From: Bdellovibrionota bacterium
GTDB lineage: Bacteria > Bdellovibrionota_C > UBA2361 > JBGSMV01
Assembly: GCA_044356455.1 (NCBI GenBank)
Contig: JBIKWF010000005.1
Span: forward strand, 21,565-85,564
DNA: 64,000 nt
Reading direction: 5' to 3'
The translations under genes were made by a program, and so were the position numbers. The notes beneath the pieces were generated by a model that was not told the DNA's origin, searched no databases, and was given only the letters and a program-made list of their open reading frames with translations. This document shows positions 1-64,000 of this stretch, in pieces; the stretch's first letter is position 1, and every line of letters begins with the position of its first letter.

Positions 1-466
1 TTTTGTAGTAGTCCTGGTGATATTCCTCAGCCGCATAAAATTCGGTTGCCGGCGAGATTTCGGTGACGATAGGTCTTCCGAACTTCGAAGATGCTTGGAG
101 CGCCGCCTTCGAATTTTCCGCGCGCTTCTTCTGCTCCTCGTTCTGATAAAAAATCGCGGTTCGGTATTGGGGGCCTCGATCCGCAAACTGCCCTTCAGGC
201 TGGGTCGGATCAATATTTCGCCAGAATATCTCCAATAGCTGCTCATAGCTTACTTTCGCGGCATCGAAATAAACCTGAACTGCTTCGGCGTACCCTGTTC
301 GTCCTGAGGAGACGAGGTCATAGGTAGGATTGGGCTCTTTGCCCCCGGCGTAGCCCACCAGCGTCTTCTCAACGCCTGTGGTAGAATCAAAGGGAGGCTG
401 CATGCACCAAAAACATCCGCCAGCGAACGTTGCAACAGAAAGTGGCGCGCCATTTTTTGAGGTCAT
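1..466 (-). CDS. msrA: Peptide-methionine (S)-S-oxide reductase MsrA, 3' end runs off the window
   Basis: Not in the ORF track; manual translation from ATG at 466 gives MTSKNGAPLSVATFAGGCFWCMQPPF...GQFADRGPQYRTAIF...FYAAEEYHQDYYK, containing the GCFWC and EEYHQDY motifs. An AGGGAG RBS lies upstream. Confidence 0.95.
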   Translation of the reverse strand, partial: MTSKNGAPLSVATFAGGCFWCMQPPFDSTTGVEKTLVGYAGGKEPNPTYDLVSSGRTGYAEAVQVYFDAAKVSYEQLLEIFWRNIDPTQPEGQFADRGPQYRTAIFYQNEEQKKRAENSKAALQASSKFGRPIVTEISPATEFYAAEEYHQDYYK

Positions 467-719
467 AGAACTACTCCCTTTAGGTTTTGGGGACTGGGTA
501 GGCTCAGTATAAGCGCGGCTTACGAGAGCAATCAAAGCAACGACTAAGATACTGACTGAGACTAGGGTGTATTTCATTTTGAGCAGAGCTCCGTAATTGT
601 GCGTTGTTGCTGCTGACACACTGCTAGTCGCACTAGTCCTTATATCATTACACCGGAAAAAGCATAACTTCGTCCGGGGACGTGCGCCCAGAGTATTCCC
701 TGAGCGCACGCATTTCTCT

Positions 720-1232
720 CTAGTCTCTTTTGAAAGTGAGGTTGCACATCAAAGAGGTATTGTTAGTCGTTGATGCGTTCGCCATTAGAAAGATTTCCCT
801 GTCCACTTCGACGGCAATTGCACAATTTCCCCAGCCCCCAAGTTCAGCTAATTGATATCCGGTTTGGCCAGTTTTTGAAGCATGGAGATTGCAGATTTGG
901 ATTGGTGCCTCATGGCTAATCTCAGGTGCAAGAATGCCTCCGAGGGTGAAATTGAAGTTCCCATCTCTTCCGATACGCACAAGTCCGCCAGTTCCATAGG
1001 TGGTACCAACGGGGCAGAGATACTTTTCTCCTGCGGGGGAGAGACACGATTCAAACTTAAGAGTGCCCGAAAAACGGCCCAAGATGCTCCCCGAGCACCG
1101 GTAGTTGAGAGACGTATCCGCGCGGGCGTCATGAGCCGCGAATGCTCCCCACATAATTATGCAGGACGTTGTAACCCTTGCAAGTCCGCGCGCAAGGTGC
1201 GTCATTCTCATTAACATATTCTTAGCGACCAT
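720..1232 (-). CDS. Hypothetical exported Cys-rich protein
   Basis: 170 aa ORF with AGAGG RBS, signal-peptide-like N-terminus (...AHDARA) and several Cys in the mature part; no family recognised. Confidence 0.55.
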   Translation of the reverse strand: MVAKNMLMRMTHLARGLARVTTSCIIMWGAFAAHDARADTSLNYRCSGSILGRFSGTLKFESCLSPAGEKYLCPVGTTYGTGGLVRIGRDGNFNFTLGGILAPEISHEAPIQICNLHASKTGQTGYQLAELGGWGNCAIAVEVDREIFLMANASTTNNTSLMCNLTFKRD

Positions 1233-1550
1233 AAAAACCTCTCTACATTAAAGTTAGCACTTACTTGGCTTCGTCTTGAGAGGACCACCAGAATGGGGGC
1301 CTCCAATTCGTTCCGTGCTCAGATTATGAATTGGAGATCTCGCGAAAGTATCACGGGGGTATCATTGATTTCTCAATTCTTTAGCTTGGTGGCTTCGGTG
1401 TTAGCCCTACGTATTTTTCGTAGCCGATAGTTCTCGCGCGAGTTCCGGGGTACTCCCTGCTTCCGACATAGGCTACACCCCGCGACTCTATTGCTGTTTT
1501 GCAACGCACTTCTTTAGAAGTGCCTCCCTAAGGTCGATTACCTCTCTACA

Positions 1551-2834
1551 GTGGAAACTAATGAAGAGAATCAGTTAGTGCGTGCGCCCTTGGCGCCAGG
1601 GGCGATCATTGCCGATCGCTACGTTCTCGTGAGGACTATTGGCCAGGGAGCTTTTGGGACGGTTTTTGAATGTGAAGACCTCGCGGTATCTCGATTTAGA
1701 GTTGCCGTTAAAATTTTTTCATCCATCGCTACGGGTAACCAATCGCATGTGCAGCGCCTTGCACGTGAATTAAAAGTGGCCTTCAGCTTGAATCATGATC
1801 ATGTAGTTCGGTTCTATGATTCATTCAACTGGCGAGGGATGTTCGGATATAGCATGGAGTATGCCTCAAAGGGCGATCTGAGTGCCTTGGTAAATCCGTC
1901 ACGTCCCGTCGGCGAGCGAAGTGCAGTTGAGGTGCTATTGCAGATATGTAGCGGCCTTGAGTTCCTGCATCGCAATGGAATTGTGCACCGCGATCTCAAG
2001 CCTAGTAACCTGTTGATTGATGCGGGAGGGGTTCTCAAAATAAGTGACTTTGGCCTTGTTGGTGCTTCCTCACAAAACAAGAATCTCCTGACGATTGGAT
2101 GCGGCGATGTGCCCGGGAGAAAGCTCACACTGGCTGGGGAAATACTAGGAACGCTTGATTATATCAGTCCAGAAACCATTTGTGGTGGCCGAGCTGATCA
2201 GCGCGCCGACCTCTACGCTCTCGGTGTTGTTGCATTCGAACTTCTCACAGGCAGCGTTCCCTTTAGCAATCATAGAACACTGGACTTGCTAAGAAGTAAG
2301 GTTGAGATTGCCGCCCCAAGGCTGAGGTCGCTCAACCGTTCATGCTCAAAAGATATCGAAGAGGTTGTGGCCACTCTTCTTGAGCGTGCACCAGAGCGGC
2401 GCTTTCAATCGGCTCAGGAGTGCAGGGAGGCGCTCTGCCAAAATCGTGGAAGTAGAAACTTCGTGTCATCGCGAACAAAAATTGCTGCCCCATCCCAAGG
2501 CACTGAAGATGCGCCCACCGGAAGTTCTCCTTATCGGCCTCGTATCTTCGCTTCGCGACTACTTGCCCTCTTTTCTTGGACCACGAGATCTCTTATTCGT
2601 AGCGCCCGCTGGATGGTGCTGGCGCCGCTTCGAGCCTTTGAGGGAGGTACGCCTCTTAGCCGGTCGCTGGTGCTTCTCATCATGATTGCTCTCGTGTACT
2701 TGCTCGGAGTAAATCGAGACAGCAAGCTTGTGTCAGAGGGAGTGGTCGCTCCGCGAGGCTATCGATATATAGGTCCTGGTGAGGCACTTCCGCTACGACG
2801 GGAAGCGAACTCCGGGCAGGAGGGGAAATGGTAA
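1551..2834 (+). CDS. Hanks-type Ser/Thr protein kinase with C-terminal TM segment
   Basis: GQGAFG, VAVK, HRDLKPSN, DFG, GTLDYISPE and DLYALG motifs; hydrophobic helix near the C-terminus. Confidence 0.93.
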   Translation: METNEENQLVRAPLAPGAIIADRYVLVRTIGQGAFGTVFECEDLAVSRFRVAVKIFSSIATGNQSHVQRLARELKVAFSLNHDHVVRFYDSFNWRGMFGYSMEYASKGDLSALVNPSRPVGERSAVEVLLQICSGLEFLHRNGIVHRDLKPSNLLIDAGGVLKISDFGLVGASSQNKNLLTIGCGDVPGRKLTLAGEILGTLDYISPETICGGRADQRADLYALGVVAFELLTGSVPFSNHRTLDLLRSKVEIAAPRLRSLNRSCSKDIEEVVATLLERAPERRFQSAQECREALCQNRGSRNFVSSRTKIAAPSQGTEDAPTGSSPYRPRIFASRLLALFSWTTRSLIRSARWMVLAPLRAFEGGTPLSRSLVLLIMIALVYLLGVNRDSKLVSEGVVAPRGYRYIGPGEALPLRREANSGQEGKW

Positions 2835-3541
2835 GTACTCCTCAAGGCCGTGTTCTTTTGATTGACGATGACCCGGATATCGCTCTTCTTCTATCCTTTC
2901 ATCTCTCGGAAATTGGGCTGGATCTCCAAGTTGAAGTCGATGGCGCATCAGGCCTCGCGCGTGGCTTGAATGAAAGTTTCGACCTCTTAATCGTGGACCT
3001 CATGTTGCCTAAGCTAGATGGATTTGAGGTTTGCAAACAACTTCGGGGCGGCAAAATTCACGCGCCTATTCTCATGCTCACGAGTCGATCAGAAGAAGTC
3101 GACAAGGTGTTAGGGCTTGAGTTCGGTGCTGATGACTATCTGACAAAGCCGTTTGGTGTGCGCGAACTCATTGCGCGCATACGGGCCCTACTGCGCCGTG
3201 CGAGCTTAGGGGCGGAGGGCAGCGATAAAGCTATAGAGCGAATCACCTTCCCCGGATTAGAGATACTACCGAGTAAGCGAGCAGTCTCAGTTCGAGGAGC
3301 ACAAGTGGAGCTCACCGCGAAGGAGTTCGATCTGCTCCTTCTCCTTGCTTCAAGCCCCGGCCATATCTTTACGAGAGCCGCATTGCTTGATCGCATCTGG
3401 GATTACCACTCATCGAGCTATGACCACACGGTTACCTCTCATATCAATCGGCTGCGAAGTAAGATTGAGCTAGACCCCGAAACACCTCAGTTTATTCTGA
3501 CGGTGTGGGGGGTGGGATATAAATTCTCTGAGGCTCCTTAA
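2828..3541 (+). CDS. OmpR/PhoB-family response regulator
   Basis: LIDDD, DLMLPKLDG, GADDYLTKPF receiver motifs; winged helix ELTAKEFDLL...HINRLRSKIE...TVWGVGYKF. Confidence 0.95.
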   Translation: MVSTPQGRVLLIDDDPDIALLLSFHLSEIGLDLQVEVDGASGLARGLNESFDLLIVDLMLPKLDGFEVCKQLRGGKIHAPILMLTSRSEEVDKVLGLEFGADDYLTKPFGVRELIARIRALLRRASLGAEGSDKAIERITFPGLEILPSKRAVSVRGAQVELTAKEFDLLLLLASSPGHIFTRAALLDRIWDYHSSSYDHTVTSHINRLRSKIELDPETPQFILTVWGVGYKFSEAP

Positions 3542-3543
3542 GG

Positions 3544-4350
3544 ATGTTAAAGACTTTTTCGCAATGGGCAGCGCGGAGATTGCCAAGAGGGCGCAGTCAC
3601 GTACGTCAGGGACCTCAAGCGACGTCTCTCTCCCGGGACGCCAGTCCCCCAAGTCGCGATATTTCTGAGATTCAATCTTTAGTGGCGGCGCTTGCCCATG
3701 ATTTTCGGGGCCCTCTTGCCTCGATTCGTGGCTTCACAGAGACCTTGCAGCAAAATCAGAGTTCTTTGACCCCAGAGCAGACTAATGAATTTCTCAGTGT
3801 CGTTTTAAAAAACGTGGCTTCTCTAGAGCGCCTGGTAAGCAGTGCTCTTGATGTTGAAAAATGGTCCGCCAAAGTAATGGTGCCAAATTTCGAGTTAGTT
3901 CCAATCTCTGAGCTTTTGGCAGGTGTGCTAGGGCGGATGCAACCAAGCGCAGAGCTAAAGAAGATTTCACTTTTGCTTCAGAATACAAGCCCGGATTCGA
4001 GAGTTCGCGCGGATAGCGTCATGATTGAGCGAGTACTTTCGAATCTTCTCGAAAATGCTATTCGCTATACCGAGGAGGGTGGGCGTGTCGATATTCGGAT
4101 AAAAGATGTTGCTCGCCGTATTCAGATAGACATTCAAGATACGGGCATTGGAATACCCTCCAAGGATCTGCCGCTGATTGGCGAGCCCTTTTTTAGGGTG
4201 AATCGGGACCGCTCCAAGCGAACAGGAGGATCGGGACTGGGGCTTTCCTTGGTAAAGCAGATTCTTGCCGCCCACGGGTCGGCTCTTTCAATTGAGAGCA
4301 AGGTTGGAGTGGGGACTCTTGTGAGTTTCTCCCTGCCACAGCTAGAGTAG
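3544..4350 (+). CDS. Histidine kinase (HisKA + HATPase), no sensor or TM domain
   Basis: H-box AHDFRGPL, N-box NLLENAIRY, G1 DTGIGI, G2 GSGLGLS. Confidence 0.92.
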   Translation: MLKTFSQWAARRLPRGRSHVRQGPQATSLSRDASPPSRDISEIQSLVAALAHDFRGPLASIRGFTETLQQNQSSLTPEQTNEFLSVVLKNVASLERLVSSALDVEKWSAKVMVPNFELVPISELLAGVLGRMQPSAELKKISLLLQNTSPDSRVRADSVMIERVLSNLLENAIRYTEEGGRVDIRIKDVARRIQIDIQDTGIGIPSKDLPLIGEPFFRVNRDRSKRTGGSGLGLSLVKQILAAHGSALSIESKVGVGTLVSFSLPQLE

Positions 4351-4439
4351 AGGTTTGATTCTAGGCAACTCTTTGTCTTACTCTAAGCGCTTGGATCGTG
4401 ACACCAGAGATCCGCATTTTGCATTAGTAGTAGGTACCT

Positions 4440-5624
4440 ATGGAAACAGCACCCGATACTGCGTATGAAGCGAACCAAGGGGCGCTGAGCCAGGCGATAG
4501 GCGTCTGTCCCAACAAAGACGTGTGCGGCTCGTGCACCCTCTCGGATATTCCCTATGCAGATCAGCTGACCCAAAAACTTCTAGGTCTAAACGAGCTTCT
4601 TGAGAAAGAGAAGCTGCCCTATCGCTGCGAAGAAATTTTGCGTTCTCCTAAGCAGAGTCACTATCGCAATAGAATGGACTTTGTCATTGACTTCGAAGGA
4701 CGTGTGGGACTTCGCCAGAAAGGGAAATGGTGGCGTGTCATCGACGATCATCATTGCTTTATCTCTGACGTAAATATTGAGGCCGCGTTTCGGGCGGTGC
4801 GTTCCTGGGTGCGGCAGGCCGGAATTAGTTATTTTGATAGAAAGAAGCACCATGGGCTTCTGCGCTTCGCAGTAGTCAGGGTGAATCTAAAAGGCGAGAC
4901 GCTCGTGGATATTGTTACGAGCGTGCCCAAGGATTCTAAAGAAAGAGAATTTCTCAGAGCTGCGCTCACGCAGTTGTCTAAGAGTGAACAAATTACATCC
5001 TTAGTGTGGTCAACGAACAGCACGATTGCTGACGTATCTTTTGGAGATATTCAAGAGGTCTTCACCGGCCAAGGGACTCTCATTGAGCGTATTCGGGATA
5101 CCGATTACCGGATTAGTCCGCACGCGTTCTTTCAGACCAATTCACACGCGGCGCCATTTCTGTTGGACACAGTTCAAGAATGGGCCAAGGCTGCAGGAGG
5201 TTCCCGTTTACTCGACCTTTACTGCGGGACCGGTTTCTTTGCTCTAGCGCTTGCGCGGAGCTTTAAAGATGTCGTGGGAGTCGAATTGTCTGAGGAGGCA
5301 ATACTTGATGCACGGCATAACGCGGCCCTAAATGGCGTTTCGGTGGATTTCCATGTCGCCGCAAGTGAGAGCTTTTCATGGGGAAGCCTCGGCGCAGATA
5401 CCGTCATTATCGACCCGCCGCGAGGAGGTATTCACAAGAGTTTACTCACCCAGATCTCGGAGCATCGCCCCAAGACGCTGCTGTATGTCTCCTGTAACTA
5501 CAAGAATTGCGTTACGGATCTTGGTAAGCTTCAAGAAATTTACGAGCCACGTGCCATGCGTATGATTGACCTCTTTCCTCATACTCCTCATGTAGAACTA
5601 GTGACGTGGCTTGAGCGTCGTTGA
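4440..5624 (+). CDS. RNA (uracil-C5)-methyltransferase, RlmD/TrmA family
   Basis: Fe-S Cys motif C..CGSC, AFFQTN, LDLYCGTG, DPPRGG, YVSCN, DLFPHTPHVE. Confidence 0.9.
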   Translation: METAPDTAYEANQGALSQAIGVCPNKDVCGSCTLSDIPYADQLTQKLLGLNELLEKEKLPYRCEEILRSPKQSHYRNRMDFVIDFEGRVGLRQKGKWWRVIDDHHCFISDVNIEAAFRAVRSWVRQAGISYFDRKKHHGLLRFAVVRVNLKGETLVDIVTSVPKDSKEREFLRAALTQLSKSEQITSLVWSTNSTIADVSFGDIQEVFTGQGTLIERIRDTDYRISPHAFFQTNSHAAPFLLDTVQEWAKAAGGSRLLDLYCGTGFFALALARSFKDVVGVELSEEAILDARHNAALNGVSVDFHVAASESFSWGSLGADTVIIDPPRGGIHKSLLTQISEHRPKTLLYVSCNYKNCVTDLGKLQEIYEPRAMRMIDLFPHTPHVELVTWLERR

Positions 5625-6004
5625 TAGCGTCTATGGTGCGGAGGCAGTTCTTGTATCGATTCCTTTTGGAGCCTTTACTTGAGGACCCCTCGGCCGTTGA
5701 GAAGCCCATGTTCGGCTGCCTTGCGGTGTATGCGCATGAGCGCCTAAAAGTAGTGCTCGCGGAAGGGGATGCGCCGTGGAACGGACTCCTTGTTCCCACC
5801 GAGCATGAGTTCCATGCGGCTTTACGAAGCGAGTTTCCTGAACTCGTGGCTCACCCCGTTTTAAAAAAGTGGCTCTATCTTCGTGAAGATCAGGATTGTT
5901 TTGAGCGCGTAGCAGGTGCGCTGGTAAATGGTATGGTGCGGGATGACGCGAGGTTCGGAGTAGTTCCGCCCAGGAAGAAAAAGAAGCCGCGAAAGACAAG
6001 GTAG
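5621..6004 (+). CDS. Conserved hypothetical protein, TfoX-N-like
   Basis: KPMFGCLAVY...WNGLLVPT...HPVLKKWLYL with a basic tail; overlaps the upstream stop codon. Confidence 0.6.
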   Translation: MIASMVRRQFLYRFLLEPLLEDPSAVEKPMFGCLAVYAHERLKVVLAEGDAPWNGLLVPTEHEFHAALRSEFPELVAHPVLKKWLYLREDQDCFERVAGALVNGMVRDDARFGVVPPRKKKKPRKTR

Positions 6005-6011
6005 GGACCTT

Positions 6012-6046
6012 AACAAGAAGCCTAAACAAGAAGCCTAAACAAGAAG
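6012..6046 (+). repeat. Short tandem repeat (AACAAGAAGCCTA) x ~2.7
   Basis: Read directly between two convergent genes. Confidence 0.8.
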
Positions 6047-6061
6047 TTGGACGGGAACGCA

Positions 6062-6490
6062 TTATTTAGACAAATGAGTTTGCTCGGGCGGGCCTTTCAT
6101 AACACTGATGCCAATTCCCATGACCGCACGCCAAGCCTTGTCCACATGTTGGTTATATCTGGGGTCGAGCTCTTCAACTACGGTCATTAGGCAATCGAGC
6201 CAAAGATCGTAGTGCTCATGCTTTACCCCGTATCCTAGATGTTGCTCCGCAAGTTTCTGTAACTTCTTAATGCCAATAGCTGAACCATCCGATGCTATCA
6301 GCTTATAGATAAGGGAGTCGCGCACCATCTTCTTCACCCGGGGGAGGTCCGAATGCGCAAAAAGTTTTGCAATCTCCTCAGAGGAGTTTAGGAAGCGCTC
6401 ATACAAGAGGTCGAGGAACTGAGGATTATCTCTGAGGCGTTCGTAGCTATCGTGAAACTGCTCAAGGACTACTTCTGGGAGAAGACTCAT
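6062..6490 (-). CDS. Single-domain globin
   Basis: FLDLLYERFLNSSEEIAKLF...LAEQHLGYGVKHEHYDLWLDCLM...WRAVM pattern with proximal His; ATG at 6490 preferred over the TTG at 6538. Confidence 0.8.
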   Translation of the reverse strand: MSLLPEVVLEQFHDSYERLRDNPQFLDLLYERFLNSSEEIAKLFAHSDLPRVKKMVRDSLIYKLIASDGSAIGIKKLQKLAEQHLGYGVKHEHYDLWLDCLMTVVEELDPRYNQHVDKAWRAVMGIGISVMKGPPEQTHLSK

Positions 6491-6880
6491 AGGACTTTGC
6501 CCCTCCTCGGGCACCAATGACACGCTGCCGGTCGCCAACTATGGGGCATTCAAGATAGGAGTGCTGTGGTATTGGTTTCGGTCATATTCGCACCATAGTG
6601 ATGGCAGGGCGCTATGCCCAAGAACTCTCTTGCACTGGGAGATTCTAGGGGCAGGCCCAACAAGTTCGCCATCCGATTCAGCAGCTCTGAAATTCACTCT
6701 TAGTCACTCGTACGCGTTTGGCAACAAAAAAATCAAGCGACTCAAGGAAGAACTGTCCCCCAAAAGTCCTAATTTCGGCCTTTTCTGAAGTAAGTTGAGT
6801 AGCGAGGTCATTTTGTTACTCTCTTGCCTCGACTTACGAAGGTTCAATCAGGTTGGAGAGAGAGGAAAGGAGTGTGCCTC

Positions 6881-7675
6881 ATGGCGCCAGTGGCTCGTTT
6901 GTGGGATGCGAGGGGATACGTAATTCTCCTCGTCATTCCGGTCGGTGCAGCGCAGCGGGGTTCAATTCCTGCGGCGCTGGATGTTCTTCTGATCGGACTC
7001 ATCCTTGCCCTCAGCAAGGACGGTCCGATGCTGTTTGGCCACCCGTCGCGGGTGGTCAGGTCCAAGGAGTGGCTTAAGACGCCGCTCGCGGCTGCGGTGC
7101 TCATGGTCATGCCCGTCAAAACCCTCTCCGCCTTGTTGGGGGCGGAGAATGACGTGGCCCTGAAGTCGGTGGCGGAGCATGCCACAATCGGATTGCTGAT
7201 GCTCACTTTGATGCTCGGAGTTCTCCCGAGCCTCTTCCGGCGCTTCAAGGAGACGGCTCCTGGTAAGCCAAAGCCGGAGAAGATGTGGGTAGTCGCGCTC
7301 GATCTGCTTGTCCTCGCGCTGCTCTTGGCGTTGGGAAAAGACGGAGCGGTGCTCTTCGGCGAGAGCGCGAGCTCGCTTCAGAAATCTCTCCCGCTACTCC
7401 ACGAACCGTGGATGCGCGGCTTCATCGCCGCTATTCCCATCAAAACGGTGAGCACGCTGGTGTTCGCCGGTTCCTGGGGAAGTCGAAGCGAAATCTGCGC
7501 CAACGGCATGCCACTCATGGCTACGCTTGCCGTTCTGACCTTCGGCGTTGCAACCGGTAGTCAGTTCGGTGGGTTGTTGGCGTATGCGCTAGGGGCTTCG
7601 CTGGCGCTTCTCATGATTCTCTCTACAGAGAACTACAAGCTCTTCATCAAGGGCTCATTAAAGGTTTCAGAGTGA
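6881..7675 (+). CDS. Hypothetical multi-pass membrane protein with an internal two-fold repeat
   Basis: AGGAG RBS before ATG 6881; repeats LDVLLIGLILALSKDGPMLFG / LDLLVLALLLALGKDGAVLFG and MPVKTLSALL / IPIKTVSTLV. Confidence 0.7.
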   Translation: MAPVARLWDARGYVILLVIPVGAAQRGSIPAALDVLLIGLILALSKDGPMLFGHPSRVVRSKEWLKTPLAAAVLMVMPVKTLSALLGAENDVALKSVAEHATIGLLMLTLMLGVLPSLFRRFKETAPGKPKPEKMWVVALDLLVLALLLALGKDGAVLFGESASSLQKSLPLLHEPWMRGFIAAIPIKTVSTLVFAGSWGSRSEICANGMPLMATLAVLTFGVATGSQFGGLLAYALGASLALLMILSTENYKLFIKGSLKVSE

Positions 7676-7680
7676 GTCCC

Positions 7681-7714
7681 AAACGGGTCAGCGCAAGCTG
7701 ACCCGTTTTCTTTT
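7681..7714 (+). terminator. Probable intrinsic terminator (or REP-like hairpin)
   Basis: AAACGGGTCAGC-GCAA-GCTGACCCGTTT perfect stem followed by a T-rich run, just after the stop at 7675. Confidence 0.7.
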
Positions 7715-8078
7715 CTGCAGCTCCGTTTTTAAGTCGGAGAGAATTAAGTCGGATTTTGTATTCTAGGGCGCAAGAATGTTCGGAGTAGCGCGCCAGAATC
7801 GGTTGAGAAATTATTGGACCACAAAGGACGCAAAGAAAGCTCACAATCGCAACGTGTTCCTTTGTGGTGAGAACACTCAGATGCCCTATTTGTGCTCTAG
7901 TCTCGCTTTGCCGAGAAGGACTAGGGGGAAATGAATGTTAATTCAGCGACTTGCACTGCTGCCTACGTGATAGCGCACGTGTGCTCGCATCAAGCTAATA
8001 ACGCTATGAGGCCTCATTTCCTATGGATTATCTCGCTTTATTCTTGAGGCGCGAGAGTTACCGATTGAGTTTCATTGT

Positions 8079-9290
8079 ATGCCCGCTACTCACCATCGCT
8101 CGCAAATAAGGCCATTTCCCCACGAGGGGCCCGGCGGATTAGGGGAGTTAGAGGGGGCCATAGACGCGAGATTACCCCGAGTTCACGCAGCAAGTTCTCG
8201 CCATCCTTCGAGTAGTGGTCGATTGCTTAGAGGTGTATCTCTTTCCGGCCAAGAAGAGCGAGTTTCTGCTACGAATGCCAAGTCTAGACTGTTTGTAGAC
8301 GACGTACTTGAGGGTGTACGAACTCACTTTGATTTGCCACGCCACCAAGACCCTCGCACAGTTTCCGTTGCGTCGGTTCCCCTCGGGCAAAGGCTACTTC
8401 GGGCATTACAAGATTTTCACAACAACAATGAGGGAAGTGTAAACGCGGACAAACTTCTTCAAGGAACGCGTCTAGCGGTCGGCTCTGTTCTTAGAGTTCT
8501 TACGGGATTTGAATTTATTGGTCCCCAAGTAATGATTCAGCAGACCTGGAAGCGAGGTGAATGCGCAGTTCATTTAGGAAAGCTTGGTGCAATACTTCCA
8601 AGGGAACCTTCAGCAAACGCCGACCCTAAAACGCTTTCCCAAGAACGCGGGAAGAATGTTCGCGCGGTTATCGGAGCTATTCGTGCCATCGACCGAGACC
8701 GTTTAGAGAAGCATCTTTCCAAGGCTACTCTACGAGGGGTCACCTTTGCTCCTGAACCCTTGAAACTAGCGGTTTTGGTGTTTGAAAAGCTACTTGGTAG
8801 TGCGCAAGATCCCTTCCCCAGTCAGCAAATTAAGGAGTTGCAGCACGCCATCAATAATGGCGAGAAGAGACTGTTCGTCATCGAAAACAATACCTATCGC
8901 ATGGTAGTCGATACGCGAGGAGATTCCGCCAGTGCTGCTTCGAGTAAGTGGCAAAGCTTTTGCTTTAAGGTAGGAGAGCTACTCGGGAGACACGCTCACG
9001 GGGGATACCCGTCTTCGCTTCGAGTCTCCCGGAAAGACCGAGCTGACTTGCCGGGCGTTTACCAGCGTAACTATGTGAGAGCGGCGACGGAGCTAGGAAT
9101 GCTCGCTGCAGCTGGTGTTCTTTCAGTGGCTACTCCCCCCCTCATGGGAAGCTTTGACATGGCTGCCAAACTAGCGCTTGCGGGGATCATTGCCTGCTCT
9201 GCGATTTTCACCAATGGCTGGTTCCAAGACCGCTGGCCTCGCCAGAAAGCACTTTCTCCAAAGGAACCGCAGAAAAACCGTGAAGCTTAA
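8079..9290 (+). CDS. Orphan hypothetical protein with C-terminal TM helices
   Basis: 403 aa ORF; low-complexity N-terminus and two hydrophobic segments at the C-terminus. Confidence 0.65.
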   Translation: MPATHHRSQIRPFPHEGPGGLGELEGAIDARLPRVHAASSRHPSSSGRLLRGVSLSGQEERVSATNAKSRLFVDDVLEGVRTHFDLPRHQDPRTVSVASVPLGQRLLRALQDFHNNNEGSVNADKLLQGTRLAVGSVLRVLTGFEFIGPQVMIQQTWKRGECAVHLGKLGAILPREPSANADPKTLSQERGKNVRAVIGAIRAIDRDRLEKHLSKATLRGVTFAPEPLKLAVLVFEKLLGSAQDPFPSQQIKELQHAINNGEKRLFVIENNTYRMVVDTRGDSASAASSKWQSFCFKVGELLGRHAHGGYPSSLRVSRKDRADLPGVYQRNYVRAATELGMLAAAGVLSVATPPLMGSFDMAAKLALAGIIACSAIFTNGWFQDRWPRQKALSPKEPQKNREA

Positions 9291-9389
9291 GAAATTTTTC
9301 CCCCTTCGTGGTCTCTGTGTTCTTAGTGGTTGTTTTAAGAAACTACGAGACCAGCGAATGCCACGAAGTTGAAGTCTTTCAAGCCTTCC

Positions 9390-9938
9390 CTAGGATGCTC
9401 TTCCCTTTACCGCGCTCCAATGCTTCACCTGCCAATGCACCGTCACTTCCGCAAGAAGTGACCCATCACTTGAAAATAGTTTGGGCGTTAGCCGCACATC
9501 AACTTCAGCCCCATTCTCTAGGGGAGTAAGGACATGTTCTTGAACCCAAGAAGTAGTGCATTCGCACCGCGCCAACGTGTCAGTTCGCCCCTGTTTTAAA
9601 TATACCGCAGAAAGCTCCCGCATAATGAGTCGATATTTTGAGAACCCGAGATGGCGCACGAGTGCAAGGCCGCTTGCAAATTCTGCGGCGGTAGCGAGAG
9701 CGCAGGCATGCAGACCCTGAATGTGATTCATATTGCGCCGCAGGTAGGGCAGCCTAACCTCAACGCCTGCTTCAGAAAGCCCCTGTACTTTTATGCCGTG
9801 CGGACGGTTAAAGGGAATCAGATGCCCAAGCAGTACATTCAAGCAGGAGAGATGCAAACGCGAGTCCCCGGCACGCAAGAGAAGATACTGAAGTAGCCTG
9901 TCTTGCGGGGAGCCCTTGGTAGGGGCGATACGACTCAT
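9390..9938 (-). CDS. Hotdog-fold thioesterase (PaaI/DUF4442-like)
   Basis: IPFNRPHGIKV...NMNHIQGLHACALATAAEFASGL; ATGA overlap with the upstream SDR. Confidence 0.8.
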   Translation of the reverse strand: MSRIAPTKGSPQDRLLQYLLLRAGDSRLHLSCLNVLLGHLIPFNRPHGIKVQGLSEAGVEVRLPYLRRNMNHIQGLHACALATAAEFASGLALVRHLGFSKYRLIMRELSAVYLKQGRTDTLARCECTTSWVQEHVLTPLENGAEVDVRLTPKLFSSDGSLLAEVTVHWQVKHWSAVKGRAS

Positions 9939-10792
9939 GAGGGACGCGCCTTGTCCTTCATGGCATTAAAGACAGCCTTGAGTTTTGCTTTGGGCATAGC
10001 CTGGAGCACAAAATTAAACTGACCAGAATTAAGCCTCTCTCCGCCGTCGATAGTGACGCATTCTCCGGTGATAAAAGACGAGTGTTTCGACATCAAAAAC
10101 ACCGCCAGATCCGCAAGCTCCTCGGGCTTCCCAAACCTTCCTAGGGGGACTCTTTTGCGGAATGTTTCTTCGAGCTGAGGATCCGGCACGAGGCGCTTCC
10201 ACGCTCCCTCGGTGGGGAAGGGGCCGGGAGCAATGGCATTGAGCCGAATGCCGTAATCTGCCCATTCGTAGGCGAGGCTTGTGGTCATGGCGTACACCCC
10301 CGCTTTTGCGCAGGCTGAGGGGAGTACGAATGAAGAGCCGCATTCGGTGTACGTGGTTACTATATTGAGAATAGTGCCCGGCTTTTTACGCTCAATGCGG
10401 TGTTTGCCAAAGGCCTGTGTGCAGTTAAAGCTCCCGTGAAGGACTATGTCGACGACGCTCTTAAAGGCGTTCGCTGAGAGGTCTTCCGCCGCACAAAGAA
10501 AATTACCTGCTGCGTTATTAACGAGTCCCGTGATCTCGGAGCCATCTTTGGTGAGTTCGAGGAACATCTTCGCCGTTGCATCATAATCCCTGACATCGCA
10601 GACGGCAGTTCTGACCGCAGCGCCAGTCGCTGTTATCTCCGCAGCGCCCCTCTTAAGTCGGTCGGCATCTCTGCCGCAGATCACAATTCCTGCTCCAAGT
10701 GCACCAAAGGCTTTGGCCATGTGAAGCCCAAGCCCACTTCCTCCACCGGTAATGAGTATCGTCTCGCCTTGTAGTGTGTCGTTGGTGAACAT
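9935..10792 (-). CDS. SDR oxidoreductase, 2,4-dienoyl-CoA reductase-like
   Basis: TGGGSGLG, NNAAGNF, SACAKAGV, IRLNAIAPGPFPT, IDGGE. Confidence 0.88.
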   Translation of the reverse strand: MFTNDTLQGETILITGGGSGLGLHMAKAFGALGAGIVICGRDADRLKRGAAEITATGAAVRTAVCDVRDYDATAKMFLELTKDGSEITGLVNNAAGNFLCAAEDLSANAFKSVVDIVLHGSFNCTQAFGKHRIERKKPGTILNIVTTYTECGSSFVLPSACAKAGVYAMTTSLAYEWADYGIRLNAIAPGPFPTEGAWKRLVPDPQLEETFRKRVPLGRFGKPEELADLAVFLMSKHSSFITGECVTIDGGERLNSGQFNFVLQAMPKAKLKAVFNAMKDKARPS

Positions 10793-10817
10793 AGTGCATC
10801 CTTCGGTCGTAAATTAG

Positions 10818-10922
10818 GGAGCCGCTGAAAAATCTAGAAATTGACCTACCTCTACCAAGCTTTTCCTCCGCGTTACTTGAAAAGTATTGCATAACGCGGA
10901 GGGGGAGTTTTTCAGAAGTTCC
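10818..10922. mobile_element. MITE-like element (GGAACCTCTGAAAA TIR family), variant interior
   Basis: ttag-GGAGCCGCTGAAAAA...TTTTTCAGAAGTTCC-ctag; inner hairpin CTCCGCGTTA/TAACGCGGAG. Confidence 0.6.
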
Positions 10923-10963
10923 CTAGGAAGCCTGAAAACCCAGTACACAACGGCAACGCGTCC

Positions 10964-13312
10964 TCAAGGCTCTATATTTGCGCCAGGAGGAGACTTCGGT
11001 TTGAGGATAAAAGCTCCGAGCGCAGGAAGTAGTATGACAGCTCCCAGCATATTCGCCACAAACATAAAGCTTAAAAGTATGCCCATGTCCGCCTGAAATT
11101 GGAGAGCTGAGAACACCCAGGTTCCAACTCCAACCGCAAGAGTCAAGCCTGTTACGAGGACTGCATTTCCCGTAACTCGTAAGGTTTCAAAATATGCCTC
11201 CCTAAGAGACTTTCCTTCACGTAGCGCGCTTTGCATCTGGCCAAAAATATAGATGCCGTAATCCACGCCGATGCCAACTCCTAAAGCCGCCACAGGCAGT
11301 GTTGAGACTTTAAGACCTATCCCAAGTGTTGCCATGAGGGCATTGCAGAGGAGAGAAACCAGGGCGAGGGGAATCATAATGCAGAGCGTTGCTCGCATCG
11401 ACCGGAACGCGGCGAGGCACAGCGCTCCAACGATAAGGTATATATAGACAAGCATCGGAAGCTGGCTTGCCTCAACTACCTGGTTAGTTGCTGCCATGAC
11501 GCCGGCATTCCCTGTTGCAAGCCGAAATGTCATTCCCTCCTTTGAGTGCTCAGCGGAAAAAGCCTCTATCCCACTTACCACACGCGTCAGCGTGGTGGCC
11601 GCGTGGTCCTTAAGGAACGCAATCACGGGCATGACGCTACAATCAGAATTGAGAAGTCCCGTCGCAGTTTCGATGGGACCAACTGCTTGCACCATGGTCT
11701 GCGAATCTTGAGGGAGCACGCGCCATTTAGGATTGCCTTCTTGGAACCCCGCGTAAAGGAGCTTGGCAACTTGGGGCAGGGAAATAGTTGATTGGACTCC
11801 CTCTATGTTTGCCACTCGCCACTGAAAGCGGTCGATGAGGTCCATGCGGTCGTGGTTTATACAGCTATCTTTCTCTGATTCCACGATAGTCGTAAGAACG
11901 TCCACCCCGATAGAGAAATGCGCCGTAATGAAATTGGAATCCTGATTGTAGCGAGACTCGGGACGAAGCTCAGGTACTCCAGCATGAGAATCCCCAATAG
12001 TGAGCGCTTGGCCTCGTGTGTATCCCCAGACCGAGATAAGTAGCGCGGCGAGAATAGTGGGAACTGCCCACGATTTTTGAGAAAAGCGAGAAACGGCATG
12101 CCAAAGCCTATCGCGTTTCTCGGCGCTACGCTTCACGCGCGTGCGGTAGGACTCATCGAAGGATGCAAAAGAAAGGAGAACCGGTAAAAGTGCAAGGTTG
12201 GTAAGAATAAGGGCAGAAACGCCAAGAGTTGCGGTCACCGCGAGCTCGCGAATCATGCGGATGTCGATGAGGGCAAGAGTGACGAAGCCAATAGCGTCGC
12301 TAAGAAGAGCTACCGAGCCCGGAAGAAGCAACTTTCGAAATGCGCTTCGAGACGCCTCAAGCGGGGAGATTCCGTTACCGACGGAGGTGCCCACAGAGTT
12401 CGTCATCTGGACTCCGTGCGAGACTCCAATGGCGAAGATTAGAAAAGGAATAAGAATAGACATGGGGTCTATTCCGTAGCCAAGAGCGGTAAGTCCGCCT
12501 AGGTTCCAAATCACTGCGATTACTGAGGTAAGTAGTGGGAGGACCGTCAGGGCTATGGAGTGAGTAAAGAAAAACACCAGCACTGCCGTGCAAAGAAACG
12601 AGACGCCAAAAAAGAGAAGCACGCCACGTGCGCCTGAGGCGATGTCGCCCATGGCCTTCGCAAAACCTATGATGTGAATAGAGATCTGCTCATTCTCAAA
12701 AGGGGCCCGAATGCGCTCTTCGAGGTGTTTTGCTACTTGAAGGTAGTCGAGCTTTGCTCCCGTCGCTGGGTCAATTTCAACAAGTTGCGCGCTGATCATT
12801 GCGGCAGAGAAGTCAGAGGCTACCAGTCTACCAACGGCGCCTGCTTTAATGACGTTTTCTTTTACCAGCTGGGCCCCAGCTTCAGAATAGTCGAAGTCCG
12901 CAGGAACAAGGTTTCCCCCAGAGAAGCCTCCTTCAACAATCTCCACAAAGCGCTCATTGGGCGTAAAGAGCGAGCGCACGGTGGTTCTATTGACGCCAGG
13001 CATAAAGAATACCTCGTCACTCACCTTTTTGAATGCGGTAAGAAATTGAGGCGTGAAGAGATCTTTGCCGTCTCGGGCCGCAACCGCAATCATGACGCGG
13101 TTTGCGCCCCCAAACTCAGCTCCGTGTTTGGTAAACGTTTGCATGTAGGGATGGGAGAGGGGGATCTGCTTGGTAAAGCCGGCATCAATTTTGAGTTGGG
13201 TCGCAAAGTACAGGAGGAGAAGCGAGAGAGCCGCAAATAGTGCTGCGGTAGCCTTGCGATTGGCAAAAAGTAACGTTTCTAGAAATTCTGCTACGCGAAA
13301 TTTCATATGCAA
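10964..13312 (-). CDS. RND superfamily (MMPL-like) transporter
   Basis: Two-fold repeated architecture with many TM segments; AIGVSHGVQ and GIGVDYGIY motifs; typical partner of DUF1302/DUF1329. Confidence 0.9.
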   Translation of the reverse strand: MHMKFRVAEFLETLLFANRKATAALFAALSLLLLYFATQLKIDAGFTKQIPLSHPYMQTFTKHGAEFGGANRVMIAVAARDGKDLFTPQFLTAFKKVSDEVFFMPGVNRTTVRSLFTPNERFVEIVEGGFSGGNLVPADFDYSEAGAQLVKENVIKAGAVGRLVASDFSAAMISAQLVEIDPATGAKLDYLQVAKHLEERIRAPFENEQISIHIIGFAKAMGDIASGARGVLLFFGVSFLCTAVLVFFFTHSIALTVLPLLTSVIAVIWNLGGLTALGYGIDPMSILIPFLIFAIGVSHGVQMTNSVGTSVGNGISPLEASRSAFRKLLLPGSVALLSDAIGFVTLALIDIRMIRELAVTATLGVSALILTNLALLPVLLSFASFDESYRTRVKRSAEKRDRLWHAVSRFSQKSWAVPTILAALLISVWGYTRGQALTIGDSHAGVPELRPESRYNQDSNFITAHFSIGVDVLTTIVESEKDSCINHDRMDLIDRFQWRVANIEGVQSTISLPQVAKLLYAGFQEGNPKWRVLPQDSQTMVQAVGPIETATGLLNSDCSVMPVIAFLKDHAATTLTRVVSGIEAFSAEHSKEGMTFRLATGNAGVMAATNQVVEASQLPMLVYIYLIVGALCLAAFRSMRATLCIMIPLALVSLLCNALMATLGIGLKVSTLPVAALGVGIGVDYGIYIFGQMQSALREGKSLREAYFETLRVTGNAVLVTGLTLAVGVGTWVFSALQFQADMGILLSFMFVANMLGAVILLPALGAFILKPKSPPGANIEP

Positions 13313-13318
13313 CCTTCG

Positions 13319-14290
13319 TTACCCTGCGGGTGCGGGGTCCACGATGCCCGCCTCGCCTCCAATAAGTAGTTTTCCGCTCGGAAGTGACAAGAGGGTGCTA
13401 ATTGCCTTGCGGTCGGGGCGAGATTGAATGGAGAACGTTGAGCCGCAAGACGCGGCGCTGAGCATGAGGCCACTTGCGCCCCCAAGTACTACCTCTCCGC
13501 TTGGGCGTTCAAGACCAGTGTAGATTGAAAGAGTGGTGCCTGTTGCCAGGCGCTCCCAAGTGCTGCCTTCATCTCTTGAGCGGTAAAGATTTCCGCGTAG
13601 ACCAAATATAAGTAGCGTTCCGTCTCGGCAGCCTAGGGCGCCGAATAGGGTTCCTTCATAGGGAGAGGCGCGAGCACTCCACGTAGAGCTTCCTTCCAGC
13701 TTCTGATACAAAGCCCCCGCTTCCCCGACCACAAAAATACTTCCTGAAGGGAGCTCGGCGATATCGTATAAATGCCTATCCTCTGCAGATTGGGACTCAG
13801 GTGAAAAGAGCTCAACTGCTTCCCACGTGGCTCCGCCGTCGTTGGTGGCGAGCATGGTTCCGTACCCACCTACGATTACTCCCTCTTGAGGGGAATGAAA
13901 GTGGACCGAGAAAAGTTCTTTGCCATCTCCGTCAGGCGCAGAAACCTTCGTCCAGGAGGCCCCTCGATCTCTCGAAACGAGAATGCTGCCTCTGTGACCT
14001 ACGGCCACGAGGCCATCTTTCTGATCGGAAGCGACGGAGGTGAGCATGGCGCTGGAAGGAACTGAGACTTGTTTCCAAGAATCTTCTTCTCGTGGTGCGA
14101 ACAGGATGTGACCTCTGTCACCCACTGCAACGAGTGCAGTGCCGCTCACTATCGCATCGTTGATGAGCGAGCGCGGCGCAAGGCGAGCCAGCTCAGAAGA
14201 TTCAGATTTTTCCGCGAAGACTGCTAGGGGCAATAACGCTAAGAGCGAAGATACGAGAAGGAGAGGAGTAACGAGATAGCCACGAGTCAT
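13319..14290 (-). CDS. YCF48-like BNR/Asp-box beta-propeller protein
   Basis: Signal peptide; AVGDRGHIL, SRDRGASW, TNDGGATW, SRDEGSTW repeats. Confidence 0.87.
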   Translation of the reverse strand: MTRGYLVTPLLLVSSLLALLPLAVFAEKSESSELARLAPRSLINDAIVSGTALVAVGDRGHILFAPREEDSWKQVSVPSSAMLTSVASDQKDGLVAVGHRGSILVSRDRGASWTKVSAPDGDGKELFSVHFHSPQEGVIVGGYGTMLATNDGGATWEAVELFSPESQSAEDRHLYDIAELPSGSIFVVGEAGALYQKLEGSSTWSARASPYEGTLFGALGCRDGTLLIFGLRGNLYRSRDEGSTWERLATGTTLSIYTGLERPSGEVVLGGASGLMLSAASCGSTFSIQSRPDRKAISTLLSLPSGKLLIGGEAGIVDPAPAG

Positions 14291-14330
14291 CGAACCGAAT
14301 CTAACACATAAATGAGGCTAGGCTGCGAGC

Positions 14331-14378
14331 AAAAAAAACCGGCACTTGGCGCAGGTGGGGAAGCAGCCAAGTGCCGGT
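14331..14378 (-). terminator. Intrinsic terminator or stabilising hairpin downstream of DUF1329
   Basis: 13-bp stem ACCGGCACTTGGC/GCCAAGTGCCGGT followed on the minus strand by a T run (A run at 14331-14338). Confidence 0.7.
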
Positions 14379-14397
14379 AGAAACGGAGAAGCTTATA

Positions 14398-15783
14398 TTA
14401 CCGCCGTCCCTCGCGGCGCAAAGCGTCCGGAGAGAAGTTTCCCTCATCGAGTGGGACGTTAAACTTCTCAACCTTGCTTTCATTGTTTAATCCAAAGGCG
14501 AGATACCTTCCATTTTGCAGATCATAATGAACCTGCAACGTGTCCCAAATAAGGGGGACTTCATAATAGTTAATCGGATAGGCCTCAGAAACGCGCCAGA
14601 TTTGGTCTCGGTTGTCATATTGGTCCACGACTACGGCCTGCCAGCTATCTTCATCGAAAAAGAATGTGCGGCGCTTATAGATGTGGCTGGTCCCCGCTTT
14701 AAGAGTCGCTTCAACTTGCCATACCCGATGAAGTTCGTAGCGCGTGAGCTCCGGATTAATGTGTCCGGCCTTAATAATATCGCTTTCATTCACTTTATCG
14801 CTGTGGAGCTTGTAGTTGTTGTAGGGAACGTAGAGCTCTTTTCTCCCTACGAGTTTCCAGTCGTAGCGATCGGGGGCCCCATTAAACATGTCGAGTTGAT
14901 CACTGGTGCGCTGAGCATCAGAAGCTGTTCCAGGGTTATCATACGCCACATTCGGCGCGCGGCGGACGCGGCGCTGGCCAGGATTATACGTCCACGCGTC
15001 GCGTGGCTCGAGCTTTTGATTCAGGGTTTCGTGCACGAGCAAGATGGTTCCCGCTAAGCGTGGGGGAGCGGTTACCGTCTGAATAAAATACGCGAGGCGA
15101 TTATTAATACTTTCGAGGGTGGCGCCCTTTTGCATGTAGGCCCAGAGAGTTTCATCAGCAATCCGCACCATGGTGTAGGATCCGCCTGCGGTGGGAGCGA
15201 CTTGACCCACTTCTCTCACCACTGTATCTCCGCGATAACGTAAGAGATGATTCCAAATGGCTTCAAGTCCATTCTGAGGGATGGGAAAGGGGATGCCTTC
15301 ACGAGCTGAGAGCACTCCATTGCCATCTTCGACCAAACTAGCAGAGGTGCTGTTCGCTATCGCTGCGTCGTAGAGACGCTGAGGGAGGGAGCCGCTGCGC
15401 TGAGTTGGGTATACCGTCAAAAACCAGGTGTCAGGGTATCTCTTGAGCATCGCTATTTGCCCGGGAGAGAGCTTCGCTTCGTACTGCGCCAGATTCTGCG
15501 CTGTTATTTTAAAGAGCGGCTTGTCGGTAGCGAAGGGATCAAGGTGGTGAGTTCCGGGAGTGTAGCCGCTTGGCGGGGTGGTGATTCCGCCTGTCCATGC
15601 GGGAATTGTGCCCTCGGCATTTCCGGCTTTAATAGCTCCGAGCGGGGTAAGTTCTCCCTTTAGCTTTGCAGCCTCGGCGTCAGGCACCTTGGCGAGCGAG
15701 ACATTAGACATGAACAAGGAAGCAGAAAGCAGGCAGGACACTCCGAGTCCTGCACGTAGCGCATGTCGACAAAAATTCTTCAT
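14398..15783 (-). CDS. DUF1329 domain exported protein
   Basis: LTPLGAIKAGNAEGTIPAWTGG, GIPFPIPQNGLEAIWNH, QRRVRRAP, RYELHRVW, DEDSW. Confidence 0.92.
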   Translation of the reverse strand: MKNFCRHALRAGLGVSCLLSASLFMSNVSLAKVPDAEAAKLKGELTPLGAIKAGNAEGTIPAWTGGITTPPSGYTPGTHHLDPFATDKPLFKITAQNLAQYEAKLSPGQIAMLKRYPDTWFLTVYPTQRSGSLPQRLYDAAIANSTSASLVEDGNGVLSAREGIPFPIPQNGLEAIWNHLLRYRGDTVVREVGQVAPTAGGSYTMVRIADETLWAYMQKGATLESINNRLAYFIQTVTAPPRLAGTILLVHETLNQKLEPRDAWTYNPGQRRVRRAPNVAYDNPGTASDAQRTSDQLDMFNGAPDRYDWKLVGRKELYVPYNNYKLHSDKVNESDIIKAGHINPELTRYELHRVWQVEATLKAGTSHIYKRRTFFFDEDSWQAVVVDQYDNRDQIWRVSEAYPINYYEVPLIWDTLQVHYDLQNGRYLAFGLNNESKVEKFNVPLDEGNFSPDALRREGRR

Positions 15784-15853
15784 ACCAAATTTCTCCTTGC
15801 AACAGCCAAATCAGCCCACCCTTGCTCGTGCGCCTTTCTAGGAAGAAGTTGTC

Positions 15854-17647
15854 CTAGAAAGAATACGAAGCAACGAGGGAAACGAAGTCTCTATCACTCA
15901 AAAGATTGTAGCGCCCGCCATCAAACGAGTTGTTGTACGAAAGCACGAGCCGATAGCTCGTCAGATAGGTAGCGGCGAGAGAGAACGTAACAGTTTTGCG
16001 GTCATCAACGAACGTAGCAAGCGGGGCAGGCGTCGTTCCCCGGTCGGCTGCAAAAGCGATCTGAGGCTCGAGTCCGACAGCCCCAACGGCATTCTCATAG
16101 GTCGCGCGCAGTACGAGGCGATACCCCCATGAAAATTGTGTGGGGAAGCCATTGGACTCCGTTCCAGGCTGGATCCCAACTTGAGTGAAGAAGGGATTGC
16201 CGCTCGTGTACGTACCGGCACCTTCGTAACGAAGCTCATCCCGGTCTTCCATATCGACGACATAGGTGCCGCCGGCTTCACCAATCAGTACTATCTGGTC
16301 CGCTCCAAGCCAGGGGCCAAGAATTTGGGTTGCCGTTAATTGACTCTGGATGATGTCTTTACGGCGATAGCCACTGATTTCTTCATTAAAACCAAAGACC
16401 CCCAGTTGATTCTGACTAAAAGCGGGGCTTAAAGGGGAAAGCGCCGCATAGAGAAGCTCTACGTCATCCACTTGTAAGGGCTGATTGAGGCGATAGGAGA
16501 ACTCGCCCTGGAGCGCGAGTCCCGATCCACCCAATTGTGAGTTGAAGCTTGCACCTAAGGTGTCGATGTCTTCAGGAAATTCTCGAAAGTACCTGGCGCT
16601 TTGTGCGTAATTGCCGCCTAGCAATCCTTGAATACTTCCTGTTTGGGCACTGATGATGGGGCTGCGGCTATGTAGTCTGGTCCAGTAAAGGCCGAACTCA
16701 GTATCGTTAAGTTCTGGAGCGAAATAACGCATCGCAAGACCAAACTGTCCCTGGTCGCTTGGATTGTTATCGTCGAGGCGCGGCACGCCGGAGCCAACCG
16801 GCGCGCTTGCGTTGAGAGTAGGGGGATTGTCACTAACTCCGGGATTTCCAAACCCAAGGAACACCGTATTTCCGCCAGGTCCTGCAAAATCATTAGTAGA
16901 GAGGAATGTCCCCGCTGGCTCAAGTTCGGTGTTGTCCCACTCAAAGAGATAGAACCCCTCAAAGGAGATCTCTTCAGTGAGACTCACGTTCAAATCGAGG
17001 GCGTTCAGAGGCAAAAAAGCATCTCGTAATTCCGCGCCGGCAATCCTTAGCTTTGAAACGTCAATAGGATTGATGGTGTTAATACCATTAGCAATGAAGG
17101 TGCTCTCGCCCCAGTTAATTACTTGTCGCCCGGCGCGCACTGTTGTCTTTGCCGATCCGATATCGAAGTCACCCGTTACATAGAGGTCTAAGAGCTTTGC
17201 ATCTCGACCTGCATAACGTTTCGCTGAGGAGCTGAGATCCGTCCTTTGGGTGTTCCCATCCATGATTTCGGTATCGTAGAAGTAGAAGCCACGACCAAAG
17301 AATCCAAAATTATCGTATTTCAACTCAAGTTCATGAGTGACCTTCGCCACGGCTGACGTCACGTCGCCTTGATCGTAATTGAGGTTTCCATCATCGCCAT
17401 TGACGGAGAAGGCTTCCCCTCCGTTCGCCACACCAACAATTCTGTCGTTTCTATCCGAGGTTCGAACCGTAGTTCCAAGAGAGATGGTGGTGTCGAAGCT
17501 ACCCTGCACCTCCCCGTCGCCGAATTCTAAATCAAGCGCGACGGATGACCGGGGGGTGACTGTCGAAACGAGAAGCGCGAGAGATAGTGGTAGTAGAGAG
17601 CTTCGGCAGAGCAGGCGAGAAACGGAAAGGTAGGAACTATTCAGCAT
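15854..17647 (-). CDS. DUF1302 outer-membrane-associated protein
   Basis: NGDDGNLNYD, GRQVINWGESTF, QFGLAMRY, DRDFVSLVASYSF; ATG at 17647 has an AGAGGAG RBS (ORF open to 17791). Confidence 0.9.
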   Translation of the reverse strand: MLNSSYLSVSRLLCRSSLLPLSLALLVSTVTPRSSVALDLEFGDGEVQGSFDTTISLGTTVRTSDRNDRIVGVANGGEAFSVNGDDGNLNYDQGDVTSAVAKVTHELELKYDNFGFFGRGFYFYDTEIMDGNTQRTDLSSSAKRYAGRDAKLLDLYVTGDFDIGSAKTTVRAGRQVINWGESTFIANGINTINPIDVSKLRIAGAELRDAFLPLNALDLNVSLTEEISFEGFYLFEWDNTELEPAGTFLSTNDFAGPGGNTVFLGFGNPGVSDNPPTLNASAPVGSGVPRLDDNNPSDQGQFGLAMRYFAPELNDTEFGLYWTRLHSRSPIISAQTGSIQGLLGGNYAQSARYFREFPEDIDTLGASFNSQLGGSGLALQGEFSYRLNQPLQVDDVELLYAALSPLSPAFSQNQLGVFGFNEEISGYRRKDIIQSQLTATQILGPWLGADQIVLIGEAGGTYVVDMEDRDELRYEGAGTYTSGNPFFTQVGIQPGTESNGFPTQFSWGYRLVLRATYENAVGAVGLEPQIAFAADRGTTPAPLATFVDDRKTVTFSLAATYLTSYRLVLSYNNSFDGGRYNLLSDRDFVSLVASYSF

Positions 17648-17862
17648 ACATACTCCTCTACGACATGACGCCGCGCGTAATCTGAAAAAGTGCTGATGCA
17701 ATGGCGGGTTAGAGCCACGATCCGCAAGTTCTATACTCCAGAAAAATGACATCACCAACGGAATTCGCAGCCTAGTCCATCGACTTATCATTAGTCATAA
17801 AACATCGTTTCTGTTGGCGCCTGATTTGCGGCCCTTGCCCGTCCTAAAGTACAAGCCCAGGC

Positions 17863-18702
17863 ATGATGAAATTTGGTTCTCTTTCGGTATCTGCTCATAA
17901 CTTTGGCTTCTTCCGTCTCGATGGAGGAGCAATGTTTGGCTCCGTTCCTAAGAATCTCTGGGCGAAGCGCATTCCGGCTGATGCGGAAAACTGCATACGG
18001 CTCGCCACTCGCTGCCTCGTGGTTCGAGATGAAGCCGCTCGGCGAGTTTTTCTCATTGATGTTGGTATGGGAGAGAAATGGTCCGAGAAGCAGAGACAAA
18101 TTTTTGCGATCGATAACCTACCGGCGAGGGATGTGGGCGTTGATCCTCAAGAAATCACCGATGTAGTTCTCACCCATCTTCACTTTGATCATGCCGGTGG
18201 TATCTCACGCTACCGACAAGGGACCGAGTCGCTTGAGCTTGTGTACCCTAGGGCGCGCATCACTTTGCAGCACGAGAATCTTGAGAACGCCAAGGCGCCC
18301 TCGGTAAAGGAGCGTGCAAGTTATCTCGCGGAAAATTATGCCCCCCTCGATCAAGCGGAGCTGGTTCTAGTTGAAGGAGACGTCGAAATTCATCCCGGGA
18401 TTGTAGTGCATCAAGTGAACGGCCACTCTCGTGGTCAGCAGTGGATTGAGATTCGAGGCGGCGGCAATGCGCTCTTTTATCCCACCGACCTCATTCCTAC
18501 CCATCATCATTTACCCGTCCCTTTTCATATGGGCTACGACGCGTGCGCCGAGACAGTGCTCAAAGAGAAACAGCAGTTTTTAGAGCGCGCCCGCCTTGAG
18601 CGAGCGGTGGTAGTTTTTGAGCATGATGCGGATCTAGCGGCGTGTACCGTCAAGCTTGATGAGCGTGGGCACTATGCGGTCGATGAGAGAGTCGCGCTGT
18701 AG
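17863..18702 (+). CDS. MBL-fold metallo-hydrolase
   Basis: LDGGAMFGSVPK, THLHFDHAGG, GHSRGQQ, DLIP, FEHD. Confidence 0.92.
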   Translation: MMKFGSLSVSAHNFGFFRLDGGAMFGSVPKNLWAKRIPADAENCIRLATRCLVVRDEAARRVFLIDVGMGEKWSEKQRQIFAIDNLPARDVGVDPQEITDVVLTHLHFDHAGGISRYRQGTESLELVYPRARITLQHENLENAKAPSVKERASYLAENYAPLDQAELVLVEGDVEIHPGIVVHQVNGHSRGQQWIEIRGGGNALFYPTDLIPTHHHLPVPFHMGYDACAETVLKEKQQFLERARLERAVVVFEHDADLAACTVKLDERGHYAVDERVAL

Positions 18703-18708
18703 CGTTAG

Positions 18709-18828
18709 GGAACCTCTGAAAAAGTCCACTCTGTGACCTCTGTGGTTGATTTAAATTCTTGAAAAACCACAGAGGACACAGAGATCACAGAGAGAAAAAA
18801 TAAAATATCGAGGTTTTTTAGAGGCTAC
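18709..18828. mobile_element. MITE-like element, TSD TTAG
   Basis: ttag-GGAACCTCTGAAAAA...TTTTTAGAGGCTAC-ttag; inner hairpin CTCTGTGGT/ACCACAGAG. Confidence 0.75.
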
Positions 18829-19155
18829 TTAGGATTCTAGCCGTCCGTAAGTATTACTTCGCATGGCGCACGCGTTGCTTGTGAGCCCGCTGCCTTTCTG
18901 CAACCTTTTCGAACAAACCAAATCCAAGTTGATGAAGCCGTGCCTCGGTTGCTTCGAGTACGATGAGGTCATGCCGTGCCAAAAAGTTAAGGCGGTGAAG
19001 TTTGGGGTCGAAGGGTTTTCTTCCGCGGTTGGCATGAAAACGGAGGCATCACGAGCACTTACCGCATTTCTGAGATAGTTGAGGTGAACCTACTTGGGAA
19101 GGCCCTTTAAATCGAGTACCCTCGGTTGCCCTTGTAGTATAAAAGGCAAGATGTT

Positions 19156-20970
19156 GTGACAGGCAGTAACCCCTCTTCGAGCGATCCGCGCCATTCTAAG
19201 AACCCTTCTGCACAAGAAGCGCGACCTGATACTACTCCCGCAGAACCTCGCCCTCTGCCAGCTCAGGTCTCTAAAGATGAGCAGCTCGCGGTTCCCGAGC
19301 AGGAACCCTTTTTGCAGTTTAAAAAAGTAAAATCTCCTCAGGGGTTTGTGTGTTCGAATCCCACGTTGGAGGAGATGGCTTCGCTAGTTGAAGTGACACT
19401 CTTTCAGAATCAGGAAAGCCCCTTTAGCGTTGAGCGCCTCGAGCGCTGCTGTGATTTCCTCAATCGAGGTGGGGAGTTCCCAGAGGATCTGATTGATGAG
19501 CTTACGCCTGAAGAGGGAACGTTAGTTCTCGACCGAGTTCAGGTGATGCGTGTCGGAGCGAGCGGAATTTCCGCTCATCACGAACTTAGAATTTCGCTAA
19601 GTGAGGAAGGGGTATGTCTTCCGATGGTGGTCATCGGGTCTCACGGTGAAGAGCCTTGGATTGCGGTCTCCTGGCGAAATCAACTTGCCAATCTTTCTTC
19701 GCACATGAGCAAGGCGCGCTGGGAGACGGCTGTTCTCGCGGCAGATATGTTTCACTCGTCGGGTGATAGCGTTTCTCCGCCAATGGAAGTCACCGTTGCG
19801 AGAGATACCGTTGCCTTAGGCGAAAGAGTTCGCGTGGCTGCGGTGCCTCGGCCGCTACTCACCGAAGAGGTACTAGAGGATCCCAGGCCCTCGCTAAGGC
19901 CTGAGTTTATAGATCTCTGCGCTTCTGATGGTTGGTGTGATGAAGAGGGCGAGCCAGTAAATATGCTCGACCGAGCTCTCGAGCTGCATAAAAAGCTTTG
20001 TCAGGTGCTTCAGCTTGACCTTGCTCCTCCCTCGTACGAATCCCTTGCTCTCACGCTCGAGGAGCTTGAGGCAGCAGGTGATAGTCCCTTGAGCGGCTTG
20101 GTGCCATCCCAAATCCATATAAAGAATTGCAATGGGCTATTACTTTTGGTGGGGCCCGCTTCAACGGGCAGGACACTTCTCGACGACCTTCAGTCTCTTC
20201 AGCACCATTCACTTAGCCTTGATACCCTTGAGCTGCCGCTTAGCGAACTGAAAGCCTATGGCATCGAAGTGTTTTCTCCCAGTGTTCAGGAGTTTGCCGC
20301 TCTCGGTAGTCGAGTCGGAATAGAAGGTCTTGGCTCGGTCTTTGAGCCGCTTTCTCAGTTTTGCCTTAGCTCAGAAGACCCCGATCTCTCCGATTTACAA
20401 GATTTGCTCATTGAGGTTGGCAGAAAAGGCAACTCCTGCACGATTGAACTCGTTCGCGAATATCGCTTTTGGCACGATTCGCGAGAGGAAGGGGAATCAG
20501 ACGCGGAAGAAGGAGGTGGCGAAGAAGAGGAGGATCTTCTTGATATTGAATTCGAAGAATCCTCAGATGACTCAGAGAGTGAAGCAGTGGTGTGCGAAGG
20601 TACAAGAGTAAGAATATCCAATGATGCGGGATTGTTCCCCGGGTCAGGGCCGCTTCTTGAATTGTATTCAATAACCCCCGAAGTGGTTGACGATGAAGAA
20701 TCCTCCTTAGAGGATGAGAGCAGTGCCGCGGAAATACTTCCTGAAGAGGACGAAGTTGCTGAAGGCGAGTACCTCGCTTGTGGACTTGTCCACCGGGGCG
20801 AAGCTGCTTCAGGTTTTACCGAGGAGCCCCTTAGCCTTTCACGGCTGAAGGAGTATCTTGCAGAGCTAGGGGTGAAGGAGCTTCCTGAGCTTGTAACCAA
20901 TATCGATTTTGAAGATAGGGGCGGAGGACGCTTTGTGATGATTGCTCCGCGAGTTAAACTACAGATCTGA
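19156..20970 (+). CDS. Orphan highly acidic hypothetical protein
   Basis: 604 aa ORF; S/P-rich N-terminus and E/D-rich tracts. Confidence 0.7.
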   Translation: MTGSNPSSSDPRHSKNPSAQEARPDTTPAEPRPLPAQVSKDEQLAVPEQEPFLQFKKVKSPQGFVCSNPTLEEMASLVEVTLFQNQESPFSVERLERCCDFLNRGGEFPEDLIDELTPEEGTLVLDRVQVMRVGASGISAHHELRISLSEEGVCLPMVVIGSHGEEPWIAVSWRNQLANLSSHMSKARWETAVLAADMFHSSGDSVSPPMEVTVARDTVALGERVRVAAVPRPLLTEEVLEDPRPSLRPEFIDLCASDGWCDEEGEPVNMLDRALELHKKLCQVLQLDLAPPSYESLALTLEELEAAGDSPLSGLVPSQIHIKNCNGLLLLVGPASTGRTLLDDLQSLQHHSLSLDTLELPLSELKAYGIEVFSPSVQEFAALGSRVGIEGLGSVFEPLSQFCLSSEDPDLSDLQDLLIEVGRKGNSCTIELVREYRFWHDSREEGESDAEEGGGEEEEDLLDIEFEESSDDSESEAVVCEGTRVRISNDAGLFPGSGPLLELYSITPEVVDDEESSLEDESSAAEILPEEDEVAEGEYLACGLVHRGEAASGFTEEPLSLSRLKEYLAELGVKELPELVTNIDFEDRGGGRFVMIAPRVKLQI

Positions 20971-21240
20971 GCCCCTTTTTGTGCGCGAGTAGCGCCCTCT
21001 TTGGGGACGTTCGCGCAGTACTTTTGCAGAATCCGAAGATTTCCTACCTCTTCCACGGCGCGCCAGCGCTCATAAGCGCCTGATGCTTTACGCGAATCTC
21101 CCTGCTAGAGCGCTGACGCATTGTTTTCCTCTCCCTTTATATATCGCCCCAGTTCCGCTCAGCTCCTCCTAATATGCCGATCTTACTAGAGTAGGAGTGG
21201 AGTAAGGATTGCTCTGCTTGAGTCTGAGAAGGAACTTGAC

Positions 21241-23112
21241 GTGTCAGTTTCGCTGCTGAGGAACATACTTTCTGCAAAAGCGCAGTCCGGCCTGAGCCAG
21301 GCTACGGATGCGCTTACTCGCAGCCTCGAGCGCCTGTCGTCTGGGTCCCGAATTAACCGCGCCTCTGATGATAGTGCTGGACAGTCTGTGGTCTCCGGGC
21401 TTACCCGTGACGCGCGAGTATATGGGCGCGCAATCCTAAATTTAAACGATGGCGTGAGTGCGCTTAGCATTGCAGATGCAAGCTTGGGGCAACTCTCGGA
21501 TGTGACGACGCGGCTTAAGGAGCTTGCCACGCAGTCAGCAAATGGGAGCTTGAGCCGCACGCAGCGCAACTCTCTTGACGCTGAAGCCGATAAACTCGTT
21601 GAGGAATTTAATCGCTTGGTCGCAACCACGCAGTTTAACAGCGTTGGTTTGCTTGATGGAACGACGCAAAACATGCGTCTTCAGGGCGGGTACGGAGCAA
21701 ACGGCGGTATTTCTTTTGGCCTTGTTGATAAACTTTCGAGAACCTCAGCGTCCGGAAGTTTCCGCTCGGGGGTTACGCACACTTCCTCAAGCGGCGCGCA
21801 GAGTGACGCGGTGTATGCGGACTTTGACGGAGATGGTGTTCCTGATCGAGTAAGCGTGGGCGTAGGCGGCGGCCCTTCGGGGATGTGGTTTTTTAAAGGA
21901 AATGGGGACGGAACTTTCGGTGCGGGGACACAGAACAGTATTGGCGTTCAATTCTCTTCTGTGGCGTCTGGAGATTTTGATGGGGACGGAGATCTTGATC
22001 TCATCGCGAGTGGCACCAGTTCGATGCACCTCTATATCAACGGTGGTTCTGGGACATTTTCGGGAACCTCCTTCCCAGGCATCGTCAGCACCAATGCCCT
22101 CTCCGTGGGAGATTTCAATGGAGATGGGAGAGCTGACGTTGCGGTCCTGCGCTCCGCGTCCGCAGGGATTAATATCTACCAAGGAACGGCAGGAGGGGGA
22201 CTCTCACTTTCGCAAAATATAGCAGGTAACTATACCGCATCAAAGGCAATCGACATAGATGGCGATGGTGATAGCGATCTCGTTACGGTCGATTCTACCG
22301 GGAATGTGCGCTCAGCGCTTAACAATGGGGCGGGCACACTTGCACTAGGGAGCATCCTCTTTTCTGTCGGTTCCTCTGGTTCGGATATCGACATTTCGGA
22401 TGTTACTGATGACGGTGTGCTCGATATCATAGTCACGGAGGGGTTTGAGCGAAGTTTGTATGCCGGAGATGGAGCTCAGGGCTATACGAGTCGAGGATCA
22501 CTTTCTTCGAGCCTCTCCTTTTATTCGGATACGCAGCTGGTGGATTTTAATGGTGACGGAAATCTTGATATTCTCTCTCAAAACGACTTTGGTGCGAGTC
22601 TTTCGATTCAGTTCGGTGATGGATATGGAAACTTTGGCTCGGAAATTCTGGTGGAGACTAGTTCGTCGAACACGGAGGTGCTCGATCTCAATGGAGACGG
22701 AATTCTTGATTTGGTTTCCATCGACTCCTCGGGAAATACGGTTAGTAATTTCGGCAATGCAACGAATACTGCCTCAATTGGTCAGCTTGACCTCAACACC
22801 GCCTCCGATGCTTTGGGCGCTCTTTCAACAATCGATGGAATTCTCAACCGCATCAATCAACAGAGAGGAGCCTTCGGTGCTCAGCAAAGCCGCGTGCAAA
22901 ATGCGCTGCAGGTTCTGCATGCCATGAGAGACAACGATTTTGCAGCCGCTGCTCGCATTTCGGATGTTGATGTGGCGATGGAAAGTGCGCAGCTGGCGAA
23001 GAGCCAAATACTTCAGCAGGTCAGCAGCGCAATTCTTGCGCAAGCGAACCAGGCTCCTGCCTTGGCGCTTACTCTGCTCTCCGGTACGGCGGCAAGTTCG
23101 GGCCGCAGGTAA
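21241..23112 (+). CDS. Flagellin with a seven-repeat FG-GAP/VCBS insertion
   Basis: Flagellin N domain SLERLSSGSRINRASDDSAG...RLKELATQSANG...TQFN; C domain RGAFGAQQSRV...RISDVDVAMESAQLAKSQILQQ...LAQANQ; seven DxD/NGDGxxD-type motifs in between. Confidence 0.92.
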   Translation: MSVSLLRNILSAKAQSGLSQATDALTRSLERLSSGSRINRASDDSAGQSVVSGLTRDARVYGRAILNLNDGVSALSIADASLGQLSDVTTRLKELATQSANGSLSRTQRNSLDAEADKLVEEFNRLVATTQFNSVGLLDGTTQNMRLQGGYGANGGISFGLVDKLSRTSASGSFRSGVTHTSSSGAQSDAVYADFDGDGVPDRVSVGVGGGPSGMWFFKGNGDGTFGAGTQNSIGVQFSSVASGDFDGDGDLDLIASGTSSMHLYINGGSGTFSGTSFPGIVSTNALSVGDFNGDGRADVAVLRSASAGINIYQGTAGGGLSLSQNIAGNYTASKAIDIDGDGDSDLVTVDSTGNVRSALNNGAGTLALGSILFSVGSSGSDIDISDVTDDGVLDIIVTEGFERSLYAGDGAQGYTSRGSLSSSLSFYSDTQLVDFNGDGNLDILSQNDFGASLSIQFGDGYGNFGSEILVETSSSNTEVLDLNGDGILDLVSIDSSGNTVSNFGNATNTASIGQLDLNTASDALGALSTIDGILNRINQQRGAFGAQQSRVQNALQVLHAMRDNDFAAAARISDVDVAMESAQLAKSQILQQVSSAILAQANQAPALALTLLSGTAASSGRR

Positions 23113-23136
23113 AGCAATGAGGAATGTCGTGCAACC

Positions 23137-23934
23137 CTATTTGGTAACAACAATCTCACTGCCAACTCGGGGTTTCCCAAACGTATCCCAAGCCGAGCCT
23201 CCCCGTTGAAAGATCTCCCAATAGCGGCGCTCATGGCCACTGCTTCCTGGAGCAAAAGCAATGTCGCCTTCCTCCACATTAAAGCTTCCTGAAGCTACAT
23301 GCGCGGTGCGCTCAAAGCCATTCATCTTTAGGTGCACACGTTCTCCAGGCTTAAGAGAAGAGAGAAGTGCGTCGCCCTCTCGGTAGGTTGTCTTTAGATT
23401 TCCAAAAGAATCAACGTACCCGACGACTCCATACGGGGGCTCAGGGATAACTTCTGTGGCGACCAGCTTATTTTTCTTGAATGAGTAGTCCTTGTTCGCC
23501 ACTTGCCCCACCACTGGGGGGAAAATGTCGCGAGACCTAAATTGAGAGCCGCCTCTTTCGACTCCCACGGTCCAGAGCTCTTCAATTCCATCTCGCGCAA
23601 ACGAAAGCGAGAACCCACTATTGACGATGATTGCTTCTACGCCAGTCTTAAACCGGGCATAGAGCAGACCTTCCCCTTCATTGTGCTGACGAGCTTGGGC
23701 GCGGTCTTTGCGGGGCGCGCAGTTCACGTAAAGGTAGGTCTTGGGGGCCCGCAGAGACTCGTGCTGAAGGCCAAGCTGAGCTGTAACAAATCCGGTGGCA
23801 ATAGTATCGAAGCTCTTTACCGTTGTGTTGTGCCAGCGAAAGTCATCGGGCAGATGGCGTGCGAGGGCTGAAATCATCTCTGAGAATGCGAGATCTCCGG
23901 GGCCGTAGTCGGCGATGATGTGAAGTAATCTCAT
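23137..23934 (-). CDS. SAM-dependent chlorinase/fluorinase / SAM hydroxide adenosyltransferase (DUF62) family, divergent
   Basis: IIADYGPGD, FRSRDIFPP, YVDSFGNLKTT and GSSG motifs. Confidence 0.72.
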   Translation of the reverse strand: MRLLHIIADYGPGDLAFSEMISALARHLPDDFRWHNTTVKSFDTIATGFVTAQLGLQHESLRAPKTYLYVNCAPRKDRAQARQHNEGEGLLYARFKTGVEAIIVNSGFSLSFARDGIEELWTVGVERGGSQFRSRDIFPPVVGQVANKDYSFKKNKLVATEVIPEPPYGVVGYVDSFGNLKTTYREGDALLSSLKPGERVHLKMNGFERTAHVASGSFNVEEGDIAFAPGSSGHERRYWEIFQRGGSAWDTFGKPRVGSEIVVTK

Positions 23935-24000
23935 AATGAACTATCCCTTGTAAGAAGATGGAACTGAGAAGATCTCAATGAGAGCCGCTCATTGCGGCCT

Positions 24001-24045
24001 GCCGAAGGAATCACCGCCGAAGGAATCACCGCCGAAGGAATCACC
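24001..24045 (+). repeat. Tandem repeat (GCCGAAGGAATCACC) x3
   Basis: Read directly; abuts a partial MITE. Confidence 0.85.
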
Positions 24046-24154
24046 TCTGTGTACCTCCGTGTCCTCTGCGGTGAAATTTTCATGAAGAAATTGACCACAG
24101 AGGACACGGAGGTACACAGAGGTGTCTTAAGAATGAACGTTTTTCAGAGGTTCC
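24041..24154. mobile_element. Partial MITE-like element (right TIR and inner hairpin retained)
   Basis: CACCTCTGTGTACCTCCGTGTCCTCTG...CAGAGGACACGGAGGTACACAGAGGTG, ending TTTTCAGAGGTTCC. Confidence 0.7.
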
Positions 24155-24159
24155 TTCGT

Positions 24160-24687
24160 TTAGCCTTCAACTGCAGCGCTTACGCTCTTTAAGACTTCGC
24201 TATAGCTTGGCTCATCACTAATGCTGGGTACATATTCGACAAACGTAATAGTTCCTGATTTGTCGACCACGAAGACGGCGCGCCCAAGCAGAGCCCATTC
24301 TTTGATAAAGCAACCGAACGCCTGCCCAAAGGAATGATGCTTGTAATCGCTTCCGGTCTCTACGCGGGAAGTTCCCTCAGCGCCGCACCAGCGCTTCTGG
24401 GCAAAGGGCAAGTCTAGGCTCACGGTGAGGATGTGAACGTTGCTGCCGAGTTTCTCGGCCTCTTTGTTGAAGCGCTTCGTTTGGAGCGCGCACGTTGGGG
24501 TGTCGAGGCTTGGCACCACAGATATGACTAGCACCTTTCCTGCATATTTACTGCTTGAGAGGTCGCTCATATCCTGGGCGGTGAGAGTGAACGCTGGCAT
24601 TTTGCTGCCAACCTTTAGTCCCGCACCAATGAGCGTGAGTTTGTTGCCTTGGAAGGTTACCTTTGTGTTGTCGGAATTGGTTGTCAT
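24160..24687 (-). CDS. tpx: Thiol peroxidase
   Basis: VPSLDTPTC, SLDLPFAQKRWCG, RAVFVVD. Confidence 0.93.
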   Translation of the reverse strand: MTTNSDNTKVTFQGNKLTLIGAGLKVGSKMPAFTLTAQDMSDLSSSKYAGKVLVISVVPSLDTPTCALQTKRFNKEAEKLGSNVHILTVSLDLPFAQKRWCGAEGTSRVETGSDYKHHSFGQAFGCFIKEWALLGRAVFVVDKSGTITFVEYVPSISDEPSYSEVLKSVSAAVEG

Positions 24688-24729
24688 AATTTTCCCCTCG
24701 TCTGGATGTTAAATGATTTAAGAGGCCCC

Positions 24730-25110
24730 TTAGTTTTGTGTCGTCGTATGTTTCTCACAATCCAGTTGGTTCTGAACAAACACGAACTCTTCAACTGGCT
24801 TTCCGCCAATCAGGTGCTCCTGAAGAATGCGTTCAAGCACTTGCTCCGTGCATGAATGGTACCAGGTACCTTCCGGATATACGACGGCAATAGGGCCTTT
24901 CGAGCAAACTCTAAGACAATTCGCTTTAGTCCGAAATACTTTGGCCTCAATCCCCAATTCGACAATACGCCGCTTTAAATAGTCCCACGCCGCAATTCCA
25001 TCGTCTTTGGAGCAACACTTTGCATTACTCTGGTCTGCGCAGAGAAAAATGTGGCGTTCCAGCGTACGCAATGAAAGTTTGGCTATTTTTGGTTCAAGAT
25101 CCTGAGACAT
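24730..25110 (-). CDS. Thioredoxin-like (2Fe-2S) ferredoxin
   Basis: RHIFLC...KCC...[23 protein letters not shown]...QEHLIGG; ATG at 25110. Confidence 0.87.
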
Positions 25111-25114
25111 AGCG

Positions 25115-25240
25115 CTAGTCCTTAGGGTTATTTCGGGGGATAGCAGTACCATGAGGGTCAGCGTCAACTCCAACTTGTTGTGCAATTACTTGATGAAGTG
25201 AGGGGGAGAGGTAGTTTTCTATGTGGTCAGAAGGTTCGTG
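25115..25240 (-). pseudogene. Diverged duplicate of the last 41 codons plus stop of the troD-like gene (27687-27812)
   Basis: Manual alignment 108/126 nt with no indels; encodes [41 protein letters not shown] versus [41 protein letters not shown]. Confidence 0.88.
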
Positions 25241-25243
25241 CCT

Positions 25244-25350
25244 TGGGACACCCACTCATCTCCCTTTGCCCAACTCGGGCTGCCTCAGTGTGGCTAGTAA
25301 TTCCAATCTGTTAACCGCATAGGGACCCCAAAGAGATTTTCTTGCAGCTT
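25244..25350 (+). repeat. Degenerate, internally deleted copy of the TGGGACACCCA element at 26588
   Basis: Shares TGGGACACCCACTCAT...GCCCAACTCGGG...TAGTAATTC...CATAGGG...CCCAAAGAGATT with 26588-26720. Confidence 0.75.
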
Positions 25351-25524
25351 AAACGACTAGCCGCAGTTAATGACTAATTCAATAATCCTCTTAGATAGTT
25401 GGATTCATTTTTCTTAACACATGCCCCACTCAGGGCGCAGGTCACGATTGCTTGGATTGTTGATAGGAGAAAAACGTCGGTGACTCCCTTTGCTTAGCGA
25501 ACGCCGTGCTCATAAGCTTAGACG

Positions 25525-26529
25525 ATGCAGCACAATTCGCTCGGTGGTTCTAAGTCCCAAGGGCTAACGAGGGCTAACCCCGGATCCTTAGAGGCTCAGT
25601 TTGATGCGGCCTACGAATGGCCGATGGCACTTCGGGCGTTCTTCCGTGAAGCCTACCTCGATGCCGTGGTTCCTGATTTGGCGGCATGCATCGCCCATCG
25701 TCTTCAGCTTTCGAAGGGGCCTGAGATACGCATGCTGGTAATCGGTGGAGGTGATGGTCACTTTAGCAGGGAAGTGGCCCCGTCCCTGCGTAACCTCCTC
25801 GCCGCACGAATCCCGGCTGGACCGCCAGAGCTGAGAATCACCGAGAGTGACCGCTTTCGCCACTCACGGCAGCATGCGAATGCTTTTGCCTTTGCTGATA
25901 TCTGCACACTGGAGGAAGTATTCGCTCCCCATTCATTCGATTTCATCGTTGGCGAGACTTGTCTCCATCAGGTTGGCCCCCAGAATATGACGCGTGCACT
26001 CCAGTCGATGAAGACGGTTCTTCAGCCACCTGGCATGATTTGGCATGTCACCGATGCGATTCCCGATCCACGAGTGTATGCTCCAGCGGCTCTTGAACGA
26101 GCAGCTAAGAATGGGGTGTCCCAAGAGGGAGCCATACTACCCGCGGGGGATGTGCCGCGTTCGGCTCAGGCTATGGCGGTAGAAAGTGTGAGCGTGGCGG
26201 CGCGTGAAGGGTTATTTAACGCCTTGCGCGCTGGCAGCCGGAGCGCTGCCTTCAAGAATGTGGCCGTCTCAGAGATCCAAGGGTCTTTTTTTCTTGCAGA
26301 TGCTTTGAATCGTCCTTACCCAGAACCGGACTCCCCAGTGCTCAAGTATCGTTCAATCCTTTACCGCTTTGGTCAGTCCGCGGTCGAGCTCGACCCCATG
26401 GCTATTCCTGAAGGGTTTAGGAAGTTAACCTATATTGGGCGGCGTTTCTTGGCAGGCACTCATCCCGTATTCCCGATAGAGCACCGCATTCCAGAGTGGC
26501 GAGAGGCGTTCAGGAAGTTAAACGGCTAA
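25525..26529 (+). CDS. Putative class I SAM-dependent methyltransferase-like orphan
   Basis: MLVIGGGDGHFS (motif I), FDFIVGETCLHQV, LQPPGMIW. Confidence 0.6.
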   Translation: MQHNSLGGSKSQGLTRANPGSLEAQFDAAYEWPMALRAFFREAYLDAVVPDLAACIAHRLQLSKGPEIRMLVIGGGDGHFSREVAPSLRNLLAARIPAGPPELRITESDRFRHSRQHANAFAFADICTLEEVFAPHSFDFIVGETCLHQVGPQNMTRALQSMKTVLQPPGMIWHVTDAIPDPRVYAPAALERAAKNGVSQEGAILPAGDVPRSAQAMAVESVSVAAREGLFNALRAGSRSAAFKNVAVSEIQGSFFLADALNRPYPEPDSPVLKYRSILYRFGQSAVELDPMAIPEGFRKLTYIGRRFLAGTHPVFPIEHRIPEWREAFRKLNG

Positions 26530-26587
26530 GGACGGCCTTCCTCGGTTGAATGGCCTTCACCTCACTGGGGTGCTGAAGGAACCCCCC

Positions 26588-26711
26588 TGGGACACCCACT
26601 CATTGCCGTTGCCCAACTCGGGGTGCAGCAGGGTGATTAGTAATTCAATTCCGTTAGCGACATAGGGGGAACCTCAGGTCTCAAATTTGGATACGGAGAT
26701 TGGGTGTCCCA
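26588..26711. repeat. 124-bp element bounded by 11-bp inverted repeats
   Basis: TGGGACACCCA (26588) ... TGGGTGTCCCA (26701-26711). Confidence 0.7.
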
Positions 26712-26879
26712 AAGAGATTCTCTTTGATTGCATCTTCAAAAAAGGCGAACCCCTGCAAAAACAAAATTTCGCCCACCCAAATCATAGTGCCTATATTTAT
26801 GGCCAAATAGACAATGTGAGTAGCTATAAGTATCGGAGAGTTATCTCCACGATAGTTACACGTTCAGACGGATACTCTG

Positions 26880-27590
26880 CTAAACCTGCAATTGACAACC
26901 AACTGATTGGGAAAGCCTCTCTGCCTCCCTGGCCATTACCGCTTTATCCGAGTGATGTACGAGCAGTGATCGGGCTCCAGTCTTGAACACAATGATAAGC
27001 TCGTAGCATGCATAATCCACATCCTCGCCTCCATTAAGCAGCTTTTCGGCAATCTGCAGGCGGTCTATCTGGTCAAACGAGAAGGTGTGATAGGGCGAAC
27101 GGTACTTTTCGGGATGAGCTGGGATGGTAACCTCGCGGCGAAGAGAGTCGAATCGGCGGGTTCTGTTGGAGATGGCGGACTGCCGGTAGCCGATGGTGAA
27201 AAGTGCTACTCCTGCCGGCAACCCAAGAAGAGAAATAGGGTTGCGTGACAAAACAAACGCGAGTACCCCAGCCGCCCCCGCGACCGCTCCTAAGCCGGTA
27301 TAAATTCCTACAAACAAGAGAAATTTTCTATTCGGTCGAAGTTCAAGAATGCCCGGCGAGACTTCAACAAGCTCAAAGGGAACGAAATTTGGACCACTAT
27401 TCGGAAAGAGCGGCACCGGATGCGATGACTCGTCGAGTTCCGTCTCGCCTGTTAGTTTAGATTCACCCCTCGCATCGACCACGGTGGTGCTCCGAAATTC
27501 GGCCCGTATAGTGTCTTGAGTTTTCAGTCGAGCTAAGCTTAGTAGATTCAGAGTTTGCATCGCAAGTGCCCAGAGGCGGACCCATCCCAT
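26880..27590 (-). CDS. Hypothetical membrane protein (two TM helices plus PH-like tail)
   Basis: Two hydrophobic segments followed by FSFDQIDRLQI...YELIIVFK; start uncertain. Confidence 0.6.
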   Translation of the reverse strand: MGWVRLWALAMQTLNLLSLARLKTQDTIRAEFRSTTVVDARGESKLTGETELDESSHPVPLFPNSGPNFVPFELVEVSPGILELRPNRKFLLFVGIYTGLGAVAGAAGVLAFVLSRNPISLLGLPAGVALFTIGYRQSAISNRTRRFDSLRREVTIPAHPEKYRSPYHTFSFDQIDRLQIAEKLLNGGEDVDYACYELIIVFKTGARSLLVHHSDKAVMAREAERLSQSVGCQLQV

Positions 27591-27686
27591 CGACGCGCAG
27601 GTTGACCCATGTGTGATGAAATGATCACGGAATTGCTCATCACGAATGGGCGTACTTGCGCCTAGATAAGACCCTGAGACTTGGTC

Positions 27687-28997
27687 CTAGTCCCTCGTAT
27701 TGTTTCGAGGGATAGCAGTTCCATGAGGGTCAGCTTCAACTCCAACTTCCCGCGCAATTTCTTGATGAAGTGAGGGAGAGAGGTAATGTTCTATGCGGTC
27801 GGAAGGTTCGTGGAGATGATCCAGGGGCAGTTTGAGCGATTTATCAAGGTATGCCTCCCATAACCGATGTCCGCGGACTACATGTTCAGCACTCTGGCGT
27901 CCGTGAGAGGTGAGTTTCCAAAGCCTAGAATTTTGCGGAGTGATTTGCTTGGCAAGACGGAGCTTGAGGAGCGCGATGCCAAGTAACAAAGAAGAGGGTG
28001 AGAAAGGCAAGATTTGAGCAATCTCGGCTTTGGTCAACGCTGCCCCACGTGCGCTACGCTCCTCAGCGCGGTACAGCACCCCCAAAATATCCTCTTCTTG
28101 AGTCTGAATGCTAAAGCGCAGGCGGCGGGAGAGCGAGGCGCAAATTCCGTATGAGGGAGAGAGTAGGGCGGCCACGCCCCATTGCATGAAGGCTACCACG
28201 CTAATCATGCCGGCGACGGAAGTATTCAGATGCACAGCTCCCAAGTATCCAAGGAGAGCAGAGGAAACAGCAACAGCTACCGCAATTCCAAGAAAGGTAG
28301 GCAAGCGATCGGTAAGTAGATGGGCAGTCGCTGCTGGGGCAACGAGTAGCGTAACGACTAAGATTGATCCGACCGCTTCAAAAGAAGCAACGACTGTCGC
28401 TGAGACGACGACTAAAAGACCTGTGGTCACAAGGCTCGCAGAAAAACCAAGGGCTGAGGCAAGAGGCGAGTCAAAAGCAACAAGCACCAGTTCCTTATAG
28501 AACAGGATGAGTAACGTTAAATTCAACACGAATACGCAGCCGAGAACGAGGAGCGCACGGGGAATCTCAATTCCCCAAAGACGTGTGGTATCAAAAGGAA
28601 CAAATTCAAGAGCACCGTAGAGTACGCAGCCAGGATCTAGATCTACATTTCGAGCAGTGAGCGAAATAAGCATAACGCCAATGGCGAAAAGGGAAGTGAA
28701 GACCACCCCAAGTGCCGCATCCTCAGGGATTCTTCCCCATTTCCGAATTCCCGTACTAAGCAGTGCAGTAGTAAGCCCAGCGCCTAGCGCGCCTAAGAAC
28801 ATGGGCCCAATCGAGCGCGTGCCAGAGAAAAGAAACGCTAACGCAATTCCAGGTAAGATAGCGTGTGAGAGCGCATCTCCAAGCAGCGACATGCGCCTAA
28901 GATACAAAAAACACCCGGGAAGCGCGCAGGCCGCAGCGCAGACGGCAGCAGTAGCCATCGTCCAATAGTCTTCAGGAGTCAGATCGAAAGAGCTCAC
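27687..28997 (-). CDS. Mn/Zn ABC permease (TroD/MntD) fused to a DtxR-type metal-binding/dimerisation domain
   Basis: LLGDALSHAILPG, FEAVGSILVV; C-terminal HRLWEAYL...HEPSDRIEH; GTG start at 28997 overlaps the upstream TGA. Confidence 0.88.
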   Translation of the reverse strand: MSSFDLTPEDYWTMATAAVCAAACALPGCFLYLRRMSLLGDALSHAILPGIALAFLFSGTRSIGPMFLGALGAGLTTALLSTGIRKWGRIPEDAALGVVFTSLFAIGVMLISLTARNVDLDPGCVLYGALEFVPFDTTRLWGIEIPRALLVLGCVFVLNLTLLILFYKELVLVAFDSPLASALGFSASLVTTGLLVVVSATVVASFEAVGSILVVTLLVAPAATAHLLTDRLPTFLGIAVAVAVSSALLGYLGAVHLNTSVAGMISVVAFMQWGVAALLSPSYGICASLSRRLRFSIQTQEEDILGVLYRAEERSARGAALTKAEIAQILPFSPSSLLLGIALLKLRLAKQITPQNSRLWKLTSHGRQSAEHVVRGHRLWEAYLDKSLKLPLDHLHEPSDRIEHYLSPSLHQEIAREVGVEADPHGTAIPRNNTRD

Positions 28998-29941
28998 GCA
29001 GGCAATTCCTTCTTTCTTAGGCTCGCGCGAAAAGCGCGCTGTTTCCACCAATCGCTCAGAATGCCGCGCCTGGGCGAGATGAAGAGTGAGAGGAAGAAAA
29101 GCGCGGAGGCCACGAGCGTGATAAGCGGGCCTGTGGGCCATCCTCGACTCAGGCTTCCCTCGGGTGTGGGAAGCACGGTGCTAAGAAGCGTACCAACAAA
29201 AGCAGATATGCCGCCAAGAGCGCCCGCAAGTTGCACCATGACCGTTACGCTATCAGTCCAAAGGCGAGCGGTTAGACCGGGAATGATGAGCAACGATACA
29301 ATAAGAACCGCTCCCACCGCAGGAAGGCCTACGACAGAGCTTAGGGTTACTAGTGCCATCAGAAAGAGGTCCAGCCCAAAGACCGGCCAGCCAATTCCCG
29401 CGGCGAAGTTTCGATCAAAGCAGAGCAAGGTGAGCTCTTTGAAGAAGAGCACCAGTAGAATAAGGATGAGGGTGCTCGTAACCAGTATCCAGGTAAGATC
29501 AGAGCCAACGAGACTCGCCGCCTTGCCAAATATGAAACTATCCAACCCCGCACGATTACCGGCTGGGTTATTCTGAATGATGCGGGAGAGGACAATCCCA
29601 AAGCCAAAGAATCCTCCGATAACAAGCGCCGTAGCGGCGTCTTCTTTGATGCGGGTGTATGTTCTCATCAGAGTAATGGTGCCCGCGGCAACGAGCCCAA
29701 GTACGAAGGCGCCTAGAAGCAAGGCGCCGAAATTGCGCTCACCGACTATCATAAAGGCAAGACAGACGCCGGGGAGGGATGCGTGTGAAACTGCATCACT
29801 CACCAGGGCTCGCTTTCGAAGAATCGTGAAACAGCCGAGAGCGCCGCACGTTATTCCGAGCAGCGCGCAGCCTAGAGCTACCGTACGGAAAGAAGCGTCA
29901 CCGAAGGTGCGGAGGATTAGCTCAGTTAAAGGTTCAGCCAT
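28994..29941 (-). CDS. Mn/Zn ABC permease (TroC/MntC)
   Basis: [34 protein letters not shown]. Confidence 0.9.
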
Positions 29942-30686
29942 GGCGCAGGGCCTCTCCCACGCGATCTAGAATGGTCAGGCGACCTCCGTAGGTTGCCTGT
30001 AGGTTTTGAGACGTAAAGACTTCGGAGGTGGGGCCGGCCGCAATAAGATGGACGTTAAGGAGTACGGTCCAGTCAAAATATTGAGTGACTGACTGCAAAT
30101 CATGATGAACCGCGACAATAGTTTTCTGGTCGCTGCGGAGTTGCTGCAACACTGCAAAAATAGCCTGCTCAGTAGCGGCGTCAACTCCTGCGAACGGCTC
30201 GTCCATAAGGTAGAGGGAGGCATTTTGAGCGAGTGCCCTCGCAAGAAAAATGCGTTGCTGTTGCCCCCCCGATAATTGGCTAATTTGCCGTTTCCCAAAA
30301 TCCTGCATGCCGACAAGTTCAAGGCAGCGGAGGGCTTCCTGCGTGTCCGCTTTTGAGGGTCTGCGAATCCAGCCTAGTTTCCCGTAGCGCCCCATGAGGA
30401 CCACTTCAAAGGCGCTTATCGGAAAATCCCAATCTACGCTTTCACGCTGGGGCACGTAGCCCACGCCTCCGCGAATCGCACCCAGAGGCTTGCCAAAGAC
30501 GGCGATTTCTCCTGACATGCGTGGAACTAGGTTTAATATAGATTTAAGGAGTGTGGATTTGCCGGCTCCATTGGGTCCTACCACTGCAACAAGAGTGCCT
30601 GCAGGAATAGAAACATCGACGTTCCAGAGGACGGGTTTACGCTGGTAGGCTACCGTTAAATCGTGAACTTCTATGGCGGTGGTCAT
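29934..30686 (-). CDS. Mn/Zn ABC ATP-binding protein (TroB/MntB)
   Basis: [39 protein letters not shown]; start MTTAIEV at 30686. Confidence 0.93.
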
Positions 30687-30768
30687 GGGAGCATATGCTG
30701 CCTTGAATGACCTGACTTCGTCAAAGTATCTTGCAGGAGAAGAGCGATTAAGCAGGATACTAAGAGCT

Positions 30769-31857
30769 ATGAAACCGAATCCCATTCTTCTCGGCCTTGT
30801 CACCGTCCTCCTGTGGGCGATGCCCTGCTTTGCCAAGCCAATTAAGCTTGGTGTGTCTGTTAAGCTTGGCGTGTCTGTGCCCCTCACGGGTCCAGCTGCC
30901 ACTTATGGGGTCGACATCAAGAATATATTGGTCTTCTTGAACGAGCGTCTCGAGAAAACTTCGCGCTTTGAGCTGATTATCGAAGACGACAAGTGTGACC
31001 CGAAAGAGGCCGTCAATGTTGCCCATAAATTCGTAGCCATAGATAAAGTAGATGCGGTGATAGGGATTCCCTGCAGTGGGACAGTGCTCGCGACTGCCCC
31101 AATTTATGAACGAACCCACGTCATCGCTGTCTCAGCCGGTGCGGGAGCCCCTTCTATCTCAAAGGCGGGCGACTATATTTTTCGTGCTCGGCCGTCGGAT
31201 CAGGGATCGGCAGAGCTCTTGGCTGAATTTATCTCGAAGCGTTCTCAGCGACTCGGGATGCTGGTAGAGCAAACGGAACTTGCTCAAGGGCTTGCGGACA
31301 GTTTCTCCGCTGCAGTTCAGGGAACCAAGGTTGTGCGCGAAAACTTCTTGCCCACTGATGTAGACGTGCACGCGCTCCTTCTTAAACTACGGGCAGCAAA
31401 AGTTGATTCTCTTTTAATATTTGCTCAAGCTGAAAGTCGTCTTGCGATAGCAGTCCAGAATTTTCGTTCCATGAACTGGGGAGTAAGCATTTACTCTTCC
31501 ATTTTCCCGGGTAGCCCGACCTTTCTTAAGCTTGTAGGCAAGAGCGCGGAAGGTATAATCTATTCCACGTTAGCCGACCGAAGCTTGCTTACCGCAGAGG
31601 GAGGTGAACTACTAAAGCAGTTTGAGGAAAGCCACGGTTCTTTGAACTCTGTGGACTATATATTTCCCGTGACGGTATCAGCCTTCACTTCCTTAGAGAA
31701 AGCTCTGCGCACTCCAGATCCTCAAAGGGAACTTTATAACGGACGATTTTCGGGGCCCTACGGTCCCTTCACCTTCAACAGTGATGGGGATATTGTCGGG
31801 ATGCGTTACGTTATGATGCGGGTAGTCAATGGGAAGGGAGTGCTTGAGGGCTCCTAG
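30769..31857 (+). CDS. LivK-like (branched-chain amino acid type) ABC substrate-binding protein, orphan
   Basis: Signal peptide, [32 protein letters not shown]; 18-bp duplication encoding KLGVSV twice. Confidence 0.85.
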
Positions 31858-32037
31858 CTCTTGTATGTCAAGGGCTCCCCTCGGGCCCGTGAGATATGAG
31901 TTTAAAATCGGCCATCTCGTCTCGGCGCCGCCATCGAGCTATAGAGTTGGGGTGCATGAATCTCGTCGCACTAATGTTGTCGCTCTCTCAACAACTTTTC
32001 ACGAATTCAACCGATAACCAGGTTGGAGACGTGGGTA

Positions 32038-32177
32038 ATGAGCAAACGCGACCTTTCAATAGTTTCAGTCGAGCAGTTGGAAAAATGCATCTACCTCATC
32101 CGGGGAGAGAAGGTGATGCTCGATGAAGACCTCGCTCGACTTTATCTAGTCCGCATAAAAGCTCTTGTTCAGACAAA
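32038..32177 (+). pseudogene. Truncated ORF6N-domain gene fragment
   Basis: IYLIRGEKVMLDEDLARLY..IKALVQ matches the ORF6N N-terminus; similarity stops at the AAAGTTGGGGTG motif (32178). Confidence 0.7.
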
Positions 32178-32392
32178 AAAGTTGGGGTGTAACAATCCGA
32201 GCCGCCCTTGCGGCGCTCGCAGGTGCGCGATGCGTAAAATCCGCCAGGACGGCGGATTTTAAGCACATGCTCATGGACCCGATAGGAATCCCGTGAGCAA
32301 TAAAGGCTAGTGCGTTTCCGAACTTCAAAGGGGTAGATCTTTTTAGATCCAAGTGACGGTATCTTCGGCTTTTGTAACCGGGATTATAATTT

Positions 32393-33661
32393 ATGACTAC
32401 GAGACCGTCTTTGCAGACACGATTGATAGTGGCCATTCTTAGCTTGCTGACAGGAGCTTCCGCTCAAGGCAATGCGTGGGCGATAGGTCCCCACGATTGC
32501 CGCACTTTTGTTCCAGAAAGCTCCCTGCAGTCGGATGACGAGTGGCGCGTTGCCCAGCCGAGATTCGAAGCTAAGGCGCGCCAAGAGCGAATCGATCCTT
32601 TGCCGCACTACTGCGCTGCCGTTGCGTATCACATATCGGGAGACGCAATGAGAGCGGTGCCGTTATATGAAGAAGCAGCAAAGTTGAGCCTCTCGAGAGA
32701 GCTTCACTCGAGCAGTGAGAGAGCATCATATCTTGTCGCTCTGGGAAAGGTGCGTCTAGATCTTCACCTAAATAGAGAGGCTATACAGGCATATGCTAAA
32801 GCAGTTGAGCTCAACCCAAAGATCATCCAAGCGTGGCTTGATCTCGGCTACCTCTATACTCTGGAGAAAGAACTTCGTCGAGCGAAAGATGCTTATTCTA
32901 AGTTGCTTGCGTTAGAGCCCGATAATTTAACAGGACTGGTCGAAAGTGCAGCTGTCGCGAGAGAATCCAAGCTTCTGAACGAGGCCCTAAGCTTCGCCAA
33001 GCATTCGGTCGAAAAGCATCCCAACGCATTTGAATCTCATGCCTCGCTTGGTAGCGTATATCTTGCAATGGCTGAAGAATCTCGCGAACTAAAGAATGTA
33101 GAGCTGGCGATGACTGCCTATACAACCGCGCGCCAGGTGAGCCGCGACAAAAAACAGTTCTCTGCTTCTATTAAAGCACTTGAAGATGTCGAGAGGGTTC
33201 GTGAGAAACTTCAGCCAAACCGTCCCGTCGATTTCGGCGTTAAGGGACTTTTGGGTCAGTGGCGCTCTGTCGGCGGGATAACTCGATACTTTATCTCGAA
33301 CGATGAATTCGCATTTACGGAATTGCTAACACCAATGCTGCGCCAAACAATATCGCTAAAGTTGAAACAATCGCTGCCAGAACAAGCCTGGTCTCCTGCG
33401 ACTCGATTTAAGATGGAATGCCAGAAATGCAATTCCAATCCACGAGCTGAACAGATTATGAAAGTTAATTACAACAAAGGATCGGAGGACATCAGGGTCT
33501 TCAAGCTTGGACCCGGGGGAAGGACTCTTTCAATGCAAGTTAATCTTCCATCAGGCGAGAGCGTGACAGAGTTACTTGTATACGTTGATGAAGCCACGCG
33601 TCCAGAAGCAAGTGGACTCTACATAGTAGGTCTGCCGATCAAGTCCGATAAAGTCCAATGA
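32393..33661 (+). CDS. Exported tetratricopeptide-repeat protein
   Basis: Signal peptide; AIQAYAKAVELNP, AWLDLGYLY, LLALEPDN, HASLGSVYL repeats. Confidence 0.82.
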   Translation: MTTRPSLQTRLIVAILSLLTGASAQGNAWAIGPHDCRTFVPESSLQSDDEWRVAQPRFEAKARQERIDPLPHYCAAVAYHISGDAMRAVPLYEEAAKLSLSRELHSSSERASYLVALGKVRLDLHLNREAIQAYAKAVELNPKIIQAWLDLGYLYTLEKELRRAKDAYSKLLALEPDNLTGLVESAAVARESKLLNEALSFAKHSVEKHPNAFESHASLGSVYLAMAEESRELKNVELAMTAYTTARQVSRDKKQFSASIKALEDVERVREKLQPNRPVDFGVKGLLGQWRSVGGITRYFISNDEFAFTELLTPMLRQTISLKLKQSLPEQAWSPATRFKMECQKCNSNPRAEQIMKVNYNKGSEDIRVFKLGPGGRTLSMQVNLPSGESVTELLVYVDEATRPEASGLYIVGLPIKSDKVQ

Positions 33662-33832
33662 GTTCGATTCTAAAATTTGCCAGTTTTTTTGCGCTGAATC
33701 TACCGCTCGGTTTTATGGCGATTTTCTGGTTGGAGTTTGTCTTTACGTGGGGTCTTCCTGGCGCGGCGGACACCGCATATTCGTGGCAATTGGTACGCCC
33801 CAACCTTGCACTAAGTTTGATGCCGGATTTGG

Positions 33833-33953
33833 TGCACCCCAACTTTCTGGGAATTACACCTTCAAGAAAATCAGACTCTTGCAACGAATTCTCGAAACTT
33901 CTTAAAGCAGAGTCATAGCTAAAGAGTTGGGGTGCATAAATCTCTTCGCACTA
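33833..33953. repeat. TGCACCCCAACT...AGTTGGGGTGCA inverted-repeat element; right part repeated at 31937-31973
   Basis: 12-bp inverted repeats at 33833 and 33925; 33917-33953 matches 31937-31973 at 34/37. Confidence 0.7.
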
Positions 33954-33988
33954 CGCTTTCACCGAGCACGGAGTATCCATGCTTTCCG

Positions 33989-34240
33989 CGTTCCGCCTCT
34001 GCCGGTAGGCGACGGCGCGACAAGCCCCGCGGTGCGGCAAAATCTTCCGTCCTGCCACGAGGCATGTATCTGTCCACCTGATTGATTGCATAACCACCGA
34101 CGTTCATGGATGCCCCGCGGCATTTGTTTCGGCACGCCGGGGCGCGCGTCGCGCCGTCGCCTACTGGCAGAGGCGGAACGGCGCGCCCTACCAAGATGCC
34201 GCAGGGCATCCATGGGCGGTTGCTAACCACAATCTGTGTG
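33989..34240. repeat. GTAG-type REP-like repeat cluster (inverted pair plus a partial copy)
   Basis: CGTTCCGCCTCTGCCGGTAGGCGACGGCGCGAC (33989) and its reverse complement ending CCCTAC (~34145-34191); homologous to 48599-48710. Confidence 0.75.
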
Positions 34241-34297
34241 GTGCAGTGACACATGCTACGTGCGAGAGACCTTGCGGCACCCTGAGAACAGCGCGCC

Positions 34298-35530
34298 CTA
34301 CCCAGTAACCCCAGGTAACTCAGACACTGACTTACCAGGCACTGACTTCTCCACCTCTCCCCAGCAAAGAGCGTACGCAAGAGCAATGCACCCAGCCGAG
34401 AGCCCGGCCAGGGCGAGTATTGCTACCTGCAGTCCCCCGCTATCGCTCCACCATCCCACCGGGATGATAAGTGCAGCGTAGAGCGCTCGCGAGAGTAGGC
34501 TCTGCACTGACAGGGTGGTCGCTCTTAGCCTTGAGTCGATGCTTGCATTGAGCTCCTGCGCAAACACCACCCCCGCCATTCCTCGTATCAATTGCTGGAA
34601 CAGAATCGCAGCCAGACCAGCGAGCGAGATGGAAGTGCCCATGACGAGAAAACTTCCAAGCAGCAGGCTGGTGATGCCAAGGACCGCGCATTTGGGTCCA
34701 ACTCGTCGCAGAACAGCCTCGGCATAGTGCGAGGCTCCCGCCGCGACGAGATTAAACAACCCGAAAAGAAGTCCAAACTCCTGAACTGCGATGCCAAGCT
34801 CGATAAAATATGGCTGATAGAGCCATAGTGCTGCCTGATTACAAGCAAGGATCACGGCAGGAAAAAGCATCATCCAGCGCGTGCTCTTCTGGCTTAGAAA
34901 CGCGCCCCGGATAACGCTTATTAGGTCCTGCCAGCTACCCTCGTGGGAACTCTTCTCTTGCCGTGGCGGTTCCTTAAGTCCGGAAGCTGCCAGCACCAGA
35001 ATTCCAATCCCGAGCAAAGTAAAGTAGAGCGGTGCGCGCAGGTCCGTAGCTCCAAGAAACCCACCAAGAATCGAGAAGGCGCCCCACGAGAAGAGCCCGA
35101 TAGCAGACGTTCTCCCCCACACGCGCGAGAACTCGCTCTCTCGGCCTAAGGCGCGCAGGCTATCATAGAGCAGTGCCTGGTCAGCTCCCGACGCAAAGCT
35201 AAATCCGACCGCAAGGAACATTTCCGCCAGCAAGAACTCAGAGAAAGAGTGCGCCTGCGTGTAGAGCATGGTCCCCACTGCAAGGCTTACGGCCGCGGAG
35301 CGGAGAATGACGCTTCGACCGAAGCGGTCAGCAAGATATCCGCTCGGCACTTCAAGCGCCGCGAGAGCTCCCGCAAAGAGAGCTTGCAGCAGCATGACAT
35401 CACTCATGGAAAAGCCGTTGGCCTTCCAGAGCAGCACAATCGTGGGGACATCAAATGCAAAGCTACCCATGAAAACTTTGAAGAGGGCACTTCGTGTGAT
35501 GTTCCCTCGTAACCTTTCTTCTTCGTTCAT
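34298..35530 (-). CDS. MFS transporter
   Basis: EVPSGYLADRFGR, SGADQALLYDSL, RATTLSVQSL; about 12 TM segments. Confidence 0.9.
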   Translation of the reverse strand: MNEEERLRGNITRSALFKVFMGSFAFDVPTIVLLWKANGFSMSDVMLLQALFAGALAALEVPSGYLADRFGRSVILRSAAVSLAVGTMLYTQAHSFSEFLLAEMFLAVGFSFASGADQALLYDSLRALGRESEFSRVWGRTSAIGLFSWGAFSILGGFLGATDLRAPLYFTLLGIGILVLAASGLKEPPRQEKSSHEGSWQDLISVIRGAFLSQKSTRWMMLFPAVILACNQAALWLYQPYFIELGIAVQEFGLLFGLFNLVAAGASHYAEAVLRRVGPKCAVLGITSLLLGSFLVMGTSISLAGLAAILFQQLIRGMAGVVFAQELNASIDSRLRATTLSVQSLLSRALYAALIIPVGWWSDSGGLQVAILALAGLSAGCIALAYALCWGEVEKSVPGKSVSELPGVTG

Positions 35531-35736
35531 TACGCCATCCTTTTCAGGGCGTGCGAGCTCCTTCGGTCCTTATTCCTCGGGAGTCTCGTTCTGCACCTGG
35601 TTCAATGAACGACTTGAAAAGGTATCGTGCGCCGAATAGCGGAGACGCATTTACTCGAAGAGGTTTATTTTCAATTGAGTTGACTGAATCAGTGGCAGGG
35701 GGCTGGCCTTACAGGCCTAAGAGCTTCTACCACTAT

Positions 35737-36174
35737 TCAATTGTTTGAGGAGGATTTTTCGGGGCTGCCCACTACGGTCTTAGGTCCCTTCGCTGCAAAA
35801 GTGGCGAGTACCACACCGCTTCTTGTCGCCACATGCGTAATGCGGCGGCTCACGCGACCGTCCACAGAGCGACCGTCCAGAGAGCGACCGCCAACAAGGC
35901 TAATTGAGCCTTGATATGAAGACATTCGTTGGGAAGAAGAAGCCCGAAATGATGAGGACCCAGAAGAAGGGGAGACCACTGAAGCAGAAGTGCATCCTAC
36001 GAGTCGCCCCATAAGCCTATTAGAGGCCCCATGGTCCGAAAAAAGCAAAGAGTCAGCCTCGAGGTCAAGTAGACCCAAAAGTTGATTCTTCTTTGAAGAG
36101 CTTCGGCGACTCATATAACTCAGTGGGAATGCGATTAAGAGCACGTAGTATAGCAAATAATTTGCTCCAACCAA
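35737..36174 (-). CDS. Possible Ser-rich hypothetical protein
   Basis: 145 aa ORF filling the gap; low complexity; no family recognised. Confidence 0.3.
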   Translation of the reverse strand: MVGANYLLYYVLLIAFPLSYMSRRSSSKKNQLLGLLDLEADSLLFSDHGASNRLMGRLVGCTSASVVSPSSGSSSFRASSSQRMSSYQGSISLVGGRSLDGRSVDGRVSRRITHVATRSGVVLATFAAKGPKTVVGSPEKSSSNN

Positions 36175-36292
36175 GAAAAAATTGCAGAGGGCGAGTGAAT
36201 TTAGGCAATTATACGGAGTTTTATGGCCGTTTCTGGGTCAGATCGGATTACAGAGTGCCGAGCCAAGGGAATAACTGCCAAGAGGTGCAGTT

Positions 36293-37705
36293 ATGGAGCC
36301 TCAGCAAACATCTGGATTTGGCGGAAAATCAGAAGCTTCCAAGCCTGCACCCAGTTCTGGCGTGTGCTCCCCGGGGGATGGGGTGGCGTTAAGCTGCTCG
36401 TCTCCTTCGGTCTTGCGCTTTCCTTTGTTAGGGATTGAAGCGGGCACTCGAGTGCCTAAAGAACCAGCCTCAAAAATTTCATTCGCTCATCACACTAATC
36501 TTTATCAGCCCTCTCAGATACGAGAGTTCACCTCAAACTTGACGCGCGAATGCCTGACAGAGTCATCCTTCCCGAGCGACCTTGCTTCGTGCGGCGTAGG
36601 TTTCGACCCGCTACGTCTTGCGCAGACACTCCACCGGGTCGATTTCTGGAGAGAGATACTAGAACTCTCGCTCTATAAGAGGTCACTTCGTGACCTTGTG
36701 ATAAAGGGTGAGGAAGGAATTAAGAACTTAGATGAGATAGATAACTTCTATGCCCGGGTGTCAGCAGAGGGAAGTGAGCTTTTGCTCAATCTTGCGCTCT
36801 CTGAGCTGTTCCACTTACCGTCTCGAGTCGCGGAGAAAAGGATTTCTCCGCTTGTGGCCGCGCAGTGCCGAGCGATTATGCGCGCCGCGGTGAGCGCTCT
36901 GCAGCGGGACTATCATTACAATACCGCGACTCAAAAATTTGAGGGACCTGATGGTTTGGAAGTAGATGTCGAAGCTCTTGTGCCGTTTCGCAGTCGCTAT
37001 AGTGCCGAGCGTAAGACCTTCGGAGGAGAGTCGCTTTCGCGAAATGAGCGAAAATTGTTGGCTGCTTATCGCGTGCTGGGACGCGAGATTGGAAGGCTCA
37101 AACTAGAAATTGCTCTTTTGCGAGCGGTGACGGAAGTCGAAGATCAAACGCCCACTCGTGCAGTTGATGCTGCTTTGGATAAAGTCGCGGGAGTAACGCA
37201 GCACCTAAGTGACATAGAGCCGAATCGTTTGGCGCTCAGATATTATTTACATCGGCGTGTCCGTTCGGGAATGCGCGATCTTCTTGCGGGGCTTGCCACG
37301 GTCGGCAGGACTGCAGGGACGGGAAAACTTTCAAGTGCCACTTGGGTAGCGCAGTCTGACCTTACGTGGACTCAGCGCCTTAAGCTCGGCTACTTGCATT
37401 TGCGTCACGGGCAACATGGAAGCCTTTTGACCAAGATTGCTGTGGGTCAAAGCCTGTTGATGGTCGGAGTGGGACTCACGCAATATTTGGGGCAGCATAT
37501 TCCGCAGCTACTTGAGACCGTGCGGGGGGCACCTGTTTTGGGGCAAGCCTTTCAATTTGCAGAGCAGCCCCTCACGAAAATCGGAGCAACGCTGATACTG
37601 CTTGGTGCTTTGGATCTCATTCCCAATGCCATCATTTCGTGGCAGAGCCGGAAGCTAAGTAAGTACCTAACGAACAAAGCAGAGATAGCAGAGAGCAAAA
37701 ATTGA
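36293..37705 (+). CDS. Orphan hypothetical protein with C-terminal TM helices
   Basis: 470 aa ORF with GAGG RBS; S/P-rich N-terminus. Confidence 0.7.
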   Translation: MEPQQTSGFGGKSEASKPAPSSGVCSPGDGVALSCSSPSVLRFPLLGIEAGTRVPKEPASKISFAHHTNLYQPSQIREFTSNLTRECLTESSFPSDLASCGVGFDPLRLAQTLHRVDFWREILELSLYKRSLRDLVIKGEEGIKNLDEIDNFYARVSAEGSELLLNLALSELFHLPSRVAEKRISPLVAAQCRAIMRAAVSALQRDYHYNTATQKFEGPDGLEVDVEALVPFRSRYSAERKTFGGESLSRNERKLLAAYRVLGREIGRLKLEIALLRAVTEVEDQTPTRAVDAALDKVAGVTQHLSDIEPNRLALRYYLHRRVRSGMRDLLAGLATVGRTAGTGKLSSATWVAQSDLTWTQRLKLGYLHLRHGQHGSLLTKIAVGQSLLMVGVGLTQYLGQHIPQLLETVRGAPVLGQAFQFAEQPLTKIGATLILLGALDLIPNAIISWQSRKLSKYLTNKAEIAESKN

Positions 37706-37902
37706 GATAGTGATGTTCTCGCAGAGCCTTCAGAGGTGAAAAAACACCGACCTATTTTGCTTCTTGAGAACCAGTCGCTCATGTTACCTCGGACGCTGCC
37801 AGTGAGGTCGAGGGGTGCCATGTACCTCCCATCGCCCCCCAACTCAGGTGCGCAATTTTGGTAAGGGCCTGATTTTACTGGCGTAAAATGTGCGCCAGAT
37901 CC

Positions 37903-37930
37903 TCAAAGCATACCTAAATACCTACGATCA
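37903..37930 (+). promoter_or_regulatory. Possible sigma-28-like promoter of the second flagellin
   Basis: CAAA-N15-TACGATCA, resembling TAAA-N15-GCCGATAA with mismatches. Confidence 0.25.
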
Positions 37931-37993
37931 TTAGAGGTGCAGAATTCTTTCACATGAGGTGAAGGAAGGTAGTCGACATCGGAAGTCTGTTTT

Positions 37994-39847
37994 ATGGGTG
38001 TCATCTCCTTCGGGAGCAACATCGCCGCGCTTCGAGCTCTTCGCCGTCTTAACGACAGCTCGAATGATCTTGCGCGCACTTCTGAAAAATTATCGTCAGG
38101 TCAAAGAATTAACCGTGCGAGCGACGACGCGGCTTCACTCGCAATATCTTCTTCGCTTCGAAAAGATGTCAACGTGTACTCACAGGCCCTTCGAAATGGA
38201 GGCGACGCGATTTCGGCCTTGAGCATTGTTGAGGGCAGTCTCACGCAGTTAAGTTCAGTACTTATGCGCCTCAAGGAGCTTGCCACTCAGGCCTCCAATG
38301 GAACGTTCTCCCTAACGCAGCGCCTCTCCCTCGACGAGGAAGGTGAGCAGTTAACCCTAGAGTTTAATCGTATCGTGGGGTCCACTGAATTTAACGGAAT
38401 TAACCTTCTCAACGGTCTTTTTGGGCGGATGAATGTGCAGTTGGGGTATGGAACAAATGGCTCAATTGGATTCGGGGTAGGGCAGGAGCTTGATCGCAAT
38501 AAGGGCACGGGTTTTCAGGATGGGTCCCAGTTCGTGGCAGCTTCAACAGTTCCTACAGATCCCGATCTCGCGGATCTCAACGGAGATGGAAACTTAGATC
38601 TGATAGTAAGGGACAGTACCTCTATTCGCGTTAGTATGGGTAATGGAGATGGAACGTTTCGCTCTCAGACGAGCTATTCCTTCTCCGAGGTCTCAGCACT
38701 TGGAGCCGTGGGCGACTTAAATGGAGACGGAATTCTTGATCTTGTCACAGGTGGAGCAACGCTAGGGGTGGGGGTCCGCTATGGGGTAGGAGATGGGACC
38801 TTTGGCGCAGAGACTCGTATTGCGGTGGGGGGAAATGTCAGCGGACAGGTAATTCTTGGTGATTTTAATGGAGACGGCACTCTTGATGTAGCAGGTTCTA
38901 GTACAAGTTCCTCTTCGGTATTTATGGCGCAATCTAATGGGGCGGGGGGCTACTCCCTAAGCTCGTACGCAGCGGGGGCGAATATTCGCTCACTGACCGT
39001 GGGGAATTTGAATTCAGACGGGTTTGACGACCTTCTCATAAAGGACAGCTCCGGAGACTTGAGGATTGGCTTGGGGAAAAGTGGGTCGGGGCTCACCGCA
39101 GGTTCTACTATCGATGTTACCTCAACTAACTCGGGAACGATTGAAGTGGCAGACTTTAATTTTGATGGGATTCTGGATGTGGTGGCAAGTGGAGGTACTT
39201 CGCTTAATGTGCTTCTTGGAAATGGTGACGGCACCTTTCAGACTGCGACGAATTACTCTGTGGGAAGCACCCAGGGAATTTCTACTCGAGATATGAATGG
39301 TGACGGCATTCCAGATCTTACTTACGCGACGCTCGGCTCTATACGTTTTCTTCGTGGTATCGGGGATGGAAGCTTTGCGACTGAAACTAGTTTCACTGCT
39401 ACTCTTGCTGCGGGGAGATTCGCCGTAGGAGATATTAACGGAGACGGAGTGCCTGATTTGCTGGGTGCGGACGCTTCAGCCCCCGATAGTATTCAGACGG
39501 CCCTTGCTACTACCACGACAACAACTTCGATTGAGCGCTTCAATCTCACCACTCAGCAAAGTGCAAGGGATGCGCTCTCTCAGATTTCAAGTGCACTGGA
39601 TCGGCTTAGCCGAGAGCTTGGGGCTATTGGCGGCGCCCAGAGCCGTATCAACGTGGCTCTTGGCGCGATTGCCGCAAGCAGGGAAAATAGCGCGGCGGCG
39701 GAGAGCCGAATCATGAGCGCTGACGTGGCAATCGAGTCGGCAAATATGATTCGCCTCAAGATTCTCCAAGAGGCGGGCGCCGCTGTTCTTGGCCAGGCAA
39801 ATACTCAGCCCTCATTGGCACTTACGCTACTTTCCTCTACCCGCTAG
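37994..39847 (+). CDS. Flagellin with a seven-repeat FG-GAP/VCBS insertion (second paralogue)
   Basis: N domain EKLSSGQRINRASDDAA...RLKELATQASNG...TEFNG; C domain LGAIGGAQSRI...ESRIMSADVAIES...LGQAN; seven DxNGDGxxD-type motifs. Confidence 0.92.
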   Translation: MGVISFGSNIAALRALRRLNDSSNDLARTSEKLSSGQRINRASDDAASLAISSSLRKDVNVYSQALRNGGDAISALSIVEGSLTQLSSVLMRLKELATQASNGTFSLTQRLSLDEEGEQLTLEFNRIVGSTEFNGINLLNGLFGRMNVQLGYGTNGSIGFGVGQELDRNKGTGFQDGSQFVAASTVPTDPDLADLNGDGNLDLIVRDSTSIRVSMGNGDGTFRSQTSYSFSEVSALGAVGDLNGDGILDLVTGGATLGVGVRYGVGDGTFGAETRIAVGGNVSGQVILGDFNGDGTLDVAGSSTSSSSVFMAQSNGAGGYSLSSYAAGANIRSLTVGNLNSDGFDDLLIKDSSGDLRIGLGKSGSGLTAGSTIDVTSTNSGTIEVADFNFDGILDVVASGGTSLNVLLGNGDGTFQTATNYSVGSTQGISTRDMNGDGIPDLTYATLGSIRFLRGIGDGSFATETSFTATLAAGRFAVGDINGDGVPDLLGADASAPDSIQTALATTTTTTSIERFNLTTQQSARDALSQISSALDRLSRELGAIGGAQSRINVALGAIAASRENSAAAESRIMSADVAIESANMIRLKILQEAGAAVLGQANTQPSLALTLLSSTR

Positions 39848-39955
39848 GGATCTGTCCCGTAAAGATTCCTCCCTCTCCCTGTTGTGGTGGCAACGGGACA
39901 CACTCCTAGCCCGCCCCTTGGATACCTGCGCTTACAAGGCTATACTGGTGGGCCC

Positions 39956-41389
39956 ATGTCAATGCAACCTCAACCAGACCCGGCGCCACAGCGGCAACGT
40001 CGTTCCGATTTAGATGGAATTGATGAATCTGATCCGAGGTATCGCATATCGAGTGCTACCACGGACGCTTGCCTTTGCTTGTTCAATGGCTTGAGGCCGC
40101 CCCTTCAGCAGCAACTGCTCGAGCAGCGCAAGGACCGCACGCGTACACTTCAGGGCCTTTTGGATGGCCTCGGTGATGAATCGCCGCCCTTGAACGCAAC
40201 TCGCTCGTTAGTTCTTGCCATAGGTGGAGATACGCAAGTTTTCATTGAGGGGCTAGACTCCAAAGCCGAGATCGTTCCGTTTGTGGCAGTGGAGCTCCCG
40301 CTATCGCCTGATGCTAAAAGGTCTCTTGCAGAGCTTCGCCTGGGGATTTTCTTTCCCCTCTTACCCTCATATGTAATGGCACCTGATGAGCTACTCACTT
40401 CACGAGGAGCCAACCCCTCTCGCGCGAATGCCCTCGTGGCGGCGCTCCGCTGGATGGAGCTTATGGATCGAGTGAGTGTCTATTCTCCAGAGATTCTTGA
40501 CCTCACTATTTCAGCCATATTCGGCGGTGGCGACACTCGGCCATTCGCTCACATAACGGGCAAGGAAGTGATCGAAGAGTTGTTTACCCGCCGCCTTGAC
40601 TCATTTGATGAGGCTTATGCCTCCTGCGAGAGATTGGGCTTAGAGGTTTCTGGCATCGACGTTTATCGCGGCATTAAGGCTGGAGCGGTTTCACGGAGTT
40701 CTGCAACTGAACGCGTATTTATGCATTTCGAGAACGCGCGGGAGGAGCCGCGAGTACGAGCGCCCCAGTTTGCTCGGGTCACAGAGCTACTTTCGGCGAA
40801 AAAATTTATCTTCTTTCGACGGCACTCTCTTGAGTCCGCTCACGCAAAAAATCCCGAGACGCTGCCTTCGGTCGAGGGAGTGGAGCAGGGGCTTCGTGTG
40901 CTTAACGAGATTCATATTGGAGAAGGCTCTGCGCTCGGTTCGCTTATTTCGGAGCTAGAGACAGTGACACGTGTCTTAGTTAATTTGCGTTCTGCGAGTG
41001 TGGTGGGTGGTTTAGACAAGATCGTAGGAGGCGCACTATGCCGCGCATTTGAACTTTCGAATAGTTCAGTCGCAGAACTTCGAGCCCTTGAGACTGGCCT
41101 TTCGTGGCGTGAGTTGAATAGAAGAGCGGCATTCCTTAAAGTGCTTGGACATCTTGAATTGATAGAAGAGCACTTTGTCCAGGCTATCTTGGAAGTAAAG
41201 GACGTGCTTTTCTATTCCAATCTTGAGCAGGATCACGAGAGCTTTGCTGAAGCGATCTCTGAGGCTTATTTCGGCACAATTCAAACTTTGCGCTGCCTTC
41301 GAGAGCGGATTGACCAGGCGTTTCCCGGGATGCTTGGTTTTAAGGACGCTCCAGAGGTTAGGGAACCTCCGAAAGACCTCCCTTCTTAA
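39956..41389 (+). CDS. Orphan hypothetical protein
   Basis: Long ORF (open from 39884); ATG 39956 follows TTGGAT-N17-TATACT; the C-terminus reads into a MITE. Confidence 0.7.
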   Translation: MSMQPQPDPAPQRQRRSDLDGIDESDPRYRISSATTDACLCLFNGLRPPLQQQLLEQRKDRTRTLQGLLDGLGDESPPLNATRSLVLAIGGDTQVFIEGLDSKAEIVPFVAVELPLSPDAKRSLAELRLGIFFPLLPSYVMAPDELLTSRGANPSRANALVAALRWMELMDRVSVYSPEILDLTISAIFGGGDTRPFAHITGKEVIEELFTRRLDSFDEAYASCERLGLEVSGIDVYRGIKAGAVSRSSATERVFMHFENAREEPRVRAPQFARVTELLSAKKFIFFRRHSLESAHAKNPETLPSVEGVEQGLRVLNEIHIGEGSALGSLISELETVTRVLVNLRSASVVGGLDKIVGGALCRAFELSNSSVAELRALETGLSWRELNRRAAFLKVLGHLELIEEHFVQAILEVKDVLFYSNLEQDHESFAEAISEAYFGTIQTLRCLRERIDQAFPGMLGFKDAPEVREPPKDLPS

Positions 41390-41466
41390 TACACCTCTTT
41401 GTACCTCCGTGTCCTCTGTGGTGAGTCCCTTGATGAAAATTTCGCCACAGAAGTTGCAGAGGTTTC
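41362..41466. mobile_element. MITE-like element
   Basis: ttag-GGAACCTCCGAAA...CAGAGGTTTC-ctag; interior similar to the 24041 and 48477 copies. Confidence 0.7.
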
Positions 41467-41521
41467 CTAGATTGTTGGAGTGAGCCTTTTTCTGGCCGGC
41501 GCGCGCGCAGGTAATCCGAAC

Positions 41522-42922
41522 TTATGTCCGCTTTTGTATGGTGGTCACTGCTTGGGTGAGCATGTGATAGAGCTTTCCTGGGGCCATGCGGCTTAGTGCG
41601 AGCGATAATCCCATCTGTTCCGCGGCTGGTGAGGGAATAAACTTAGCAAAAGTCGCGAGCACTTTTATTTCGTCCTGCTGCTCCACGAGAGCGTTACATA
41701 GGCTTTCAAGCTCGGTTCGCAGCAGTGAATCTTCCGAGAGGTACCCCATCGCGAGCTTTAAGGCGACTAGTGTTTCCTTTCCAGAGCAAAGAAGCGACGT
41801 CAGTTGTCCAATAAAGAAAGGAAAGTCACGTTCAAACGCGTGAGCGCGCGAGGCAATTCGTCTTAGTCCAGCGATGTAGGGAAGCCCTGGTAACGTGAGC
41901 GAGAGGGCCACGAGACCTGTGGGAGTAAAATGAAGAAGAAGTCCACATGCTATCCCAAATAGGCAAAGTCCGCCTTGAGTTAAGCGATACATCTCAGGCC
42001 GAAGGGGAATCCCCGCGTAGGCAAGAAAACTGCTCAGAGGCTGATGCGCATAACGAGCGAGGCGTCCCGGAGCCTGTGCCGTTGAGAGCACGGCGGCGAG
42101 GTCCTGCAATGCCTTGACCGTGCTTGCTCCTTGCTCAGCACCCCGCTCCATGCAGGCGAAGAGGTGCCGCACATCCCGAATCCCCGTACCAGCTGCTTCA
42201 GCTCTGAGGGTCGACGCGAGAGAACCGGACTCCTGCGTGCGCAGAGCGACCTTGCTGAGAAGGTCAACGAAGAAACCCCTTGTTTCGCGGAGGCGATAGA
42301 CCTCAAGTATCTTCTTTAGGCCCGACTCAACGTCATAACCCGCAACAAGCATTGCAATCATTTGCTGAGCAAATGCGGGAAGGGTAGCTTCGATTTCTCG
42401 CCGAGCTGCCCGCGCAAGATGCCAGATATAGATCCCTGACCCTATGGCAGCGCTAAGGAGTCCAAGATTTATGCCGCCCGCAAAGTGAGTAAAGCTTCTC
42501 GGTGGGTGCAATATGGCGGCAAGTCCCGCTACCAATCCGATAAGAGCAAAGACAAAAACGAGACGAATGCCGAAGTGCCTTCGCGTTTCGTATTCTGAGA
42601 GTCCCGCAAGAGAGAGAACCTGGTCAAATGGTGGTGGTTCCTGAGGTTTCACTCGAAGACGAGCCGCTTGCTTCGCTTTTTCAAATACCTCAGGGTCCTC
42701 TCGTATGGCCTTGAGGCTGGCGACCCCGGTCGGTAGATTGAGTGCGGCAATCTCCTGCTCAACTTCGTGTCTGGATTTTGGGCCGCGCTGCCTAAGGAAG
42801 ATCAGGAAAATTCCAAAAGAGTAGAGGACGCTTTGGGCAAGTAGTGCGGTAGTGTTGAATAGCACACTTGGAGACTTCCATCTCTCGCCAGGCCTGTCGA
42901 CATGCCAAAATGCGCCGTTCAT
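41522..42922 (-). CDS. Type II secretion system F-family (TadB/TadC-like) double-domain protein
   Basis: Two modules, EIEATLPAFAQQMIAMLVAGYDVESGL and AFERDFPFFIGQLTSLLCSGKETLVAL, each preceded by a TM pair; start uncertain (42865-43057). Confidence 0.65.
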   Translation of the reverse strand: MNGAFWHVDRPGERWKSPSVLFNTTALLAQSVLYSFGIFLIFLRQRGPKSRHEVEQEIAALNLPTGVASLKAIREDPEVFEKAKQAARLRVKPQEPPPFDQVLSLAGLSEYETRRHFGIRLVFVFALIGLVAGLAAILHPPRSFTHFAGGINLGLLSAAIGSGIYIWHLARAARREIEATLPAFAQQMIAMLVAGYDVESGLKKILEVYRLRETRGFFVDLLSKVALRTQESGSLASTLRAEAAGTGIRDVRHLFACMERGAEQGASTVKALQDLAAVLSTAQAPGRLARYAHQPLSSFLAYAGIPLRPEMYRLTQGGLCLFGIACGLLLHFTPTGLVALSLTLPGLPYIAGLRRIASRAHAFERDFPFFIGQLTSLLCSGKETLVALKLAMGYLSEDSLLRTELESLCNALVEQQDEIKVLATFAKFIPSPAAEQMGLSLALSRMAPGKLYHMLTQAVTTIQKRT

Positions 42923-43116
42923 TTTCGTAGCGGGGATGAGAATCGACCTCCCATAAGACGATTCGTGTAAAGTTCCCAGGGCGGGCGGGCACGTCTTTCT
43001 ACTCGGCACACCTCTTGCTCCTATGTCTTGCGGGGGTCTGTATGCACATGGCGCCATCCATCAGTAAGGGAGGCGTTATCCAATCGCGCAGTCCAAAATG
43101 GATTGTAGAGGGTTGA

Positions 43117-45291
43117 ATGTGCTCGCATTTTTCTAAGATCGGCAAGTTAGTAACCGAAAAGGGCGCTCCCTTGGCTCTTCGGGCCCTCATAGTTTTTCTT
43201 AGCCTCATTGCTTACCAATCCTCATGTTCAGTAGCCGAAGCGCAGAGCCCGGCATGCACCGATGACGCGCTTGCAGATTGGCAGGGAGAGCGCAGCGCAA
43301 AGAGCCTCGAACTTGATAACCTCTCCGTACGCCTAGGACTGAATAAGGTCGCTTGTGGGGCAAGAAAGGCTAATCTTAAGAAAAAGATCAAAAAACTAAC
43401 AAAATTAACCAAGCAGCTTGAGAGTGAGTGCAAAGGGGCAGGTAAGCTGGACTCCTGTTTGAAGGCGAAGGCAAAGTTGCTGGCTTTGAAAGCTGCGATA
43501 GAGAAAAAAGAGCGTGTTAAAGTTAGCTGCAGAAAGAGGCGTCGTGCCATTCGCAGAGAGATTTCAGGCAAGCAGGCAGCTCTTTCTGTCATTGATCAAT
43601 TCATCGAGGGCTGTCAGCCGCTTCTTTCCCCCCCGCAGGCCACTCCCGACCCCACCCCCACTCCCGTAGTCCCTCTTCCCTCGCTGCCTGTTCCCCAGTG
43701 CGCCGATGGAATCGATAATGATGAAGACGGGCTTGTTGACGCAGCGCAGGACCCAGGATGTGAAAATGCGGATGATGACAGTGAATCGAGTGAAGGGCTT
43801 CAACTGGCCGATCAGGTGACTCAGTGGGGCATCACCTTTGCGTTCGATAAGCCCTACCGGACCGGGCAATTTGTGAACGGGGACTATTGGGTTGCTCCTG
43901 ACGCACCTGGAGGAACAGTTACGATTGTCCAGACGCTACCCCTATCAGCCAATGGGCGACACGGTCTTGAGCTCAATCCGAGCCGAGAGCATGGTATTTG
44001 GCAGCCCTATGACTCGAGAGTCAATATGTATCAGGCGGCGCTTCTGCCCGTGCTTCCGCTTCAGGTGAAAGCTGGAGATGCAGTGTTAAAAGTGATCTCG
44101 GGCGAGGAGGCTTGCTCATACCCAGTAAATCTCCAGTGCCTCACCACGGCGGCTGTTCTTACTGTGCTTGACGAAGTTCCCGTGCAACGCGGTGCGACGT
44201 TCTTTCGCCCCCCCTATGTGAAGGGTGTGAAGAAGTTAGTCTCGGTTAACCAAATTGATTGGACCTTAATTCCGTTCTTCGAGGCGCCTCCCGGCGCAGG
44301 CTCTCCCAATATCGCTCAGTATGAAAACCAGTTGGAGAGAGTTCAAATCGATCACTTAGCGATTCACGAAGGAAGACATAAGCCTAAGCTCAATTCGAAA
44401 TCGTATGGTCAGGACATCTCCATCCGAAATAATGAGCTCATGCTTGCACTCTTTACGAGTAGTGATGCGAAAGTGCGATTCGACCTCACCGTACAGATGG
44501 TCCAGTACGGACTCGATCTCTTTTCTTTTCTTGAGGATGGTCAGCATTGGGAAGCGGCAGGGGGACACGGTTATGGGAGATTGTTACCGGTTGTATTTGC
44601 GGGAGCCGTGCTTCATGACGAGCTTATAAAAAGCTTCTTGCAGACGGAGGATGAATATCGATTTGGGGAAACCAATTCCACGTATGTTAGCCCGACTACA
44701 GGCAAAGCCCTCTATGGCGAAGTCATGTCAGCGTGCACAGAGTTCCAGTATTGGGATGCCATGAGGTCCCACGGAACAGCGCGAGCTTGTCGTGATCCTT
44801 ATCCTGCACAGGGCTCCATCGATGGGGGTGAAATAGCGGGTGCGTTGTATCAATCGCAAGTGGCAGGGACCGTGCAAGCGACTTTTATGATCTTCAAGTT
44901 AATGCCAAGCCTGTCAGCGTTTTTCTATGATGCGGGATTCATGGAATATGCGAAGCGCTGGCTTTTACATGGCGCTTCAACGAGTGGCGACACTTGTGCC
45001 CCCGCCATTGGTGTTTGTGACGGTGGGATTAACCCTGGGCTGGCAACAACATCGGCCAAAGCGTCCATTGACTGCTTAGGAATCCCGAATAGTGGAGTTC
45101 CGGCTAAATTTGAAGCTGATATGTCGCAGTACGGAGAGGCGTTTGGTCCTAATGGAAGCGGCGGTTGTATCGAGGATACAGATCCCTCAGATGGAATCGG
45201 CAGATTCCCACTCCAGGAGGGGGTGTATGGCGAGAATGGGCTTACGCCATTTCAGAAGGCTATACGCAATGCCTATCTTGTTGTTGAATAG
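43117..45291 (+). CDS. Large exported multidomain protein
   Basis: Signal-like segment, Lys/Cys-rich coiled region, Pro/Thr linker, QCADGIDNDEDGLVD..DPGC Ca-binding-like motif, then a ~500 aa domain beginning TQWGITF...GQFVNGDYWV. Confidence 0.75.
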   Translation: MCSHFSKIGKLVTEKGAPLALRALIVFLSLIAYQSSCSVAEAQSPACTDDALADWQGERSAKSLELDNLSVRLGLNKVACGARKANLKKKIKKLTKLTKQLESECKGAGKLDSCLKAKAKLLALKAAIEKKERVKVSCRKRRRAIRREISGKQAALSVIDQFIEGCQPLLSPPQATPDPTPTPVVPLPSLPVPQCADGIDNDEDGLVDAAQDPGCENADDDSESSEGLQLADQVTQWGITFAFDKPYRTGQFVNGDYWVAPDAPGGTVTIVQTLPLSANGRHGLELNPSREHGIWQPYDSRVNMYQAALLPVLPLQVKAGDAVLKVISGEEACSYPVNLQCLTTAAVLTVLDEVPVQRGATFFRPPYVKGVKKLVSVNQIDWTLIPFFEAPPGAGSPNIAQYENQLERVQIDHLAIHEGRHKPKLNSKSYGQDISIRNNELMLALFTSSDAKVRFDLTVQMVQYGLDLFSFLEDGQHWEAAGGHGYGRLLPVVFAGAVLHDELIKSFLQTEDEYRFGETNSTYVSPTTGKALYGEVMSACTEFQYWDAMRSHGTARACRDPYPAQGSIDGGEIAGALYQSQVAGTVQATFMIFKLMPSLSAFFYDAGFMEYAKRWLLHGASTSGDTCAPAIGVCDGGINPGLATTSAKASIDCLGIPNSGVPAKFEADMSQYGEAFGPNGSGGCIEDTDPSDGIGRFPLQEGVYGENGLTPFQKAIRNAYLVVE

Positions 45292-45313
45292 TGGGCGCTA
45301 ACTGCACTGTTAG

Positions 45314-45437
45314 GGAGCCTCTGAAAAACATCGCTATTTTCTTTCTCGGTGAACTCTGTGTCCTCTGTGGTTTTTCAACAATTTCAATCAACCACAGAGG
45401 GCGCAGAGTTCACAGAGTGGACTTTTTCAGAGGCTCC
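45314..45437. mobile_element. MITE-like element
   Basis: ttag-GGAGCCTCTGAAAAA...TTTTTCAGAGGCTCC-ccag; opposite orientation to the 54077 copy. Confidence 0.75.
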
Positions 45438-45441
45438 CCAG

Positions 45442-47388
45442 CTACCGCCTCTCCGGAATTCGATTCTCTCGATAGGCCTGACACAGGAGCTCAAGCGCTT
45501 CGATGGAATGCTTAAGATGCTCTCCACGTTCCGTGTCCTTCACTAATCGTGGAGGCGAAAAGGAACTTAGTACCTGGATTGAGGGAATAATATCCATTCC
45601 TTTCTCTAAAGCGGCGCGCACTGACTCAAACTGATGATGCTGGGCGAGGTAGGTTCGGTCAGACTCAAGAACGAGAGTGTAGCCTTTGTCGCCATAGGCC
45701 TGAGAGAAGGCCCCATCTATAGTTACTGCTTTCCCACTTCTCTTAAGAGGAGATTCTCCCTTTTCAATTTTTACGGGCACGTGACCATTTACAATCAGTC
45801 CGTGCTCCTCACGAACACCAAATTCCTTTAGGACTTCAACGCAGAAATCTTTTTCGTGGATCAGTGAAAAATAAGGGTTTTTGTGCTCATGATGGGTTTC
45901 CTTGTCGGCAATGAAATAGGTCTCAAACGTGGCCATGCAGTCTTTTCCAAAGAGAGGAGAGAGCGGGCCGCTCCAAAGATACCATAGCAAATCGAGATCC
46001 GTCTCGCGCTTCTCTCGAAACGCTCGCTGCACGGAAAGAGTGAGGGCGTCAAAAAGAGCCCGTCCTGAATGCGCAGCGCCATCAACGGGGAAGGAAAGAA
46101 AATTACCCCTCTCATCTACAGGGACGCAGCCGTGGAATATAAGGTGATTGTCTCGAATAAGGTACATGGCTCCGCGATCGGCCAGGTATTTCATATGTTG
46201 CCACAGGCGTGGGCTAAACAAGAAAGATTCGCAAAGCTCCTGCATGCAGCGTGTTTCCTCGGGAGTTAGCGCATAGGGGTCTGCGGGATTCACCGTTGGA
46301 AACTCCTTGTCGACGAGCGGGTAGGCCTTACCTCCGCGCGTCACTGTCCCATCTGCGAGATTCAAGTGATGCAGAAAATTGCGAGGACTGTATCCAAAGT
46401 GCGGGTTGCGCTTGGCTGCGGCTGCTTCAAGCTTAAACTGAAGTATTGCGACTGCTTTTTGCATCCTGGCAATAAGCGCTGGGTCGCGGGTCCCAACTCC
46501 TTTGGCCATGAAATTAGTGGCTGGGTCTGATGCATAGGGCCCATTTGCAAGGTCCTCAAGCGGCGTCAGTGGAATTCCGTAGCCTTCTTCAAGCTGCGAG
46601 AGGCGCTGGTAGCGCAGAGACATTCTAAGAACCGTAGCAATACAGACCCAAGAGCCGAGGCATGCTCCCATCCAGGAAACGTCATGATTGCCCCAGGTGA
46701 TCGAAACTTTTGGTTGCCTCATCACGTAATCGATAACTCTATCAATGCGTGGTCCTCTATCGCCAAAGTCACCGGCAATAATGATCTCAGAAATTGAGAG
46801 GTTCCGAATGACGCGGCTCATCGAACGGAGGAGATCCACCTCGCGTCCCTCTTCGCAGAAGCGACCGATGAGGGCGGCCAGAAATGCTTCGTCTCTCTTG
46901 AGCACGGGGGCATACACAAGCTCTCGGAAGAACGCGGCAAGGTCATTCGGAAATGTGGCCTCAACTTTTTCAAGTGGGTAGTGGATGGCAAGGGCGCGTA
47001 AAATCTCGGCCTGGCGCTGGATTGAGGTACGCACGTATTGTTTGCGGTCCTCACGCGATGCTAATCGCGAAAAGACAAAGTTTGTCATTTCGAGCGGATA
47101 GTATATGACATTAAGAAGTTGAAGGCGCTCTGCTTTGGATAACGTTTGACCAAAAAGGCTATCGACAAGGGGACGCAGACACCCAGAGGCATTATTAATC
47201 ACATGCCGTAGCTTAATATGCTCACCATGAATGTCGCTGATTACGTGCACGCTCCCTTTCGGCAGGGTGCGCTCAGCTTCCCATGCGCTCAGGCGAGAGA
47301 GGGTGGAGCTGGAGTTGGGATAGAGCCGCGAGAGCTCAGAAAGATAGGCAAGATTCGATGCGGTGAAGGATTCGTTTGATGTACCCAT
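45442..47388 (-). CDS. fbp: Fructose-1,6-bisphosphatase class III
   Basis: LPKGSVHVISDIHGE, NNASG, GDFGDRGP, WGNHDVSWMGA, FHGCVP, NGHVPVK, IDGAFSQAY. Confidence 0.9.
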   Translation of the reverse strand: MGTSNESFTASNLAYLSELSRLYPNSSSTLSRLSAWEAERTLPKGSVHVISDIHGEHIKLRHVINNASGCLRPLVDSLFGQTLSKAERLQLLNVIYYPLEMTNFVFSRLASREDRKQYVRTSIQRQAEILRALAIHYPLEKVEATFPNDLAAFFRELVYAPVLKRDEAFLAALIGRFCEEGREVDLLRSMSRVIRNLSISEIIIAGDFGDRGPRIDRVIDYVMRQPKVSITWGNHDVSWMGACLGSWVCIATVLRMSLRYQRLSQLEEGYGIPLTPLEDLANGPYASDPATNFMAKGVGTRDPALIARMQKAVAILQFKLEAAAAKRNPHFGYSPRNFLHHLNLADGTVTRGGKAYPLVDKEFPTVNPADPYALTPEETRCMQELCESFLFSPRLWQHMKYLADRGAMYLIRDNHLIFHGCVPVDERGNFLSFPVDGAAHSGRALFDALTLSVQRAFREKRETDLDLLWYLWSGPLSPLFGKDCMATFETYFIADKETHHEHKNPYFSLIHEKDFCVEVLKEFGVREEHGLIVNGHVPVKIEKGESPLKRSGKAVTIDGAFSQAYGDKGYTLVLESDRTYLAQHHQFESVRAALEKGMDIIPSIQVLSSFSPPRLVKDTERGEHLKHSIEALELLCQAYRENRIPERR

Positions 47389-47491
47389 GGCTGCTCTCGG
47401 TGGGTGAAGTGCATTTGCCCTCCACCTAAAGTTGATGGGCGAAGACTACCACTAAGACCACTAAGACCACGAAGGGGAATTTTTAGAAGGG

Positions 47492-48436
47492 CTATCTTGG
47501 AAGAGGAGGAATCATCGGAAGAGTGAGGGCTTGCACCATGGTAAGGACATTGTGACGCAGCATGCCGATATAGGTGCCCTCAGGGGTTCCAGGGGCTCCC
47601 ATGGCGTCGCTATATAATTCTCCTCCAATAGCAAGGTCGCTACCCCTCGCTCTTGCCCCTTCCAAAAGCGCCTCAATTGTTTTTCTTGGAACCGATGATT
47701 CGACAAAAACCGCCCGAATTTTACGCTCAACGATGAGGGAAACAAGATGGGAAATGTCTCCGATACTCGCTTCGCTGTCCGTGCTTAGCCCTTGGATTCC
47801 TAGCACCTCAAAGTTGTAGGCTTTTCCGAAATAGCCAAAAGCGTCATGGGCGGTAATGAGCACGCGCGCCGAGGGCGACACGCTTGCCACCTGCTCACGA
47901 ATCCAAATATCAAGCTCCTTTAATTTTGCGTGATAGAGTTTAAAGTTTTGAGAGTAGAAGTCCGCGTTGGCGGGATCCTGCTCGGCGAGAATTTCCCTCA
48001 CTCGTTCGCTCACGAGCTGCCATAGAGAGACATCGAACCAAATATGAGGATCGTGATTGCCACGAAACTCCGGAGGGCTGCGAAGAAGCTGCTGCGGGAT
48101 TTTGTCGGTTACCGCGAAGACTGGTTTGCGAGCGGCAAGTTTCTCAAGCATGTCGGCCATGCGGCCTTCAAGGTGCAATCCATTGTAGAGTACCACGTCA
48201 GCACCAGAGATTAGGCGAATGTCCCCAGGGGAAGGTTTGTAAAGATGAGGGTCGATTCCTTCTCCCATTAAGGCCGTCACCAAGATGCGCTCACCTCCTA
48301 TATTGAGGGCGGCATCAGCAATCATGCTTGTGGTGGCAACTACCGTGAGGAGCTTGGCAGCTGAGGTAGGTACCTGGGCGGGCTCCGCAAGAGCGAATCC
48401 CGGAAGAAGTAGGAGGAGGAAGACTAAGACGCGCAT
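47492..48436 (-). CDS. Mn/Zn ABC substrate-binding protein (TroA/MntA)
   Basis: VVATTSMIAD, GIDPHLYKP, DPHIWFD, TAHDAFGYFG, FVESS, ELYSDAMG. Confidence 0.93.
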   Translation of the reverse strand: MRVLVFLLLLLPGFALAEPAQVPTSAAKLLTVVATTSMIADAALNIGGERILVTALMGEGIDPHLYKPSPGDIRLISGADVVLYNGLHLEGRMADMLEKLAARKPVFAVTDKIPQQLLRSPPEFRGNHDPHIWFDVSLWQLVSERVREILAEQDPANADFYSQNFKLYHAKLKELDIWIREQVASVSPSARVLITAHDAFGYFGKAYNFEVLGIQGLSTDSEASIGDISHLVSLIVERKIRAVFVESSVPRKTIEALLEGARARGSDLAIGGELYSDAMGAPGTPEGTYIGMLRHNVLTMVQALTLPMIPPLPR

Positions 48437-48476
48437 AATGAAAGGTTATGCTTCATACTTAAGAAAATGGCATTAG

Positions 48477-48594
48477 GGAACCTCTGAAAAACTTACCTCT
48501 GTGCACCTCTGCGTCCTCTGTGGTGAAATTTCTTCAGGGGATTCACCACAGAGGACGCAGAGGTGTATTAGAATGGGGGTCTTTCAGGGGTTCC
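48477..48594. mobile_element. MITE-like element
   Basis: ttag-GGAACCTCTGAAA...TTTCAGGGGTTCC-ctag; inner hairpin. Confidence 0.75.
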
Positions 48595-48598
48595 CTAG

Positions 48599-48710
48599 GT
48601 AGGGCTCGCCGTTCCGCCTCTGCCAGTAGGCGACGGCGCGACGCGCGCCCCGGCGTGCCGAATCAAATGCTGCGGGACATCCACGGGCGGTAGCGAACCG
48701 CAATCTGTGA
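48599..48710 (+). repeat. GTAG-type REP-like repeat
   Basis: GTAGGGCTCGCCGTTCCGCCTCTGCCAGTAGGCGACGGCGCGACGCGCGCCCCGGCGTGCCGAA; near-identical reverse complement at ~34105-34191. Confidence 0.75.
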
Positions 48711-48737
48711 TGTGCTTCAAGATTTTTCAGATATTCC

Positions 48738-49520
48738 CTAAACAGGCGGAAGCTTAAAAAGTCTTGATGCATTTGCAGAAGTAGCTATGGCTAACTCCTC
48801 AAGCGAGATCCCTCTGCATTCTGCAATTTTTTTCGCTGTTTCAACCATGAATGCGGGCTCATTTCGTTTCCCTCGATACGGGACCGGAGCCATGAAGGGA
48901 GCGTCAGTTTCCACCATTAGCTGGTCGAGAGGGACTTCCTTCGCTACTGTTCTTACTAACTCAGCGTTCTTGAAGGTTACGGTGCCGGGAACTGAGATGA
49001 GAAAATTAAGTTCTCTCAGCCGAGCCGCAAAAGCAGCATCCTCTGCAAAACAATGGAACACCCCGCCTACTTCCGAGACCGGATATTCCTTGAGGGTGCT
49101 GATACAATCTTCCCCAGCCTCGCGAGAGTGAATAACAATTGGTTTTTTGACCTCGAGAGCAAGCTCGATTTGGTGTCTGAACCAAAGGTGCTGCTGCTCC
49201 TTTGAAGCATAATTCCAATAGTAGTCGAGGCCGGTTTCGCCAATCGCCACTACTTTGGGATGCGACGCAAGATCTCGCAGTAAGAGTGGATCGAAGGGGT
49301 GTGCCGCATCGTTCGGGTGAATGCCAACACTGGCAAAAACAAAAGAATGCTTCTCTGCGAGGGCCAGTGCCAACTTCGCGGATTCAGCTCCATATCCCGC
49401 GCCGATGCAGATCATCTGCGCGATGCCCGCGTCCCGGGCGCGCTGGATGGTCTCCTCTCGGTCGGAGTCAAAGTCCTTAGCCGCGAGGTGCGTGTGTGAG
49501 TCTATGAGAAGTGCGGTCAC
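48738..49520 (-). CDS. tatD: TatD family hydrolase
   Basis: IDSHTHL, GIHP, AIGETGLDY, HSREA, GVFHCF, ETDAPFMAP. Confidence 0.95.
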   Translation of the reverse strand: MTALLIDSHTHLAAKDFDSDREETIQRARDAGIAQMICIGAGYGAESAKLALALAEKHSFVFASVGIHPNDAAHPFDPLLLRDLASHPKVVAIGETGLDYYWNYASKEQQHLWFRHQIELALEVKKPIVIHSREAGEDCISTLKEYPVSEVGGVFHCFAEDAAFAARLRELNFLISVPGTVTFKNAELVRTVAKEVPLDQLMVETDAPFMAPVPYRGKRNEPAFMVETAKKIAECRGISLEELAIATSANASRLFKLPPV

Positions 49521-49963
49521 CGAACTTCACTACCTTCAGGAAGATCTTGCTCGGGGGAAAGGAAGGCGAGCTTGGTACCATCGGGGCTGGAACCTGCGAG
49601 CATCATTCCTTGGCTTTCATTTCCCATGAGCATGGCGGGTTTGAGATTTGCGACCACTACAATCTTTCGGCCAATGAGACTCTCGGGAGTATAGAATTGA
49701 GCAATGCCAGCGAGTATCTGTCTCTTTCCAAGATGTCCTAGATCAAGCTGAAGCTTGAGGAGTTTCTTTGACTTGGGCAGCGCCTCCGCAGCTTCAATGC
49801 GGGCTACCCGAAGCTTAATTTTGGCGAAGAGGTCGATGTCGATAAGTTCAAATTGCTCGGGAGCTGCCGCGGGTGTCGCAACCACTGCGGAGGGCGGTGT
49901 TGTGGCAGCAGCAGGGGGCGGTTCTGTGGAGGTGGGAGGAGGCGAGGTAGGTTCAGAAGTCAT
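49517..49963 (-). CDS. Stand-alone MetG C-terminal tRNA-binding domain (MetRS beta subunit / Trbp111-like)
   Basis: IDIDLFAKIKLRVA, KLLKLQLDLG, RQILAGIA, VANLKPA..MG.ESQGMMLA; P/T/A-rich N-terminal linker. Confidence 0.88.
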   Translation of the reverse strand: MTSEPTSPPPTSTEPPPAAATTPPSAVVATPAAAPEQFELIDIDLFAKIKLRVARIEAAEALPKSKKLLKLQLDLGHLGKRQILAGIAQFYTPESLIGRKIVVVANLKPAMLMGNESQGMMLAGSSPDGTKLAFLSPEQDLPEGSEVR

Positions 49964-50381
49964 GTGAAGCCTATAATCAATAGTTCTAAAAAACGTAGCA
50001 AAGTTTAAGGGCCTGGTAAACGAAAGGTCAGTTTCCCCTGGCTGCTCAGAAGCCCGGGGCGGCGTTTAGGGGGGGGGCTGGACGCTTACCTTACGTTAGG
50101 GGGAATTCAAGCTATATCGCCGGCATGCGAGATCTCGCCTCCTCAAGTCTTCCCCAGCGTTTTGGCTGGGTTCGCAGTCCTCAGGATGCCGACAAGGCAC
50201 TATCCATTCTTGCCACCGCAGCGCTCGATGTGGCAAGTGCGGCAGCAGATGGTTGGATAATCGGTGAAGCAATTGGCGGAATAGGGGAGCTTTTAGGGGC
50301 GCTGCTTGATGGGTGGTAGTATTAGTTCGTCCCAGTTCGCAAAGATTCTGCAGGTTCTGTAGTAATCTCTTCCGCGTGACA

Positions 50382-50852
50382 TCATATTCGGATGCCACGC
50401 CCTTTTTTACCTTGGAACAGGCTTCCTATCATAGTGATGAGCTGCGCGATAAAAAACATAAGTGGCTTGCCCCACTTGTCCATAAAGTAATCCCGACAAG
50501 CGTTGTTTATATTATTTGGGTCGTACAAGACTGGCACCTTTGCGCCCGCACGAGTGCTCGCCCTCGTTTCCGCCTGATTGTGCCCCCGAGCAGAGCCTGC
50601 ACTTACTTCAAGGAATCCTTGTTCGCCGCGCAGGGTGGTAAAATCTATCGTGGCTTCAAACTTAGTGCAGCTATGAGAACGTTTGCGTCGCCGCTTCCCC
50701 GACGAGCATGTGCCGTTAGTTGCGCGGACCTCAGACACCTCCCCGTCAACTCGGATGGCCCTCGAAAGAAACGTTAAGCGCTCTCCAAGAAACCAGAGTG
50801 CGACTGGAATCAAGAGGAGAGAAACGAGAAAGAGGAACCAATTCTTAATCAT
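50382..50852 (-). CDS. DUF3592-like membrane protein
   Basis: TM helix, then GEVSEV...KVPVLYDPNN, then TM helix; AGGAG RBS before ATG 50852. Confidence 0.7.
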   Translation of the reverse strand: MIKNWFLFLVSLLLIPVALWFLGERLTFLSRAIRVDGEVSEVRATNGTCSSGKRRRKRSHSCTKFEATIDFTTLRGEQGFLEVSAGSARGHNQAETRASTRAGAKVPVLYDPNNINNACRDYFMDKWGKPLMFFIAQLITMIGSLFQGKKGRGIRI

Positions 50853-51546
50853 CTGACTCCTCTGCTCGTGACTCAAGATGCTGAGCGGTGACGGCGGCGA
50901 TGGTGTTTATCAGCAGAAAAAGAATTGAGGCGCAGTAAAGAAAAAGAAAAGATACGGCGGCGCCTTTCACTTCAGCAAGTCCGTTTACGAGCTCAGGAAT
51001 ATCCTGAAGGAGCGCGATAAAAAGAAGGCTCTTAAAGGCCGCTGCAAGGTTCCCCCATCTAAGGATATCTACGTCAGCGAAAAGCGTGACTCCAGCGACC
51101 GCGAATACATACAAGACAACAGCTCCGATGATGCCAAAATAAAGGGCCTCATCGAATGAGCGCTGTGTATGAACAAGAAACGCTCTGAGGCGATCGGAAA
51201 CAGTCATAATGCGGAGCACGCGCAGCAGGCGAGCGAGCCGAGCGACCGTCATGAAGGCTCCGAAAGCAGGAATGAGTGAGAGGGCAACCACGACAAAGTC
51301 AAAACGGTTCCAGAACGAGGAGAAGAACGTGGTAAACTGTGGGCCCTTCGCTACGATTCGCAGGGCGATCTCGATGACAAAGTAGCCCTGAGAGAGCAGC
51401 AGCGTCCAGAAAATGAGATCTCCAAACTCCTCGCTGAGGTAAGGGGAGGTATCAAAACCCATGAGTGCTGCATTGAGCAGAATAAGGACAAGGGTGCAGC
51501 GTTCGAAGGTGTCGGATTCTACGATGCGATGACAAAGTGCATACAT
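50845..51546 (-). CDS. Voltage-gated ion channel family protein (bacterial Nav-like)
   Basis: FVIEIALRI, WNRFDFVVV, S4 RLARLLRVLR, pore helix WGNLAAAFKSLL. Confidence 0.85.
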   Translation of the reverse strand: MYALCHRIVESDTFERCTLVLILLNAALMGFDTSPYLSEEFGDLIFWTLLLSQGYFVIEIALRIVAKGPQFTTFFSSFWNRFDFVVVALSLIPAFGAFMTVARLARLLRVLRIMTVSDRLRAFLVHTQRSFDEALYFGIIGAVVLYVFAVAGVTLFADVDILRWGNLAAAFKSLLFIALLQDIPELVNGLAEVKGAAVSFLFLYCASILFLLINTIAAVTAQHLESRAEESDD

Positions 51547-51627
51547 AGGATGGATGCTCTGACCAATTTGGGCCAGCGGCAAGGGGCAAATTTGCTGGTG
51601 TGCGAGAGCTAGTCTAAAACTGCAGTG

Positions 51628-52725
51628 TTACTCGCCTCTGTCTCCCTTTCTTTCAGTGAATTCTCCCGATTCAAGAATCATCTGCCCCTGGTCTATTCGG
51701 AAAAGCGCAATCTGCTTCTCCATTGCATGAGAGGGGCCAAGAAACTTTTGAAATCGTTCTAATGGGTTCTTGCCCTCAGTTGCGAGAGCCTGAGCAATAG
51801 CACCAATCCCGTCGTATCCAATTCCAATCGGTCCAATGTCAATGGGAGAGCTCCGCACTTCGGAGGGGAGGTGTGTTTGAAGGGCGGATAGGGCAGGCGA
51901 GCTTGCCCAAACCGTAAAGACGCCTTGAGCTGCCTCCCCCGCGAGCTTAGCGCCGTCTCCAACAAAAGCCTCGCCCGTTAAAAATCGAGCTGAGAGCCCC
52001 CGAGCTTTAGCTTGTTTTAGAAACGTAGCCATGGATCCAGGAGAATTTAGCGCGAGTAACACGGAGTCAGGGCTCTTTGATTTGATTTTTGTTATGGTGG
52101 AAGAAAAATCAGCAACGCCCGAGGAAAGCATCTCAGTGGCAACGAGGGAAGCTCCTCGTTTCTCAACCTCCGCCCGAAACGCTGCGCTTACCACCTCTGT
52201 CCAGGGGCTAAGTTCACCAACGATAGCGATGCGCTTGTGGGAGTCTTTCGTGGCTGCTTTGGCAAGTACCAGCGCGGTGGCCTCGTTTTGGTACCCCACG
52301 CTAAATACAGTTTTCCGGCGTGCAAGAAGTCTTTTATTGCCCTCCCACAAAACTACAAGGGGGATTTCGCGGCGCTCGGTAATGGGGGCGAGTGGTTCGG
52401 CATCGTCAATTATCATAACTGAAAGAACGCTCACCTTGTCGATGTCGAGAAGCTTGTTTGCCGCGGAGAGTAAGCGACGTGGCTCCATAGTTCCCCCATC
52501 TTCGATGATTATCGAGAAGGGAGGACGAGAGTGTTTGGAGAAGAGTTCTATTCCTTCTCTTACTTTCGCTCCAATCGGCCCATATTCTCCGCTTAGCGGT
52601 AAGATGACGCCCACGGTGAGCTTCGGGGCATCAGCCGAGGCGGCATTGAAGAGGACAAGAACTGCGGTAATGAGGATTCCTAAAGTACGAGCAACAAGGG
52701 AGATGTTTTTCGATGTGTCTTTCAT
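51628..52725 (-). CDS. LivK-like ABC substrate-binding protein, orphan
   Basis: VGVILPLSGEYGPIG, IIED, DFSSTITKIKSKSPD. Confidence 0.8.
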   Translation of the reverse strand: MKDTSKNISLVARTLGILITAVLVLFNAASADAPKLTVGVILPLSGEYGPIGAKVREGIELFSKHSRPPFSIIIEDGGTMEPRRLLSAANKLLDIDKVSVLSVMIIDDAEPLAPITERREIPLVVLWEGNKRLLARRKTVFSVGYQNEATALVLAKAATKDSHKRIAIVGELSPWTEVVSAAFRAEVEKRGASLVATEMLSSGVADFSSTITKIKSKSPDSVLLALNSPGSMATFLKQAKARGLSARFLTGEAFVGDGAKLAGEAAQGVFTVWASSPALSALQTHLPSEVRSSPIDIGPIGIGYDGIGAIAQALATEGKNPLERFQKFLGPSHAMEKQIALFRIDQGQMILESGEFTERKGDRGE

Positions 52726-52757
52726 AGGATTGCCATTAGTAGCGAAAGTCAAGCTAG

Positions 52758-52877
52758 AGAGCCTCTGAAAGAGTCCACTCTGTGAACTCTGTGGTTGATT
52801 TAAATTGTTGAAAAACCACAGAGGACACAGAGATCACAGAGGGAAAAATTAAAATATCGAGGTTTTTCAGAGGTTCC
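52758..52877. mobile_element. MITE-like element, TSD CTAG
   Basis: ctag-AGAGCCTCTGAAA...TTTTTCAGAGGTTCC-ctag; the right-hand CTAG contains the holB stop codon. Confidence 0.78.
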
Positions 52878-53981
52878 CTAGGTAGCAATTTCATTAAGCA
52901 ACGTAGCAGAGTTCATAAAACACGAGAGTGATAGGCTCGAAGCCTTATCTTTCGAAGAAACGTTTCCCGCAAGCGCGCTAAAGATCATGGTAAGCACGGG
53001 AAGCGGCGCGAGATTCCTTTCAAAGAGATAATACTCGGCTGCGATGATATTTTCGATGAAAATTGCCCAGCGCGCAGAGAGATCTCGGCGCGAATTGCCT
53101 TCTCGCGCAGCTTCAAGCATTCGCCGGCGTGCAAGGATGCGCATGAGCTGCAGGAGCATCGGAAGTCGTTCTTTGTCTTTTGTTATCGCGGCGGCAAAGA
53201 GAGCTGCGGTAGAAAGAGAGCCTTCCGATATATCGTCGAGTTTCCTCTTTACTAACTCCCAATCTGAATGGTGATGCTCAATCTCGTCTATACTCTGCAA
53301 GGAGCCGTCGGCTAGGACTGCGAGCTCTTCGGGGGAGAGATGCCCAGGAGCATCCTGCGGAGCGGAGGGGTGCTTCGATTTGGCAGCAATAGGCCGAGCT
53401 TTGAGGATTGTTGCAACCTGATCGTCTCGCAGGGAGTCAAAAAACCAAATCTGACAGCGCGAGAGGAGCGGGGGAGGAAGCTTGGAAGGGTTGGAGGTAA
53501 TGAGAATGAAATAGATGTGTGGCTGGGGCTCTTCCAAAATTTTAAGCAGGGTGTTTGCAATCTGAATACTCAGTGCCTCAGCATTGTTAAAGACCACCAC
53601 CCTGGCATTTCCGCCAAAAGCTCCCAAGTGCAGGGAGTAAAGCAGTTCTCGAACTTGCTGGACGTTCCAGCGTTCCCTATCGCCACTTTCGACAAAATGA
53701 AAATCGGGGTGGTTGCCGGCATTAAATACGTGGCAGTGGTGGCAAGCGCCGCAGCCACCGTAAACCGAGGGAGAACTCGAGGAAGGGAGCGGTGCGGTTT
53801 CGGTTTTTGAAAAGTAGCCTTGGTTGCACTCGCAGAAAATGGAGCGCGCAAGTTCTCGGGCGACGAGCAGTTTCCCAATTCCCTGAACGCCTGCGAACAT
53901 CATGGTAGAGGGAAGTCGCCTCGAGGCGAGGAGATGGCGCAATGCTTTTCTTTGGAACTCATGACCAATCAAGGACGACAT
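52878..53981 (-). CDS. holB: DNA polymerase III delta' subunit
   Basis: GVQGIGK, Zn motif CGACHHC, HPDF, ANTLLKILEEP, LLSRCQ; adjacent to tmk. Confidence 0.9.
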   Translation of the reverse strand: MSSLIGHEFQRKALRHLLASRRLPSTMMFAGVQGIGKLLVARELARSIFCECNQGYFSKTETAPLPSSSSPSVYGGCGACHHCHVFNAGNHPDFHFVESGDRERWNVQQVRELLYSLHLGAFGGNARVVVFNNAEALSIQIANTLLKILEEPQPHIYFILITSNPSKLPPPLLSRCQIWFFDSLRDDQVATILKARPIAAKSKHPSAPQDAPGHLSPEELAVLADGSLQSIDEIEHHHSDWELVKRKLDDISEGSLSTAALFAAAITKDKERLPMLLQLMRILARRRMLEAAREGNSRRDLSARWAIFIENIIAAEYYLFERNLAPLPVLTMIFSALAGNVSSKDKASSLSLSCFMNSATLLNEIAT

Positions 53982-54076
53982 GCGGTAACGCTAGCGTTTC
54001 AGGTCTAAGAAGTGAAGGGTGAGCTTGAGGCGGAAATCGATTTAGCGGCTTATAAAAGCAACCGGCGCTCTCTTAG

Positions 54077-54206
54077 GGAAACTCTGAAAAAGTCTGCTCT
54101 GTGAACTCTGTGCCCTCTGTGGTTGATTTAAATTGTTGAAAAACCACAGAGGACACAGAGTTCACGGAGGAAAAAAGATAAAATGTCGAGGTTTTTCAGA
54201 GGTTCC
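54077..54206. mobile_element. MITE-like element, TSD TTAG
   Basis: ttag-GGAAACTCTGAAAAA...TTTTTCAGAGGTTCC-ttag; supplies the tmk stop codon. Confidence 0.8.
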
Positions 54207-54879
54207 TTAGCTTTCCCAGCATCGATTTGAGCGCTGCGCAGGCAGTTTCATATACCAGATCAGGAGGTTGGGCCGCGTCGAGGATGAGAAAGGGCTCGCT
54301 TCTGTCCTTGGCGATTTCTAAGAACCCCTTTCGCAAGGCTTCATGAAAGGACAGTTCTTCTGCTTCAAAAGAATCGGCTGTTGCCGGCCCAGTTTCGCTT
54401 CTCCCCTTGGTTCTTCTGAGTCCTTCCTTCGCGTCCAGGTCGAGAAGCAGGACGAGGTCTGGCAAGGTGTCTCCCACCGCAAGGGTGTTCAGGTGGTTAA
54501 TAACTCCGCGGTCGAGGCCTCTCCCGTATCCCTGGAAGGCCAAGGTCGAATAGAGAAACCGGTCGCATAACACCACTTTCCCTTTTGAGAGCGCAGGCCG
54601 AACTATCTGCTGAACATGCTCATGCCTGTCTGCCGCAAAGAGGAAAAGTTCGGAAAGAGGGGCCACCTTTGAAGGCTTGCCCTCGAGTAACATTCGACGA
54701 AGCTCTTTGCCCTGCGGAGTCGCGCCGGGCTCGAAAGTGGTTATTGTTTCAAAGCCGAGAGACTCTGTGTAGGTCTTTAGCCGTTTAAGGAGCGTAGATT
54801 TTCCTGCACCATTGACCCCTTCAAGAACTACAAACCCCTTGGGCGCCTGAAAGTTGAGGGCAGAAATGTCTGCAATCAT
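54196..54879 (-). CDS. tmk: Thymidylate kinase
   Basis: EGVNGAGKST, EPG, LFAADR, LCDRFLYSTLAFQGYGRG. Confidence 0.95.
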   Translation of the reverse strand: MIADISALNFQAPKGFVVLEGVNGAGKSTLLKRLKTYTESLGFETITTFEPGATPQGKELRRMLLEGKPSKVAPLSELFLFAADRHEHVQQIVRPALSKGKVVLCDRFLYSTLAFQGYGRGLDRGVINHLNTLAVGDTLPDLVLLLDLDAKEGLRRTKGRSETGPATADSFEAEELSFHEALRKGFLEIAKDRSEPFLILDAAQPPDLVYETACAALKSMLGKLRNL

Positions 54880-54913
54880 GGGAGACTCGTTCGCTGATCC
54901 GTGGGCGGCAAAA

Positions 54914-55297
54914 CTAGTTTAAGAAAATCTTGAGTCCGTACTCAAGTTGCTTAACCGTGAAAGGCTTCGTGATGTAGTAATCAGCCCCAAACTGGTAGCC
55001 CTCGAGGATTTCGCTGTCTTGATCCTTCGCTGTGACCATGATGATGGGAAGGTCTTTTAGCTCAGGAATCTTTTTTATTTCCTTCAGCAGCTCGTAGCCG
55101 TTCATTTCGGGCATCATGATATCGAGCAAGGCCAGATCTATTTTGATCCCCTTGATAGCAGCGAGCGCTTCTTTGGCGGAGGCAAAGCTTGCGTGCGCGA
55201 ACCCCAAGGCTTCGAGCATGGTGGTGAGGGCCGCGCGGATATCCCCGTCATCTTCGACGACGAGAATGGTCTTTTTTGAGGGAGGTGTCGTATTCAT
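54914..55297 (-). CDS. Single-domain response regulator
   Basis: VVEDD, LDIMMPEMNG, VTAK, GADYYITKPF. Confidence 0.92.
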   Translation of the reverse strand: MNTTPPSKKTILVVEDDGDIRAALTTMLEALGFAHASFASAKEALAAIKGIKIDLALLDIMMPEMNGYELLKEIKKIPELKDLPIIMVTAKDQDSEILEGYQFGADYYITKPFTVKQLEYGLKIFLN

Positions 55298-55416
55298 GCG
55301 TGCTTAGGACTATAGACAGGGGGCTTGCTGGTTGTCACGGAGGAAGGCCGCGCCAAGCGGTTATTTGTATCTAGTTGATATTATTGAGTAATGGGCCTTG
55401 GCTCCGCGTATGTGAT

Positions 55417-55461
55417 TTGACGGTCCTATTGTTGAATGCCATACTCAACAATGGGTGGAGT
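55417..55461 (+). promoter_or_regulatory. Sigma-70-like promoter of sufB with an overlapping imperfect palindrome
   Basis: TTGACG-N17-CATACT; ACTCAAC-N5-GTGGAGT overlaps the -10/+1 region. Confidence 0.5.
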
Positions 55462-55576
55462 TACATTCCCACTGCTGATAGTCTCAGGAGTCTTCTGAGG
55501 TTTTAAGTCTAATCGGTAAAGGCCTCAAAAAAAGGCCCTCAAAGCGTAAGCTCTCTCAATTGTAAGGATTATTTCC

Positions 55577-57070
55577 ATGGATAATCAGTCGTCAGGTTCC
55601 AATGAGGGTATTGGATCTGCCTCCATTCCGGCAGTGCTTCCCGTCGAGCTGGATGGAGCCGCCGCCACCGCAGAGACCCTGAGGGAACTTGGCAAGGACT
55701 ACAGCTACGGCTTTCGAGATCCTGAGAACGCAGTCTTCAAGACCCGCAAGGGGCTAGACCATTCTGTTATTGATCAGATTTCCGATCACAAAGGCGAGCC
55801 TGATTGGATGCGCGAGTTTCGCCATAAGAGCTTAGATATTTTCTACTCTAAGCCCATGCCGACCTGGGGTGGGCCAAGCCTTCAGGAACTAAATTTTCAA
55901 GATATTTACTACTACCTAAAGCCCGTCACAGAGCAGGGCCGAACGTGGGATGATGTTCCCGCCGATATCAAGAATACGTTCGACAGGCTCGGCATACCTG
56001 AGGCTGAGCGCACGGTGCTTGCTGGAGTCGGCGCGCAGTATGAGAGCGAGGTCGTGTACCACTCACTCAAGAAAGAGTGGGAAGACAAGGGTGTCATCTT
56101 CATGGACACCGACATGGCTCTCAAGGACGCGCCTGATTTGTTTAAGAAGTATTGGGCGACGGTTATTCCTCCCAGTGACAATAAGTTTGCAGCTCTGAAC
56201 TCCGCAGTTTGGTCGGGCGGAAGTTTTATCTACATCCCCAAGGGCGTAAAGGTTGACGTGCCCCTGCAGGCATATTTCCGCATTAATGCCGAAAATATGG
56301 GGCAATTTGAGCGTACGCTTATTATTGTTGATGACGATGCCTATGGGCATTACATCGAGGGTTGCACAGCGCCTACCTATAGCTCGAACTCTCTCCACAG
56401 TGCAGTGGTGGAAATTGTGGTAAATCGCGGCGCGAGATTCCGTTACTCGACGATTCAAAACTGGTCCGCGAATGTCTTTAATCTCGTAACGAAGCGTGCG
56501 ATGGCGCATGAGCGCGCGACCATGGAGTGGGTGGATGGTAACTTGGGTTCCAAGCTTACCATGAAGTACCCTGCCGTATATCTCATGGGTGAGGGAGCTC
56601 ACGGCGAAATCTTGAGCGTAGCCTTTGCCAAAGATGGCCAGCATCAGGATGCCGGCGGTAAAGTGGTGCATGCTGCGCCTAACACCACCTCGCGCATCAT
56701 CTCCAAGTCTATCAGCAAGGGCAGCGGTCGCTCGAGCTACCGAGGGCTCTGCAAGGTGTATCCTGGGGCGATTGGCTCGCGTTCAAACGTTGAGTGCGAT
56801 GCTCTGCTTCTGAATGAGAACAGCCAAACCGACACCTACCCCTATATTGAGATTGAGGAAAAACAATCGAGCATTGGACATGAGGCCAGTGTTTCAAAGA
56901 TCTCGGAAGAACAGCTATTTTATCTCATGAGCCGTGGCATCCCAGAGGATGAAGCGAGCGCCATGATTGTGCGCGGCTTTATCGAGCCCATTTCTAAGGA
57001 ACTGCCGCTCGAGTATGCGGTGGAGCTTAACCGCTTAATAGAGCTTGAGATGGAAGGCTCGGTCGGATAG
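55577..57070 (+). CDS. sufB: Fe-S cluster assembly protein SufB
   Basis: [58 protein letters not shown]. Confidence 0.97.
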
Positions 57071-57202
57071 CTGCTTTTAGCCTCTACCGTGTGCCCTCTT
57101 GGTGGCCTCTGTGGTCTTAGTGATTCTGTGGTCTTAGTGGTTGTTTAAAAAATCACTATAGACTGCTCCACGAACTTTAGGCTTGTTTTGGCCCAAGTTT
57201 AA

Positions 57203-60040
57203 GTGCTTCCATGGGCAACCATGGCCATATTCTTGTTCTTTCTTACCTGGATTCTCGTCTCATTACTTACCGATAGGCCTGAAATAGGGTTTGTCATTGC
57301 GGTGCTTAGCGTCTTTATTTTTCGGCAGGGCAAGAGAATTTCCCAGCTAGAAGATAGGCTTAAGGAACTAAAGCCTGAAGAGCTTCGGCCAAGAAGCGAG
57401 CCGCTTAAAATTCCAGACGCGCAAAAAGCTGCTGCGAGCCCTCCCGTTGTGCCGGTAACGCAGCCAAGACTTGAACCCGCGCGAGCTGAGGTAGCTTCTC
57501 GGCCACCGCAAAAAACAGAGTCATCCCAACAAGCGCCTTCTTGGAGCGCCGCCCCTCAGGCCACTAAAGCTGCCCCTTCGCGTCCAGCACAGGTGCCTGG
57601 CCCAACCTTTTCTGAAATGCTGGAGAGGACACTTGGGCCCTCTCTTGCGGGATTTGTCTTGCGCGGAAATCCAATTGCGCGCGTGGGCGTGGTTATCTTG
57701 CTCTTTGGTGTCGTGTTTCTGCTTAAGTTTGCCGCAGACGAGGGGTTTATCCCTATTGAACTTCGGCTCCTTGGCGCGGCTCTTGGGGCCTTTGTCCTGC
57801 TGGGGATAGGCTGGAAAAAGCGCGGAAGCAAACCCCAGATTGCCCTGACTCTTCAAGGGGCGGGCGCGGGAGTATTTTATGTAACTACCTTCATTGCCTT
57901 TAAGCTCTACCACTTTATTCCAGGTCCATTTGCCTTCGTGCTTCTTGTCGCAATAACCGTGCTCTCATCAGCTCTTGCAGTTCTTCAGAATGCGAGCGCC
58001 CTTGCGGTGCTTGCGATGATTGGAGCGTTTCTGGCCCCTGCGCTTACCTCCGAAGGCGGCGGGAATCATGTGCTCCTCTTTAGCTACCTCTCTCTTCTTA
58101 ATCTCGGAATTTTTGGTATCTGCCTCTTTCGCTCGTGGCGAGCAGTAAATCTCACGGGATTCTTTTTCACCTTTAGCCTTGCGGTGCTTTGGGGCGCCCG
58201 CGATTACCGAGCCGAGCTTTTCGCAACGACGGAACCCTTTCTGCTATTTTTTGTCATATTATACTCGGTCATCAATGTTGTTTTTTCACTACGTTCCACG
58301 GCGGACAAGCCTGGCGCGGTCGATACAATGATGACTTTCGGCACTCCATTTCTTGGAATGCTTCTTCAGTACCGGCTCGTATCCTCATTCGAATACGGAA
58401 TGGCCTTCAGCGCCGCCGGCTTTGGCGCATTCCATCTGGCCCTCGCACGCTACGCGTTTAACAAGGACCGAGCCAAGCTGCGATTTCTTATTGAGTCATA
58501 TTTTGCGGTGGGCCTCGCATTCTTGTCGCTTGCAGTTCCTTTCGCCTTTAGCGAGAGGCTTACTGCCGCGGTCTGGGCTCTTGAGGCCGTCGCGCTCCTC
58601 TGGAGCGGCATTCGGCAGAAGCACTTTCTTACGCGGATTGGTGGGCATGTGCTTCTGGTGTTGTCTTCCCTCGCGTTTCTTTCGGATGTTTCCTACGGCT
58701 CAACCGATGTGCCATTTCTAAATCCATTCTTTGTGAGCGTCGTGCTGTTGTGCGGTGCGTGTCTTTTTGCCGGAGCGCTCCTACGGAAGGCGAGCGACGC
58801 TGATATCTCAAGCTCGGAGAAACGCTGCGGAGTTGTTTATCTTTGTGCGGCGCTACTTTGGTGGTTCGGGGGTGGGTACGTTGAAGTATGGCGCCATCTC
58901 TCAGATTGGAATCTCTGGCTCACAAGAACTATTCCCTCGTTCACTTTTTACTGGATTCCCTTTGGGATCTTCGCGGACAGTCTTTTTGCCTCACTCTCCG
59001 TTCTTGGGTTCTGGGCGATCGCTCGCAGGTGGCGCATTTCAGGGCTCTCCTTAATTCGCCACCTTCTGCTTCCTGCGCATTATTTCGTCTTCTTGCTGCT
59101 CATGGTCGAGGGCTTCAACTTTACGGGTATTTTTAAAATACATCCCTTCAATAGTTTTGGTTTTATCTCGTGGCCCGTCCTTTTTGCGGTGCACTACTTT
59201 ATTTTGAAGCGAGAGGAGCAGGATTCTTCAGAGAAAATTCAGCCCATGTCTCACCTTCTGCCACTTTGGCTAGGCACCGCACTGGTGAGCTGGCAGGCGT
59301 TTTGGTTTGTGAATTATTTTGTCGAGGGCGGGGATAGCTGGCGCCTCGCCGCCCTGTCCTTGATGCCGGCCGTGGCACTCCTTGCAGTGAGTCGTGCGGC
59401 ATTTGCTGCTGGGCGCTGGCCCTTTTCAAGAGGTCGCTCGCTTTACCTTCAGGGTCTCTTGGTCCTGGCTGTGTGGAGTTTCTTCTGGCCTCTGCTGCTT
59501 AATCTTTGCTCTTCAGGGGATGCTCGTCCTCTTCCGTATGTTCCCCTTGTGCACCCCCTGGACCTTGCACAGATAGTGACGGTGGTCGCGCTCATACGCT
59601 GGTGGAAGAGGTCTGCTCTTGTCGAGGTAAATCTTCCCGTGAGTTCTTCCGCAGCCTCTGGCCTCCTCGGCGCTTCGCTCTTCGTGTGGTCGACGGCACT
59701 CTTGTTTCGGGCCTCACATCATTATGTAGGAATCCCCTGGGACCTAGATGCCTTGTTTGATTCAAGCTTCATCCAGTCGGCTCTTTCCATTTATTGGAGC
59801 GTTCTTGCGCTGGTGCTTATGCTTCTTGCGCACGCAAAGTCCTGGCGTCCAGTATGGAAGTTCGGCGCATTTTTGATTTTTGTCGTGGTGGTAAAACTGC
59901 TGCTTGTTGACATGTCCAATCAAGGGACCGTGGCCAGAATTTCTGCCTTTATGGGAGTCGGGCTGCTTATGCTTGTTATTGGGTACTTTGCGCCGATTCC
60001 GCCTGAGAAAATGCCGCCCGAGAAAGCGCAAAAGACTTAA
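57203..60040 (+). CDS. DUF2339 integral membrane protein
   Basis: GNPIARVGVVILLFGVVFLLKF, LQGAGAG, C-terminal VKLLLVDMS...ARISAFMGVG...GYFAP. Confidence 0.9.
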   Translation: MLPWATMAIFLFFLTWILVSLLTDRPEIGFVIAVLSVFIFRQGKRISQLEDRLKELKPEELRPRSEPLKIPDAQKAAASPPVVPVTQPRLEPARAEVASRPPQKTESSQQAPSWSAAPQATKAAPSRPAQVPGPTFSEMLERTLGPSLAGFVLRGNPIARVGVVILLFGVVFLLKFAADEGFIPIELRLLGAALGAFVLLGIGWKKRGSKPQIALTLQGAGAGVFYVTTFIAFKLYHFIPGPFAFVLLVAITVLSSALAVLQNASALAVLAMIGAFLAPALTSEGGGNHVLLFSYLSLLNLGIFGICLFRSWRAVNLTGFFFTFSLAVLWGARDYRAELFATTEPFLLFFVILYSVINVVFSLRSTADKPGAVDTMMTFGTPFLGMLLQYRLVSSFEYGMAFSAAGFGAFHLALARYAFNKDRAKLRFLIESYFAVGLAFLSLAVPFAFSERLTAAVWALEAVALLWSGIRQKHFLTRIGGHVLLVLSSLAFLSDVSYGSTDVPFLNPFFVSVVLLCGACLFAGALLRKASDADISSSEKRCGVVYLCAALLWWFGGGYVEVWRHLSDWNLWLTRTIPSFTFYWIPFGIFADSLFASLSVLGFWAIARRWRISGLSLIRHLLLPAHYFVFLLLMVEGFNFTGIFKIHPFNSFGFISWPVLFAVHYFILKREEQDSSEKIQPMSHLLPLWLGTALVSWQAFWFVNYFVEGGDSWRLAALSLMPAVALLAVSRAAFAAGRWPFSRGRSLYLQGLLVLAVWSFFWPLLLNLCSSGDARPLPYVPLVHPLDLAQIVTVVALIRWWKRSALVEVNLPVSSSAASGLLGASLFVWSTALLFRASHHYVGIPWDLDALFDSSFIQSALSIYWSVLALVLMLLAHAKSWRPVWKFGAFLIFVVVVKLLLVDMSNQGTVARISAFMGVGLLMLVIGYFAPIPPEKMPPEKAQKT

Positions 60041-60056
60041 TTCAATTAGGATAATT

Positions 60057-61472
60057 ATGACGCACGTACCTTGGCAAGTTCAGCTACGTAGTTCTGTGCT
60101 CGCCGCTCTCTTGTTTCTTCCTCAGGTGAGGCTTGGCTTCGCCGAGGATTCTCGCGCGTTGACTCCGCCAGATTTTGCATACTCTCGTAACCTTTCTAGC
60201 GAGGAGGGGGCATCTCTCATCGCGGCGGAATTGCCTGAGGAGATATATCAAAGCACGGTGCGCGAGGACCTCGGGGACCTGCGCGTATTTAATGCGCAAG
60301 GCGGGGTTGTTCCTCACGAGATTCGGCCTGCCGCGGTCGTTACTGAGAATTCGATTCGGCTTGCTACGGTAGCATTCTTCCCGATTCAAGGCGCCGCTTC
60401 TCCGGGCGAAGATACTGGTAACGCGATACAGGTTTCGGAAGACGCTTCTGGCAGAGTCGTCAGTGTGCAGTTCTCTGGCGCAGCTCCCAAGTCTGATTCT
60501 ACAGCTGATTCGCGGGGCTCCTGGTATTTACTTGATCTAAGGGGTAGTACGCAGCCTGTGCAGGCGCTCGTTTTGCAAGCTTCTGGTCTCCAGATTAATC
60601 AGATAGTGCCTGTCGGGATTGAAGCAAGCGATGACTTGCAGAAGTGGAGTAGGATTCAGTCTTCGGGAGTGCTTGCTCGCCTTGAGCACCAAGGACAAGT
60701 AATCGAACGAAGTCGCATTGAGTTTTCTTCTCAGAAAGCAAAATTCTTACGAGTGCGCGTAGGTGGTGCTGAGCCGGTCACGCTTGCGGGCGTAAGCGTG
60801 GAGATTGTCACCTCGGATGTTCGCAGTACTCCGATGCGATGGTCATCCTTTCAAGGAACGAAGGGAGACGAGGCGGCGCGTACCATACTCTTTGACTCAG
60901 CGAGCCATCTTCCGGCCCTGGCACTCAAAGTACGACTGCCCGTGCTGAATACCATGCTTCAGGTGCGAATTGAATCTCGCGCTGACGACACCCGGCCCTG
61001 GGTTCGAAGATTTTCGGGCTCTGTGTATCGCCTTGGCGCTGCAGGAGGGGAGATAGAAAGCCCTGAAGTGGAATTTGGAAGCATCGTTAAAGATAGGTTT
61101 TGGAGGATTGAGGTCCAAGGGCGAGATAGCTCGTTCGGTGAGACGCTTCCTGCTCTCTCCCTCGGGTGGCGTCCCGGGCGCGTACTCTTTCTTGCTCAGG
61201 GGGCAGGTCCCTTTCGACTTCTCTATGGTAGCGCAGACGTCTCAGCACCAGATTTCGGAATAGGAAGTCTTTTAAATACTACGGGGACATCGGCGGTGAT
61301 TGCAGAGGTCGGTTCTCGAGTAGAATCGGGCGGCGCTACGCGGTTGGTTCAAACTCCAGTTGTAGCGGAGATTCCGTGGAAGAAGTGGCTTCTTTGGGGA
61401 GTGCTTGTGGCCTTTGTGATAATGGTTGCAGCGATGGCGCGGAGCCTTTGGCGCGATCTCCAGAAAGAGTGA
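60057..61472 (+). CDS. DUF3999 family protein
   Basis: DLGDLRVFNAQG, SDDLQKW, FLAQGAGPFRLLYG, C-terminal anchor WLLWGVL; usual DUF2339 partner. Confidence 0.85.
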   Translation: MTHVPWQVQLRSSVLAALLFLPQVRLGFAEDSRALTPPDFAYSRNLSSEEGASLIAAELPEEIYQSTVREDLGDLRVFNAQGGVVPHEIRPAAVVTENSIRLATVAFFPIQGAASPGEDTGNAIQVSEDASGRVVSVQFSGAAPKSDSTADSRGSWYLLDLRGSTQPVQALVLQASGLQINQIVPVGIEASDDLQKWSRIQSSGVLARLEHQGQVIERSRIEFSSQKAKFLRVRVGGAEPVTLAGVSVEIVTSDVRSTPMRWSSFQGTKGDEAARTILFDSASHLPALALKVRLPVLNTMLQVRIESRADDTRPWVRRFSGSVYRLGAAGGEIESPEVEFGSIVKDRFWRIEVQGRDSSFGETLPALSLGWRPGRVLFLAQGAGPFRLLYGSADVSAPDFGIGSLLNTTGTSAVIAEVGSRVESGGATRLVQTPVVAEIPWKKWLLWGVLVAFVIMVAAMARSLWRDLQKE

Positions 61473-62092
61473 CGCGTAGCGATACCCCTGGTTCTTCTAT
61501 CCGCAGAAAAAGCGACGACTGCTTTACAGTAGAAAAATTTACCTGATTGTGAATTCCATCAATTCTCAATCGATTTGAGTGGATTCTCGCGAAGTGCTCG
61601 TACATTAATTTGAGACTCAACTTTGATTCCTCCGAGCAATTCTTTTTCTCACTCTAAAAATTTTCTTTCATACCAGGTGGAATAAGAACTTGGATCGCGT
61701 GATAATAGAGCCCTAGAAGGTGACTTCTTCGACTTGATCACGAGAAGGAGACGGTCAAGACCTTCTACATGGCGCTTGCATGAGGCAAGTGGATGTCTGT
61801 TTAGATTCTTGAGCAGTTAACCACAGGCCAATAGGCCGGGCATTTAGCCTCCTCACGCAAGCTCCGCTGGTATCTAGCAGGTGGTCTTGTGTTTGGGGTG
61901 AGTTTTCAATCTCCGCTCTTTCTTTTTTCCCGTTCTTTTTTTTGCTTGCCGAGAATTCGCGCTTCGCGAGCGTGGGGCGGTCTGCTTCGCTTTCCCTTGC
62001 TCCTCGCAGCTTTCCCACTCTGCGGGGAACGGAAACTTCGCAAAGTTTTTGTAAGAAAGTCCCCGATTTCCCGGGGCTATTTGGAGTAGTGT

Positions 62093-63574
62093 ATGTCAGG
62101 TGCTCGAACAGCCACTCGTGATTTCATAGTAGAGAATCAAGACTGGATAAAAGCTACGCTTCCCAGTTTTGGCTACGGTAGTAACAATTGGCATCATTCT
62201 TTTCCTATGGGCGAGGAACTGATGCCGCCCGAGATGCAAGATTTTCGGGACTATTGCAATGCCGCAATGCATGACCAGCGGCATACTGACGCCCCCCAGA
62301 AACCAAATGGACTGGTGGTCGGATGTAGTCGTATTCCACTAGTCGATATCTTCGGGGGACAGCCAGGGGAGTTGGCCGTAGTTTCTGGTCGCGCCGGTCA
62401 AATCTCTCCTGAGGGTGTTGCCAGCCTCAAGTATTTCCTCGGACTTGGAACTCCTGTTGTATTCGTCACGGTGCACTCGTGTACGGCAGAGGGCGTGTGC
62501 CGTAATGAGAAATTCGCTGAGCCCGATAACCGATGGGGCAAACGTGTAACGCTACCTCAAATTTCTGAGACGCCATCCGTCTCCGGCCTTGAAGTAAAAG
62601 ACTTTAATTTTAACCACGCGGCGGTTCCAGAAAAAGACAGGCTTCATGCGAGAAAACGGGCCCTTAAGGTAATTCTCAATTCCCCGGAAATAAGGGAGAA
62701 GATTGCGACAGGTAAGCTTCTTTTTCTTGAATCCTACTTTGAGGAGAAGACAGGAAAAGTGCACTGGCTTTCTTGCTGGCGTTCCTCGGATCCGCATTAT
62801 CACGTCGATAAGCTGGGCAACTTAGAGAAGGCTATTTCAAACCCGTCTCTTGATCCCAACCACCTGCACGAGATTAGCCCTTCAGTTCAGGCTTGGATCA
62901 AATCGATTCAAGCTAACAAACATTTTGCGGATGGATATGATCCCGCCCTGACGCGCCATACCGAATTTGTGGTCAATTTTTGTTCGGATGCGCGAGTGGG
63001 AAAGGCAGTGAAAGCGCCCTATGGGCTCATTGAAACCCACGCCAAAGCCGGCAATAGCCCGGACGACGGGATGTTTCACGGAATCTTAGATTCTTTTCGC
63101 AGGATGGAGCGACACTTTAGCACCGAGAAACATAGGCCCCAGGATCCCATAGGGCGCAAGCGGCGACCAGGGTACATTACTATTACCCATACCAAGTGCG
63201 GAATGGGAGGAGCCGCCGTTGATGCAAAACAGCATGGAGTATCCGGAGAGCATGCAAAGCACCCCGATCTACATGAGCTTGCAATGCCATTAATTGACAG
63301 GCTGGGAGTATATTTTGAGGATCACAAAGAACCAGAGAAGAGCGATCCTAAGCTTGCGCATCTGGCAGTAGTCAATGCGTTCACGGCGAACCTGAGAATT
63401 CTAACCAGTCCCGATCCCGACGCCGTAGAAATTCGCAAAATGGTACTTGATGACAGCGCGTTCCTAGGCCATGGGGTATTCTCAATAAAAAGAGGCCGGA
63501 CGAATCTCTACCCACCATTTACGAGGGACTTTGTGATTAAGTTGCAGAAAGACTTCCCGCTGTGGTTTAGCTAA
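62093..63574 (+). CDS. Tandem beta-carbonic-anhydrase-like protein
   Basis: Domain 2 has CSDARV...AGN...HTKCG; domain 1 is degenerate (GCSRIP...AGQ...HSCTA...SPEIREKIATGKL...TGKVHWL). Confidence 0.65.
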   Translation: MSGARTATRDFIVENQDWIKATLPSFGYGSNNWHHSFPMGEELMPPEMQDFRDYCNAAMHDQRHTDAPQKPNGLVVGCSRIPLVDIFGGQPGELAVVSGRAGQISPEGVASLKYFLGLGTPVVFVTVHSCTAEGVCRNEKFAEPDNRWGKRVTLPQISETPSVSGLEVKDFNFNHAAVPEKDRLHARKRALKVILNSPEIREKIATGKLLFLESYFEEKTGKVHWLSCWRSSDPHYHVDKLGNLEKAISNPSLDPNHLHEISPSVQAWIKSIQANKHFADGYDPALTRHTEFVVNFCSDARVGKAVKAPYGLIETHAKAGNSPDDGMFHGILDSFRRMERHFSTEKHRPQDPIGRKRRPGYITITHTKCGMGGAAVDAKQHGVSGEHAKHPDLHELAMPLIDRLGVYFEDHKEPEKSDPKLAHLAVVNAFTANLRILTSPDPDAVEIRKMVLDDSAFLGHGVFSIKRGRTNLYPPFTRDFVIKLQKDFPLWFS

Positions 63575-63601
63575 GAGGTGATTTGGCAGCCATCGGCGGG
63601 C

Positions 63602-63867
63602 CGGTGGTATGGTGCCACCCACTTTTTTTATCCGCACAGGAAACTTTCCTCCCGAAATTTCGATTACTCCAGCAGTCTTTTTATCTAGGCTTCTGGTGCT
63701 ACATGCCGCGAGGACGCCGCTATTTCGAGTCAGGCGGTGGTATGGTGCCACCCACTTTTTTTATCCGCACAGGAAACTTTCCTCCCGAAATTTCGATTAC
63801 TCCAGCAGTCTTTTTATCTAGGCTTCTGGTGCTACATGCCGCGAGGTCGCCGCTATTTCGAGTCAGG
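63602..63867 (+). repeat. 133-bp tandem duplication (two copies, one mismatch)
   Basis: 63602-63734 and 63735-63867; each starts with the hairpin GGTGGTA-TGG-TGCCACC and ends about 10 codons into the transposase-like ORF. Confidence 0.92.
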
Positions 63868-64000
63868 GAACCTCTACGAGGTAACATTTAGGGCCACCGA
63901 AGGGCTCCCTCTGCCTGCTCGCCCCATCATCGAGACCCTCATAAAAAGCGCACTGGCCCGCGCTCAGCGAGATCAAAAGGTTACCCTCGTTGATTTCGTG
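63836..64000 (+). mobile_element. Putative REP-associated (RAYT / IS200-like Y1) transposase, 5' part only
   Basis: Manual translation MPRGRRYFESGNLYEVTFRATEGLPLPARPIIETLIKSALARAQRDQKVTLVDFV resembles RAYT N-termini; the HUH motif would fall just outside the window. Confidence 0.55.

Follow-up and report, generated by a model that had tools for sequence, protein, structure and literature searches.

Flagellins generally combine conserved ends with a divergent middle, and their middles are swapped by recombination in the ends (PMC7018530). Among the flagellin outer-domain clusters of Fields et al. 2024, cluster #55 (representative A0A521GVE6) is called WD40-repeat and considered a possible interaction scaffold; it takes in all 16 supplementary rows with PF13517, out of 40 members, at lengths of 545-670 aa and with several from one organism (PMC11532411). 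Regarding flagellin number, a 2021 review names Magnetococcus, with 15 flagellins, as the extreme case (PMC8306008), and in Vibrio the full-length flagellin homologues FlaE and FlaF are secreted without entering the filament (PMC6692518). Calcium-blade propellers are defined by D-x-[DN]-x-D-G loops, at which calcium is bound (PMC3123361), and in the lectin AAL2 the 2-3 loops and 4-1 connectors form the sugar pocket (PMC4483166). Tad systems have been linked to predation in the Bdellovibrionota, in passages that do not treat a propeller-flagellin family (PMC13200544).

Here we describe a propeller-bearing flagellin gene in a 64,000-nucleotide stretch of DNA from a member of the Bdellovibrionota (the window), together with the family of flagellin ends (stalks) and propellers (heads) to which it belongs. 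The architecture is already catalogued; the size of the repertoire and the decoupling of heads from stalks were not found in print, and the literature searched, which covered few subscription papers, contained no study of the function or copy number of the family.

Results

Architecture and predicted structure

Both terminal flagellin domains of the 617-aa protein score above the curated Pfam cut-offs (Flagellin_N, 6e-35; Flagellin_C, 1e-14, 54.9 bits against a cut-off of 23), which places it among the bacterial flagellins, and seven FG-GAP_3 matches (3e-43) lie between them (Table 1). The R-x-x-E-L-A-x-Q-x-x-N-G region is at least 90% conserved among 114 relatives. A sequence-only reading of the window had listed seven calcium-loop motifs, and all of them are found as written, at residues 194, 241, 290, 338, 387, 433 and 480: six follow the strict pattern D-x-[DN]-x-D-G-x-x-[DE], and the fourth is a variant that starts with N. 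Two or more strict motifs occurred in none of 2000 shuffles of the protein.

An AlphaFold2 model built on a 114-sequence alignment has a mean pLDDT of 92 and places helices at residues 7-34, 46-101, 107-130 and 521-616, forming the D0/D1 hairpin. Foldseek searches with the model returned flagellar filaments on top, and the fungal lectins AAL2, PVL and PAL were also matched. Alignment of the propeller with those of aldos-2-ulose dehydratase and integrin alpha (VIA-align) gave a Z of about 30 and an rmsd of 2.7-3.1 A over 313-328 residues. The middle of the flagellin is thus a predicted seven-bladed calcium-loop propeller, and from the motif and the calcium binding described for such loops (PMC3123361) we infer that its loops bind calcium.

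Table 1 Features of the propeller-flagellin locus (window positions).
Feature	Position	Strand	Basis
Propeller-bearing flagellin gene	37994..39847	+	ORF and 617-aa translation; Pfam; AlphaFold2 model
Candidate sigma-28 (FliA)-like promoter: TCAAA, 15-nt spacer, TACGATCA	37903..37930	+	trained matrix
Flagellin N-terminal D0/D1 helices, residues 8-141	38015..38416	+	PF00669, 120.8 bits vs cut-off 26.6
Predicted seven-bladed calcium-blade (FG-GAP) beta-propeller on two-strand stalk, residues 171-510	38504..39523	+	PF13517 x7; model
Motif starts in the propeller	38573, 38714, 38861, 39005, 39152, 39290, 39431	+	
Flagellin C-terminal D1/D0 helix, residues 529-613	39578..39832	+	PF00700 positions 2-86 of 86
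First paralogue in the window, 623 aa, same architecture	21241..23112	+	ORF; Pfam; identity comparison

The two window copies and their surroundings

The first copy in the window ends 14.9 kb upstream of the 617-aa gene and shares with it the order Flagellin_N, FG-GAP, Flagellin_C, a near-equal length and the terminal motifs RINRASDD and RLKELATQ. None of the other 38 of 40 ORFs scanned has a Pfam match to a flagellar family. In these points, and in the likeness of the ends against unlike propellers (49% identity in the N-terminal part, 30% in the propeller and 45% in the C-terminal part), the sequence-only reading described the locus correctly. It went too far in calling the pair strongly diverged, since the all-pair mean of the genome's seven propeller copies is 52/31/46% and the pair is therefore typical.

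The ORFs that flank the 617-aa gene (36293-37705 and 39884-41389) have no Pfam family, and no functional link to it was seen; the former was not found in four relatives and the latter has one 28% match elsewhere in a same-genus genome (G001). Together with 19156-20970, they are large orphan ORFs, without Pfam family or paralogue, that adjoin both flagellin copies. Further along, 41522-43057 on the minus strand encodes a 511-aa protein that looks like two fused TadB/TadC-type membrane units, with weak matches to T2SSF and to the genome's own tad genes, and 43117-45291 on the plus strand a 724-aa protein without a Pfam family that has three long paralogues in the genome (29-51%). A dispersed repeat of about 95 nt lies at window positions 24042-24154, 41359-41455, 48495-48597 and 52815-52880; it occupies about 189 loci of the genome and reaches very high depth in other lake runs. 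Mobilisation of the flagellins by this repeat was considered and rejected, a copy lying within 500 nt of 2 of the 24 flagellin ORFs compared with 198 of 2125 long ORFs.

Flagellar genes of the host genome

The host genome (4.7 Mb in 216 contigs, 93% complete, 1.2% contamination) carries 24 flagellin ORFs; two of these are contig-end fragments, possibly of one gene, which leaves 23-24 flagellins. Seven have a full propeller, one a partial propeller, ten measure 423-451 aa, and the remainder are four short flagellins and the fragments. The expanded family proposed from two copies is therefore real: seven propeller flagellins are present here, and a relative yields up to 32 matches. The best coverage of the window DNA was found in lake metagenomes, and none of the 24 runs listed was of RNA.

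The flagellar machinery that an export role presupposes is also encoded. The flagellar genes found comprise fliF, G, I, E, L, M, N, O, P, Q, R, flhA, B, F and motA, and they are accompanied by fliA, flgB, C, D, E, F, G, H, I, A, K, L, two fliD and fliS, by fliW and csrA, and by a weak match only to fliH. Export gate, rod, rings, hook, junction, two caps, motor and chaperone are thus represented, and neither outcome that would have counted against the sequence-only reading, a family of two copies or a genome lacking flagellar export, was obtained. The two fliD cap genes stand in tandem, and there are two flgE hook genes (locus L007, contig C13, 14262-17484; loci L147 and L148); this might point to filaments of more than one type.

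The ten flagellins of 423-451 aa form a second family, with one clade by stalk (support 99) and a Pfam-less middle of about 170 aa (contigs C26, C52, C74, C100, C113, C122, C169, C186, C202 and C205; loci L236-L246 except L238). A single calcium-loop-like motif is present in several members. C100 and C169 carry a recently duplicated pair in which dN is 0.15 in the middle versus 0.01-0.04 in the ends, and an atlas search with the middle of a 431-aa member returned only matches under 0.9. The partial-propeller flagellin (L238, contig C73, 11286-12641) measures 451 aa, with two to three calcium loops, and G013, another relative, has comparable partial forms.

Besides a tad cluster, the genome contains two FHIPEP (SctV-like) genes that are non-flagellar (L005, contig C184, 9609-18758; L006, contig C7, 11974-16971). 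One FHIPEP gene lies directly behind the tad cluster and the other near an SctJ-like gene and a sigma factor, and both are found in five relatives too. This arrangement resembles the Tad/type III arrangements of predators, and the genes are compatible with predation.

Expression signals

A promoter matrix was trained on 39 flagellin leaders from six other genomes, 12 leaders that were array-internal, duplicated or truncated being omitted, and gave a two-box motif of approximately YAAR-N15-GYCGATHW. The 22 scorable flagellin leaders of the host genome score above 1834 background leaders (p 3e-6). The candidate site of the 617-aa gene ranks in the top 3.8% of that background, which is modest for a single site, and the site of the first window copy is at background level. 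These values supersede a test with the enterobacterial sigma-28 consensus, which was weak (p 0.003).

Codon bias is ribosomal-protein-like (97.5-99.7th percentile) in two of the three 286-aa flagellins and in a short-type C-terminal fragment. The 617-aa gene lies at the 68th percentile, and its six sisters, like the seven propeller flagellins as a whole, at the 48th-77th. The leaders of the complete 286-aa genes and of the N-terminal fragment contain 2-4 A-x-GGA sites. Taken together, the sigma-28-like site and the ordinary codon bias suggest that the propeller flagellins are minor subunits, and they are likely late flagellar genes expressed at a modest level.

Turnover among relatives

Full-length relatives of the protein come mostly from Bdellovibrionales or Bdellovibrionota records. 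Flagellin_N occurs in 88 of the 96 genomes of the class, with at least 37 matches (FlgL included) in two relatives. A query with the D1-propeller junction gives exactly 7 matches in the host genome and matched 36 of the 96 genomes, led by G044 with 32 matches and G013 with 19, figures that are not strict copy numbers.

The window and the same-genus genome G001 (FlhA 84% identical) are collinear. In G001, too, a propeller flagellin stands between znuA and the ABC ATPase gene in the same orientation, but with 52% identity in the stalk and 32% in the head this copy is no closer to the 617-aa gene than any other. The region from znuA to the ABC partner genes is 12 kb longer in the window than in G001. 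At the collinear site of the first window copy, no flagellin match was found in G001, and the best G001 match to the 617-aa gene sits at the site of a 345-bp gap in the host genome. The 617-aa gene has no close orthologue in the sister species. Probable orthologues within the genus have 43-51% identity in the head, near the median of 58% for ordinary genes between the host genome and G001, which weighs against a specially variable head. The stalks nearest to that of the 617-aa protein are found in another family (55-64% identity), which either transfer or differential loss could explain. Codon use and GC3, considered as signs of a recent horizontal acquisition, are ordinary.

Heads and stalks part company in G013: between tandem copies, identity is 85-94% in the stalks but 29-43% in the heads, and the ends of these genes carry near-identical DNA tracts. 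A four-gene array forms one clade by stalk (97/98), and the corresponding clade of heads is rejected (p-AU 0.005). Stalk and head identities correlate weakly (rho 0.32), as opposed to 0.78 between the two stalk halves. By these trees, heads and stalks demonstrably have different histories in G013. This genome supplies most of the evidence for recombination, and one G009 pair has end tracts of the same sort; the seven host copies are too old to show it. The array genes abut or overlap, and the next ribosome-binding site falls within the last codons of the preceding gene, indicating co-expression and translational coupling. In most pairs from the arrays stalk dN is 0.04-0.11 versus a dS of 0.5 to saturation, a comparison that gene conversion confounds.

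Location of the variation

Averaged over pairs of 81 family members, identity stands at 0.63 in the calcium loops, 0.52 in the 3-4 loops and 0.51 in the stalk, but at 0.17-0.21 in the strands; the 2-3 loops (0.14) and 4-1 connectors (0.12) are lowest. Six or seven calcium loops are kept in 75 of the 81. The low identity of the strands means that variation is not restricted to the outer loops; judged from the alignment, the most variable face is nevertheless the ligand-binding face of related propellers. In the model, strands 168-182 and 499-510 carry the chain into and out of the propeller at a 3-4 loop, which lies on the calcium side. Because the chain joins on that side, the variable face is predicted to lie away from the filament, and by this topology it should point outward.

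The variable loops of the 617-aa propeller are short and consist to 52-57% of Gly, Ser, Thr and Ala; residues 175-505 contain neither Trp nor His, and Trp is lacking from the propeller in 44 of the 81 members. Such loops suit a tolerant surface no less than they suit a binding site. Of the conserved scaffold with diversified binding heads that had been proposed, the kept stalk and a head that varies on the ligand face hold up. Ligand binding itself, the adhesin role of the sequence-only reading, we infer with caution, because the PVL/AAL2 pocket is absent and the divergence of the middle is ordinary for flagellins.

The 617-aa propeller is on average 36% identical to the heads of its paralogues and equally 36% to 77 unrelated non-flagellar FG-GAP propellers, which came from other phyla. 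In a tree with 35 of the 77, randomly drawn, 55 flagellin propellers group together (SH-aLRT 95) with 2 of the 35 outsiders inside, under long-branch warnings. This pattern is compatible with one origin of the heads followed by fast change; repeated capture of heads from unrelated FG-GAP proteins was not supported by the same grouping.

Of the tree and dN/dS comparisons of ends and propeller suggested by the sequence-only reading, the trees show differing histories in G013, as above. Synonymous sites are saturated between the 617-aa gene and its paralogues and nearest relatives (dN/dS was computed for 13 of 15 pairs, the remaining two not being propeller flagellins), so that positive selection is not measurable there. 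Neither the genus search nor the metagenome scan returned a close DNA relative of the gene. The one close flagellin pair, from a non-propeller class, has a dN/dS of about 0.26 in the middle.

Within the species, the gene is near-invariant. In contigs from four lake runs, which drop rare variants, a single difference was seen in a 960-nt propeller contig and none in the further propeller pieces listed. In a protein cluster, five of six members have 0-2 residue changes; in the sixth, which is a fragment of 140 aa, 8 changes fall within 37 residues at the head end and linker and 5 within the last 103. Head variation of the DGR or shufflon type was thus not found in the four lake runs or the six cluster members.

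Discussion

Our preferred reading, to which we give close to an even chance, is that the 617-aa protein is a minor flagellin, exported and built into a filament made mostly of short flagellins, and that with its six paralogues it presents mixed attachment heads for surfaces or prey. Transcription would start late in flagellar assembly, at a promoter of the sigma-28 type, which the motif statistics make likely. The flagellar type III system, together with FliS, would then export the protein in unfolded form; the genes for this machinery are present. The propeller would fold outside the cell round calcium held by the loop motifs. According to the model topology, the calcium-loop side would be attached and the variable face turned outward. 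Finally, the repertoire is renewed over evolution by duplication, loss, relocation and stalk-to-stalk recombination, as comparison of the genomes shows, and not by switching within a population.

The main competitor, which we consider unlikely but worth weighing, is a variable coat: paralogues would co-assemble to mask or dilute phage or grazer receptors, or simply make the filament thicker, and would themselves bind no ligand. That paralogue heads are no closer to the 617-aa head than unrelated propellers are would fit such a coat, as would the Trp-poor, small-residue-rich loops, and flagellin diversity is usually ascribed to phage, immune or predator evasion (PMC7018530). The genome also has a NeuB-family nonulosonic-acid synthase gene, and the Ser/Thr loops could be glycosylated. 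On the other hand, evasion usually brings switching or polymorphism, whereas lake samples show almost no variation in the gene and the searches turned up no switch, and the codon bias suggests levels below those of a full coat.

A second alternative, offered by the sequence-only reading as well and in our view doubtful, is that the flagellin ends serve as an export tag that sends proteins through the flagellar channel, after which they would act free or in the matrix on polysaccharide or prey. The secreted non-filament FlaE and FlaF of Vibrio provide a precedent (PMC6692518), and the low-expression codon profile, the dispersed single-gene loci and the stalks of about 50% identity among paralogues agree with it. 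Both D1 helices are, however, full length with many invariant residues, and the low stalk dN in G013, although confounded by gene conversion, indicates more constraint than a tag needs.

A phase-variable set, in which a single paralogue is expressed at a time like fliC/fljB of Salmonella, is very improbable. In its favour, many copies are dispersed and several have their own candidate promoter. Against it, the PF00239 serine invertase is absent from the 93%-complete genome (an absence that is not absolute), the four tyrosine recombinases all lie on contigs without flagellins, and neither an inverted repeat nor a simple-sequence tract is present at the 617-aa gene; the Hin-type combination of invertase and invertible promoter, or a slippage tract, was accordingly not found in this assembly. 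The arrays of G013 are translationally coupled and look co-expressed. Together with the near-invariance of the gene within its species, these results speak against the "variable" repertoire of the sequence-only reading, if variable is taken as switching or hypervariation. That the copies are silent or decaying duplicates maintained by drift is scarcely credible: some copies in relatives are split or frameshifted, but six of the seven host copies are intact, the seventh runs off a contig end, and calcium loops and stalk are strongly conserved while synonymous sites are saturated.

Comparison with known systems

The closest catalogued match is cluster #55, with which the 617-aa protein shares Flagellin_N, FG-GAP_3 and Flagellin_C, a length of about 600-670 aa and an outer domain of about 340-400 aa. 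The passages on that cluster contain no structure, function, copy-number survey or recombination analysis (PMC11532411).

With multi-flagellin bacteria (Magnetococcus; Salmonella; Campylobacter/Helicobacter) the genome shares major and minor flagellins, a variable middle and gene conversion between neighbours; it differs in its 23-24 flagellins, with at least 37 Flagellin_N matches (FlgL included) in two relatives, in three architectural classes and in that no switch was found. Per genome, 23 to at least 36 flagellins were counted, more than the 15 that the review gives as the extreme. Vibrio, with FlaE and FlaF, likewise has extra flagellin-like genes beside the structural ones. To our knowledge, these two carry no such propeller insert.

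The seven-bladed calcium-loop fold is shared with the GlcNAc lectins PVL, AAL2 and PAL (2bwr, 4tqj, 5mb4), and integrin-alpha calcium-blade propellers have the same fold and D-x-[DN]-x-D-G loops (PMC3123361). Compared with PVL and AAL2, blades are shorter here (median 49 versus about 56 residues), as is the connecting segment, and the Asn-Trp-His pocket that lies in their long 4-1 segment (PMC4483166) is absent from the 617-aa propeller, the alignment having gaps there. A PVL-type lectin identity was therefore rejected, on the lack of Trp and His and the shorter blades.

Flagellinolysin also has a whole foreign domain in the flagellin middle, which is displayed on filaments (PMC5595980); in the 617-aa protein no catalytic motif was recognised, and the propellers form a diversified family of many copies. 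Should the heads prove to bind prey or particles, these uncultured freshwater bacteria, which are probably predatory, would have a target-recognition mode of a new kind, and the family would be a natural case of a folded domain of 340 residues shown on flagella in mixed form.

More broadly, and with the caution due to a reading that we think improbable, the family might constitute a phylum-wide modular display, in which up to about 30 propeller heads per genome are recombined onto interchangeable stalks and co-expressed as the multi-specific capture device of a swimming predator. The functional analogue would be the MAT fibres of Bdellovibrio, although fold and export route are unrelated and it is for MAT that prey binding has been demonstrated (PMC10769870). 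In both, many paralogues combine a shared scaffold with diverse tips, in MAT for varied prey (PMC10769870), and if the modular display is true, it would be the flagellar counterpart of those fibres.
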